Positions 1 to 42,354 are shown, counted from the stretch's first letter. The stretch is 42,354 bases of DNA from Thermoleophilia bacterium (GCA_017882325.1 JADGPQ010000003.1:1-42354), one strand, 5' to 3'. Made by a program: numbers and translations. The notes: generated by a model not told the origin, from the sequence alone.

Positions 1-2
1 CG

Positions 3-977
3 CCGGCGGCGCACGCCGCCGAGGGCGCCGCGGAGCTCGCCCCCACGACGCTGACGGTCTCCCCTGCCCTCCAGACGATCACCTATCACGGCCGGGCCAC
101 GCTGAGCGGTAGCGTCTCGGTGGCCGATGCGCAGCTCGTCCTGCTGCAGCAGCCCGCCGGGGAGACCGACTGGACTGAGCTTCAGACGCTCACCGCCGGC
201 CCCGACGGCGCTTTCAAGCTCACGGTGGCTCCGTCGGTGAACACCGACTACAAGCTCGCCTTCGCCGGCGACCCCGAGCACGATGCGGCCGAGGCGACCG
301 TCACGGTACACGTCAGGCCGCGGGTCTTGACGAACTTCCCGGTGAGCCTGTGGCTCGGCGGAGCAGTCACGCTGCGCGGCTCAGTCGCCCCCGCTCACGT
401 CGAGGGTACCGTCGTGATCGAGCGCCTCGTCGAGGGCGCCTGGCAGACGCTGGCCACGACGCCTCTTCGCGCCACATCATCGGACTTCGTCTACCGCTGG
501 ACGCCCTCGACCTTCGGGTTCTTCCATTTGCGCGCGCGTGTAGATGCCGACGCCGATCACCTCGCCGGTGCGTCGGCGGCCAGCCGCGTGATCGTGAACC
601 GGCCCAATGCGCACAAGGTACCGTACAAGTTCGAGCACTACATCGTGATCGTGGTGCACGAGTACAGGCTGTACTACTACGAGCATGGCAAGATGGTGCG
701 CGCCTTCAACGTCGCCCTGGGGCGGCCCGGGTTCCCCACCCCCATCGGCCTCTTCCACATCTATACCAAGCGGCGGCCCGGCGGCGGCGCCCTTGGAGCG
801 TGCGTCATGTTCTACCACCAGCCGGGCGGGATCGCGATCCACGGCACCGATCAGCAGTATCTGCTCAAACGCTTCCCGCGTCCTTTCTCGCACGGCTGCG
901 CGCGGATGTACAACGCTCAGGCGCTCTGGCTCTACGCTCGCTGCCCGCTCGGCACGCCGGTGCACAACTTCCGCTGA
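3..977 (+). CDS. L,D-transpeptidase (YkuD family) with N-terminal Ig-like beta-sandwich domains; 5'-truncated by the window edge
   Basis: C-terminal motifs VALG..TP.G.F and IAIHGT...SHGCARM (catalytic His/Cys). The frame is open from position 3 (PAAHAAEG..., which looks like the end of a signal peptide), so the real start lies outside the window. Confidence 0.9.
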   Translation, partial: PAAHAAEGAAELAPTTLTVSPALQTITYHGRATLSGSVSVADAQLVLLQQPAGETDWTELQTLTAGPDGAFKLTVAPSVNTDYKLAFAGDPEHDAAEATVTVHVRPRVLTNFPVSLWLGGAVTLRGSVAPAHVEGTVVIERLVEGAWQTLATTPLRATSSDFVYRWTPSTFGFFHLRARVDADADHLAGASAASRVIVNRPNAHKVPYKFEHYIVIVVHEYRLYYYEHGKMVRAFNVALGRPGFPTPIGLFHIYTKRRPGGGALGACVMFYHQPGGIAIHGTDQQYLLKRFPRPFSHGCARMYNAQALWLYARCPLGTPVHNFR

Positions 978-1134
978 CCGCCACCCCGTCGGGCTGAGGG
1001 CGCCGGGGCGGGCTGGCCTGTCGCCATTGCTGCGCCAACGACGCCCACGTGTACGGTCCGCATGCCCTCCTCCGTACACGTTCTCACCACGTCTCCGCGC
1101 GCCACGGCACCGACGAGCTCCGGCTGCTGAGATG

Positions 1135-1608
1135 CTAGAGGCCCTGCTTCGAAGGTTCGCGCCGATGCGGCGCCGGCGCATGGTCTGAATCCCACGCGAG
1201 CGCCATGCCCGGGCCGCCAGGCGGCCGTGCCGCAAAACCGTACTGCTCGTAGAAACCGGCTTTGCCCTCGGCCGCAATCAGACCGACGAACGCATCGGGC
1301 GCGTGCTCCTCCAGGTAGCGCATCACCTCGCGCAGGACGATGTCGCTGACGCCCTTGCGCTGGTGCGCCGGCGCGACGATGAAGTCCTGCAGGTAGAAGC
1401 AGACGCCGCCGACCAGACGAGCGCAGGCCACGAGGTCGGCGCCCATCGTGACGACGACGCCGAACAGCGAGGCCGCGAGTCCGCGCGCCACGGCCACGTC
1501 GTCGTCCGGAAGGTCGGCCCAGCCTACCGCCGCGTTCAGAGCGCGGAGCTCCTCTACGGTTGGCGGCCGCTCACGCACTCGATAGGGCTCCGGGTAGAGG
1601 ACCGCCAC
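1135..1608 (-). CDS. GNAT family N-acetyltransferase
   Basis: Acetyl-CoA motif A (V.PAHQRKGVS) and C-terminal GFYEQYGF. Start trimmed to the in-frame GTG at 1608, just downstream of rmlB; the exact start is uncertain. Confidence 0.85.
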   Translation of the reverse strand: MAVLYPEPYRVRERPPTVEELRALNAAVGWADLPDDDVAVARGLAASLFGVVVTMGADLVACARLVGGVCFYLQDFIVAPAHQRKGVSDIVLREVMRYLEEHAPDAFVGLIAAEGKAGFYEQYGFAARPPGGPGMALAWDSDHAPAPHRREPSKQGL

Positions 1609-1642
1609 GACGGGCAGGCGGCGAACCAGCGCCGGCGCTCCC

Positions 1643-2644
1643 TTAGCCGAGCTCCGCGTAATGCCTCTCGTAGTAGTCGCGCCACTCCCCCGACTTGATC
1701 TTGCGCCACCAATCGGGGTTGTCACGGTACCAGGAGACCGTATGCTCCAGGCCGGTCTCGAACGGTGTGGCCGGGTGCCAGCCAAGGTCCTGGAGCTTGC
1801 CGCAGTCGATGGAGTAGCGGCGGTCGTGCCCGGGGCGGTCGGTCACGAAGCGGATCAGCTCCGGGCTCTTGCCGAGCAACTCGAGGATCTGGCGAGTGAG
1901 CGTGAGGTTCTTGACTTCGTTGCCGCCGCCGATGTTGTACACCTCACCGAGGGCGCCCCCGCGAAGCACGGCGTCGATGCCGGCGCAGTTGTCGTCCACG
2001 TACAGCCAGTCGCGCACGTTAAGACCGTCGCCGTACACCGGCAGCGCCTGGTCGTCGATGGCGTTGGTGATGAACAGCGGTATGATCTTCTCCGGATACT
2101 GCCACGGCCCATAGTTGTTGGAGCTGCGGGTGACGAGGACGGGCGCCCCGAACGTGTGGTAGTACGCCAGGACGAGGAGGTCCGCGCCGGCCTTGCTGGC
2201 GGAGTACGGGCTGGACGGCGCGAGGTCTGACTCCTCGGTGAACGAGCCCGTTTCCGTGGAGCCGTACACCTCGTCGGTAGAGATCTGCACGTACCGCGCG
2301 ATCCCCAGCTCGCGCACTGCCTCGAGCAGCGTGTGCGTCCCGAGCACGTCGGTGCTGATGAAGTCCTGCGGGCCGCTGATGGAGCGGTCGACGTGCGTCT
2401 CCGCCGCGAAGTTGACCACGGCGTCGGCGCCCTGCAAAGCCCCACGCACCGCGGCGGCGTCGCAGATGTCACCTTTGACGAACGTGTAGCGGGCATCGTC
2501 CTCGATGTCGCGAAGGTTCTCGAGGTTGCCGGCGTAGGTGAGCTTGTCGAGATTGACGACCTCGAGGTCGTCGTAGCGCCGCAACATGAAGCGCACGAAG
2601 TTGGAGCCGATGAAGCCGGCGCCGCCGGTCACTACGAGCCTCAC
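1643..2644 (-). CDS. rfbB: dTDP-glucose 4,6-dehydratase
   Basis: VTGGAGFIGS, DKLTYAGN, FAAETHVDRSI, STDEVYG, YSASKA, DRPGHDRRY; AAGGAGG SD upstream of GTG. Confidence 0.97.
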   Translation of the reverse strand: MRLVVTGGAGFIGSNFVRFMLRRYDDLEVVNLDKLTYAGNLENLRDIEDDARYTFVKGDICDAAAVRGALQGADAVVNFAAETHVDRSISGPQDFISTDVLGTHTLLEAVRELGIARYVQISTDEVYGSTETGSFTEESDLAPSSPYSASKAGADLLVLAYYHTFGAPVLVTRSSNNYGPWQYPEKIIPLFITNAIDDQALPVYGDGLNVRDWLYVDDNCAGIDAVLRGGALGEVYNIGGGNEVKNLTLTRQILELLGKSPELIRFVTDRPGHDRRYSIDCGKLQDLGWHPATPFETGLEHTVSWYRDNPDWWRKIKSGEWRDYYERHYAELG

Positions 2645-2674
2645 GATGTCGCCTCCTTGTCGCGCGCCGGCCGG

Positions 2675-3517
2675 TCAGCCGAGCGGAATGAGCCTGTCGA
2701 CCGCCTCGGCCACGCCGGCCGCCCAGTGCGGCAGCCGGGGGATCGGGCGCTCGCTGGTGAGTGCCGAGAAGGCCGGCCGGGGCGCCGGCCGACCCAGCTC
2801 GGCGGTCGTGGTCGGTACCACCTCGATGTCGATGCCGGCGAGCTGCACGACCTCGCGGGCCAGCTCGCACCATGAGCAGTAGCCGCTGCCGGCCATGTGG
2901 TAGAGGCCGGGGGCGACGCCCTGGCGCAGCGCCTCGTCGACGGCTGCGGCGAGGTGGCCGGCGTAGGTGGGCGAGCCGATCTGGTCATCAACGACCGTGA
3001 GGTGCTCACCCGCTTTGGCCTTCTGGGCCGCGCCGAGGATCGTCTTGACGAAATTCTTCCCCGTGTCGCTGTAAAGCCAGGCGGTGCGCACGACGATACC
3101 CCGCACCCAGCTCAACACCTCCTCTTCGCCGGCGAGCTTAGTCCGTGCATACACGCCCAGGGGGTGGGTGCGGTCGCTCTCCACGTATGGGCTGCCCTTG
3201 GCGCCGTCGAACACGTAGTCGGTGCTGAAGTACACGACGGTCGTGTGAGTGCCGCGCACGGCCTTGATCACGTTCCGCGTGCCTTCCACGTTGACGGCCT
3301 CGGCAAGGGCGGGATCGGCCTCGGCGCCATCCACGTCGGTGTACGCCGCCGTGTGGAGGACGATGTCGGGGGCGAAGCTGTGCACGGCCGCGTGAATGGC
3401 ATCCGCGTCGCGGATGTCGAGCGCGGCCTCCTGGCTGAGGAACACCTCGCCCTCGAGCGTCTTCGCGAAGGCCGTGGCCAGCTGGCCCCCGGCGCCCGTG
3501 ACGAACCAGCGCAGCAT
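2675..3517 (-). CDS. rfbD: dTDP-4-dehydrorhamnose reductase
   Basis: VTGAGGQL, AAYTDVDGAE, STDYVFDG, YARTK, DDQIGSPT, RPAFSAL. Real start is ATG 3517; the longer ORF call overlaps rfbC. Confidence 0.95.
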   Translation of the reverse strand: MLRWFVTGAGGQLATAFAKTLEGEVFLSQEAALDIRDADAIHAAVHSFAPDIVLHTAAYTDVDGAEADPALAEAVNVEGTRNVIKAVRGTHTTVVYFSTDYVFDGAKGSPYVESDRTHPLGVYARTKLAGEEEVLSWVRGIVVRTAWLYSDTGKNFVKTILGAAQKAKAGEHLTVVDDQIGSPTYAGHLAAAVDEALRQGVAPGLYHMAGSGYCSWCELAREVVQLAGIDIEVVPTTTAELGRPAPRPAFSALTSERPIPRLPHWAAGVAEAVDRLIPLG

Positions 3518-3534
3518 CGCTTCGCCGGCTGCGC

Positions 3535-4023
3535 CTAGCGCAGCCGCACGCCCCAGTCGTATGGGATCGCGGGGGTGTCGTGCGGGAGTTCGCTCTGGTC
3601 CGGGTCGTCGTACTTGTAGACCTCGGTGGGCGCGTTGACGATGTACGCCTCCTCGGGGCTCACGCACTTCCAGCCGTGCCACACGCCGGCCGGCACGCGC
3701 ACCAGCAGCGGGTTGTGCTCGCCGAGGAAGAACTGGTCGAGCTGGCCGACGGTCGCGGAGAGCTCGTGCCCGGGCACGGCCGCGGGCCCGTCGGCGCCGC
3801 GGCCGTCGAACAGCACGAGCTTGATCATGCCTTTGACGCAGACGATGTTGTCCCACTGTTCGTCGTGCAGATGCCAGCCCTTGACGACGCCCGGAAGGGT
3901 CGTCGTCATGTAGAACTGGCCGAACTTCACGAACAGGTCGTCGTCGCTGCGCAGGCATTCCATGAGGCGACCGCGCTCGTCGGGGATCACCTTGAGCTTC
4001 TTGGTCATGACGCCGTCGATCAT
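3535..4023 (-). CDS. rfbC: dTDP-4-dehydrorhamnose 3,5-epimerase family (cupin)
   Basis: DERGRLME, PGVVKGWHLH, VPAGVWHGW; AAGGAGG SD; rml operon context. Confidence 0.9.
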   Translation of the reverse strand: MIDGVMTKKLKVIPDERGRLMECLRSDDDLFVKFGQFYMTTTLPGVVKGWHLHDEQWDNIVCVKGMIKLVLFDGRGADGPAAVPGHELSATVGQLDQFFLGEHNPLLVRVPAGVWHGWKCVSPEEAYIVNAPTEVYKYDDPDQSELPHDTPAIPYDWGVRLR

Positions 4024-4052
4024 GGTGTGGTGCCTCCTTCCCCCGCCCGCGC

Positions 4053-5114
4053 CTACAGGATGCCGATCCGACTGGAGTCGCCCACCATGAAGCGGTAGGC
4101 CACGGGCAGCGCCTCGCTGTGGGCGATCACGCAGTCGCGCCCGATGAGGCTGTCGGACATGCGCGCGCCCAGGCGACAGATGCGGCTGCTCTCGAGGATG
4201 ATTGAGTTCTCGATCTCGGCCTGCTCCACGACGACACCGTCGCTGATGGCCGTGTACGGCCCGACGAAGGTGTCGCTCAGGCGGCAGCCGGCGCCGATCA
4301 CCACGGGTCCGCGTATCGTGCAGCGCTCGATAAGACTACCTTCGCCGACCTGCACAGGGCCCTCCAGCGTGGACTCGACGACCTCGCCGCGCACGTCGCC
4401 CTCGATGGTGCTGAGGATGAGCCGGTTGGCCTCGAGCATGTCGTCGAGCTTGCCCGTGTCTTTCCACCAGCCGGTGACGATGTGCGGCTCGACGCGCAGG
4501 CCGCGGTCGATCATGTGCTGGATGGCGTCGGTGATCTCGAGCTCTCCGCGAGTGGAGGGCGTGATGGCCTTCACGCTCTCGAAGACGGCCGGCGTGAACA
4601 GGTACACGCCCACCAGCGCGAGGTCGCTGCGGGGCTCCCTGGGCTTCTCGACGAGCTGCACGACGCGCCCGTCCCGCAGCTCGGCGATGCCATAGGAGCT
4701 CGGGTCCCTGACCTTCTGCAGAAGGATGAGCGCGTCCGGCTCGCTGCGCTCGAAGTCGCGCACGAACGGCGCGATGCCCTCCTTGAGAAGGTTGTCGCCG
4801 AGGTACATGACGAAGGGGCTGTCGCCGAGGTACCCCTCGGCGATGAGCACGGCGTGCGCCAGGCCCAGTGGGGCCTCCTGCGGCAGATATGTCACCTTGA
4901 GCCCGAAGCGGCTGCCATCGCCGACGGCGGCCTCGATCTCGGCGCGCGTCTCGCCGACGACGATGCCGACATCGTCGATGCCGGCCGCGTGCATGGCCTC
5001 GAGGCCGTAGAACAGCACGGGTTTGTTGGCCACGGGGACAAGCTGCTTGGCGGAGGTGTGGGTGATGGGGCGCAGGCGCGTGCCGGCGCCGCCGCTGAGG
5101 ACGAGTCCCTTCAC
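4053..5114 (-). CDS. rfbA: Glucose-1-phosphate thymidylyltransferase, long form with C-terminal beta-helix
   Basis: LSGGAGTRLRPITHTSAKQLVPVANKP, EKP, RGELEITDA, WWKDTG; hexapeptide-like C-terminus. Confidence 0.95.
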   Translation of the reverse strand: MKGLVLSGGAGTRLRPITHTSAKQLVPVANKPVLFYGLEAMHAAGIDDVGIVVGETRAEIEAAVGDGSRFGLKVTYLPQEAPLGLAHAVLIAEGYLGDSPFVMYLGDNLLKEGIAPFVRDFERSEPDALILLQKVRDPSSYGIAELRDGRVVQLVEKPREPRSDLALVGVYLFTPAVFESVKAITPSTRGELEITDAIQHMIDRGLRVEPHIVTGWWKDTGKLDDMLEANRLILSTIEGDVRGEVVESTLEGPVQVGEGSLIERCTIRGPVVIGAGCRLSDTFVGPYTAISDGVVVEQAEIENSIILESSRICRLGARMSDSLIGRDCVIAHSEALPVAYRFMVGDSSRIGIL

Positions 5115-5139
5115 AAGCGATCCCTTCTCGGCGCCGGCC

Positions 5140-5415
5140 TCAGATAGTCTCGTCGTCGTCGAGCTCGGCGTCGCTCTCCGTGGAGAGCAGGTCGAGGACG
5201 TTGTTCTCGTCCACGGCCTTGCCGACGAACACTACGTTGGGCCCCGCCCAGAGTGTGACGCGCGCGCCCACGGGCAGCGGCAGCGCGCTCCCGCCGAGCA
5301 TGATGTTGGTGAGCGTCGAGCGCTCCACGTCGCGCAACACCTCACAGCCGTCTACGGCGAACGGCTCGGCGTCGCCGAACTGCAGACGAGGCTCTCTGCT
5401 GGCGTCGATGATCAC
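5140..5415 (-). CDS. Small hypothetical protein (91 aa, acidic tail), first gene of the rml operon
   Basis: Protein-like composition; a TGCTATACT -10 element sits 7 nt before the GTG; 25 nt gap to rfbA. Confidence 0.7.
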   Translation of the reverse strand: MIIDASREPRLQFGDAEPFAVDGCEVLRDVERSTLTNIMLGGSALPLPVGARVTLWAGPNVVFVGKAVDENNVLDLLSTESDAELDDDETI

Positions 5416-5422
5416 GCGGCGG

Positions 5423-5431
5423 AGTATAGCA
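5423..5431 (-). promoter_or_regulatory. Extended -10 element (TGCTATACT), leaderless promoter of the rml operon
   Basis: TGn-TANNNT 7 nt upstream of GTG 5415; no SD. Confidence 0.6.
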
Positions 5432-5574
5432 TCCCATGGCTCTGGCCTCCCTGCGGCATTCGTGGTTTAGTAGGAGCCAGGGTGTGGTCTACGTGTGGGG
5501 GGACCGGCTGCTCTCACTCATCGTCTCATCGTCGCCCTCGTGTGCACCGACGGGGCAGACCGGAAGGAGCGGAC

Positions 5575-7434
5575 ATGAGAGGCAAGTGGAGGCTGGGGCA
5601 CGGTCGTGCGCTCGTGATCGCAATGGCCGGACTCCTGGCCGCGGGGCTGGTGTGGGGTCTGGGCTCCGCGCTGGCCGGCAGCGAGAGCCCGTCGCCAGCC
5701 GCCGGCAAGACCGTCCTGCATCTCGGCTGGACCAACGACCCCGACAACCTGAACCCGTTCATCGGGTACGAGTCGTCGTCCTACGAGATCTGGGCGATCA
5801 ACTACGAGCTGCTCGTGGGCTTCCGTGCCAGCGACATGGCCAACGTCCCCGGCGTCGGCCTGGCGACGAAGTGGGAGACCTCGCCGGACGGCAAGGTCTG
5901 GACCTTCACGATCACCGACAAGTCCAAGTGGCAGGACGGCCAGCCCCTCACCGCGCGTGACGTGGCATTTACGTACAACTACGTCATCAATCCGGCCCAT
6001 CCGATGAGCATGTTCATCGACTACATGAAGTTCATCACCAAGGTGGAGGCCACGGACGACACGCACGTGGTGTTCACCTGCAGCAAGCCCAAGGCCAACA
6101 TGCTCGGGCTCTGGATCCCCATCCTGCCCGAGCACATCTGGAGCAAGATCAAACCGGCGGACGCCGAGAAGAGCTTCAAGAACCCGCCGCCGATCATCGG
6201 CTCCGGGCCCTTCCAGACCGTCGAAGTGAAGAAGGGCGCATTCGTGCGCCTGGTCGCCAACAAGGACTACTGGAGGGGCGCTCCCAAGGTCGACGAGGTC
6301 ATCTACCAGACGTACGAGAACCAGGACACGATGGCGCAGGACCTCAAGACCGGCGCCATCCAGTCCGGCTGGAACGTCCCGTCCGCGCAGTTCCCGACTC
6401 TGGACAAGGGGCCCGATCTGACCGGCATCCGCGCGGTCACGATCGGCTTCGACGAGCTCGGCTTCAACTGCGCCGACAAGAAGTTGTACCCGAAGTCGAC
6501 CGGCCATCCGGTGCTCACCGATCCGGCATTCCGCAGTGCCCTCCAGTGGGCCGTCGACAAGGCCAAGATCGTCTCGATCGGCTACAACGGCAACGCCGCG
6601 CCCGCCGACACGATCGTCACCCGCGGCTACTACTCGAAAGCCGCCGATTACCACTGGACGCCGCCGGTGGGCGACCCGAACACGTACGCCTTCGACCTCG
6701 AGAAGGCCAAGGCGGCGCTCGACGCCGCCGGCTACAAGGATACGAACGGCAACGGCATCCGTGAGTACAAGGGCAAGGACATCAAGCTGCGCCTGTACGC
6801 CCGCTCTGAGAGCCCCGAGAGCCAGAACTGCGGCAAGCTCCTCACCGGCTGGTTCGAGAGCATCGGCCTCGACATCAACTACCAGGTGATCGACGACGGC
6901 GCCCTCGGCGACAAGCAATACAACTACGACGGCAGCCAGTACGCTCCCGACTTCGACATGTTCATCTGGGGCTGGGGCGGCGACGTCGACCCGAACTTCA
7001 TCCTCTCGATCCTCACGACGAACTCCATCGAGGCCTGGAGCGACAGCGTCTGGTCCAATGCCGAGTACGACAAGCTGTTCCTCGAGCAGCAGTCGACCAT
7101 CGACGTGCAGAAGCGCATCGAGCTGGTCAAGCAGATGCAGCAGGTCGTCTACAAGGAGTCGCCGTACATCCCGCTGGTCTACCCGCTCGACCTCGAGGTG
7201 GCCGACACCACCAACTGGACCGGCTGGGTGCGCGCCAACCAGAACAAGGGCGCGTGGTGGTACAACACGCAGCCGGACACCTACATGGCCGTGCAGAAGG
7301 GCGCCGCGGTGGTGAGCACCACGAGCTCCAACACGGGCGTGATCGTGGCCGTCGTGGTGGCTGCGCTGGTCATCGTGCTCGCCGCCGTACTCCTGCTGCG
7401 CCGGCGCCGCGGGCGCTCGGAGGTCGAGGCCTGA
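5575..7434 (+). CDS. ABC transporter substrate-binding protein, family 5 (oligopeptide/nickel), with C-terminal membrane anchor
   Basis: Signal peptide; DPDNLNP, WTFTI...KWQDGQPLTARDVAFTY, GSGPF, FRSALQWAVDK; C-terminal hydrophobic helix then RRRRGR. AAGGAG SD before ATG 5575. Confidence 0.92.
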   Translation: MRGKWRLGHGRALVIAMAGLLAAGLVWGLGSALAGSESPSPAAGKTVLHLGWTNDPDNLNPFIGYESSSYEIWAINYELLVGFRASDMANVPGVGLATKWETSPDGKVWTFTITDKSKWQDGQPLTARDVAFTYNYVINPAHPMSMFIDYMKFITKVEATDDTHVVFTCSKPKANMLGLWIPILPEHIWSKIKPADAEKSFKNPPPIIGSGPFQTVEVKKGAFVRLVANKDYWRGAPKVDEVIYQTYENQDTMAQDLKTGAIQSGWNVPSAQFPTLDKGPDLTGIRAVTIGFDELGFNCADKKLYPKSTGHPVLTDPAFRSALQWAVDKAKIVSIGYNGNAAPADTIVTRGYYSKAADYHWTPPVGDPNTYAFDLEKAKAALDAAGYKDTNGNGIREYKGKDIKLRLYARSESPESQNCGKLLTGWFESIGLDINYQVIDDGALGDKQYNYDGSQYAPDFDMFIWGWGGDVDPNFILSILTTNSIEAWSDSVWSNAEYDKLFLEQQSTIDVQKRIELVKQMQQVVYKESPYIPLVYPLDLEVADTTNWTGWVRANQNKGAWWYNTQPDTYMAVQKGAAVVSTTSSNTGVIVAVVVAALVIVLAAVLLLRRRRGRSEVEA

Positions 7435-7491
7435 GTGCGCGCCTGACGGGCGCTGGTCATCCGGGAGGGTGGCGTGGGCTGACAAGGAAAC

Positions 7492-7521
7492 GGGCGGGTG
7501 GCGCGCATGCGCCGCCCGCCC
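7492..7521. terminator. GC-rich hairpin between convergent genes (probable bidirectional terminator)
   Basis: gggcgggtggcgc-gcat-gcgccgcccgccc: 13-bp stem with one G-U pair. Confidence 0.65.
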
Positions 7522-7531
7522 TTCTCGCGTC

Positions 7532-8035
7532 TCAGGACGCGAAGCTCAAATACGGACGCCAACTCTCGTGGATGTGGTCCACGTGCATGAAGACGAACGA
7601 TGCCGGCTCCGGCGGTCGTGGCTTGTCCTTGAGGCGCAGCCCAACCTGCTGAGGCGGGCGGTCGCCTTTCTTGCGGTTACACGGGGCGCACGAGGTGACC
7701 AGGTTGTCCCAGGTATCGGATCCGCCCTTGCAGCGCGGCACCACGTGGTCGACGGTGAGGTGACGGTCGCTGCCGCAGTACTGGCAGCGATGCCTGTCGC
7801 GGGCGAACACGGCGCGCCGCGAGATCCGCGAAGCGGCGGCGCGGCGCGGCACGTGCACGTAGTTCTGCAGGCGGATAACGTGGGGCACTTCGTAGGTGGC
7901 GCGCTCGCTGCGGAAGGCGGCGCCGGACTGCTCGAGCACCTCGGCCTTGCCCTTGAACAGCAGCACTAGGGCACGCCGCGCGCTGCACACATTGAGCGGC
8001 TCATAGGTGGTGTTGAGGACGAGCACCTTGCGCAT
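7532..8035 (-). CDS. HNH endonuclease (McrA/HNH_5-like)
   Basis: VLVLNTTYEPL N-terminus; RD.HRCQYCG, LTVDHVVPR..GG.DTWDNLVTSCAPCNRKKG. Start at ATG 8035. Confidence 0.93.
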   Translation of the reverse strand: MRKVLVLNTTYEPLNVCSARRALVLLFKGKAEVLEQSGAAFRSERATYEVPHVIRLQNYVHVPRRAAASRISRRAVFARDRHRCQYCGSDRHLTVDHVVPRCKGGSDTWDNLVTSCAPCNRKKGDRPPQQVGLRLKDKPRPPEPASFVFMHVDHIHESWRPYLSFAS

Positions 8036-8043
8036 GGCTTCCG

Positions 8044-8052
8044 ATAGTAGCA
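8044..8052 (-). promoter_or_regulatory. Extended -10 (TGCTACTAT) for the HNH gene, leaderless
   Basis: 8 nt upstream of ATG 8035; no SD. Confidence 0.5.
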
Positions 8053-8100
8053 GAAAGGCGATGGGCAGTGGCGGGCGGCGGCTCGCGCCGGGCACGGAGA

Positions 8101-8106
8101 TATACT
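8101..8106 (+). promoter_or_regulatory. -10 element (TATACT) for rarA, leaderless
   Basis: 6 nt upstream of GTG 8113. Confidence 0.55.
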
Positions 8107-8112
8107 CTGGCG

Positions 8113-9510
8113 GTGGACCTCTTCTCGATGAGTGACGAGCAGGTTGCGGCCGAAGCGCCGCTGGCGGCGCGCGTGCGGCCGCGCAGCCTGGCGGAGTTCG
8201 TCGGCCAGGAGCACATCGTCGGGCCCGGCACGGTGCTGCGCGCCGCTATCGAGGGCGGCGAGCTGTTCAGCATGATCTTCTTCGGGCCGCCGGGGAGCGG
8301 CAAGACCACGCTGGCGCGCCTCATCGCCACCGAGACCGGCGCCCGGCTGGTGCAGCTGTCCGCGGTCAACTCGGGCACGGCGGACGTGCGCGCCGCGATC
8401 CAGGGCGCGCGCGAAGCGCGCGCCCTCAGCGCGGCCCGCACCATCCTCTTCATCGACGAGATCCACCGCTTCAACAAGGCCCAGCAGGACGCTCTGCTGC
8501 CGGCCATTGAAGACGCCGTAGTGACGCTCATCGGCGCGACCACCGAGAACCCCTACTTCGAGGTCAACTCGGCGCTGATCTCGCGCTGCCAGCTCTACCG
8601 GTTCGAGCCGCTGCCGCCGGAACTTGTGGAGCAGGTCGTGCAGACGGCGCTCGGCGACGCGGCACGCGGTCTGGGCGACAAGGGCGTCACGCTGGCCGAT
8701 GGCGGCCTCGGCTTCCTCGCCGAGATCTCGCGCGGCGACGCGCGCGTTGCCCTGAACGCCCTCGAGACCGCCTGGCGGTCGCGCGCCGCCGTCCGGCCGC
8801 CAGGAAGTGGGTCCGCTGTCAGCAGCTCTGGCGTCGCTCCGCCACAAGTGACCCTCACGGTGGACGACCTTCGTGACGCCGCCCAGAAGAGTCCTGTGTC
8901 GTACGACCGCGAGGACTCGCACTACGACACGATCTCGGCCTTCATCAAGTCCATGCGGGGGAGCGACCCCGACGCCGCCGTCTACTATATGGCCTCGATG
9001 CTTGCCGGTGGCGAGGACCCCAAGTTCATCGCTCGGCGCATGATCGTGTTCGCCAGCGAGGACGTGGGCAACGCCGACCCTCTGGCGCTGCAGGTCGCCA
9101 TCGCCGCTTCGCGCGCGGTCGAGTTCGTGGGCCTGCCCGAGTGCCGTATCAACCTCAGCCAGGCGGCGGCCTACCTGGCCCTCGCGCCCAAGAGCAACGC
9201 CGCGTACAAGGCCGTGGACGCGGCGCTCGACGACGTCAAGCGCGAGGGCAACCAGCCGCCGCCGCCCCATCTGCGGGACGCCGGCTACAAGGGGGCGAAG
9301 GCGCTCGGCCACGGCGTCGGCTACCAGTATCCCCACGGCCACGGGGGCTGGGTGGAACAACAGTATCTGCCCGACAAGCTCTCAGGCCGCCGCTACTACG
9401 TGCCGATACGCGGGGTAGAACGCGAGATGGCGTCCCGCCTCGAAGAAGTCAAGCGGCGGGCCGCGTCCGGGGAGGCAGACCAGGTGGACCAGGAGAAGAG
9501 GGATGGGTAG
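8113..9510 (+). CDS. rarA: Replication-associated recombination protein A (AAA+ ATPase, RarA/MgsA)
   Basis: PLAARVRP, GPPGSGKTT (Walker A), LFIDEIHRFNKAQQD, GATTENPYF, HYDTISAFIKSMRGSDPDAA, SEDVGNADP. Confidence 0.96.
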   Translation: MDLFSMSDEQVAAEAPLAARVRPRSLAEFVGQEHIVGPGTVLRAAIEGGELFSMIFFGPPGSGKTTLARLIATETGARLVQLSAVNSGTADVRAAIQGAREARALSAARTILFIDEIHRFNKAQQDALLPAIEDAVVTLIGATTENPYFEVNSALISRCQLYRFEPLPPELVEQVVQTALGDAARGLGDKGVTLADGGLGFLAEISRGDARVALNALETAWRSRAAVRPPGSGSAVSSSGVAPPQVTLTVDDLRDAAQKSPVSYDREDSHYDTISAFIKSMRGSDPDAAVYYMASMLAGGEDPKFIARRMIVFASEDVGNADPLALQVAIAASRAVEFVGLPECRINLSQAAAYLALAPKSNAAYKAVDAALDDVKREGNQPPPPHLRDAGYKGAKALGHGVGYQYPHGHGGWVEQQYLPDKLSGRRYYVPIRGVEREMASRLEEVKRRAASGEADQVDQEKRDG

Positions 9511-9898
9511 AGCCTACATCGTCGTTCTGGCGTTCCTCTTCGTGGCGCTCATCGCGCTGGCCGTGGTGTGGTGGTACGCACGGCATGTCAAAGACGATCT
9601 CGATGAGTCCTCCCGCATCGTCACCGGGGCTCGCGGCGTTATCGAGCTGACGCCGGCCAGCATGGAGCAGCTGCGGCAGCTCAGCTCGGAGCCCATCCTC
9701 CTCAAGCAGGGCGAAGAAGGCGTGCGCGTGCAGATCGAGCACCGGCCGATGATGCCTCTCATGGCCTTCGTGGGAAAGGATGTGAGCGCCGCGCTCGGCG
9801 AGACGGCGGCAGAGATCACGGAGCGCTACGGCGTGACGTGGGTGGTGCTGGTCAACGTAGGGCAGGACGATCGCGTCACGCTGCAGCGGCTTGCGTGA
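9503..9898 (+). CDS. Hypothetical protein with an N-terminal transmembrane helix
   Basis: Hydrophobic residues 5-24; AGAGG SD; overlaps the rarA stop by 8 nt. Confidence 0.75.
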   Translation: MGRAYIVVLAFLFVALIALAVVWWYARHVKDDLDESSRIVTGARGVIELTPASMEQLRQLSSEPILLKQGEEGVRVQIEHRPMMPLMAFVGKDVSAALGETAAEITERYGVTWVVLVNVGQDDRVTLQRLA

Positions 9899-10045
9899 CC
9901 CCCGCGTGCAGGACTGGACTGCACCAGACCGTATACAGGGCTGTACACTGGTAAAGTCCAAGCCCCATTCTTCCGAAGAACACACAGCCGGCTCCGCGCG
10001 CCCGTGCGGCTGGCGAGACGCTGGGCACCGGTCAAGGAGGCAGCG

Positions 10046-11293
10046 ATGAAGCGGCTCATGAAGATTCTGCTCGGGCTCTCTATCGGAGCGGCGGTCGCCA
10101 TGCTGTTCGCTCCCAAGAGCGGCCGCGAACTGCGTGAACAACTGATGGGCGGTGCGACCGGCAAGCTCCTTCCGGCGGCGCCGGTCGAGTTCCCCGAGCC
10201 TGAGGGTGAGCGCCTCTGGGACTCCGGCATGGCCACGGCCGTGGCGGAACCGCCCGTCGTGGAGCCGGCCGTCGAGGAGACCGCGATCATCGAGGAGAGC
10301 GCGATCATCGAGGAGACCGCGATCGTCGAGGAAGTGGCCGTCGCTGAAGAGACTCCCGCGGCGGAAGAGGTCGTCGTCGAAGAAGTCGTGGTAGTCGAGG
10401 AGGTCGCCGCGGTGGAGCTCGAGGTCGCCGAGGACACCGCCTCCGAGGATCTGCGGGCGCGCATCGAGGAGACCCGCGCCGCCGTCGAGACCGACATCGC
10501 CCAGCCGTTCGCCCCGGCCGCCGGCGACGCTGCCGTTGAGGAAGCAGCGGCTGAGGAAGCCGTCGTCGAAGAGGCAGTGGCAGAGGAGGCCGCGCCCGAA
10601 GAGGCCGAAGCTGAGGAGGCCAAGGCTGAGAAAGCCGTCGTCGAGGAGCCCGTCCTCGAAGGCCCCGAGTTTCGTGAACCTGCTGCCCCGCCGGAGCCCG
10701 AGGCAGTCGTGGAGCCGCCGGCGGAAGAGCCACGCGCCTGGGAGATCGCCTACGACGCGGAAGACACCGCCGTCGCGGAAGACACCGCCGTCGCGGAAGA
10801 ACCGCGCGTGGAGGAGCCTCTCGCCGAAGGGTCCGTGTCCGAGGCGCCCGAGGCCGACGAGCCTGTCGCGGAGCAAGTTCCAGCGAGTAAGGCAGCCGAG
10901 GGTCTCGTCGCCGACATCGCTTCGAGTCAGGTAGCGGCCGTTGCCGAAGAGTCACCGGCTGAGGCCGTCGAGGGGGTCGAGGAGATCGAGGGCGCCGCGG
11001 AGGTGGAGGAGATTGAGGTCGTCCCCGTGGAGGAGGCTCCGATCGAGGAACCCGTGGCTGAGGAGCCCGCCGCGCGCGAGGGCGGTCCCATCGATCAGGC
11101 GGAGATGCGGCGCCGGATCGAAGAGACGCGCGCCCGTCTCAAGGCGAAGGCATTCGACGCCATGATGAGCGGCGAGTCGGCCCTGCTCTCGCGCGACAGC
11201 GGCACGAAGCCTGTACCCAAGGCCGACGACGTGAAGCTCGATGGCGAGCTCGAGAGCTCCATCGACGAGTCGCTGTCGCAGGAAGAGTACTGA
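10046..11293 (+). CDS. YtxH-domain protein with a long Glu/Ala/Val/Pro-rich region
   Basis: GLSIGAAVAMLFAPKSGRELREQL is the YtxH signature; AAGGAGG SD at 10034-10040. Confidence 0.85.
   Translation: MKRLMKILLGLSIGAAVAMLFAPKSGRELREQLMGGATGKLLPAAPVEFPEPEGERLWDSGMATAVAEPPVVEPAVEETAIIEESAIIEETAIVEEVAVAEETPAAEEVVVEEVVVVEEVAAVELEVAEDTASEDLRARIEETRAAVETDIAQPFAPAAGDAAVEEAAAEEAVVEEAVAEEAAPEEAEAEEAKAEKAVVEEPVLEGPEFREPAAPPEPEAVVEPPAEEPRAWEIAYDAEDTAVAEDTAVAEEPRVEEPLAEGSVSEAPEADEPVAEQVPASKAAEGLVADIASSQVAAVAEESPAEAVEGVEEIEGAAEVEEIEVVPVEEAPIEEPVAEEPAAREGGPIDQAEMRRRIEETRARLKAKAFDAMMSGESALLSRDSGTKPVPKADDVKLDGELESSIDESLSQEEY
10272..10332 (+). repeat. 18-bp tandem repeat, about 3.4 copies (EETAII)
   Basis: tcgaggagaccgcgatca / tcgaggagagcgcgatca / tcgaggagaccgcgatcg / tcgagga. 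Confidence 0.85.
10756..10800 (+). repeat. Perfect 18-bp tandem repeat, 2.5 copies (AEDTAV)
   Basis: cgcggaagacaccgccgt x2 followed by cgcggaaga. Confidence 0.85.
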
Positions 11294-11320
11294 GGCGCGC
11301 CGTCACACAGATCCGTTGAC

Positions 11321-11361
11321 GACGACGGGAGCGGGCGCCGCAGGCGCCCGCTCCCGTCGTC
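11321..11361. terminator. Perfect 19-bp inverted repeat between convergent genes
   Basis: gacgacgggagcgggcgcc-gca-ggcgcccgctcccgtcgtc; no U-tract. Confidence 0.7.
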
Positions 11362-11369
11362 TGTGCGGA

Positions 11370-13196
11370 TCACCGCTGGTCCGGCCGCCGCGGTCGTCGC
11401 TTGGCCTGCCGGCTCGCCCTGCGCCGCTCGCGGGGTGACTCCAGCCCGAGACCGGCCGCCCACTCTTCGTCACCTATGCGGTTCGGGCTCCGCCGGTCGA
11501 TGGCAGGCCAGGTGAGCGCGCCCGGCGCCAAGCCCCGCTCGTGCATAGTGTGCGCCAGGATGCCGGCGGTGGACAGGAACAGCACTGCCAGCAGCACCGC
11601 CGACGCGGGAATGGTGCGGTTCTCGAGCAGCAGGAAGAAGTACCACCAGACGTTCGATCCAAGCCCGAGCAGGGTCGCGTAGTAGATCAGTACCACCGGG
11701 ATCATGATCAGCCCGACATAGGCCGGTAAGACGGAGCGTGCCCAGCCGCCGGGCTTCGCCAAAGGCCAGATGATGGCCGCCGGCAGCACCAGCAACACCG
11801 CGTAGGGATTGATGAGCAGAGCCAGCACGGCGACCAGCACGAGCAACGCATGGGCGATGAAGATCGTCGCCCGCGGGTCGGTCGTCATGCCCCGTTCGAG
11901 GCGTCGCGCGACGGCCACGGCGTAGGCGTAGGCCAGGACGAGCAGGGCTGCGAGGATCACCACGCGCAGGTAGCGCGGGTTGGCGACGACGTGAGACCCG
12001 GGGGGAATGACGGCGCCCGGGCTGCGGGGAAGCTGGCCCAGCAGGTTGGCCAGATAGATGAGAGCGAGCAAGACGAGCCACGGCGCCAAATGCAGTGCCG
12101 AGCGCACCACGGCCGGGCGGAGCTTGACGCGCGCCCGTTGACAATGTGCGAACAGATCGACGGTCACGCCTGCAAGCGGAAGGAGAAACGCGGCCAGGAT
12201 AAGCGCGAGGGATCCGCCGGGCAGCGTGCGGCTGCGCGTAAGAAAGATCGTGCCGCCGCTGCGAGCCCCTGGGCTCGTCGTGCCGTCGATCGCCATGATC
12301 ATCCCCTGCACCGTGCTGCCGACCTTGGTGAGCGTCTCCGTGGAGACGCTGTCGAGGGTGTCGCTCTGCGGCGGCGCTAGGTCGCCCGCAGCCGAGACGG
12401 TGATGCCCGGAATGCCCCGCGCGACAAAAGGTCCTTGGCTGCCGGAGCTGGTCGGCACCGCCAGGCGCAGCACCTGAGCCGGCACCGTGGGAAGCAGCGC
12501 CTCCATGTTGGCGTTCACGCGCGCCGCCGGGGCCGTCAGCAGCCAGAGCCATGGCGGAGCCACCTTGGCCGCGGGGCTCCAGCCGTCCAGGCCGATGCCC
12601 GCGGGATCTCGCGTCGCCACCTCGCGGAGCGCGATCACGGCGTACAGGTCGTCGATCTGGTGGTCCTCCACGAAGCGCCGCGCCCCGAGCGCGCCGTAGG
12701 CGTCGCCGCTGGTGCAGACGAAGATGATGGGATGGTCGTGCGTGGTCACCGTGAACGACCGCGCCAGCCCGAGCAGCGCGGCGACTCCCGAGGCATTGTC
12801 GTTGGCGCCCTGCGTGGCTATCGGCGTGGCGTCGCGATTGGCGATCACGATGATCGTGCCCGCGGCGTCGCCCTTGGAGAGCGCCCAGACGTTCTGCAGG
12901 GCCACGTTCTTGCCGTTGATCGTCGCCGCGAAGCCGTCGATGTGCGTCTCGAGGCCGGCCTGCTTGAACTGCTGCACGACCCACAGCGCCAGCCGGTTGT
13001 CGGGGTCGGTGCCGGCCACGCGCAGTGGGTAGTCGGTGACGATGGTGCGGAGGTCAGCCGCCGCCTGCTCGCCGTCGAACGACACGGGCTCGAGGCTCAG
13101 TTTCGGGGTGTCGGGTCTGCCCAGCGTGAAAAGGGAGATCACGACGAGGATGAGCCCCACGACCCAGGCGGCTCGGTACACCTTGAGGTTGGGCAG
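11370..13196 (-). CDS. Membrane protein with a degenerate M28 peptidase-like domain and a multi-TM C-terminus
   Basis: N-terminal TM, R.AGT, QNVWA, GANDNASG, then about 7 hydrophobic helices. Start placed at CTG 13196 behind AAGGAGGT; the alternative is ATG 13223. Confidence 0.8.
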   Translation of the reverse strand: MPNLKVYRAAWVVGLILVVISLFTLGRPDTPKLSLEPVSFDGEQAAADLRTIVTDYPLRVAGTDPDNRLALWVVQQFKQAGLETHIDGFAATINGKNVALQNVWALSKGDAAGTIIVIANRDATPIATQGANDNASGVAALLGLARSFTVTTHDHPIIFVCTSGDAYGALGARRFVEDHQIDDLYAVIALREVATRDPAGIGLDGWSPAAKVAPPWLWLLTAPAARVNANMEALLPTVPAQVLRLAVPTSSGSQGPFVARGIPGITVSAAGDLAPPQSDTLDSVSTETLTKVGSTVQGMIMAIDGTTSPGARSGGTIFLTRSRTLPGGSLALILAAFLLPLAGVTVDLFAHCQRARVKLRPAVVRSALHLAPWLVLLALIYLANLLGQLPRSPGAVIPPGSHVVANPRYLRVVILAALLVLAYAYAVAVARRLERGMTTDPRATIFIAHALLVLVAVLALLINPYAVLLVLPAAIIWPLAKPGGWARSVLPAYVGLIMIPVVLIYYATLLGLGSNVWWYFFLLLENRTIPASAVLLAVLFLSTAGILAHTMHERGLAPGALTWPAIDRRSPNRIGDEEWAAGLGLESPRERRRASRQAKRRPRRPDQR

Positions 13197-13221
13197 GGCG
13201 GACCTCCTTGGGCGTGCGGGC

Positions 13222-13245
13222 ATCCTATCAGACAGCGGGTAAGAT
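13222..13245. promoter_or_regulatory. Back-to-back divergent -10 elements: TGATAGGAT (minus, 13222-13230) and TAAGAT (plus, 13240-13245)
   Basis: TAAGAT is 6 nt before the response-regulator ATG. TGATAGGAT precedes the SD of the M28-like gene. Confidence 0.5.
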
Positions 13246-13251
13246 GGACCC

Positions 13252-13956
13252 ATGAGTACCCCCACTCGCATCCTCGTGGTCGAGGACGAGGCACGCATCG
13301 CCGAGGTGGTGCAGAGCTATTTGGAGCGCGAGGGGCACATGGTGGTGCGGGCGACGACTGGCGAGGACGCTCTCGAAGACTTCGCCCGTCGCCGTCCCGA
13401 TCTCGTCGTGCTCGACCTTGGCCTTCCCCGCATGGCCGGGGAGGACGTGTGCCGCCGCATCCGCGCCGCTTCCGATGTGCCCATCATCATGCTCACCGCC
13501 AAAGACGGCGAGGAGGATCTGGTCAAGGGCCTGCAGCTGGGCGCCGACGACTACCTCACCAAGCCGTTCAGCCCGCGCGAGCTCACGGCGCGCGTGCGCG
13601 CCCTTCTGCGCCGGGCGCGCAGCGATGACGAGCCCCAAGCCGATGTGCTGGAGCGTGCCGGCGGGCGGCTCGTCGTCGACAGCAGCCGCCGGCGCGCCAT
13701 CCTCGACGGCGCGCCCGTCGACCTCACCGAATCGGAGTTCCGCCTGTTGCAGACGCTCGCTCGCTTCCCGGGGCGCGTGTACACGCGCTTCGAGCTTGTC
13801 GAAAAGGTGCAGGGCTACCAGTTCGAGGCGTACGAGCGCACTATCGACGCGCACGTCAAGAACCTCCGCCGCAAGCTGGGCGAAGACGCGCGCGATCCGC
13901 GCTTGATCCTCACGGCCTACGGCCGCGGCTACGCGTTCGCCGAGGAGCAGATGTGA
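13252..13956 (+). CDS. OmpR/PhoB-family response regulator
   Basis: ILVVEDE, VVLDLGLP, IMLTAK, GADDYLTKPFSPREL, winged helix RTIDAHVKNLRRKL...GRGY. Confidence 0.96.
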   Translation: MSTPTRILVVEDEARIAEVVQSYLEREGHMVVRATTGEDALEDFARRRPDLVVLDLGLPRMAGEDVCRRIRAASDVPIIMLTAKDGEEDLVKGLQLGADDYLTKPFSPRELTARVRALLRRARSDDEPQADVLERAGGRLVVDSSRRRAILDGAPVDLTESEFRLLQTLARFPGRVYTRFELVEKVQGYQFEAYERTIDAHVKNLRRKLGEDARDPRLILTAYGRGYAFAEEQM

Positions 13957-15362
13957 AGCGCGGCCTGCGGCTGCGCCTGGCTTTCACACATGCGCTCGTG
14001 GCGTTGCTCGCGATCGCGGTGGTGGCCGTGATCGTGTTCGTGGCGGGCGGCCGCCGCTTCGACAGTTACCTGAGTCAGGTGCAGCGCTCCCGCAACGAGG
14101 CGGTCGTGCGCACCCTCACCCAGACCTACAAGGCTCCCGACGGCTGGGACGCCGCGGCGATCTACGCACTCAGCCAGATCGCCGTTCTCAATAGCGTCGA
14201 CGTCGCCATGTACTCGCCCCAGGGGCAGCTGCTCTTCACTGTCCAGGGCCGACGCATGGGCAGCGGCATGATGGGCGGCGGTAGCGGGATGATGGGCGGG
14301 GCCGGCGCGTCCAGCGCTGCGCCCTCCCCTCAGGCCACATCGCTGAGCCGCGACCAGTTCGAGGTGCAGAGCTACCCGGTGGTGGTCAACGGTCAGAAGG
14401 TCGGCACGGCCGACATCTATGCGCCGCGCGACGCAAGGGCCGCCGCCGAGTCGGCGTACCAGACCGCACTCACCCGCAACCTGGTGATCGCGGCGCTCGT
14501 GGCAGCCGTGCTCGCCTTCCTCATCAGCCTGGTCGTCAGCCGCCGCATCACGGGGCCGCTCGAGGAGCTCACCGACGCGGCTGAAGATGTCTCTGCCGGC
14601 AATTTCGATGTGCGCGTCTCGCCACGCGCGAACGACGAGGTGGGCGCGCTCGCTTCCGCGTTCAACGCCATGGCCGACCGCTTGGCGCGCGACGAGCAGT
14701 GGCGCCGCGACATGACGGCCGATCTCTCGCACGAGCTGCGCACGCCGTTGGCGACCATACAGTCGCGCATAGAGGCCCTGGAGGACGGAGTGCTGCCGGC
14801 CACGCCGGAGAATCTGCGCGTGATCGGCGCCGAGGTCGAGCGCCTGGGGCGCCTGCTCAGCGCCCTCCGCAGCCTCAATGAGCTGGAGAGCGAGGATATG
14901 AGCGTCGAGCTCGACAGGCTCGATCTGGCCGACGTGGGACGCGACGCCATCGCCCACGCCGAGAGCGTCTTCGCCGCGAAGGGCGTTACGCTCGACGGCG
15001 ATCTGGCCCCGGCCACTGTCAAAGGCGACCGCGACCGTATGCTGCAGGTCGCCGCCAACCTGCTCGACAACGCCCTCAAGTTCACGCCTGTGGGCGGCCG
15101 CGTGGTGCTGGCCGTCGCCTCCAGCGACGGACCTCGGGCCACGCTCACGGTCACCGATAACGGCTCCGGCGTCGACCCCGTCGACTTGCCCTTCATCTTC
15201 GACCGCTTCTATCGCTCGCAGGCGGCCCGGGGCACTCAGGGCGTCGGCCTCGGCCTCGCGATCGCCAGCGGTCTCGTCGAGGCCCAGGGGGGCGTCATCG
15301 AGGCCGCCGACCGGCCGGAGGGCGGCGCCGTGTTCACGGTGCGGCTGCCGGCAGTCGGCTGA
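13953..15362 (+). CDS. Sensor histidine kinase (2 TM, HAMP, HisKA, HATPase_c; BaeS-like)
   Basis: SHELRTPL, NLLDNALKF, DNGSG, FDRFYR, GVGLGL; GTGA overlap with the regulator. Confidence 0.96.
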   Translation: MKRGLRLRLAFTHALVALLAIAVVAVIVFVAGGRRFDSYLSQVQRSRNEAVVRTLTQTYKAPDGWDAAAIYALSQIAVLNSVDVAMYSPQGQLLFTVQGRRMGSGMMGGGSGMMGGAGASSAAPSPQATSLSRDQFEVQSYPVVVNGQKVGTADIYAPRDARAAAESAYQTALTRNLVIAALVAAVLAFLISLVVSRRITGPLEELTDAAEDVSAGNFDVRVSPRANDEVGALASAFNAMADRLARDEQWRRDMTADLSHELRTPLATIQSRIEALEDGVLPATPENLRVIGAEVERLGRLLSALRSLNELESEDMSVELDRLDLADVGRDAIAHAESVFAAKGVTLDGDLAPATVKGDRDRMLQVAANLLDNALKFTPVGGRVVLAVASSDGPRATLTVTDNGSGVDPVDLPFIFDRFYRSQAARGTQGVGLGLAIASGLVEAQGGVIEAADRPEGGAVFTVRLPAVG

Positions 15363-15365
15363 CCC

Positions 15366-16406
15366 ATGCGTGAGATCCTGCGCGAGGCGCTCGGCCTGCT
15401 CGAGAGCGGCGAGCCATTCGCTCTGGTCACGCTCGTCGCGCAGCAGGGCTCCACGCCGAGGGCCGCCGGCGCGCAGATGCTCGTGCGGCCGGACGGATCC
15501 ATCGCCGGGACCATCGGTGGCGGACTCCTTGAGGCGACGATGATGCGGGAGGCTGCGGAGGCCATAGCCGCCGGTCGGTCGCACTTGAGCGCCGTGGCGC
15601 TCACCGGCGAGTCGGTCTCCGGACCCGTCATGATCTGTGGGGGCAACGCGGCGGTGCTCGTTGCCTTCGTGCCGGCCGGCGATGTCGATCTGCAGGCGCT
15701 GCTGGGCGGCCTCGAGCAGGCGCGAGCGGACGAGCGCGCGGCGTGGCTGTACACGTTCTTCGCCGCGAGACCCGGGCCCACTGAGGTGAGCTACTGCCTG
15801 CTCCGGGACGGCGCCGATCCCGTGGGTGAGTTGCCGTGCGCGCCGGCGGTGCTGCACGCGCTGGCCGGCAAGCTCGCCGTGCACGGATCGGCCGAGCTGC
15901 CGGACGGCAGGTCGGTGTCCGTCGAGGCACTGCTGCCGCCGACGACGGCCGTGATCTGCGGCGCCGGGCACGTCGCCCAGGCACTGGCGCCGGTGGCCGC
16001 GGCCGTCGGCTTCGACGTCGTGGTCCTCGACGATCGTCCCGAGTTCGCTGTGGCTGAGCGCTTCCCGGCTGCCTCCCGCGTGGTCCGGCTCGAGACCTTC
16101 GACGACGCCTTCGCGGGACTCGCCATCACTCCGCGCAGTTTCATCGTCATCGTCACGCGCGGGCACGTCCACGACTTCTCGACGCTGAAGCAGGCACTGC
16201 GCACGCCGGCCGGCTATATCGGCCTCATGGGCAGCGCCTCCAAACGCGAGAAGATCTTCGGGGCACTCGCGGCGGAAGGCTACTCCGCCGCCCGAGAGCG
16301 GATCTACTCGCCGATAGGCGTCGCCATCGGGGCCGAGACCCCGGCGGAGTTGGCGGTCAGCATCACCGCGGAACTCATCCGCGAGCGGGCGGCGATGGTG
16401 GAGTGA
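15366..16406 (+). CDS. XdhC/CoxI-family molybdo-hydroxylase maturation factor
   Basis: GSTPRAAGA, GTIGGG, ICGG, ICGAGHVA, DDRPEF, VTRGH.HD, YIGLMGS..K, PIG..IGAETPAELAVSI.AE. Confidence 0.93.
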   Translation: MREILREALGLLESGEPFALVTLVAQQGSTPRAAGAQMLVRPDGSIAGTIGGGLLEATMMREAAEAIAAGRSHLSAVALTGESVSGPVMICGGNAAVLVAFVPAGDVDLQALLGGLEQARADERAAWLYTFFAARPGPTEVSYCLLRDGADPVGELPCAPAVLHALAGKLAVHGSAELPDGRSVSVEALLPPTTAVICGAGHVAQALAPVAAAVGFDVVVLDDRPEFAVAERFPAASRVVRLETFDDAFAGLAITPRSFIVIVTRGHVHDFSTLKQALRTPAGYIGLMGSASKREKIFGALAAEGYSAARERIYSPIGVAIGAETPAELAVSITAELIRERAAMVE

Positions 16407-17560
16407 ACGCCGCCGCCCTCCGCGCGATCATTTTGGCGGCGGGGCTGTCGTCACGCATGCGGGAGCTTAAGCCGTTGCTCCCGCTTGACGCGGTTCCCGC
16501 GGTCCTCTGGGTCGCGGACGCTTACCGCGATGTGGGGCTCGAGGCCGTCGTCGTGCTCGGCTTCGGCGCGGAGCGCGTCGCCCCCCTGCTCAACGCGAGA
16601 GGGGTGCACTACGTGGTCAACCGGGGTTTCGAGGACGGCATGTACTCGTCGCTCCGTTGCGGCGTGCGGGCTCTGCCACCGGACGCCCGCGCCTTCTTCG
16701 TCCATCCCGTGGACTGCGCGCTCGTGCGCAGCGAGACGCTGGGCCTGCTGGCGCGTAGCGTCGGGGAGACGGGGGCCAGCGTCGTGTATCCCGTACACGA
16801 GGCCGAGCGCGGGCATCCTCCGCTCGTGCCTGCGGCGCTGCGCGACACTATCCTCGCGTCGGAGCCTGTGGGCGGCCTCAGGGAGCTGCTCGCACGGCGG
16901 GAGGCCGGGGCCTGCGAGGTGCAGGTCGACGATCCCAACGTGCTCCTCGACATGGATGACGCCGATGCCTACGAACGCCTTGCGGTGCGGGCCGCCCGCG
17001 AGCGCGTCCCGGATCCGGCCGCGTGCCGCCGACTCCTCGCGCGACTCCAGACGCCGGCGCCCCTGGTCGCGCACTCCCTGGCGGTCGCGGGCGTCGCGCG
17101 CCGTCTCGGCGCGGCGCTCCGCACCTCGGGTGTATCTCTCGATCTGAGGCTGCTCGAGGCTGCGGCTCTGCTCCACGACATCGCCCGCGCGACACCCGCG
17201 CACGCCGAAGCGGGCGCCCTTGTGCTCGAAGCCGAGGGCTACCCGCGGGTCGCTGCCGTCGTGCGCAGCCACATGCAGCTCCCGGGCCCGCCTCCCGCGC
17301 TGCCCGGCGAGCGCGAGGTGCTGTATCTCGCCGACAAGCTGACGGTCGGCAGCCGAACCATCGACCTCGACGGCAAGCGCCGGCGCGCCGAAGCCTTGTT
17401 CGCGAGCGATCCCGCGGCGCTGGACGCGGCTCGGATGCGGCTGGAAGCGGCGCGCGCCATTGAAGCGCGTGTCGCGTTTCTGGTGGGCCGGCCGGTGTCT
17501 GCCCTCCTTGACGCCAGCGTTCCGGCAGAGAGCGCGGGCGCGCCCAGCTCGGCGCCGTGA
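16403..17560 (+). CDS. MobA/MocA-like nucleotidyltransferase fused to a C-terminal HD domain
   Basis: ILAAGLSSRM..LKPLL, GMYSSL, PVD, GHP, DMDD; then HSLAV...AALLHDIA...H...H...YLADK. Confidence 0.9.
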   Translation: MNAAALRAIILAAGLSSRMRELKPLLPLDAVPAVLWVADAYRDVGLEAVVVLGFGAERVAPLLNARGVHYVVNRGFEDGMYSSLRCGVRALPPDARAFFVHPVDCALVRSETLGLLARSVGETGASVVYPVHEAERGHPPLVPAALRDTILASEPVGGLRELLARREAGACEVQVDDPNVLLDMDDADAYERLAVRAARERVPDPAACRRLLARLQTPAPLVAHSLAVAGVARRLGAALRTSGVSLDLRLLEAAALLHDIARATPAHAEAGALVLEAEGYPRVAAVVRSHMQLPGPPPALPGEREVLYLADKLTVGSRTIDLDGKRRRAEALFASDPAALDAARMRLEAARAIEARVAFLVGRPVSALLDASVPAESAGAPSSAP

Positions 17561-18327
17561 GCGACCGCGCGCAGATCAGGGCACTCCTCGCCTGCGACCT
17601 GGACGGGAGCCTGCTTGCCGGGGACGGGTCGCCGGCGCCCGGCATCGTCGAGGCGCTCGCCGCTCTCGCGGCGCGCGGAGCGCGGCTCGTCGTCTGCACG
17701 GGCCGTCCACTCCACGGCGCCGTCAAGGCGACCGCGGCCCTTCACGCTGCCCCGGTCGGCTACGTGTGTTATCACGGCGCGCTGGTCGTGGACGCGACTA
17801 CGGGCGAATGGCTCAGACACGTGACGCTCCCCTGCGACGTCGTCTCCGGCATCATCGGCGAGGCTCACCTGCTGGGCCTGTCGGCGACACTCTACGAAGG
17901 CGATGAGCGCCGAGATGTCGTCTCAGAGCTCCCCACCGCGGGGGGCGGTCCCTTCGCCGCGGGTGGCATCACCCGTCTCGTGTTGTCCGGCGACCCGGCC
18001 GGCGTCGCGGCCGCTCTCCCCGCGATCGCCGCATCCTGGGGTCGCAGCACCCACGTCGAGCGCGCGGGCGGCGGGACCGTCGCCATCTTGCCCGCCTCCG
18101 CGGACAAGGGTGAAGGGCTGCGCCTGATCGCCGCGCGCTTCGGCGTCCCTCTCACGCACGTCGTCGCCTGCGGCGACTCCGCCGCCGACGAGACCCTTCT
18201 GAGGGCCGCCGGGGTCTCCATCGCCGTCGGCGACGCTCCTCGCTTGCTGCGAGCCGCCGCGCAGCTCGTCGTGAGTCAGGACGACCTCGCCGAGGCGCTA
18301 CAGCGCGCGGCGGAGTCGTTGGACTGA
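17557..18327 (+). CDS. HAD-superfamily hydrolase, Cof/IIB type
   Basis: CDLDGSLL, CTGR, DKGEGL, CGDSAADE; GTGA coupling to the upstream gene. Confidence 0.88.
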   Translation: MSDRAQIRALLACDLDGSLLAGDGSPAPGIVEALAALAARGARLVVCTGRPLHGAVKATAALHAAPVGYVCYHGALVVDATTGEWLRHVTLPCDVVSGIIGEAHLLGLSATLYEGDERRDVVSELPTAGGGPFAAGGITRLVLSGDPAGVAAALPAIAASWGRSTHVERAGGGTVAILPASADKGEGLRLIAARFGVPLTHVVACGDSAADETLLRAAGVSIAVGDAPRLLRAAAQLVVSQDDLAEALQRAAESLD

Positions 18328-18377
18328 CTCGCGGCGATTCCGGCGGCGGCGACGCGGCCTGCGCGACGACTGACGCG

Positions 18378-18413
18378 CGAAGGGCGGCGGGGCTTTCACC
18401 CCGCCGCCCTTCG
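18378..18413. terminator. Perfect 15-bp hairpin between convergent genes
   Basis: cgaagggcggcgggg-ctttca-ccccgccgcccttcg. Confidence 0.7.
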
Positions 18414-18462
18414 TCGTCACGGCGATCGTCACCTGCTCGGGCGACGATCCCTGGCCAGTCCT

Positions 18463-19827
18463 TCAATCCACCTTCGGCAGTCTCGCGATCGACGCGGCGA
18501 TCGCCTCCTCCGGGTGGTCGTAATCCTCGAGCTTGCCGCTGAGGTAGGCGTCGTATGCGCCCAGGTCGAGAAAGCCGTGGCCGGTGAGGTTGAACAGGAT
18601 GTTCCTGCTCTCACCTGCCTCCTTGGCCGCAAGGGCCTCGTCGATGGTGGTGAGGATCGCGTGCGCGCTCTCCGGCGCCGGCACGATCCCTTCGGTCTGC
18701 GCGAAGAGCTGTGCCGCCGCGAAGACCTTCGTCTGCGGAACCGCCACTGCCTCCATCAGCCCCAGGTCATACGCGTGGCTGATGAGCGGCGCCATGGCGT
18801 GGTAACGCAGGCCACCGGCGTGGATGCCGGCCGGCATGAAGTCGTGCCCGAGCGAATACATCTTGAACAGCGGCGTGCTCTGCGCCTCGTCGCCGAAGTC
18901 GTAAACGAACTTGCCCTTGGTCAACGTGGGGCAGGCGGTGGGCTCCACGGCCAGCAGACGGGTGTTCGTCTTGCCGGCGAGGTTCTCGCGCAGGAAGGGG
19001 AAGGCGATGCCAGCGAAGCTGGAACCGCCGCCAACGCAGCCGACGATGACGTCGGGGTAGGCGTCGGCGTCCTGACACTGCAGGAGCGCCTCCTCGCCGA
19101 TGATCGTCTGGTGCAGCAGCACGTGGTTGGTCACGCTGCCCAGCGAGTACTTGGAACCGGGGTGAGTGACGGCGTCTTCCACGGCCTCGCTGATGGCGAT
19201 GCCGAGGCTGCCGAGCGATTCCGGGTCCTCGGCCAGCACGGCGCGGCCGGCGTTGGTCTGGTCGCTGGGGCTGGGGATGACGTTGGCGCCCCAAAGCTGC
19301 ATCATGCTGCGCCGATAGGGCTTCTGGTGGTAGCTCACCTTGACCATGTAGACCATGCACTCGAGGCCGAACATCTGGCAGGCCATGCTGAGGGCGCTGC
19401 CCCATTGGCCGGCGCCGGTCTCTGTGGCGAGGCGCGTGGTGCCGTCGAGCTTGTTGTAGTACGCCTGCGCGACGGCGGTGTTGCTCTTGTGCGAGCCGGC
19501 CGGGCTGACGCCCTCGTACTTGAAGAAGATCTTGGCCGGCGTGTCCAGCGCCTTCTCGAGGCCGGTGGCGCGGATCAGCGGTGAGGGCCTCCACATGCGA
19601 TAGATCTGGTGGATCTCCTCGGGGATCTCGATGTAGCGCTCCGCCGAGACCTCCTGGGCGATGATGCTGGGCGGGAAGATCGGCGCCAGGTCATCGGGGC
19701 CGGCCGGCTGCAGGGTCGCAGGGTTGAGCGGCGGCGATGGCGGCGTGGGGAGGTCGGCGACGATGTTGTACCACGCCTTGGGGATCCTCTCCTCGTCAAG
19801 GACGAACTTCTTCTTGTACTCGCTCAT
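18463..19827 (-). CDS. trpB2: Tryptophan synthase beta chain, type 2 (TrpB2, PLP-dependent)
   Basis: IPKAWYNI, WRPSPLIRA, KYEGVSPAGSHK (PLP Lys), TETGAGQWG, GCVGGGS, HAGGLRYH, PAPESAHA; GGAGG SD; no trpA nearby. Confidence 0.95.
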   Translation of the reverse strand: MSEYKKKFVLDEERIPKAWYNIVADLPTPPSPPLNPATLQPAGPDDLAPIFPPSIIAQEVSAERYIEIPEEIHQIYRMWRPSPLIRATGLEKALDTPAKIFFKYEGVSPAGSHKSNTAVAQAYYNKLDGTTRLATETGAGQWGSALSMACQMFGLECMVYMVKVSYHQKPYRRSMMQLWGANVIPSPSDQTNAGRAVLAEDPESLGSLGIAISEAVEDAVTHPGSKYSLGSVTNHVLLHQTIIGEEALLQCQDADAYPDVIVGCVGGGSSFAGIAFPFLRENLAGKTNTRLLAVEPTACPTLTKGKFVYDFGDEAQSTPLFKMYSLGHDFMPAGIHAGGLRYHAMAPLISHAYDLGLMEAVAVPQTKVFAAAQLFAQTEGIVPAPESAHAILTTIDEALAAKEAGESRNILFNLTGHGFLDLGAYDAYLSGKLEDYDHPEEAIAASIARLPKVD

Positions 19828-19961
19828 GACCTACCTCCTCTCGAAACGCGATGGCGGTGCGGATGCACGACTGGTGACTCCCTGGGTAGGGGAACGGGAA
19901 GACCACGGTGGTGTGGTCGGGGTGCGGGCAGGGCCCGCGCGGGATGTCGAGAATGGGCGCG

Positions 19962-20030
19962 CTACGCGCGCCAGAGCCAGCGACGCCGGGGGCGCGAGGT
20001 GCTGCGGCTGTTGGCGTCGTTGGTCGTCAT
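19962..20030 (-). CDS. trpL: Putative tryptophan attenuator leader peptide (MTTNDANSRSTSRPRRRWLWRA, 22 aa)
   Basis: Short ORF ending 134 nt upstream of trpB2, with two TGG codons (W-L-W) near the stop. It follows an extended -10, and a GC hairpin covers the second Trp codon and the stop. Confidence 0.75.
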   Translation of the reverse strand: MTTNDANSRSTSRPRRRWLWRA

Positions 20031-20040
20031 CGTGGGCGGG

Positions 20041-20049
20041 ATTGTACCA
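20041..20049 (-). promoter_or_regulatory. Extended -10 (TGGTACAAT) of the leader/trpB2 transcript
   Basis: Near-consensus TGn-TACAAT 10 nt before the leader ATG; a TTGCGT lies 19 nt further upstream. Confidence 0.65.
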
Positions 20050-20108
20050 CGAGAGGGAAGTGAGGACGCAAGCGCAATCGTAGCAAGCGATCCGCGGCTC
20101 ACGCCGCC

Positions 20109-21797
20109 TCAGCCGGCGACGGGCTTCTCTGGAGCGGGCGCGGTCGGCGCAGGCGCACCGCCCGGCAGGATTGTTTCCCTCAGGGGATAGGGCGAGCCCG
20201 GGTGCGCGAACAGGAAGCCCTGTCCGTAGCTGATACCGAGCGCCAGGAGGGCATCGAGCTGCGCCTGGGTCTCGATGCCTTCCGCCACCAGGCCGATACC
20301 GGCCTGCTGGCAGAAGTCACGCAGCGTGCCGACCAGCTTCTGCTTCACCACGGAACTCTCCAGATGGCGCGTCAGGCTCATGTCGAGCTTGATGAAATCG
20401 GGTTCGATCTCCACCATCGTCTGCAGGCCGGCATAGCCGGCGCCGGCGTCGTCGATGGCGATGCGGAAGCCTTGATCGCGCAGCCGGTCGACCACGTGGC
20501 GCATGTGGACGAAATCGTCGATGACGCTGTTCTCGGTGATCTCCATGACGGTCTGGCCGCGCAGCACCTCGGGCGTGGCGTCGATGAACTCCTGCACGGA
20601 GATGTCGCCGTGGGAGCGCGAGAACAGGTCGATGGGCTCCATGTTGATGAAGCGAAGGCAGTCCGCCGGCAGGGTCGCGCTGCCGCGTGCCGCCATCATG
20701 CGACAGAGGCGGTCGAGCTCGGGGACGCGGTTCTCGGCTCGCGCGACCTCGAAGAGGGCGTCGGGGCGGTGGAGCTCGCTCTGCAAGGGCCCGCGGGCGA
20801 GGAGCTCGTAGCCGATCACCGAGTAATCGCTCAGGCTGACGATGGGCTGGTAGACGCAGGTGATCTGAGCCTCGTGGATCACACGCTCGAACTCCGCGCT
20901 CAGGCGATGCTGGACCAAGCTGCGCTCCTGCTGGATGCCGCGGGTGGCGCGCTCGATGGCTTCGAGCAGGGCGCGCTTAAAGCGCACTTTGGGCGACTGC
21001 CCGAGGCGCGAATAGCCCACGTAGAGGTCGACGTGCGCCATGAACTTGCTCTCCAGCTCGCCGGCGAGCAGGTCGAGCAGCTGTTCCTCGAGGCGGCCCT
21101 TGACGAGGCGCAGGTCGTCTTCATCCACGAAGCCGCGGTCGCGCGCCGGGGCGAGGATGACGAGGAAAGCATTGCCGAGGCTCGAGACGGAGACGAAGTC
21201 CTCGTTGCGGATGAGGCGGCCACGCGTCTCGGAGAGACGCCTGCCGATGATGCGGAAGACGTCGTCCACGGCCTCGAAGCCTTGCTGCTGCTCGAGCGCG
21301 TGCACGCCGTCCAGTGTGACGTAGAGGATGCCGAGCTGGCTGTGGTCGAACAGGCGGCGCTGCACCTCGACCTGGACGCTGGCCAAAGTCGGCAGGCCCG
21401 TGATCTCGTCGTAGTAGACGGACGCGTCGCGCAGCACTTCGCTGACGGTCTGCAGCAGGCGCTCGGTGCGGAACGGCTTGGTGACGTAGGCGGATGCGCC
21501 GGAGCGGTTGGCCTCCATCATGTTGGCCAGCTCGGTCTTGGCCGTGAGGAACACGACGGGGATGTCCTTCGTGTAGCCGAACTGCAGTTCGCGGCACACC
21601 TGGTAGCCGTCCATGCCCGGCATCATGACGTCCAGCAACACGAGATGGGGGTGCTGCGTGTAGGCGAGCTCGAGACCATGCTCTCCGCTGTTGGCGGCCA
21701 CGGTCTCGTACCCCTGCGACTCAAGGGCGTCGCAGACGGTTCCTGTAAGCTCGACGTCATCGTCGATCACGAGGATCCGGATCTTCTCGCCGGACAT
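20109..21797 (-). CDS. Response-regulator receiver + degenerate GGDEF + EAL domain protein (probable c-di-GMP phosphodiesterase)
   Basis: REC: VIDDD, LLDVMMP, FLTAK, KPF. GGDEF remnant: DEITGLP, with the signature replaced by SLGNAF. EAL: YQPIV, YELLAR, EITE, DDAGAGY, IKLD, AEGIET, QGFLF. GGAGG SD before ATG 21797. Confidence 0.9.
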   Translation of the reverse strand: MSGEKIRILVIDDDVELTGTVCDALESQGYETVAANSGEHGLELAYTQHPHLVLLDVMMPGMDGYQVCRELQFGYTKDIPVVFLTAKTELANMMEANRSGASAYVTKPFRTERLLQTVSEVLRDASVYYDEITGLPTLASVQVEVQRRLFDHSQLGILYVTLDGVHALEQQQGFEAVDDVFRIIGRRLSETRGRLIRNEDFVSVSSLGNAFLVILAPARDRGFVDEDDLRLVKGRLEEQLLDLLAGELESKFMAHVDLYVGYSRLGQSPKVRFKRALLEAIERATRGIQQERSLVQHRLSAEFERVIHEAQITCVYQPIVSLSDYSVIGYELLARGPLQSELHRPDALFEVARAENRVPELDRLCRMMAARGSATLPADCLRFINMEPIDLFSRSHGDISVQEFIDATPEVLRGQTVMEITENSVIDDFVHMRHVVDRLRDQGFRIAIDDAGAGYAGLQTMVEIEPDFIKLDMSLTRHLESSVVKQKLVGTLRDFCQQAGIGLVAEGIETQAQLDALLALGISYGQGFLFAHPGSPYPLRETILPGGAPAPTAPAPEKPVAG

Positions 21798-21917
21798 GGT
21801 CCTCCCGCCCGTGGCCCGCGCGGAGTGCGCCGCATACCCTCTATCGGCCGTCATCCGCGAAACGTTTACACAGTAGACTAGTCGGAGCACGGAAGCACGC
21901 GACGACGGGAGACGCAG

Positions 21918-22868
21918 ATGAAGGGGTACGGGCCCGCAGACTCTTTGCAGACGCCGCGCTTCGCGGGCATCTCCACGTTTCTGCGCCTGCCCCACACCAC
22001 GCATCTCGACGCTGTGGACGTGGCGTTCGTGGGCCTGCCCTTCGACACCGGCGTGAGTTTCCGCGCCGGGGCGCGCTTCGGGCCCAAGGCCATCCGCGAG
22101 GGGTCCCTGGCCCTACGCCCCGACTACAATCCCGCGCAGCGTGTCGCGGTCTTCGACCGTCTGTCGGCGATCGACTACGGGGATGCGTCCATCGTCCCCG
22201 GCTTCACCGACCGCTCCTACGACAAGATGTCCGCCGCGCTGCGCGTGGTCCACGAGGCCGGCGCGGTGCCCATCGGGTTCGGCGGCGACCACAGCGTGCT
22301 CCTCGCCGAGCTGAGGGCCGCGGCCGCCACGCACGGCCCCGTCGCGCTGATCCAGTTCGACGCGCACAGCGACACCTGGGACGAGTACTTCGGGGAGAAG
22401 TTCACGCACGGCACGGTGGTGCGACGCGCCACCGAGGAGGGGCTGGTCGACGCCGCGCGATCGACGATGATGGGCATGCGCGGCGGGCTCTTCGGCCCCG
22501 ACGACCTGGATGATGCGCGGGACCTGGGGTTCACGGTGATCTCTTGGGACGACCTCGCGCAGCTGGGGACCGGCGCGGTCGCGGCCGCCGTGGAACGTGC
22601 CGGCGGCAAGGCGTTCCTCACTTTCGACATCGACTTCCTCGACCCGGCGTTCGCGCCCGGCACCGGTACGCCCGAGTGCGGCGGCCCCTCGTCGATGCAG
22701 GCGCTGGCGCTGCTTCGCGCCTGCCGGGGCCTGCAGATCGTCGGCGCAGATGTTGTGGAAGTGCTCCCCGACCTCGACAGCTCGCACCTCACGGCGACGC
22801 TCGCCGCGACGGTCGCGTGGGAGATCCTGAGCCTCGTGGCCGTCACGCTTTCGGACGGCGCCGCGTGA
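21918..22868 (+). CDS. speB: Agmatinase / ureohydrolase (arginase family)
   Basis: RAGARFGP, GGDHS, DAHSD, HGT, TFDIDFLDP..APGTGTPE, DVVEV. Substrate could also be a guanidino acid. Confidence 0.88.
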   Translation: MKGYGPADSLQTPRFAGISTFLRLPHTTHLDAVDVAFVGLPFDTGVSFRAGARFGPKAIREGSLALRPDYNPAQRVAVFDRLSAIDYGDASIVPGFTDRSYDKMSAALRVVHEAGAVPIGFGGDHSVLLAELRAAAATHGPVALIQFDAHSDTWDEYFGEKFTHGTVVRRATEEGLVDAARSTMMGMRGGLFGPDDLDDARDLGFTVISWDDLAQLGTGAVAAAVERAGGKAFLTFDIDFLDPAFAPGTGTPECGGPSSMQALALLRACRGLQIVGADVVEVLPDLDSSHLTATLAATVAWEILSLVAVTLSDGAA

Positions 22869-23695
22869 GTCTGCGCGTCGCCTGCGTGCAGATGAACACG
22901 CGCGGCGACGTGGCCGTCAACGTGCACGTCGCCAAAGCGCTGGTGGAGGAGGCCGCCGCTGCAGGCGCTCGCCTCGTGGCCCTCCCCGAGACGTGGGCGT
23001 ACAAGGGCGGCCGGGAGGGCATCCGCGCCAGTGCGGAGGCGGTGGAGGGACCGAGCAACGCCGCCTTGGCGCAGCTGGCGGCTCGGCTCGGCATCTTCGT
23101 GCTCGCCGGCTCGATCTACGAGCCCTCGCCCGAGCCAGGCCACGTGTTCAACACGTCGGCGCTGTGCGGCCCCGACGGCGCTCTGCTGGCGGTCTATCGC
23201 AAGATCCACTTGTTCGACCTCACCGCCGACACGACCGTGTACCGCGAATCGGAGGTCGTGACGCCCGGGTCGGACCTGGTCACGGTGGAGATCGACCTCG
23301 GGGCGCCGCCGCCGGTGACGCTCGGCCTCACGATCTGCTACGACCTGCGCTTCCCCGAGCTGTACCGCAGCCTAGCGCTTCGCCGCGCTCAGATCCTCTG
23401 CGTGCCGTCGGCGTTCACGGCGTTCACCGGCGCGGCCCACTGGGAGGTGCTGCTGCGCGCCCGCGCCGTCGAGAACGGCTGTTTCGTCATCGCCCCGGGG
23501 CAGGTGGGAGAGCATCTGCCGGGGCGCGAGTGCTTCGGCCACAGCATGATCGTCGACCCGTGGGGCACGGTGCTCGCCGAGGTGCATGACGGTGTGGGCT
23601 ACTGCGTGGCCGACCTCGACCTCGGGTGCGTCGCCGAGGTGCGCGCCCAGATCCCGTCGCTGCAGAACCGGCGGCCGGACGTCTACGACCTGTAG
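22865..23695 (+). CDS. Carbon-nitrogen hydrolase (nitrilase superfamily, Nit1/YbeM-like amidase)
   Basis: Catalytic triad in ALPE, YRKIHLFD and ICYDLRFPE; also HWEVLLRARAVEN, GHSMIVDPWG. GTG start overlaps the speB stop. Confidence 0.92.
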   Translation: MSLRVACVQMNTRGDVAVNVHVAKALVEEAAAAGARLVALPETWAYKGGREGIRASAEAVEGPSNAALAQLAARLGIFVLAGSIYEPSPEPGHVFNTSALCGPDGALLAVYRKIHLFDLTADTTVYRESEVVTPGSDLVTVEIDLGAPPPVTLGLTICYDLRFPELYRSLALRRAQILCVPSAFTAFTGAAHWEVLLRARAVENGCFVIAPGQVGEHLPGRECFGHSMIVDPWGTVLAEVHDGVGYCVADLDLGCVAEVRAQIPSLQNRRPDVYDL

Positions 23696-23742
23696 AGGCG
23701 CGAGGGCTCCGCTTCGGGCGCGACTGGCGCGGGGCGCCGGCG

Positions 23743-24633
23743 TCAGGCGCGGGCGGCCGCCGCAGGCGCGCCGCGTTCAGCCAGACGGCGCCGCACAAAG
23801 GCCAGGACGATGCCGATCACGAGACCGGCAAGGGCGCCGGCGGCTACGTTGAGCGTCAGGCTCGGGCCGCTGGGCGAATCGGGCACGGCGGCCTCCTGCA
23901 GGATGCGCGGCTGCTCGACCTGCCGGGCGATGAACAGCATCAGTTCGGTCTTCTGGTTGGCCGACTGCAGCGCTTCCTGCTCGGTGGCCGCAGCCTGGAC
24001 GATGGCGACGTAGGGCGCCGAGGCGGCGGCCCTCTCGGCGGCAGAGCCGCCGCCACGGGCGATGGCGGCCAGGCCGACCTGCGCGGCGGTGCTGCGTGCC
24101 ACCGACGCGGCCTGCCCCTTCTTGCCCGTCGCAAGCTGCTGCTCGAGCAAGATGATCTTCTCGTCCACGCCGGGGCTGATGTGCGTCACCAGCACGGCGG
24201 CGAGGGCGTTGGCCGCCGCCGCCGCGCGTTTCTTGTTCGTGTCGGTGACGGTGATCACGACGATGTTGACAACCGAGGTCGAGGTCTTGACCGTCGAGGA
24301 TGGCGTCTCGACTGTGGTCTGCTTGCGCAGCTTCGAGGCACTGATCTTCATGCCGGTCTTCTTCGCCGCCTCGTTGAGGAGCGCCTGGCTGGAAAGCAGC
24401 TGGGTGGCCGCCTTTGAGTTGGAGTTGAGGCCGGCCATCGGGTTGCCGTTGGCGTCGGTGGTCTGGCCGATGTACACCGAGGACGTGGCGCTGTACTGCT
24501 TGGGGGCGGCGAGGGTGACTACACCGCCGACGACCGCGCCGAGGACCACCAGCCCAAGGATGACCCACCAGTTGCGCAGCAGCGTGGCGAACCAGGAGCC
24601 CACGTCGATGGTCGTGGCGTCGTCGGTGCTCAT
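23743..24633 (-). CDS. Polysaccharide co-polymerase / chain-length determinant (Wzz/CapA/TuaF-like)
   Basis: Two terminal TM helices, P..Y.A.S.V motif, coiled-coil middle, P.SP.GP before TM2; GGAGG SD. Confidence 0.85.
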   Translation of the reverse strand: MSTDDATTIDVGSWFATLLRNWWVILGLVVLGAVVGGVVTLAAPKQYSATSSVYIGQTTDANGNPMAGLNSNSKAATQLLSSQALLNEAAKKTGMKISASKLRKQTTVETPSSTVKTSTSVVNIVVITVTDTNKKRAAAAANALAAVLVTHISPGVDEKIILLEQQLATGKKGQAASVARSTAAQVGLAAIARGGGSAAERAAASAPYVAIVQAAATEQEALQSANQKTELMLFIARQVEQPRILQEAAVPDSPSGPSLTLNVAAGALAGLVIGIVLAFVRRRLAERGAPAAAARA

Positions 24634-24708
24634 GCGTGCCTCCAGGATGCGATCATGCCCACATAGTATCGCAGGCGTCAGGCCATGTGCGGCCGCGGCG
24701 CCGCGTCG

Positions 24709-25962
24709 TCATCGCGGCACCCGGTGGTAGTCGGCGCGCACGCCGTCGAGGATCTCGAGGTACTGGTGCGCGAGCGTGCGCCGGTCGAAGTGTTCGAGCA
24801 CGTAGCGGCGGCCGTTGGCGCCCAGGCGGGCGCACTCGGCGCGGTCGCCGACGAGCTCGAGGACGGCTCCCGCCAGCTCGGCGTCGTTGCCGGGCTCGAA
24901 GGCGATGCCGCAGTCCGCTTCGGTGAGCAGCGCACGCGCTTCGCCCTCGAAGCCGAGCAGGATGGGCTTCTCCATGGCCGCGTCCTCGAAGAACTTGCTG
25001 GGCAGGATGGTGGAGAAGAGCTCCTGCCTGCGGAAGTGCACGAGGCAGGCGTCGCTGCTCGCAAGGTAGTCGGGCAGCTCGGTGCGCGGCACGAGGCCGG
25101 TGAACACCACATTGTCGAGGCCGCGGGCGCGCGCCTGGGTCTCGAGGTCGGCGCGCACCGCGCCGTCGCCGACAAGCAGGAAGGCGACTTCGTCGCGGCC
25201 CTGCTCCTTGAGCCGGCGCGCGGCGCCGAGCGCGACCTCCAGGCCGCTCGCCATTCCGATGGTGCCGGCGAAGGTCACGACGAACGTGTCTGCCATGAAG
25301 CCGAGGCGTGCGCGGAGCGCGGGGTCGGGCGGACGCGGCGTGAACAGGTCGGCGTCCACGCCATTGGTGACCACGTCGATCTTGGCCGGCGGCACGCCCT
25401 TGCGGATCATGTTCTGCCGGTAGCCCTCGCCGACGGTGACGATGTGGTCGGCTGCGTCGTAGAGGGCGTGCTCGAACCCCTCGAGCGCGCGGATGACGCG
25501 GCCTTCCTTGAGCGCTCCCACAGCGGTGATCGAGTCGGGCCAGATGTCGCGGATCTCGAGCACCAGAGGGGCGCCGTGCGCCCGCGAGACGGGCACGCCG
25601 GCGCAGCCGGCGAAGAACTGCGGCGAGGTCGCGATGACCACGTCGGCGCGGGGGCGCAGCGCAGCGCCGGCCGCGCCGGCCGCGGCCATGTACGAAAGGA
25701 AGTTGAGACCGCGGCGTACGCGACCGCGGTTGGCGGCGAGGTACGTCCACACGCGCGCCGTGCGGATGCCGTCGATCCATTCCTCCTGGTAAAGCCGATT
25801 GCGGTAGCCCGCGTACACGACGCCGGCCGGGACGTTTGGCGCGCCCGTGAGCACCGTCACGCGCTGCCCGAGGCGCGCCCATTCCTTCGCCATGGCGTGC
25901 ACGCGCGCCGCCGGGGCGTTGTTCTCGGGGACGAAGTAGTGGCTCAGGTAGAGGATGTGCAC
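24709..25962 (-). CDS. Glycosyltransferase family 4 (WbuB-like)
   Basis: ILYLSHYF.PE..APA.R, TSPQFF, LEIRDIWPDS, NGVD, LPSKFFE. Start at GTG 25962. Confidence 0.92.
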   Translation of the reverse strand: MHILYLSHYFVPENNAPAARVHAMAKEWARLGQRVTVLTGAPNVPAGVVYAGYRNRLYQEEWIDGIRTARVWTYLAANRGRVRRGLNFLSYMAAAGAAGAALRPRADVVIATSPQFFAGCAGVPVSRAHGAPLVLEIRDIWPDSITAVGALKEGRVIRALEGFEHALYDAADHIVTVGEGYRQNMIRKGVPPAKIDVVTNGVDADLFTPRPPDPALRARLGFMADTFVVTFAGTIGMASGLEVALGAARRLKEQGRDEVAFLLVGDGAVRADLETQARARGLDNVVFTGLVPRTELPDYLASSDACLVHFRRQELFSTILPSKFFEDAAMEKPILLGFEGEARALLTEADCGIAFEPGNDAELAGAVLELVGDRAECARLGANGRRYVLEHFDRRTLAHQYLEILDGVRADYHRVPR

Positions 25963-25972
25963 GGCCGCACCA

Positions 25973-27019
25973 TCACTCGTCCCAGAAGACCTGGTCGTAG
26001 TACCGTACGGAGCGGCGCGAGAAGCGAACCCTGGACTGGGCGAGGGCGACGCCTTCGGCGTCCAGCTCGCCCAGCGCGTACTTGATGCCGAGGTACGGGA
26101 TGATGAAGTCCTCCTGGTACACGAACGTGCTGACGCGCGGATTGATCTCGAGCAGCTTGCCGCCGATCCACTGCACGCTCTGGTAGTAGTCGAGCCCCAG
26201 GTGGCGGACGACCTTTCGCGTGAGCTCCACGAGGTCGGGCCGGTCGATGGTCTTGAACGCCATCGCCAGGCCGGTGAGGAACTCCTCGCGGGTGCGGGTC
26301 TGGTGGAAGACGATCTCGCCCTTGTCGGCAAACAGATCCACGGTGACCTCGGGGGCGTCGACGTACTCCATCAGCATGAGCTCGGGGAACGGTTCGACCC
26401 CACGGAACAGGCCCTCGAACTCGGGCAGCGTCATGTAGCGGTTGATGGGCCGTTCGTGCAGCAGCTCGTGCACGCGGTCGACCTCGGCGGAGAGGATGCG
26501 GAAGCCGCGCGAGCCCTTGGCCACCGGCGGTTTGAAGCACACCGGAACGCTCGGATAGCCGAGCTCGCGGGCTCCGTCCACGAACTCGTCGAGGGAACGC
26601 GGCAGGAGCATCTCAGGCTGGGGCACGGGGATCTCGGCGCACGCCTTGTGCATGAGCGCCTTGTCGCCGGCGGTCACGATGCCGCTCACGCCGTCGGCCA
26701 GCACTGTGGCGCCGAGCTCCTCGAACACGGCGCGCCGACGCGCCACGGTCTCGATCTCGTGGGACGACTGCACGAAGAGCAGGTCTGGCCGCACGTTCTC
26801 GATCACCGTCGCCAGCGCGGGGACGTAACCGGGCGAGGCGCCGGTGGGCACGAGGTCGAAGCCGTCACAAAGGAAGCGGCCGACGGCGTCCGGGCGCACG
26901 TCCACGCCGTGGATGATGATCTCGCGCTCGCCGTTGGCCTTGAGCATGCGGATGAGCGTGCTCGCGCCGGGGCAGCCGACGGCGGTGAGGGCGAGCTTGA
27001 GCGGCGCTAGAGGATCCAG
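25973..27019 (-). CDS. ATP-grasp domain protein (CarB/PylC-like carboxylate-amine ligase)
   Basis: DKALM, FKPPVAKGSRG, LMEYV, EVTVD, LLEINPR. N-terminus extended to CTG 27019 to include LALTAVGCPGA. Confidence 0.85.
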   Translation of the reverse strand: MDPLAPLKLALTAVGCPGASTLIRMLKANGEREIIIHGVDVRPDAVGRFLCDGFDLVPTGASPGYVPALATVIENVRPDLLFVQSSHEIETVARRRAVFEELGATVLADGVSGIVTAGDKALMHKACAEIPVPQPEMLLPRSLDEFVDGARELGYPSVPVCFKPPVAKGSRGFRILSAEVDRVHELLHERPINRYMTLPEFEGLFRGVEPFPELMLMEYVDAPEVTVDLFADKGEIVFHQTRTREEFLTGLAMAFKTIDRPDLVELTRKVVRHLGLDYYQSVQWIGGKLLEINPRVSTFVYQEDFIIPYLGIKYALGELDAEGVALAQSRVRFSRRSVRYYDQVFWDE

Positions 27020-27645
27020 CGGTAGACCTCGAACACCTCGGCGAACTCGCAGCCGATGTTGATGCCGCGCGTGAGGGCCACGTTGCGGATGTAGTCCTCG
27101 CGCGTGTAGTTGCGATGGCCCTGGCTCTCGTAGCAGGCCAGGGCCTCCACCTTCTTCTCGACGTGGCGCTCCTCGAGCCGCACGTAGGCCTGGTGTGCGA
27201 AGTTGAGGTTGTTCCAGGGGATCTCGTAGGCGAGGACTGTGGTGCGCTTGAAAGCGCGCAAGCCCTCCTCGGCGACCGTCTTGTGGTCCTGGTGGAGGTC
27301 GATCAGGGCGGGCAGCATCACGCAGTCGGGGTCGAGTTCCTGCTGGAGGACGATCATCTCCTCGAGGATGTCCTGGCGCACGGTCGGAAAGGTGCGCACC
27401 TCGAAGTCGTAGACCTTGAGGTCGGTCTCGGGGATGCCGAGAACGCCCGTCGCGGCGCGGACCTCGTGCTTGAGGACGTCTTTCGGAAAGCCCTCCGGGA
27501 CGCTCTTGGCGGCGGTGCTGAAAGCGGCATAGGTGACCTTGACGCCGTTCTCGATGAGGCGCGCCATGGTGCCTCCGCAGCCGAACTCACCATCGTCGGT
27601 GTGCGGCGCCAGGACGAGCACGTTGTCGAAGCGTTCGATGCTCAC
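27007..27645 (-). CDS. PIG-L/LmbE-family N-deacetylase
   Basis: LAPHTDDGEFGCGG, HQDH, KVEALACYESQ, AEVF. Confidence 0.93.
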   Translation of the reverse strand: MSIERFDNVLVLAPHTDDGEFGCGGTMARLIENGVKVTYAAFSTAAKSVPEGFPKDVLKHEVRAATGVLGIPETDLKVYDFEVRTFPTVRQDILEEMIVLQQELDPDCVMLPALIDLHQDHKTVAEEGLRAFKRTTVLAYEIPWNNLNFAHQAYVRLEERHVEKKVEALACYESQGHRNYTREDYIRNVALTRGINIGCEFAEVFEVYRWIL

Positions 27646-27703
27646 GTGAGGTACTCCCCTCGGTGAGGCGTTTCGTCTGTCGGGTCGAGCCGCGCCGGGG
27701 CGG

Positions 27704-28837
27704 CTACGTAAGCCCGGCGCAGAGCGAACCGTAGAAGTCTACCAAATCGCCCGCGACGACCTCCCAACAGAAGCGCCGTTGCACGGCGCGACGGCCGCGC
27801 ACGCCCATCTGAGGGAGCGTCTCGCGATTGGCCAGTAGGCGCCGCAGGCCGCGCAGGTGGCCGTCGACGCCGGGTTCGACGGCGAGACCGCATTCCTCGA
27901 GGCGCACGAGCTCGCCACGCCGCGGCAGGTTCGTCACCAGCGCCGCGAGACCCATGGCCATGCCCTCGAGCAGTTTGGTGGGGATCGTGGGGTACTTGTA
28001 CTGCACCGTGGGCACCGCGGGGATCCAGACCACGTCGGCGGCCGCGAGGTAGCGCGGCAGCTCGGCGGGTGGAACGCGGCCGAGCAGCTTCACGCGGTCG
28101 TCGAGCCCGGCGGCGAGGCGGCTGCGTGTCTCGTCCTCCATGTCGGGCGAGGCGAACGTGCCGCCGAGGTAGAGCACGGCCTCGTCGGCGGCCAGCTGCT
28201 CCATGACGTCGAGCATCAAGGCGCAGCCGCGGCCGCGAGACAGGCTGCCGACGTAGGCGAGCTTGAGGCGCGGATCGGCTGCCAGGTCTGGCAGCGGCTC
28301 CGCGCCGTCGAACCGTTCGAAGCGTGGGTAGTTGGGCAGCACGAGGCGGAGCTTCGGCGTGCTGCCCAGCGCGTCGAGCTGCTCGTCGGTGACCACCACC
28401 ACGCCGCTGCCCAGCGCCGCGAGGCCCTTCTGGGCGGTGGCGGTGGCCTGGGAGGCAAACGGCCGCGCCTTTTCAGGGATGTAGTGCTTGCCCGCCACCG
28501 CCTCGGGCACGTACTCATGCATGTCGTAGACGAGGCGCGGGATGAACGCTTTGACGGCGGGGAACAGCGTCAGCAGCTCGGGGTCGTGCACATGCAGTAC
28601 GTGCGGCCGCAGCGCGCGCAGGGAATGGGCGATCTCGATCGAGTCCAGGAACCGCGTGCTGCGGCCGCGCTCGGGCAGCGGCGCCAGAAGCACGCCGTGC
28701 TCGTCGCGACCACGCTCGGCGCCCGGCGCCAGGTACAGGACGGCGTAGCCGGCCTCGGCCAACGTGCGGCACTCGCGCTCGTGGATGCGAGGGTCGTCGG
28801 GCTTGTGGACGACGGAGAGGTGGACGACGCGGATCAC
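27704..28837 (-). CDS. Glycosyltransferase family 4
   Basis: HLSVVHK.DDPRI..RE, HVHDPELL, YDMHE, NYP, GSL..GRG, PTKLLEGMAMG. GTG start overlaps the upstream stop. Confidence 0.9.
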   Translation of the reverse strand: MIRVVHLSVVHKPDDPRIHERECRTLAEAGYAVLYLAPGAERGRDEHGVLLAPLPERGRSTRFLDSIEIAHSLRALRPHVLHVHDPELLTLFPAVKAFIPRLVYDMHEYVPEAVAGKHYIPEKARPFASQATATAQKGLAALGSGVVVVTDEQLDALGSTPKLRLVLPNYPRFERFDGAEPLPDLAADPRLKLAYVGSLSRGRGCALMLDVMEQLAADEAVLYLGGTFASPDMEDETRSRLAAGLDDRVKLLGRVPPAELPRYLAAADVVWIPAVPTVQYKYPTIPTKLLEGMAMGLAALVTNLPRRGELVRLEECGLAVEPGVDGHLRGLRRLLANRETLPQMGVRGRRAVQRRFCWEVVAGDLVDFYGSLCAGLT

Positions 28838-30354
28838 GTGGCGCGCCCGTCGAGCCCCGGGGCGGGTAACCCGTTCATCCCCGTGGCCTCTCGCCAGCGG
28901 GTCACCACCGCGCCCGCGGAGGTCGCCCAGGCGCCCTCCCTTAGCGCCCGGTCCACGAGGCGCCAGTACACTCCGTCGTACCCGCGTGACACGCGGCGGT
29001 CGAAACGGTTGTTGTGCCACAGGATGCTCACCGCGCCGCCGCTGCGTGCGACGTTGTCGAGCACCGCGGCCGCCGCGCGCTCCGCGCCGGCCGCGTCGAG
29101 ACCGCGGTAGTGCGGCTCCTGCAGGGTGCCGTCCATGACCGTGAGCGGCAGCTCCACCAGGTCGAGCGGGCGCTCCTCGCCGAGGTGGTACGGCCGGAAC
29201 GGGAACGAGCACCCGCAGCGGAAGCCCTCGTGCTCGGCGAACGCGAGGCTGCTGTCGTAGCTGAAGCCAGCCTGCTCGAGGAGGGGCAGCGTCTCGTGGT
29301 AGAGGCAGCGCAGGTAGTGATAGCGGATGCCGCGCACCTCCGTGCCCGCCTGCCCGGCCAGCAGGCTGCGGTCGTCGCTGAGCGGAGCGAGGCCCAGGCG
29401 GTCGCTGTCGTTGCCGTGCAGACCGATCTCGCGGCCGTGGCGCCGCAGAAGCGCAAGGGCCTGCGGCCTGAGCTTGCGGTAGGTCTCGGGCTGGTTGCCG
29501 TCGGAATGGTGCGTGTGGCGGGCGATGACGAAGAACGTGGAGGAGATGCCGCGGGCGTCCTCACCGCCGAGGAGCTGAGGAAACGTCCAGAAGGGATCGG
29601 TGCGCCGCGGCAGGTGGCGGGTGAACCAGTCGCCGAGATCGCCGAGCTCGCGGCGCAAGACGGCGCCGTTGCCGTGACGTACGGCGCGCGCGCTGCGGTA
29701 GCCCGTCGCGGCAAAGCCGCGCGCGGTCCAGCGCCACAGGTTGTCGAGATCGTGAGTGAGGGCGACGGCGTGGCCTGCCCCAGCCTTTCCGGTGTCCCAC
29801 ATCCAGCCGGCCGCCGGCTGCGGCTCGAGGCCGAGCGCGACGAGGCGCGGCGCGAGCACGGCGCGCAGCAGTGCCACATAGACGTCGACGGCCGGGGCGT
29901 CGATGCGGAGGGCGGGGTTGACGGCGAACATGCTGGCCGCGTACGGAAGGCGGCCATGCTTGTCACGCTCGCCGGTCGTGCGTTCGTCCCAGCAGGCCAG
30001 AAGGGCGAAGGCCGAGGCGACAAGGTCGAACGGGACGGCGAAGCCGGCGCCGGGATCGGCCGGAAAGGCGGCCACGGCGGAGCCGTGGCCGCACTCGCGT
30101 GTCGCGAAGGCGTCGGCCGGCAGCGCCCTCTCGGCCGCAAAGATCTCCAGCGCCGCGGCGCTGCAAGGGATGGTCGGCACGCCCTCGACCGGCGCCGCGG
30201 CGTAGGCGAGCGCGGCGCCAGCGGACAGCGCCGGGTCGCGCGTCAGTGCGGCACGACGCCCCAGCGGCGCCAGCATCGTGTCGAGGGCCCACCTGGCGCG
30301 CGGCAGAAAGCCGTCTGGCGCGTCGACGAAGACCTCGAGGTCGGACAGGCTCAT
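28834..30354 (-). CDS. Polysaccharide deacetylase (NodB/CE4-like) with an N-terminal extension domain
   Basis: LTHDLD, STFFV, EIGLHG, GIRYHYLR, YDSSL, GFRCG, ELPLTVMD, ILWHN. Confidence 0.88.
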   Translation of the reverse strand: MSLSDLEVFVDAPDGFLPRARWALDTMLAPLGRRAALTRDPALSAGAALAYAAAPVEGVPTIPCSAAALEIFAAERALPADAFATRECGHGSAVAAFPADPGAGFAVPFDLVASAFALLACWDERTTGERDKHGRLPYAASMFAVNPALRIDAPAVDVYVALLRAVLAPRLVALGLEPQPAAGWMWDTGKAGAGHAVALTHDLDNLWRWTARGFAATGYRSARAVRHGNGAVLRRELGDLGDWFTRHLPRRTDPFWTFPQLLGGEDARGISSTFFVIARHTHHSDGNQPETYRKLRPQALALLRRHGREIGLHGNDSDRLGLAPLSDDRSLLAGQAGTEVRGIRYHYLRCLYHETLPLLEQAGFSYDSSLAFAEHEGFRCGCSFPFRPYHLGEERPLDLVELPLTVMDGTLQEPHYRGLDAAGAERAAAAVLDNVARSGGAVSILWHNNRFDRRVSRGYDGVYWRLVDRALREGAWATSAGAVVTRWREATGMNGLPAPGLDGRAT

Positions 30355-30373
30355 GCGGTCGTGGCCCCCACCG

Positions 30374-31588
30374 TCAGACGTCGGCCCGGGCGCGCGGCTG
30401 CCTGGTGACTACCTGCCGCGCGACGGCGTAGGCGTTCAGCAGGCCGGGCAGAGGATCGCGCAGGGAGTGCAAGCCATCGATGCGCGTGCCGCGCAGTGAG
30501 CGCACATACTCGCCGGCGTGCCGCTGCCTCTTCGCGATCTCGAGCAGCGCGAGGGGCACGTCCTTGTTCGCGACGATCCACTTGACGCCGTCGGCTTGGC
30601 GTGGCGCCATGAACGGCTCGCCGATGGCGTCGCGGTAGGCGGCCAGTGAAAGGTTCACGCCGCAGGCGGCCGCGAGTCCGTGCCACTTCCAGTGCCGGGC
30701 GTTGACCTCCATGAGGCAGTAGCGCCCGTCGCGCGGGTCGCGCTTGAACTCCACCTGGCTGACGCCGTGGAAGCGCAGCTCTTGCAGCAGGCGCAGCGCG
30801 GCCTCGGCGAGGTCGGCGTCCCAGGCGCTCACGCCGGCGAGGCAGCTGCCGCCGGCGTGCGGGTACTGGCGCAGCTTGTGGCCGGTGAACACGGCCAGCG
30901 GCCGCGAGCCGGCATCGAGGTACGACCCGACCGTCCAGAGCTCGGTCTCGCCGCCGGGGATCCTCTCCTGCAAGATCAAGGTACCGAGATCGTCGACCTT
31001 GTCATAGATGCGCTGCAAGTCGGCGGGCGACTCCACGTCGAGGATGTGGCGGTGAAAGCGCAGCTTGAACGCCAGAGACTCGACGGGCTTGAGCACGGCC
31101 GGGAAAGGCATCTCGCCGGCGGCGGCCTCGAGCTCCGCGCCGGAGCTCACGAAGACGGTCTTCGGCGTGTCGACGCCGGCGCGCCATGCAGTCTCCATCT
31201 GGGCGCGCTTGTCGTGCACCCGCTGCATCGCGTCCCAGCGGGAAAAGGGGACGATGAACCAGGGCTCGAGTCGCTCGGCGTGGCGCGAGAGCGGCCAGAT
31301 GTACTCGTCGTGGCTGGGGAAGACGACGGCACGTTGTGGCAGCCGCGCGCCGAGCTCCTCGAGCCAGGTGACGAGGGCCTCCTCGTCGGCGAGCGGGTCG
31401 GGGCAGACCATGCCGCTGGCGTAGCGCGAGCGCAGGCCGAGGGCGCCGGGGTCGGCGTCGAGGGCCAGCACCGGCACGCCGTGGCGACCGAGGTCGCGGA
31501 CGATGTCGAGGCCGCAGGCGTAGCTCACCTGGAAGACGGCGGCGGGGGCCTGCGCGGCCGCCGTCTCGACGAAGCGCGAGAACCTCAA
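30374..31588 (-). CDS. ATP-grasp ligase (D-aspartate-ligase-like), paralog 2
   Basis: DKR, LKP, LQERIPG, TGHKLRQ, QVEFKRDPRDG, MEVNAR. TTG start overlaps the upstream stop. Confidence 0.88.
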   Translation of the reverse strand: MRFSRFVETAAAQAPAAVFQVSYACGLDIVRDLGRHGVPVLALDADPGALGLRSRYASGMVCPDPLADEEALVTWLEELGARLPQRAVVFPSHDEYIWPLSRHAERLEPWFIVPFSRWDAMQRVHDKRAQMETAWRAGVDTPKTVFVSSGAELEAAAGEMPFPAVLKPVESLAFKLRFHRHILDVESPADLQRIYDKVDDLGTLILQERIPGGETELWTVGSYLDAGSRPLAVFTGHKLRQYPHAGGSCLAGVSAWDADLAEAALRLLQELRFHGVSQVEFKRDPRDGRYCLMEVNARHWKWHGLAAACGVNLSLAAYRDAIGEPFMAPRQADGVKWIVANKDVPLALLEIAKRQRHAGEYVRSLRGTRIDGLHSLRDPLPGLLNAYAVARQVVTRQPRARADV

Positions 31589-32805
31589 GGCGCCTCGCCT
31601 TCGTGCGGGCGCCCCTTGCGCGTGATCATGGTGCGCAGCTGCCTCGCGGTAAGCAGCGCTCCCGGCAGAGGGTCCTTGAGCGAGTACAGGCCGTCGACCC
31701 TGACGCCCCGGTACGATCTCAGCCACGGGCCGAGCTTCTCGTCGCCCCTGCGCCAGCGGGAGAACGCGTCGCGCGCGTCCGTGAGCGACACTACCCACTT
31801 GAGACCGTCACTCTGGCGTCGCGCCACGTAGGGGTCGCCGATGGCATCGCGGTAGGCGGCCAGCGAGAGGTTCACGCCGCAGGCGGTGGCCAGGCTGTGC
31901 CACATCCAGTGACGCGCGTTGACCTCCATGAGGCGATACCGGCCGTCGCGGGGGTCGCGCTTGAACTCGACCTGGCTGACGCCGTGGTAGCCGAGCTCGT
32001 GCAGCAGGCGCAGACCTGCCTCCGCGAGCTCGGGCACCCAAAGGCTCGCCGCCATGCTCACGTGGCCGAAGCGCGGGGGGTGCTGGCGCAGCTTGTGACC
32101 GGTGAACTGCGCCAGCGGTCGCGACCGGGCGTCCAGATACGACCCCAGGGTATACAGCTCCTCGTCGCCGCCCGGGACGATGTCCTGCAACATCAGCGTG
32201 CCGCAGTCCCGCACCTTGTCGTAGACGCGCAGCAGCTCGTCGCGCGAGCCGATCTCGAGCACGTGCCGGCGAAAGCGGATCTTGAAGGCCAGCGACTCGA
32301 CCGGCTTGAAGATCGCCGGGAAGCCGATCTCGTCGGCGCCGCGGGCGAGGTCGTCGTCGCCGTCCACGAACACGGTCTTCGGGATGTCTACTCCGACGCG
32401 CTTGGCGGTCTCGAGTTGCTCGCGCTTGTCGTGTAGCCGCTGCATCGTCTCCCAGCGGGAGAACGGGATGAGGTACCAGCGCTCCAGGCGCTTCGCGCTC
32501 TTGGAGATGGGCCAGATGTATTGGTCGTGCGTCGGGAAGAGCACGGCGCGCCGCGGCAGGCGAGGCCCCAACTGTTCGAGGAACATGATGAAAGCTTCCT
32601 CGTCTTCGCGCGGGTCTGGGCATACCATCCCAGCGGCGAGCCGCGAGTGCAGGCCCAAGGCGCGCGGATTGTCGTCCACGGCGAGCAGCGGGACGTCGTC
32701 GGCGGCGAGGTCGCGGATGATGTCGAGCCCATTGGCCCAGGAGACTTGTAGCACGACGGCCGGATGACGCTGTTCCGCTGCTTTCACAAACTTGTCGAAG
32801 CGCAT
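31585..32805 (-). CDS. ATP-grasp ligase (D-aspartate-ligase-like), paralog 1
   Basis: DKR, FKP, LQDIVPG, TGHKLRQ, QVEFKRDPRDG, MEVNAR. Confidence 0.9.
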   Translation of the reverse strand: MRFDKFVKAAEQRHPAVVLQVSWANGLDIIRDLAADDVPLLAVDDNPRALGLHSRLAAGMVCPDPREDEEAFIMFLEQLGPRLPRRAVLFPTHDQYIWPISKSAKRLERWYLIPFSRWETMQRLHDKREQLETAKRVGVDIPKTVFVDGDDDLARGADEIGFPAIFKPVESLAFKIRFRRHVLEIGSRDELLRVYDKVRDCGTLMLQDIVPGGDEELYTLGSYLDARSRPLAQFTGHKLRQHPPRFGHVSMAASLWVPELAEAGLRLLHELGYHGVSQVEFKRDPRDGRYRLMEVNARHWMWHSLATACGVNLSLAAYRDAIGDPYVARRQSDGLKWVVSLTDARDAFSRWRRGDEKLGPWLRSYRGVRVDGLYSLKDPLPGALLTARQLRTMITRKGRPHEGEAP

Positions 32806-32815
32806 GGTGGACCTT

Positions 32816-33991
32816 TCAGGGCGCCGGGCGCAGGACCTTTTCGTAGACGCCCAGCGTGAGCTGCGCGTTGCGATCCCAGCTCAGGGCCAGTGCGGCCGCC
32901 TTGCCGGCTTCGCCCACGGCGGCCGCGGCCACGGGGTCGTCCAGCACCCTCGCGATGATACCCGTGAGTGCATCGGCGTCGCGAACCGGCACAAGGTAGC
33001 CGCTCTCACCGTCTGCGATGAAATCCTCGGGACCTTCGCCCTTTCCGGCGATGACCGGCGTGTTCTGGGCCATGGCCTCGGTGTATACGAGGCCGAACGC
33101 CTCGTCCCAGCTGGGCAGGGCGAAGACATCGGCGCGGGCCATGAGCGCGAGCACGCGCTGGTGCGGTACGCGGCCGAGGAAGTGGACGGCATCGGCGACG
33201 CCGTCGGCTTCGGCCTGGGCGGCAAGCGCGCCGCGCAGCGGGCCGTCGCCGACGATCGCGAGGTTTACGCGACGGCCGCCCGCGCGCAGCCGCCCGACGG
33301 TCGCGACCAGCTCGCGCAGGCCTTTGCGTTCGATCAGGTAGCCGACCGTGAGTACCAGCGGCGCGCCCGGCAGGTAGTCGGCCGCCGGCTCGACTTCGCG
33401 CCCGAGCCCCGTGGTGCCGTTCAGCACCACGGTCAGGCGCTCGGGCGCGGCGACCCCGGCGAGCAGTCGCGCGACGGCGCTCGAGTTGGCCATCACCGCG
33501 TCGGCGTGCGCGAGCACGGCCTTGGCGCGGCGTTCGACGGCGCCGCCCAGACGAAAGTGCTGGTACACGTCGGCGCCGTGCACGGTGACGACGTACGGTA
33601 CACCGAGGTCCGCGGCCAGCCGCTGGGCGAGGGCGCCGTCGGGCAGCGCCTGGTGGGCGTGCAGCAGGTCATAGCCGCCGCTGCGGAGCGACGGCAAGCG
33701 GCGCACCCTGTAGTAGGCGAGGTCGCCAAGGCGGGCGAAGAAGTGGCGCCTCGGGATCTGTGGCACGCGGGGGTACTCGGCGACGACTCCGTCGCGCACG
33801 GCCTCCCGCGGCTTCTGGCCACGTCGCTTCTGGCGCGGGTCGCGCCACAGGATGCGCGGCACCCACGGCGTCGGGGAGAGCACCTGGGCCTCGACGCCCA
33901 GCTTGCGCAGCGCGAGGACCTGCTCGTGCACGAAAAGGTGTCGTTCCACGCCGGGAGACGGGTAGAGGTGCGAGACGACGAGGACTCTCAC
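32816..33991 (-). CDS. Glycosyltransferase family 4 (TuaC-like)
   Basis: VLVVSHLYP, LHAH.ALPDG, TVHGADV, VGYLIERKG, PSWDEAFGLVYTEAMA. Start at GTG 33991. Confidence 0.92.
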   Translation of the reverse strand: MRVLVVSHLYPSPGVERHLFVHEQVLALRKLGVEAQVLSPTPWVPRILWRDPRQKRRGQKPREAVRDGVVAEYPRVPQIPRRHFFARLGDLAYYRVRRLPSLRSGGYDLLHAHQALPDGALAQRLAADLGVPYVVTVHGADVYQHFRLGGAVERRAKAVLAHADAVMANSSAVARLLAGVAAPERLTVVLNGTTGLGREVEPAADYLPGAPLVLTVGYLIERKGLRELVATVGRLRAGGRRVNLAIVGDGPLRGALAAQAEADGVADAVHFLGRVPHQRVLALMARADVFALPSWDEAFGLVYTEAMAQNTPVIAGKGEGPEDFIADGESGYLVPVRDADALTGIIARVLDDPVAAAAVGEAGKAAALALSWDRNAQLTLGVYEKVLRPAP

Positions 33992-35526
33992 GCGCCGGCA
34001 CCCGCGCCTTCGACGCCCCGGCCGGACTCGGGCAGCGCCGGGGCTCGCTCGGCCGCCGCCAGTCGCGACCGCGAGATGACGGCCAGGCCCAGCCCGTAGA
34101 GGATCCATACCGGGGCGAAGCCGACTGAGCTGCTGGGGCCTACGGCGCCGATAGTCCATCCCAGCAAGGCGAGCACCGTCCCGCTGGCCAGGTATCTGGT
34201 GAAGGCGTCGGGATCGCGCCGCGCGATGGGCCACAGAGTGAGGAGGAGCAGCAGAAAGAAGACCAGGTGCAGGGCGAAGCCCACCAGCCCGCCGTCCGCG
34301 TAGGTCTCGAACCACCAGTTGTGCAGGTTGGAGATGCCGAGGGCGTTGATACCCGACGAGATGATGCCCTCCGCCTGTCCGGGGCCGACGCCGAGGAGGA
34401 AGCTCCCGCCGGCGATCTCCAGTCCGCGGCTGGTCAGGTTCGTGCGAATGTCGCCCGAGCCCTTGCCGGCCTGCGCCTGGCTGAGCAGCGCTTCCAGGCG
34501 AAACTGGCGCAGCATGTCGCTCTGTGAGTTGTTGAACAAGAGGTAGGCGGCGGCGACCACGAGCACGATGGCCACGGTGGCGCCCAGGAGCTTGCCGGTG
34601 CGCGCCGAGAGGCGAGCGCCCAAGTGCCGGAACAGGAAGGCGGCGGCCACCGTGGAGACCCCGGCGGCCACGAGGCTCGAGCGTGAGCCGGTGCGCACGA
34701 AGGCGGCTGCGCCGACCAGGATGAAAAGCGCGTCCAGCGCGAGCCACGACGCCTTGCGCGTAAAGAAGAACGCACAGAGCATGAACGGCCAGCAGAAAGC
34801 CAGATACGTGGCGAGGTCGTTCTGATTGACGAAGACGCTGGTGACGGCGTAGGGCTGGGAGGTCACCGCGTTGCTGAGGCGCGAGGTCGGCAGGCGGATG
34901 CCGAAGCGCGCCTCGAGCAGAGTGAAGCCGACGACGAAGCCGTACGCAAGAATCAGTGCGTAGCCGAGCCAGCGGAGGCGACGGCGGCTGCCTCCGGCGG
35001 CCGCCGTCGCCAGTACGAGCGCGACCATGGTAACGACGATAGCGATGTAGTTGAAGGCGATGGCCTTCGACGGGGACCAGGCGATCCCCACGAAAAGCCA
35101 CGCCAACCACAGCGCGAGTGGCGACAACACGTCCGTCGCGGCGAAGGGCAGCGGAGCGCGCCGCACGACAAGATACGTCACCCCCACCGCGACCACCAAG
35201 GCCAGAACGATGCGGAACAGGAATACCTGGGGGAAGCCGGGGATGGCGAACGATGGGCCGAGAAGGGCTGCCGCGGGCAGCACCACGAGGCCCACCGCGA
35301 GGAACGCGCCGACTTCGACACGGGCGAGGCGCCCCCGATACAGGAGGACCAGCGCTACCACGGCGAGCACGACCAGCAGAACCAGTCCCTGGAGCGGTCG
35401 GCGCGTGAGGGCTACAGCGAAGAGGACGGTGAGGCCTGCACCGGCGGCGATGAGCCCGACGTCGGCGCGGGTGAAGCGACGTCTCGTGGGGGCTGCAGCC
35501 GTTGGTGGTCCGGCGCCGGCGCTCAT
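33988..35526 (-). CDS. O-antigen ligase / Wzy-type polymerase (TuaE-like)
   Basis: About 12 TM helices; F.NQNDLA.YL, TGSRS, S.DIR, G.GPG, NLHNWWFE...GLVG. Confidence 0.87.
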   Translation of the reverse strand: MSAGAGPPTAAAPTRRRFTRADVGLIAAGAGLTVLFAVALTRRPLQGLVLLVVLAVVALVLLYRGRLARVEVGAFLAVGLVVLPAAALLGPSFAIPGFPQVFLFRIVLALVVAVGVTYLVVRRAPLPFAATDVLSPLALWLAWLFVGIAWSPSKAIAFNYIAIVVTMVALVLATAAAGGSRRRLRWLGYALILAYGFVVGFTLLEARFGIRLPTSRLSNAVTSQPYAVTSVFVNQNDLATYLAFCWPFMLCAFFFTRKASWLALDALFILVGAAAFVRTGSRSSLVAAGVSTVAAAFLFRHLGARLSARTGKLLGATVAIVLVVAAAYLLFNNSQSDMLRQFRLEALLSQAQAGKGSGDIRTNLTSRGLEIAGGSFLLGVGPGQAEGIISSGINALGISNLHNWWFETYADGGLVGFALHLVFFLLLLLTLWPIARRDPDAFTRYLASGTVLALLGWTIGAVGPSSSVGFAPVWILYGLGLAVISRSRLAAAERAPALPESGRGVEGAGAGA

Positions 35527-35532
35527 GCTTGC

Positions 35533-35541
35533 ATCCTATCA
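35533..35541 (-). promoter_or_regulatory. Internal extended -10 (TGATAGGAT), leaderless promoter for the Wzy-like gene
   Basis: 6 nt before ATG 35526; overlaps the upstream TGA stop. Confidence 0.5.
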
Positions 35542-36798
35542 GCGCGCTCGTGGATGATCGCACGGCCGGAGGTGGCCGCCGACTGCCCCGCCGCCCAGGC
35601 CGTCGAGCAGCGCCGCGAGCTCCGCAGTGAGGCGCCCCAACTCGTAGCGCTCCAGGGACGCCGGGTCGGCGAGAGGGGCGCTGCCGTCGCGGGCTGCGCG
35701 CACGAAGGCGGCGAGCGCCTCCGCCATCTGGTCGTCGGGCAGCACGCACGTGCCGCCGCCTACCTCGGCGAACAGTGATCGGGCGGCGGAGCCGGCCGGC
35801 GAGATGGCGAAGACCGGCCGGCCGGCCTGAAGGTATTCGAAGACCTTACTCGACATGCTCTCCGGGCGGCGACCGTTCACGAGCAGCAGGCCGCCGGCCG
35901 CGCGCTGGCACCCCAGGGCGCGGGTGAGCGGCACGAGCGGCTCGACGCGCACGCGGTCGCCGAGGCCGAGTCGGTCGGCGTCGGGCCTCACGCGGCTCTC
36001 GTCAACGCCGACGAAGAGCGCCTTCACGTCGGGCGGTAGGGCCGCGAGGGCGGTGAGAAACGCGCTCACCTGCTGTTCGCGCCCGTACAACCGTCCGGTG
36101 TGCACAAGCCAGAAGCCGGCGCCGAGAGACACGTCGTCCGGCGTCTCGGCGCGGTCGAAGCCGTTGGGCAGCACGTGAGCGCGCCCTGCGATCCACGGAT
36201 GGCGGGCCACCAGGTCGTCGACGATCGGCTGGTTGACCGCCGTGACGGCAGCGGCGCGGTGCAGCGCCCATGCCTCGAGGCGGGCGTGGGCGGCCCTATG
36301 CGCCGCGGTGGGATACGTGCGGAACTGATAGGTGGACCAGGGGTCGCGGTAGTCGGCCAGCCAAGGGAGGCCTGTCATGCGCGCCAGCGTGGCCGCCACG
36401 AGGTGCACGCTGGGCCTCGGCGAGCTCGAGAAGATGGTGTCGAAACGCTCGCCATGCAGCAGCGCGCGCCCTTTGAGCACAGCCGGCCCGACCCAGGTGA
36501 CGTAGGGATCGGGCACGCTGACCCAGCTGTTGACGCGAGTGCTGCGCTTGCCGCCGCCGAGCAGCTGCTTCGGCCACGGCACAGGAGCGCGGACGACGCG
36601 GACGGCGGGCGGCTCTGCCGCCGGCCCGGCGGCCTTCGCCGCCAGCACCGTCGGCTCCCAGCCGTGTTCGGGCAGGTGGCGCAGAAAGCGCACCACGCGC
36701 GTGGTGCCGGCGCTCGCCATGGGCGGGTACGGATTGGCGACGACGAGCAGTCTCTGGAGGGGCGAGCCGGCCTCGCCTGGCTCTTTGCCTCTGTCCAC
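35539..36798 (-). CDS. Glycosyltransferase family 4
   Basis: LLVVANPYPP...GT.R, PDPY..W, ADYRDPW, NGFD, HTGRLY, SKVFEYL. Exact start uncertain. Confidence 0.9.
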   Translation of the reverse strand: MDRGKEPGEAGSPLQRLLVVANPYPPMASAGTTRVVRFLRHLPEHGWEPTVLAAKAAGPAAEPPAVRVVRAPVPWPKQLLGGGKRSTRVNSWVSVPDPYVTWVGPAVLKGRALLHGERFDTIFSSSPRPSVHLVAATLARMTGLPWLADYRDPWSTYQFRTYPTAAHRAAHARLEAWALHRAAAVTAVNQPIVDDLVARHPWIAGRAHVLPNGFDRAETPDDVSLGAGFWLVHTGRLYGREQQVSAFLTALAALPPDVKALFVGVDESRVRPDADRLGLGDRVRVEPLVPLTRALGCQRAAGGLLLVNGRRPESMSSKVFEYLQAGRPVFAISPAGSAARSLFAEVGGGTCVLPDDQMAEALAAFVRAARDGSAPLADPASLERYELGRLTAELAALLDGLGGGAVGGHLRPCDHPRAR

Positions 36799-36880
36799 GC
36801 GTCGACGTGCTTGCAGGTCCGTGGTTCCTCCGGAGCCGGTGGGAGCGGTCTCGCGCGGCGGCGGCCGCCGTCGGGTGGCT

Positions 36881-36889
36881 ATTCTACCA
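36881..36889 (-). promoter_or_regulatory. Extended -10 (TGGTAGAAT) upstream of the GT4 gene
   Basis: Consensus-like TGn-TANNNT in the intergenic region. Confidence 0.5.
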
Positions 36890-36958
36890 GAGGGGCGTGA
36901 CCGTCAGCCTCGCGTCGGCGGCTCGGCGGCGCACGGTGCGGCTCGGCCAGCCGCACGG

Positions 36959-38077
36959 TCAGCGCCGCGGAGCGCCGAGGTCCTTGGGCAACTGCTCGGC
37001 GTGCGCTTCGGACGCGGCGAGCTGCTCCGCTGCCAGCGGTGACGAGCCGCGGCGCCGGGCGCGGGTCATGACCTCGCCGACCTTGAGCCCGGCGGTGTGC
37101 AGCTCGATGAGCGGCTGCGGCAGGAGGTGGTGGCGCGCGCCGTCGTCGGGCCAGCTGCGCAGGCCGGCGCTGGCCAGGCTGCGCCGGTCGACTTCACCGG
37201 CGAGGCCGACCACGGCGAGGTGGGGGGCGGCGGCCGCAAGGGTGGCCGCGTCGATCCAGCCGCCGGGCCCGACTGTGCGAGCGTCCGGCTGGGCGGGGCA
37301 CAGCACCAGGGCGTCGGCCTCGGCGAGACGGCCGCGAGCGGCCGCGTCTCCGAGGCCGTCCCCGACCTTCTCGCCCCCGTAAAGGCTGACGCGGCCGGCA
37401 CCCTCGGGTGCCGCGACGAGTACGCGGGCGCCGGCTTGGGCCAGGCCGCGCGCGACCTTGGCATACGCCGCTCCGTCGCCGGCCACGAGCACAGTGGCGC
37501 CCACGACCTCGACGCCCAGCCGGAGAAGTCCCCAAACGGCCTCCATGGCGAGGTAGCGGAAGAGGTCGATGTCGTCCTCGTCCACGCCGGCCACGGCGAT
37601 GGCTCCTCTGCGGCACGTGGCGACGTCCACGTCGGCGGTGCGCCAATGAACGACGCCGCGCATGAGGGTCACCGCGGCCGTGTCGGCGACATTGCGCACG
37701 ATCGCCTCGTCGATTGGGCGCACCCCGGGGAGGTCGGTCACGATGTCCACGCCGGCGAGCGGCGCCTGCAGGCGCGTCGGCAGGACGTGCACACGGTCCT
37801 GGATGCTGCCGAGCCGGGCGAGATACTCCGTCTGCTGCTCCGCCTCCTTGCGCGACGCCTGTACGCTGTCGCGGGCCACGGCGTACACCTCGTCCGCTCC
37901 CGCCAGAGCGGCGATCGCCGGCGTGATGCGGCGGTAGCCCACGCCGGCCTCGGTGAGCACGCGGAGACCGTGCAAGTCCAGCCTGTGCCGCTCGATGGAA
38001 CGCCGGATGAGGCGCAGCACGTGGAGCCCGGGAAAGGCCTCGTCGCAGGCGAAGCGCGGATCGGGGAGGTCGTTCAT
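36959..38077 (-). CDS. Hypothetical protein, probable Rossmann-like NAD-binding fold (2-hydroxyacid dehydrogenase/AHCY-like)
   Basis: VLTEAG.G, DVDVATCRRGAIAVAG and VLVAGDG recall the domain junction of D-2-hydroxyacid dehydrogenases; TAAGAT-N6-ATG promoter. Confidence 0.65.
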   Translation of the reverse strand: MNDLPDPRFACDEAFPGLHVLRLIRRSIERHRLDLHGLRVLTEAGVGYRRITPAIAALAGADEVYAVARDSVQASRKEAEQQTEYLARLGSIQDRVHVLPTRLQAPLAGVDIVTDLPGVRPIDEAIVRNVADTAAVTLMRGVVHWRTADVDVATCRRGAIAVAGVDEDDIDLFRYLAMEAVWGLLRLGVEVVGATVLVAGDGAAYAKVARGLAQAGARVLVAAPEGAGRVSLYGGEKVGDGLGDAAARGRLAEADALVLCPAQPDARTVGPGGWIDAATLAAAAPHLAVVGLAGEVDRRSLASAGLRSWPDDGARHHLLPQPLIELHTAGLKVGEVMTRARRRGSSPLAAEQLAASEAHAEQLPKDLGAPRR

Positions 38078-38083
38078 GTGCTC

Positions 38084-38089
38084 ATCTTA
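38084..38089 (-). promoter_or_regulatory. -10 element (TAAGAT), leaderless
   Basis: 6 nt upstream of ATG 38077. Confidence 0.45.
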
Positions 38090-38253
38090 CTTCTCCCTGC
38101 GCCGGCGAGTTCTGCGGAGCCGGGCCCGGACCTCGAGGGAGTGCTCCGAACCGGGAGCGGCGCGCGAGCGTCACACCGTGGGGATCCGGGTCGGCGCGCC
38201 TGGGGCTCTGGTCTATACTGAAACCTCGCGCCGGCAGAGAAAGGACCGCCCTC

Positions 38254-39207
38254 GTGCGCATCACGTTCCGTCCCACGACGGCACTCGCTTTCGTCGTCAG
38301 CATCTGTGTGCTGCTGGCCGCCGTGGCCGGCGCCTTCGCGCCGGCGGCGGCGGCGGCCCCCGGCGCCGTCCAGATCGACGACTTCCTCGCGGTTCACGGT
38401 TCGCCGATGACCGGCACGGGCGCTACCTTCGTGGCCGAGGGCCGGGCGCACGGCGTCGACCCGGCCTTCCTCGTCGCCATCGCGGGCGCCGAGACGAGCT
38501 TCGGCGAGTTCCTGTACTCCGAGAATGGCGACCAGTGCACGTACAACGCCTTCAACTGGTTCTTCGGCCCCACATGGCCGCAGAGCGACTTCGGGTCGTG
38601 GGACGAGGCCATCGCGCGTGTGGCCGAGGGTCTCTCCGGTCCGCTGTACTACGGCGTCGGCCTCTACTCCGTGGACACCATCGCACCACGCTACTGCCCG
38701 GACGGCACGGGCAACTGGGTCAGCAACGTCACGTCCTTCATGACCCAGCTTGGCGGGAACTCCGCCGATACCCGTCTTGCCGATGGGTCCGCGCTGCCGC
38801 CGGACACGCAGCCCGGGCTCGTTGCGCTCGACGGCTCGGTGACGCTGGCCGGCGGTGCGCGCGAGGTCGGAAGAGACGTCAGGGTGCGCTTCACGATCAC
38901 CAACACCGGCGGCCGCCCCATCGCCCTCGAGGGCATCAGGCTGGCGGTGCGCGGCCCTACCGGCGTCAGGGCCGACCTGGTCTCCGACCGGGCGGTCACG
39001 CTGGCGCCGAGCCAGCGGCTCGCCGTCTCCGCGTCGTGGCCCCTCGACACGGTCGGCGCGTGGCACGGCTGGATCGAAGTGGTGCAGAACGGCGAGCCGA
39101 GCCTCGTCGGCGAGCAGCAGGCTTTCGCCTTCCGCGTCAGCCTGCCGCGCGACCTGGTCGTGCGCCGCTGGATCATGGCCGATTCGAGCCTCAGCTCGCC
39201 GGATTGA
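38254..39207 (+). CDS. Secreted lysozyme-fold glycosidase (GH73/glucosaminidase-like) with a C-terminal Ig-like domain
   Basis: Signal peptide; GVDPAFLVAIAGAETSFG (catalytic Glu), NAFNW, RYCP; VRFTITNTG beta-sandwich; AAAGGA SD. Confidence 0.75.
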   Translation: MRITFRPTTALAFVVSICVLLAAVAGAFAPAAAAAPGAVQIDDFLAVHGSPMTGTGATFVAEGRAHGVDPAFLVAIAGAETSFGEFLYSENGDQCTYNAFNWFFGPTWPQSDFGSWDEAIARVAEGLSGPLYYGVGLYSVDTIAPRYCPDGTGNWVSNVTSFMTQLGGNSADTRLADGSALPPDTQPGLVALDGSVTLAGGAREVGRDVRVRFTITNTGGRPIALEGIRLAVRGPTGVRADLVSDRAVTLAPSQRLAVSASWPLDTVGAWHGWIEVVQNGEPSLVGEQQAFAFRVSLPRDLVVRRWIMADSSLSSPD

Positions 39208-39235
39208 CGCTCCTCACGGCCCGGACGCACCATCC

Positions 39236-40819
39236 TCACTGACGCGGCGTGACCTCGTAGATGTTGGAGGTCGGCGTCTTGGAGATTGGCCGCACGTCGT
39301 AGTGCTGCGCGAGGATCCCCAAGATCTGCAGGCGGTTCCGGTGATCGTTGCCGCCGCCCATGAAGGCGCCGTAGAATCCGTCGTCCCCTATGCGCGACGA
39401 CCAGGACTGCGGGCGCGCCAGCACCTGCGTCTGGGTGCCCGCGAACACCGGCGTGTCGCCCGGCACCGCCCAGAGAAAGCGTGGGAGCTCGCCGGGGCCC
39501 ACGTTGTCCATCAGGATGGCGCTCGCCGAGCGCAGCCGGTCGAGCGGCACGCGCTGCTGGCTGCCGAAGAGCAGCGGCGTCGCGAGGGTCGTGGGCAGGA
39601 GAACGAGCAGGCAGAACGCGGCCACCAGCAGTGGCCGCCAGCGCGGCCAAGGGGCGAACGCGAGCAGCGGTAGGAACGCGAAGAAGGGCCAGGCCATCGC
39701 CAGGTAGCGGCTGCTGAGCAGCGGCGGCCGACTGAGGAAGGCGAGGTTCTGCAGGCAGACGCCGCCGGCCGTCACGACGAGGAAGAAGAGGACGGTCCAC
39801 CATCCGGGGCGGGCGCCGCGCACGGCGGCGACGACGGCGCGGCGCGAGCGCGGCACGAGGAGGGCAACAACGACTGCCGCGAGCACGGCGAAGGCCACGG
39901 GTGCCCCTACGGGCCGGGGCAGCCCGGCGGCCCTCCCGAGCGTCTGGCCGATCGAGGCGGCTTTCTCGTACAACACCTGACTAGTGAAGCCGCCTATGCG
40001 AGAGCCCTCACGCCCGAAGGCGTGTACGAAGCCGGGCGTGAGGGCAGCGGCCAGCACGACGCCGGCGGCGATGCCGGCGACGGCCGGCGCCCACGGCCGG
40101 CGCTGCTCCGTGCGCCGCGAGATCAGGTGCGCGGCGACAGCGAAAACCACGCCGCCGAGCAGCAGCAGGATCGTCTGGTAGTGCGTCATGAGCGCCGCGC
40201 AGGCGGCGGCGGCGAGCCAGACTGTGTCCGGCCAGCGTCGCCGCTCCCCCGGCGCCGTGACCCGCACCAGACCCCAGACAAACAGCACGGTGAACAGCGC
40301 CACGAGGTCGTATTGGCGCGTGAGTATCGAGATGCTCACCACCGCTGGGCTCAGCGCCCACGCGAGCACCACGAGCGACGACTCCAGCCGCTCGAAGCCG
40401 AGGGCGCGCGCCAGCCCGAACAGGGCGAGCATCGTCAGCGGGGCGAAGACGAGATTGAGCGCCGGCCCAGCCCAGTGGTGCATGCCCGTAAGCATCAGCC
40501 ACAGGTGGAGCAGGTAGAAGTACAGCGGCGGGTGAACGTCGTAGGCCGCCAGGTCCGGGCCGATGTGGGCGAGGTCGCCGAGCTTGTCCGACTGCCAGTA
40601 GTACTGCCAGGCGCTGGCCGGCACCCAACGGCCGCTGAGGCCGCTCTGCATGGCCTTCTCGAAGGCCCCGAGGCGGCCCGAGGCCGTGGCGTAGGACCAC
40701 GCCTCGTCGTGCTGGACGTTGGGATTGGCGCCCATCGCGTCGACGCGCACGCCGAGTCCGACGAGCACGGCCACGACCAGCGCGACCACGGCGAGCCTAT
40801 CGAGGCGTCTGCCGCTCAC
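39236..40819 (-). CDS. GT-C superfamily membrane glycosyltransferase (PMT_2/ArnT-like)
   Basis: HDEAWS after TM1, DVHPPLYFYLL, RQYDL, MTHY, SRYL; many TM helices. Confidence 0.83.
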   Translation of the reverse strand: MSGRRLDRLAVVALVVAVLVGLGVRVDAMGANPNVQHDEAWSYATASGRLGAFEKAMQSGLSGRWVPASAWQYYWQSDKLGDLAHIGPDLAAYDVHPPLYFYLLHLWLMLTGMHHWAGPALNLVFAPLTMLALFGLARALGFERLESSLVVLAWALSPAVVSISILTRQYDLVALFTVLFVWGLVRVTAPGERRRWPDTVWLAAAACAALMTHYQTILLLLGGVVFAVAAHLISRRTEQRRPWAPAVAGIAAGVVLAAALTPGFVHAFGREGSRIGGFTSQVLYEKAASIGQTLGRAAGLPRPVGAPVAFAVLAAVVVALLVPRSRRAVVAAVRGARPGWWTVLFFLVVTAGGVCLQNLAFLSRPPLLSSRYLAMAWPFFAFLPLLAFAPWPRWRPLLVAAFCLLVLLPTTLATPLLFGSQQRVPLDRLRSASAILMDNVGPGELPRFLWAVPGDTPVFAGTQTQVLARPQSWSSRIGDDGFYGAFMGGGNDHRNRLQILGILAQHYDVRPISKTPTSNIYEVTPRQ

Positions 40820-40837
40820 CGGCTCAGCGCATCACAT

Positions 40838-42226
40838 TCAGAACTGGAAATAGAGGAACGGGCTCGGCTTGCTGAGCGCCAGCAATGAGGCCCCCAGCAA
40901 CAGCCCGAGCACGAGCGCGTAGCGCAGTTTGGGCTGCGGTTTGATCTCCCAGGTGTTGGGGAGGAAGTTCACCCACACGAGGCCGCCGATGATGAACCCC
41001 GCGAGCACCGGCGCCAGCGTCCCGCCTCCGCTCACGCCCTTGAGGCCGAACATCGCCGCGAGCACGTCCAGGGCCGAGCGCATGGACGTGGCGCGGAAGA
41101 ACACCCAGGCCAGCGTGGCGGCCAGGAAGGTCAGCAGGCGGTTGAGCCACACCCAGGACGGCGTGAACCCCTTCTTGCGCGCCACCACGTGCACCGCCTG
41201 GAAGACGCCCCACAGCAGTCCCCAGAACACGAAAGTCCAGGCCGGGCCGTGCCACAGGCCGGCAAGCAGGAAGGTGATGAGCAGGTTGCGTACTGTCATG
41301 AAGGTCGTGCCGCGTGAGCCGCCCAGCGGGATGAAGAGGTAGTCGCGGAGCCACGACGACAGGGACATGTGCCAGCGCCGCCAGAAGTCCGACGGGTTGA
41401 CCGCCTTGTAGGGAGAGTCGAAGTTCTGCGGGAAGCGCAGGCCGATCATGAAGGCCACGCCCACCGCCATGTCGGAGTACCCGCTGAAGTCGAAGTACAG
41501 CTGAAGTGTGTAGCCCAGGGCGGCGCCCCAGCCCGACAGCAGTCCGAGGTGGCCGTGGCGCGCAAACAGATCGTTGACGTAGGGCGCCATCATGTCGGCG
41601 ACCAACATCTTTTTGGCGAGGCCCATGACGAGGAAGAAGAGGCCGGTGCCGATGAGGCTGAGCCGGAACCTCTGCTGGGCGTGCTCGAGCTGCTCGCCCA
41701 CGTGGCCGTAGCGAATGATGGGCCCGGCCAGCAGGTAGGGGAACAGCGTCGCCCAGGCGAGGTAGTGGATCACGGACTTGGCCGGGGGGATCATCCCCCG
41801 GTAGACGTCGACCGCGTACGAGATGGCGGCGAACGTGTAGAAGGACACGCCGACCGGCAGCAGCACCCGCAACCGGGGCAGTGGCTCGCCCATCCCCATG
41901 AGCTTGAAGAGGCCGTCCATGGAGCCGAAGAAGAAGCCGCGGTACTTGAAGTAGGCGAGCAGCCCGATGTTGACGGCGACGGCGGCGGTGAGCAGCAGCT
42001 TGCGCCGTCGCGGGCCCTTGCTGCGCACGAGCGCCCACCCCGCGGCCCAGTCTGTAAGGGTGGTGACGAGGAGCAGCGGGATGTAGCGCCAGTCCCACAG
42101 CCCGTAGAAGACGCACGACGCGACGATCAGGAAGGTGAGGCGGGCGTAGCCGCGCGGGATCAGCCAGTAGAGAAGGACGACGACCGGCAGAAAGAAGAAG
42201 AGGAAGCCGAAGCTGTTGATGAACAC
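40838..42226 (-). CDS. MBOAT O-acyltransferase (AlgI/PatA/DltB-like)
   Basis: LPVGVSFYTF, AGPIIR, QLYFDFSGYSDMAVG, NF.SPY, FWRRWHMSLSSWLRDYLFIPLGG, GLWHG, PFLYFQF. Confidence 0.95.
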   Translation of the reverse strand: MFINSFGFLFFFLPVVVLLYWLIPRGYARLTFLIVASCVFYGLWDWRYIPLLLVTTLTDWAAGWALVRSKGPRRRKLLLTAAVAVNIGLLAYFKYRGFFFGSMDGLFKLMGMGEPLPRLRVLLPVGVSFYTFAAISYAVDVYRGMIPPAKSVIHYLAWATLFPYLLAGPIIRYGHVGEQLEHAQQRFRLSLIGTGLFFLVMGLAKKMLVADMMAPYVNDLFARHGHLGLLSGWGAALGYTLQLYFDFSGYSDMAVGVAFMIGLRFPQNFDSPYKAVNPSDFWRRWHMSLSSWLRDYLFIPLGGSRGTTFMTVRNLLITFLLAGLWHGPAWTFVFWGLLWGVFQAVHVVARKKGFTPSWVWLNRLLTFLAATLAWVFFRATSMRSALDVLAAMFGLKGVSGGGTLAPVLAGFIIGGLVWVNFLPNTWEIKPQPKLRYALVLGLLLGASLLALSKPSPFLYFQF

Positions 42227-42258
42227 GGCTTCCCCTCAGTCCCCGGCGGCCGCTCGCG

Positions 42259-42354
42259 TCACTTGGGGATGCCCCCCGTCTGCTTGAGCACGTAGTCGAT
42301 GGCGCGGCGCGTGTTGACCGTGGTCATGTGCACGCCGTCGTCGAACTGCTTGGG
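42259..42354 (-). CDS. C-terminal fragment of a probable SGNH-hydrolase-like (AlgJ/DltD-type) partner of the MBOAT
   Basis: Open frame from the window end: PKQFDDGVHMTTVNTRRAIDYVLKQTGGIPK*, with a DxxH motif; immediately upstream of the MBOAT gene. Confidence 0.6.
   Translation of the reverse strand, partial: PKQFDDGVHMTTVNTRRAIDYVLKQTGGIPK

Follow-up and report, generated by a model that had tools for sequence, protein, structure and literature searches.

The physiological role of TrpB2 is debated, with indole salvage and the use of O-phosphoserine both under discussion. The locus studied here raises the question of whether a bacterium places a lone trpB2 gene under the control of its tryptophan supply, and through which output such control would be exerted. 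The window, that is, the whole analyzed stretch of 42,354 nucleotides from a Thermoleophilia bacterium (GCA_017882325.1 JADGPQ010000003.1:1-42354), carries such a gene on its minus strand. An earlier interpretation made from this DNA alone, referred to here as the sequence-only reading, had proposed that a short leader peptide with two tryptophan codons acts on the gene as a ribosome-mediated attenuator, either through Rho or by sequestering the Shine-Dalgarno (SD) sequence of trpB2.

The trpB2 gene and its leader ORF

The trpB2 gene (18463..19827, minus strand) encodes a 454-aa TrpB-like PLP enzyme of the TrpB2 class. Its product scored 722.8 bits against model NF009057 (cut-off 366) and 628.4 bits against TIGR01415 (cut-off 518.85), both TrpB2 models, and remained below the TrpB1 cut-off, with 136.3 bits for TIGR00263 (cut-off 392.45). 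The SD sequence GGAGG (19834..19838, minus strand) lies within a strong ribosome-binding site (RBS), GAGAGGAGGUAGGUC. The description of the gene as stand-alone holds, as it is monocistronic and the next gene downstream, encoding a HAD hydrolase (17557-18327, plus strand), is convergent. Between the two, after trpB2, stands a 14-bp GC hairpin without a U-tract (18379..18412, minus strand), which is likely a 3'-end structure between convergent genes.

The presence of trpA and trpB1, a point raised by the sequence-only reading, received a partial answer: neither gene turned up in the assembly that contains the window (328 contigs, 92% complete) by HMM or by tblastn with the proteins of congener G002, a result in which gene loss and incompleteness are not separable. 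The genes trpE, trpC and trpF are present in this assembly, with trpC-trpF followed by a cupin gene on contig C254. The homologue of a gene that lies two genes past trpA maps, by a weak match (55 aa, 53%), close to the beginning of contig C40, which suggests that the trpA/trpB1 pair may lie in an assembly gap. A Trp_syntA match was obtained in 22 of 24 congeners and trpB1 in most of them, often in two copies; in this genus, then, TrpB2 normally represents an extra tryptophan synthase beta subunit.

Upstream of trpB2, an ORF of 22 codons plus stop, MTTNDANSRSTSRPRRRWLWRA (19962..20030, minus strand), extends from an ATG at 20030 to a TAG at 19964-19962 and ends in W-L-W-R-A-stop. Its two TGG codons (19979-19977 and 19973-19971) form the putative sensor TGG-CTC-TGG (19971..19979, minus strand), and the second of them sits inside the 5' arm of a hairpin, hp1. 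The sequence-only reading had suggested looking for conserved Trp codons in related trpB2 upstream regions, and when these regions were aligned (alignments A1 and A2) the corresponding columns proved invariant. Ten nucleotides 5' of the leader ATG, and 60 nt past the end of a response-regulator/EAL gene (22004-20109), the sequence contains an extended -10-like box, TGGTACAAT (20041..20049, minus strand); this ATG has no SD sequence before it. Direct inspection also confirmed every minus-strand position given earlier for the -10 box, the ORF, the TGG codons, the hairpin and the CCTACC and GGTAGG motifs. The promoter consensus scan returned 0 sites, because it requires both hexamers and an extended -10 box does not score.

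The arrangement of box and ORF recurs among the relatives. The pattern TRnTAnnnT-N10-ATG is present in 44 of the 48 unique leaders, and in the remaining four the -10 box lies 8-11 nt before an in-frame ATG. The distance from ATG to the Trp codons in these 44 leaders takes 12 different values between 27 and 108 nt, each a multiple of three, and in every one (44/44) the reading frame runs from the ATG to the Trp codons uninterrupted by a stop. As the frame is kept over 12 ORF lengths, we consider the leader ORF to be very probably translated. From the spacing of the -10 box to the ATG, the transcript would start 0-4 nt before the AUG, making the ORF near-leaderless. Leaderless genes are common in Actinomycetota (bioRxiv 10.1101/834739).

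A limited view of transcription came from 24 metatranscriptome runs, all available as contigs, which share 7-14% of words with the region. When contigs of four runs were compared at 85% likeness, those of relatives covered the trpB2 coding region, the leader was covered in one run only (X1), up to about position 20003, and nothing was recovered upstream of 20004. One 136-nt RNA-library contig spans 19797-19922, across the trpB2 start. Such contigs cannot show transcript starts, ends or levels, and DNA is possibly present in these libraries.

Conservation of the leader and nature of the probable sensor

Judged by genome comparison, the leader element is not a product of chance, as its conservation in relatives lies far beyond what chance would give. 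An ORF ending in ..W-[L/A]-W-R-A-TAG occurs in 18/18 same-genus loci that have DNA 5' of the trpB2 orthologue (84-96% identity), and the N-terminal part of the peptide differs in sequence and length among these 18 loci. Our orthologue survey comprised 80 loci, 44 at an identity of at least 73% and 36 at 67% or less, the close relatives being MAGs of uncultured Thermoleophilia (Actinomycetota). The leader ORF is present in 43 of the former and absent from all 36 of the latter, which belong to other classes and phyla. The one exception among the close orthologues (L042, TrpB2 87% identical) has kept the ORF start and lost both the Trp codons and the hairpins.

The element is also tied to trpB2 across genomes. 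An exact 21-nt motif was detected in 44 of 54 genus genomes, with 0 matches for the reversed control; it is single-copy per genome except in G021, where one of two copies lies at a contig end, and in G062, which also has two. Among the 25 genomes checked for TrpB2, all 21 that have the enzyme carry the motif and none of the four that do not. A covariance model built on 44 leaders (R1) gave a single strong match in each of 76 Thermoleophilia genomes, out of 89 in this family, and these 76 span 10 of its 11 genera. Six weaker matches that were fetched all lie directly 5' of trpB2 orthologues, two of them preceding the two trpB2 paralogues of a single genome (G088). Within the window's own genome, both R1 and the exact motif match at the trpB2 leader only, and inspection of one congener, G002, revealed no Trp-codon ORF before the trpE of its trpEGDCFBA operon. 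The short ORF singled out by the sequence-only reading is, in sum, a conserved, very probably translated and trpB2-specific Trp-codon leader.

What is conserved within the leader peptide bears on the nature of the sensor. The 48 distinct leaders encode 46 different peptides, between 14 and 41 residues long; two Trp are present in 26 of them and three in the other 20, and the TGG codons fall within the last 5-9 codons. The Trp patterns in the wider family include WLW, WAW, WRxWxW (WRRWLW, WRCWLW), WFLRW, WRAW (WRAWRA) and WSGRRW, together with one leader that has a single W. In every leader, the last UGG opens UGGCGCGCC, the sequence of the hp1 5' arm. The wobble base of the Ala codon, which is the first base of the hp1 loop, is free to vary (G, C or T), and in one genus a sense codon replaces the TAG, so that the frame extends by 9 nt to a TGA while hp1 is retained. 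Because the number and spacing of the Trp codons vary while the last UGG stays in hp1, these observations favor codon sensing over a peptide motif, and the leader ORF fits a codon sensor locked to an RNA hairpin.

The same observations weigh on a different explanation, in which the conserved WxWRA-stop would act as a TnaC-like arrest peptide, responding to free tryptophan within the exit tunnel rather than to tRNA charging. The location of the conserved residues at the C-terminus, directly before the stop, would suit such a peptide, as would the C-rich tract that follows the leader peptide in tna as it does here. Nevertheless, the R-A residues are encoded by the hp1 stem, with the Ala wobble base variable; the stop is replaced in several genomes, with the ORF lengthened and hp1 kept; Trp number and spacing are not fixed; and the hallmark residues of TnaC are absent from this peptide. 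Induction by tryptophan would moreover be senseless for a tryptophan-making enzyme, and we regard an arrest peptide as highly improbable. A ribosome-mediated Trp sensor with a near-leaderless leader peptide is, in turn, very likely.

RNA structure and the candidate output step

The leader folds into a series of three hairpins. Hairpin 1 (hp1, GGCGCGC-GUA-GCGCGCC; 19956..19972, minus strand) has 7 bp and a predicted energy of about -13.7 kcal/mol. Its 5' arm consists of the last two bases of the second TGG plus the Arg and Ala codons, and the stop codon extends from the loop into the first base of its 3' arm. In alignment A2 of 44 leaders, 97.7% of its cells are paired and no compensatory change occurs; as the stem is never altered on both sides, hp1 is inseparable from the coding constraint. 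It is followed by a pyrimidine-rich spacer of conserved alignment columns (19939..19955, minus strand), with GACAYCCC and then CGCG, ending in GACAUCCC.

Two covarying hairpins downstream of hp1 were missed by the sequence-only reading. Hairpin 2 (hp2, GCGGGC-CCU-GCCCGC; 19924..19938, minus strand) is followed by ACCCC, with no U-tract. It is 97.7% paired over the 44 leaders, with two-sided changes at two pairs (C:G becomes U:A in 8 sequences, G:C becomes A:U in 1), and it was found in five of six fetched distant family members and weakened in the sixth. Hairpin 3 (hp3, GACCAC-ACCACC-GUGGUC; 19901..19918, minus strand) is 85.1% paired, with two-sided changes in 4 of its 6 pairs. Over the whole structure there are 24 cells with double changes against 4.8 in shuffles, none of 500 shuffles reaching 24, and sliding the partners by 1-3 columns lowers pairing from 93.8% to 27%-60%. 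We therefore consider hp2 and hp3 the best candidates for the regulated element.

A possible competitor of hp2 is the helix 2:3a, in which the GCGCG of the hp1 3' arm pairs with a CGCGC that overlaps 2 nt of hp2. In this 5-bp helix 92.3% of cells are paired, but covariation is absent and the pairing does not stand out from shuffles. In folds representing the stalled state, with the RNA masked to 13 nt past the first UGG, 2:3a is predicted for most leaders, with energies of -5 to -11.6 kcal/mol prior to synthesis of the hp2 3' arm. In equilibrium folds hp2 outcompetes it in most leaders, so that a switch between the two would need to be kinetic. The helix is weaker or shifted in family-level relatives with 3a = CUGCGGGC, and no covariation of the spacer with the hp2 variant GUGGGC was seen by eye. 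Folding with and without the ribosome-covered segment, as the sequence-only reading had envisaged, thus yielded an alternative helix in most leaders, whereas the accessibility of the SD sequence did not change consistently. In its first half the element is similar to a classical attenuator of the 1:2 / 2:3 / 3:4 type, although its 3:4 hairpin is short and followed by ACCCC.

The likeness to a classical attenuator raises the matter of termination. In agreement with the earlier claim that no hairpin plus U-tract separates the leader from trpB2, our terminator scan of 19500-20500 found no minus-strand hairpin followed by a T-run. Elsewhere in the genome canonical terminators do occur: among 755 T-rich octamers, a hairpin of -25 kcal/mol or stronger lies upstream in 15 cases and downstream in 2, and example terminators consist of 14-17-bp GC stems followed by CTTTTCTT. 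Because the genome uses U-tract terminators, their absence from the trpB2 leader is a real departure.

One explanation would nevertheless retain factor-independent attenuation, with hp2, alone or together with hp3, acting as a U-less 'I-shaped' intrinsic terminator and 2:3a as the antiterminator. The geometry is that of E. coli trpL: segment 1 carries the Trp codons, the stop falls in the loop of the 1:2 hairpin, and a 3:4 hairpin, here covarying, follows after about 25 nt. The 3' end of trpB2 likewise carries a U-less GC hairpin. Against this reading, hp2 has only 6 bp before its ACCCC, the genome owns hairpin-plus-U-tract terminators of which the scan found none in the leader, and mycobacterial RNA polymerase reportedly needs a U-tract. 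The actinobacterial trp attenuators described in print also carry poly-U tracts (PMC1262725). Taken together, these points make intrinsic termination quite unlikely.

Another possible output is translational. The sequence-only reading had pointed to a CCUACC complementary to the GGUAGG of the trpB2 ribosome-binding region; both motifs exist in the window (19890-19885 and 19835-19830, respectively), and GGTAGG occurs in the RBS region of 27 of the 48 unique leaders, while CCTACC occurs in only three. As the pairing is not conserved (3/48 leaders), SD sequestration by CCUACC:GGUAGG found no support.

In its general form, a translational output would keep the same sensor and let an alternative fold hide or free the trpB2 SD sequence, as in ermC, with any loss of transcript being secondary polarity. 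The RBS is strong and conserved, many CU-rich leader segments are able to pair with it, and the predicted folds of the W1-stalled state do pair the freed hp1 3' arm and spacer with the RBS in L064, L065, L070 and, partly, L001. However, the complementarity between the 26 nt past the leader stop, which comprise the 3' arm and spacer, and the RBS equals that of composition-matched shuffles (mean z 0.06, 0/48 below -2). The unpaired probability of the SD sequence shows no consistent shift among free, stalled and stop-occupied folds of 14 leaders, RNAalifold yielded no conserved SD-sequestering helix, and UGG codons are unable to base-pair with an SD rich in G. In addition, a three-segment geometry would turn trpB2 off upon stalling, which is the wrong direction for a tryptophan-making enzyme. 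A translational attenuator with a leaderless short ORF has been shown in M. smegmatis (bioRxiv 10.1101/834739), and we assign this kind of output some weight here, while holding it unlikely.

The polarity just mentioned can also be taken at face value, as a reverse logic in which stalling frees the hp1 3' arm to repress trpB2 and TrpB2 is made only when charged tRNA-Trp is plentiful. Any three-segment scheme has this polarity, and the W1-stall folds predict the corresponding pairing: in family-level relatives with the RBS GGAGGUGCGUC, the freed GCGCGCC(U/C)CU forms up to 10 contiguous pairs by hand pairing in L064. This pairing is not significant over shuffles, and the main genus, with its RBS GGAGGUAGGUC, has lost it. 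Evidence on direction comes from other sources. TrpB2 enzymes are known to form tryptophan (Busch 2014; Hettwer & Sterner 2002, both as cited in PMC11917138). Moreover, in one Chloroflexota MAG trpB2 is preceded, at a distance of about 260 nt, by a T-box with a specifier that we read as UGG. No other T-box reached gathering score in the 40 scanned loci of more distant trpB2 orthologues. The presence of this T-box before trpB2 in another phylum fits induction of the gene by uncharged tRNA-Trp and, together with tryptophan formation by TrpB2, leads us to hold the reverse logic as very unlikely. That trpB2 is switched on under tryptophan starvation is, by comparison, likely.

The remaining output is termination by Rho. 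The C-rich, G-poor tract noted by the sequence-only reading is real: the 116 nt from the leader stop to 18 nt before the trpB2 ATG (19846..19961, minus strand) contain 48% C and 22% G, and with a skew of 0.37-0.39 they rank in the top 0.03% of the genome's 100-nt windows. The excess of C over G is conserved, with a median best skew of 0.325 over 48 leaders. The tract contains hp2 and hp3, and C-rich single-stranded segments split by small hairpins resemble composite Rho-loading sites, which makes it a candidate Rho-loading region. A rho gene is present in the genome (618 bits, cut-off 509), and a conserved C-rich tract together with rho renders a Rho-dependent output plausible. For Actinobacteria leader peptides that lack terminators, the involvement of Rho has been proposed (PMC1262725), and Rho dominates termination in 5' leaders of a mycobacterium according to bioRxiv 10.1101/2022.06.01.494293, which also points to a difficulty in the binding of bicyclomycin to one actinobacterial Rho. 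A weak point is that the C-rich RNA 3' of hp2 is free in both states, and disruption of hp2 would not obviously block Rho. On balance, we treat Rho as a possible output step, with somewhat more doubt than belief.

These elements can be combined into a scheme whose inferred parts are the transcript start, ribosome stalling, the switch to 2:3a, the polarity of the response and the involvement of Rho. Transcription would begin a few bases before the 22-codon leader ORF, which would be translated without an SD sequence. When tryptophan is sufficient and charged tRNA-Trp plentiful, the ribosome would reach the stop codon and cover the hp1 3' arm, hp2 would form about 25 nt downstream of it, and transcription would end prematurely within the C-rich, G-poor leader of about 115 nt. 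The agent of termination would most likely be Rho, with hp2 and hp3 serving either as a pause or as organizers of the C-rich loading segments. When tryptophan is short, the ribosome would stall on the UGG codons and mask the hp1 5' arm, the freed GCGCG of the 3' arm would pair with the CGCGC overlapping hp2 on its 5' side, and with hp2 blocked, transcription would proceed into trpB2. As a net effect, TrpB2, forming tryptophan from indole, would be made when tryptophan is short.

Our favored interpretation is accordingly worded with caution: a ribosome-mediated Trp attenuator dedicated to the stand-alone trpB2, with a Rho-type output gated by hp2, is close to an even call in our judgment. A fuller version, in which a near-leaderless peptide gates Rho termination through ribosome remodeling of hp2 in the C-rich tract and TrpB2 is a starvation-induced tryptophan supplier, calls for more reserve, and we offer it as a tentative proposal.

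Significance and comparison with known systems

That a Trp-codon sensor dedicated to trpB2 has been preserved throughout a bacterial family testifies directly, at the genomic level, that TrpB2 is treated by the cell as a supplier of tryptophan, to be induced at low levels of charged tRNA-Trp. If the proposal is true, an entire family of soil Thermoleophilia would induce TrpB2 as a source of tryptophan under starvation. The element would also provide a well-populated natural case among the few leader-peptide attenuators without an intrinsic terminator, and the set of 48 leaders is suited to tests of how ribosome position leads to Rho-dependent or other termination in high-GC Actinomycetota.

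Database searches gave no name to this element. The Rfam family Trp_leader (RF00513) had no match at E-values up to 10 within 18000-22500. The E-value scan of the same interval returned only spurious miRNA/sRNA matches on the trpB2 3' hairpin, with none in the leader. Our search of the literature for trpB2 in connection with a leader peptide, T-box, attenuation or TRAP found no comparable trpB2 leader; the name 'trpB2A' denotes the second trp operon of C. diphtheriae, which has a classical attenuator (PMC1262725).

The closest relatives in design are the trpL-type and actinobacterial trp attenuators (RF00513; Corynebacterium and Streptomyces predictions in PMC1262725). They share with the trpB2 leader a short ORF with two or three Trp codons near its end, a hairpin that has the regulatory codons in its 5' arm and the stop codon in its loop, a second hairpin at a fixed distance, a possible competing 2:3 pairing and a Trp-forming gene downstream. 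In contrast to this type, the trpB2 leader has no U-tract after its second hairpin, its ORF lacks an SD sequence and starts about 10 nt after a -10 box, a C-rich leader of 130-150 nt separates the ORF from trpB2, and the element controls a lone trpB2 instead of a trp operon.

Further likenesses concern the start and the output. Rho-dependent leader-peptide attenuators are known from mgtL and corL, and with these and TnaC the trpB2 leader shares a leader peptide, a C-rich untranslated tract, the lack of an intrinsic terminator and the proposal that ribosome position decides Rho termination. It departs from TnaC in that it carries no TnaC peptide motif, has the opposite expected polarity, with tryptophan shortage inducing, and would stall the ribosome at sense codons and not at the stop. 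Trp T-box leaders offer the same regulatory logic for trpB2, as in the Chloroflexota MAG, through direct sensing of tRNA by RNA, whereas Rfam detected no T-box in the leader studied here. The mycobacterial poly-Cys leader Ms5788A (bioRxiv 10.1101/834739) is likewise actinobacterial and consists of a leaderless short ORF, a kind of start that the trpB2 leader probably shares. Its regulatory codons lie, as here, at the 3' end of the ORF, an intrinsic terminator is again missing, and it senses the charging of the tRNA whose amino acid is the product of the downstream gene, as proposed for the trpB2 leader. Its Cys codons pair with the SD sequence of the next gene, a pairing of which the UGG region of the trpB2 leader is incapable; nor was significant anti-SD complementarity found here.

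As far as the literature was searched, a terminator-less, Rho-gated and near-leaderless design has not been described for any trp gene. The sensor of the trpB2 leader is classical; its probable near-leaderless start, its missing terminator, its C-rich structured leader and its target gene are not.

Variation of the leader and its promoter among relatives

Where the window has a TAG stop codon in the loop of the first leader hairpin (19972-19956, minus strand), seven genomes of genus g23 (G090, G092, G093 and G096-G099) have a sense codon instead (TTG, CCG, TCG or CGC), as do the trpB2 loci L067, L068 and L084. In these three loci, as read from the DNA, the leader ORF stops 9 nt further on, at a TGA directly past the 3' arm, and the hairpin itself is retained despite the loss of TAG. 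In the family member G088, two trpB2 paralogues (L135 on contig C58 and L136 on contig C73), 76% and 75% identical to the trpB2 of the window, are each preceded by their own leader ORF, one of which carries a single Trp codon. Locus L042 encodes a close orthologue, with a TrpB2 87% identical to that of the window; its upstream region (L042:1200-1500) retains the promoter box and the start of the ORF, while the Trp codons and the first and second leader hairpins are gone, which looks like natural decay of the entire attenuator.

A TTGAC motif is conserved about 8 nt 5' of the extended -10 box (20049-20041 in the window) at ten loci (L037, L043, L061, L064, L065, L067, L068, L070, L071 and L084). 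This spacing is too short for a standard -35 element, and the motif may serve as an operator or as a promoter element of an unusual kind.

Genomic surroundings of trpB2 and the trp genes of the genome

Upstream of the leader, the window encodes a receiver/degenerate GGDEF/EAL protein (20109-22004, minus strand), and an EAL C-terminus also lies 5' of the leader in several congeners. A 14-bp GC hairpin with no U-tract (18379-18412, minus strand) separates the convergent trpB2 and HAD-hydrolase genes; its matches to Rfam miRNA families were rejected as spurious.

Neither trpA nor trpB1 was found in the whole assembly of this genome (92% complete, 328 contigs). On contig C254 (682-3245), a cupin gene follows trpC-trpF in place of trpB1-trpA. 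A weak match on contig C40, at about 400-950, suggests that the missing pair could sit past the start of that contig.

A T-box before trpB2 in another phylum

In a Chloroflexota MAG (L075), trpB2 (1477-2844, plus strand) is preceded, about 260 nt 5' of the gene, by a T-box leader (938-1219, plus strand; 100.2 bits against a gathering score of 93), whose specifier, as read from the sequence, would be UGG, within GAA-UGG-A. Compared with the leader of the window, this T-box is a different type of Trp-sensing RNA placed before the same gene.
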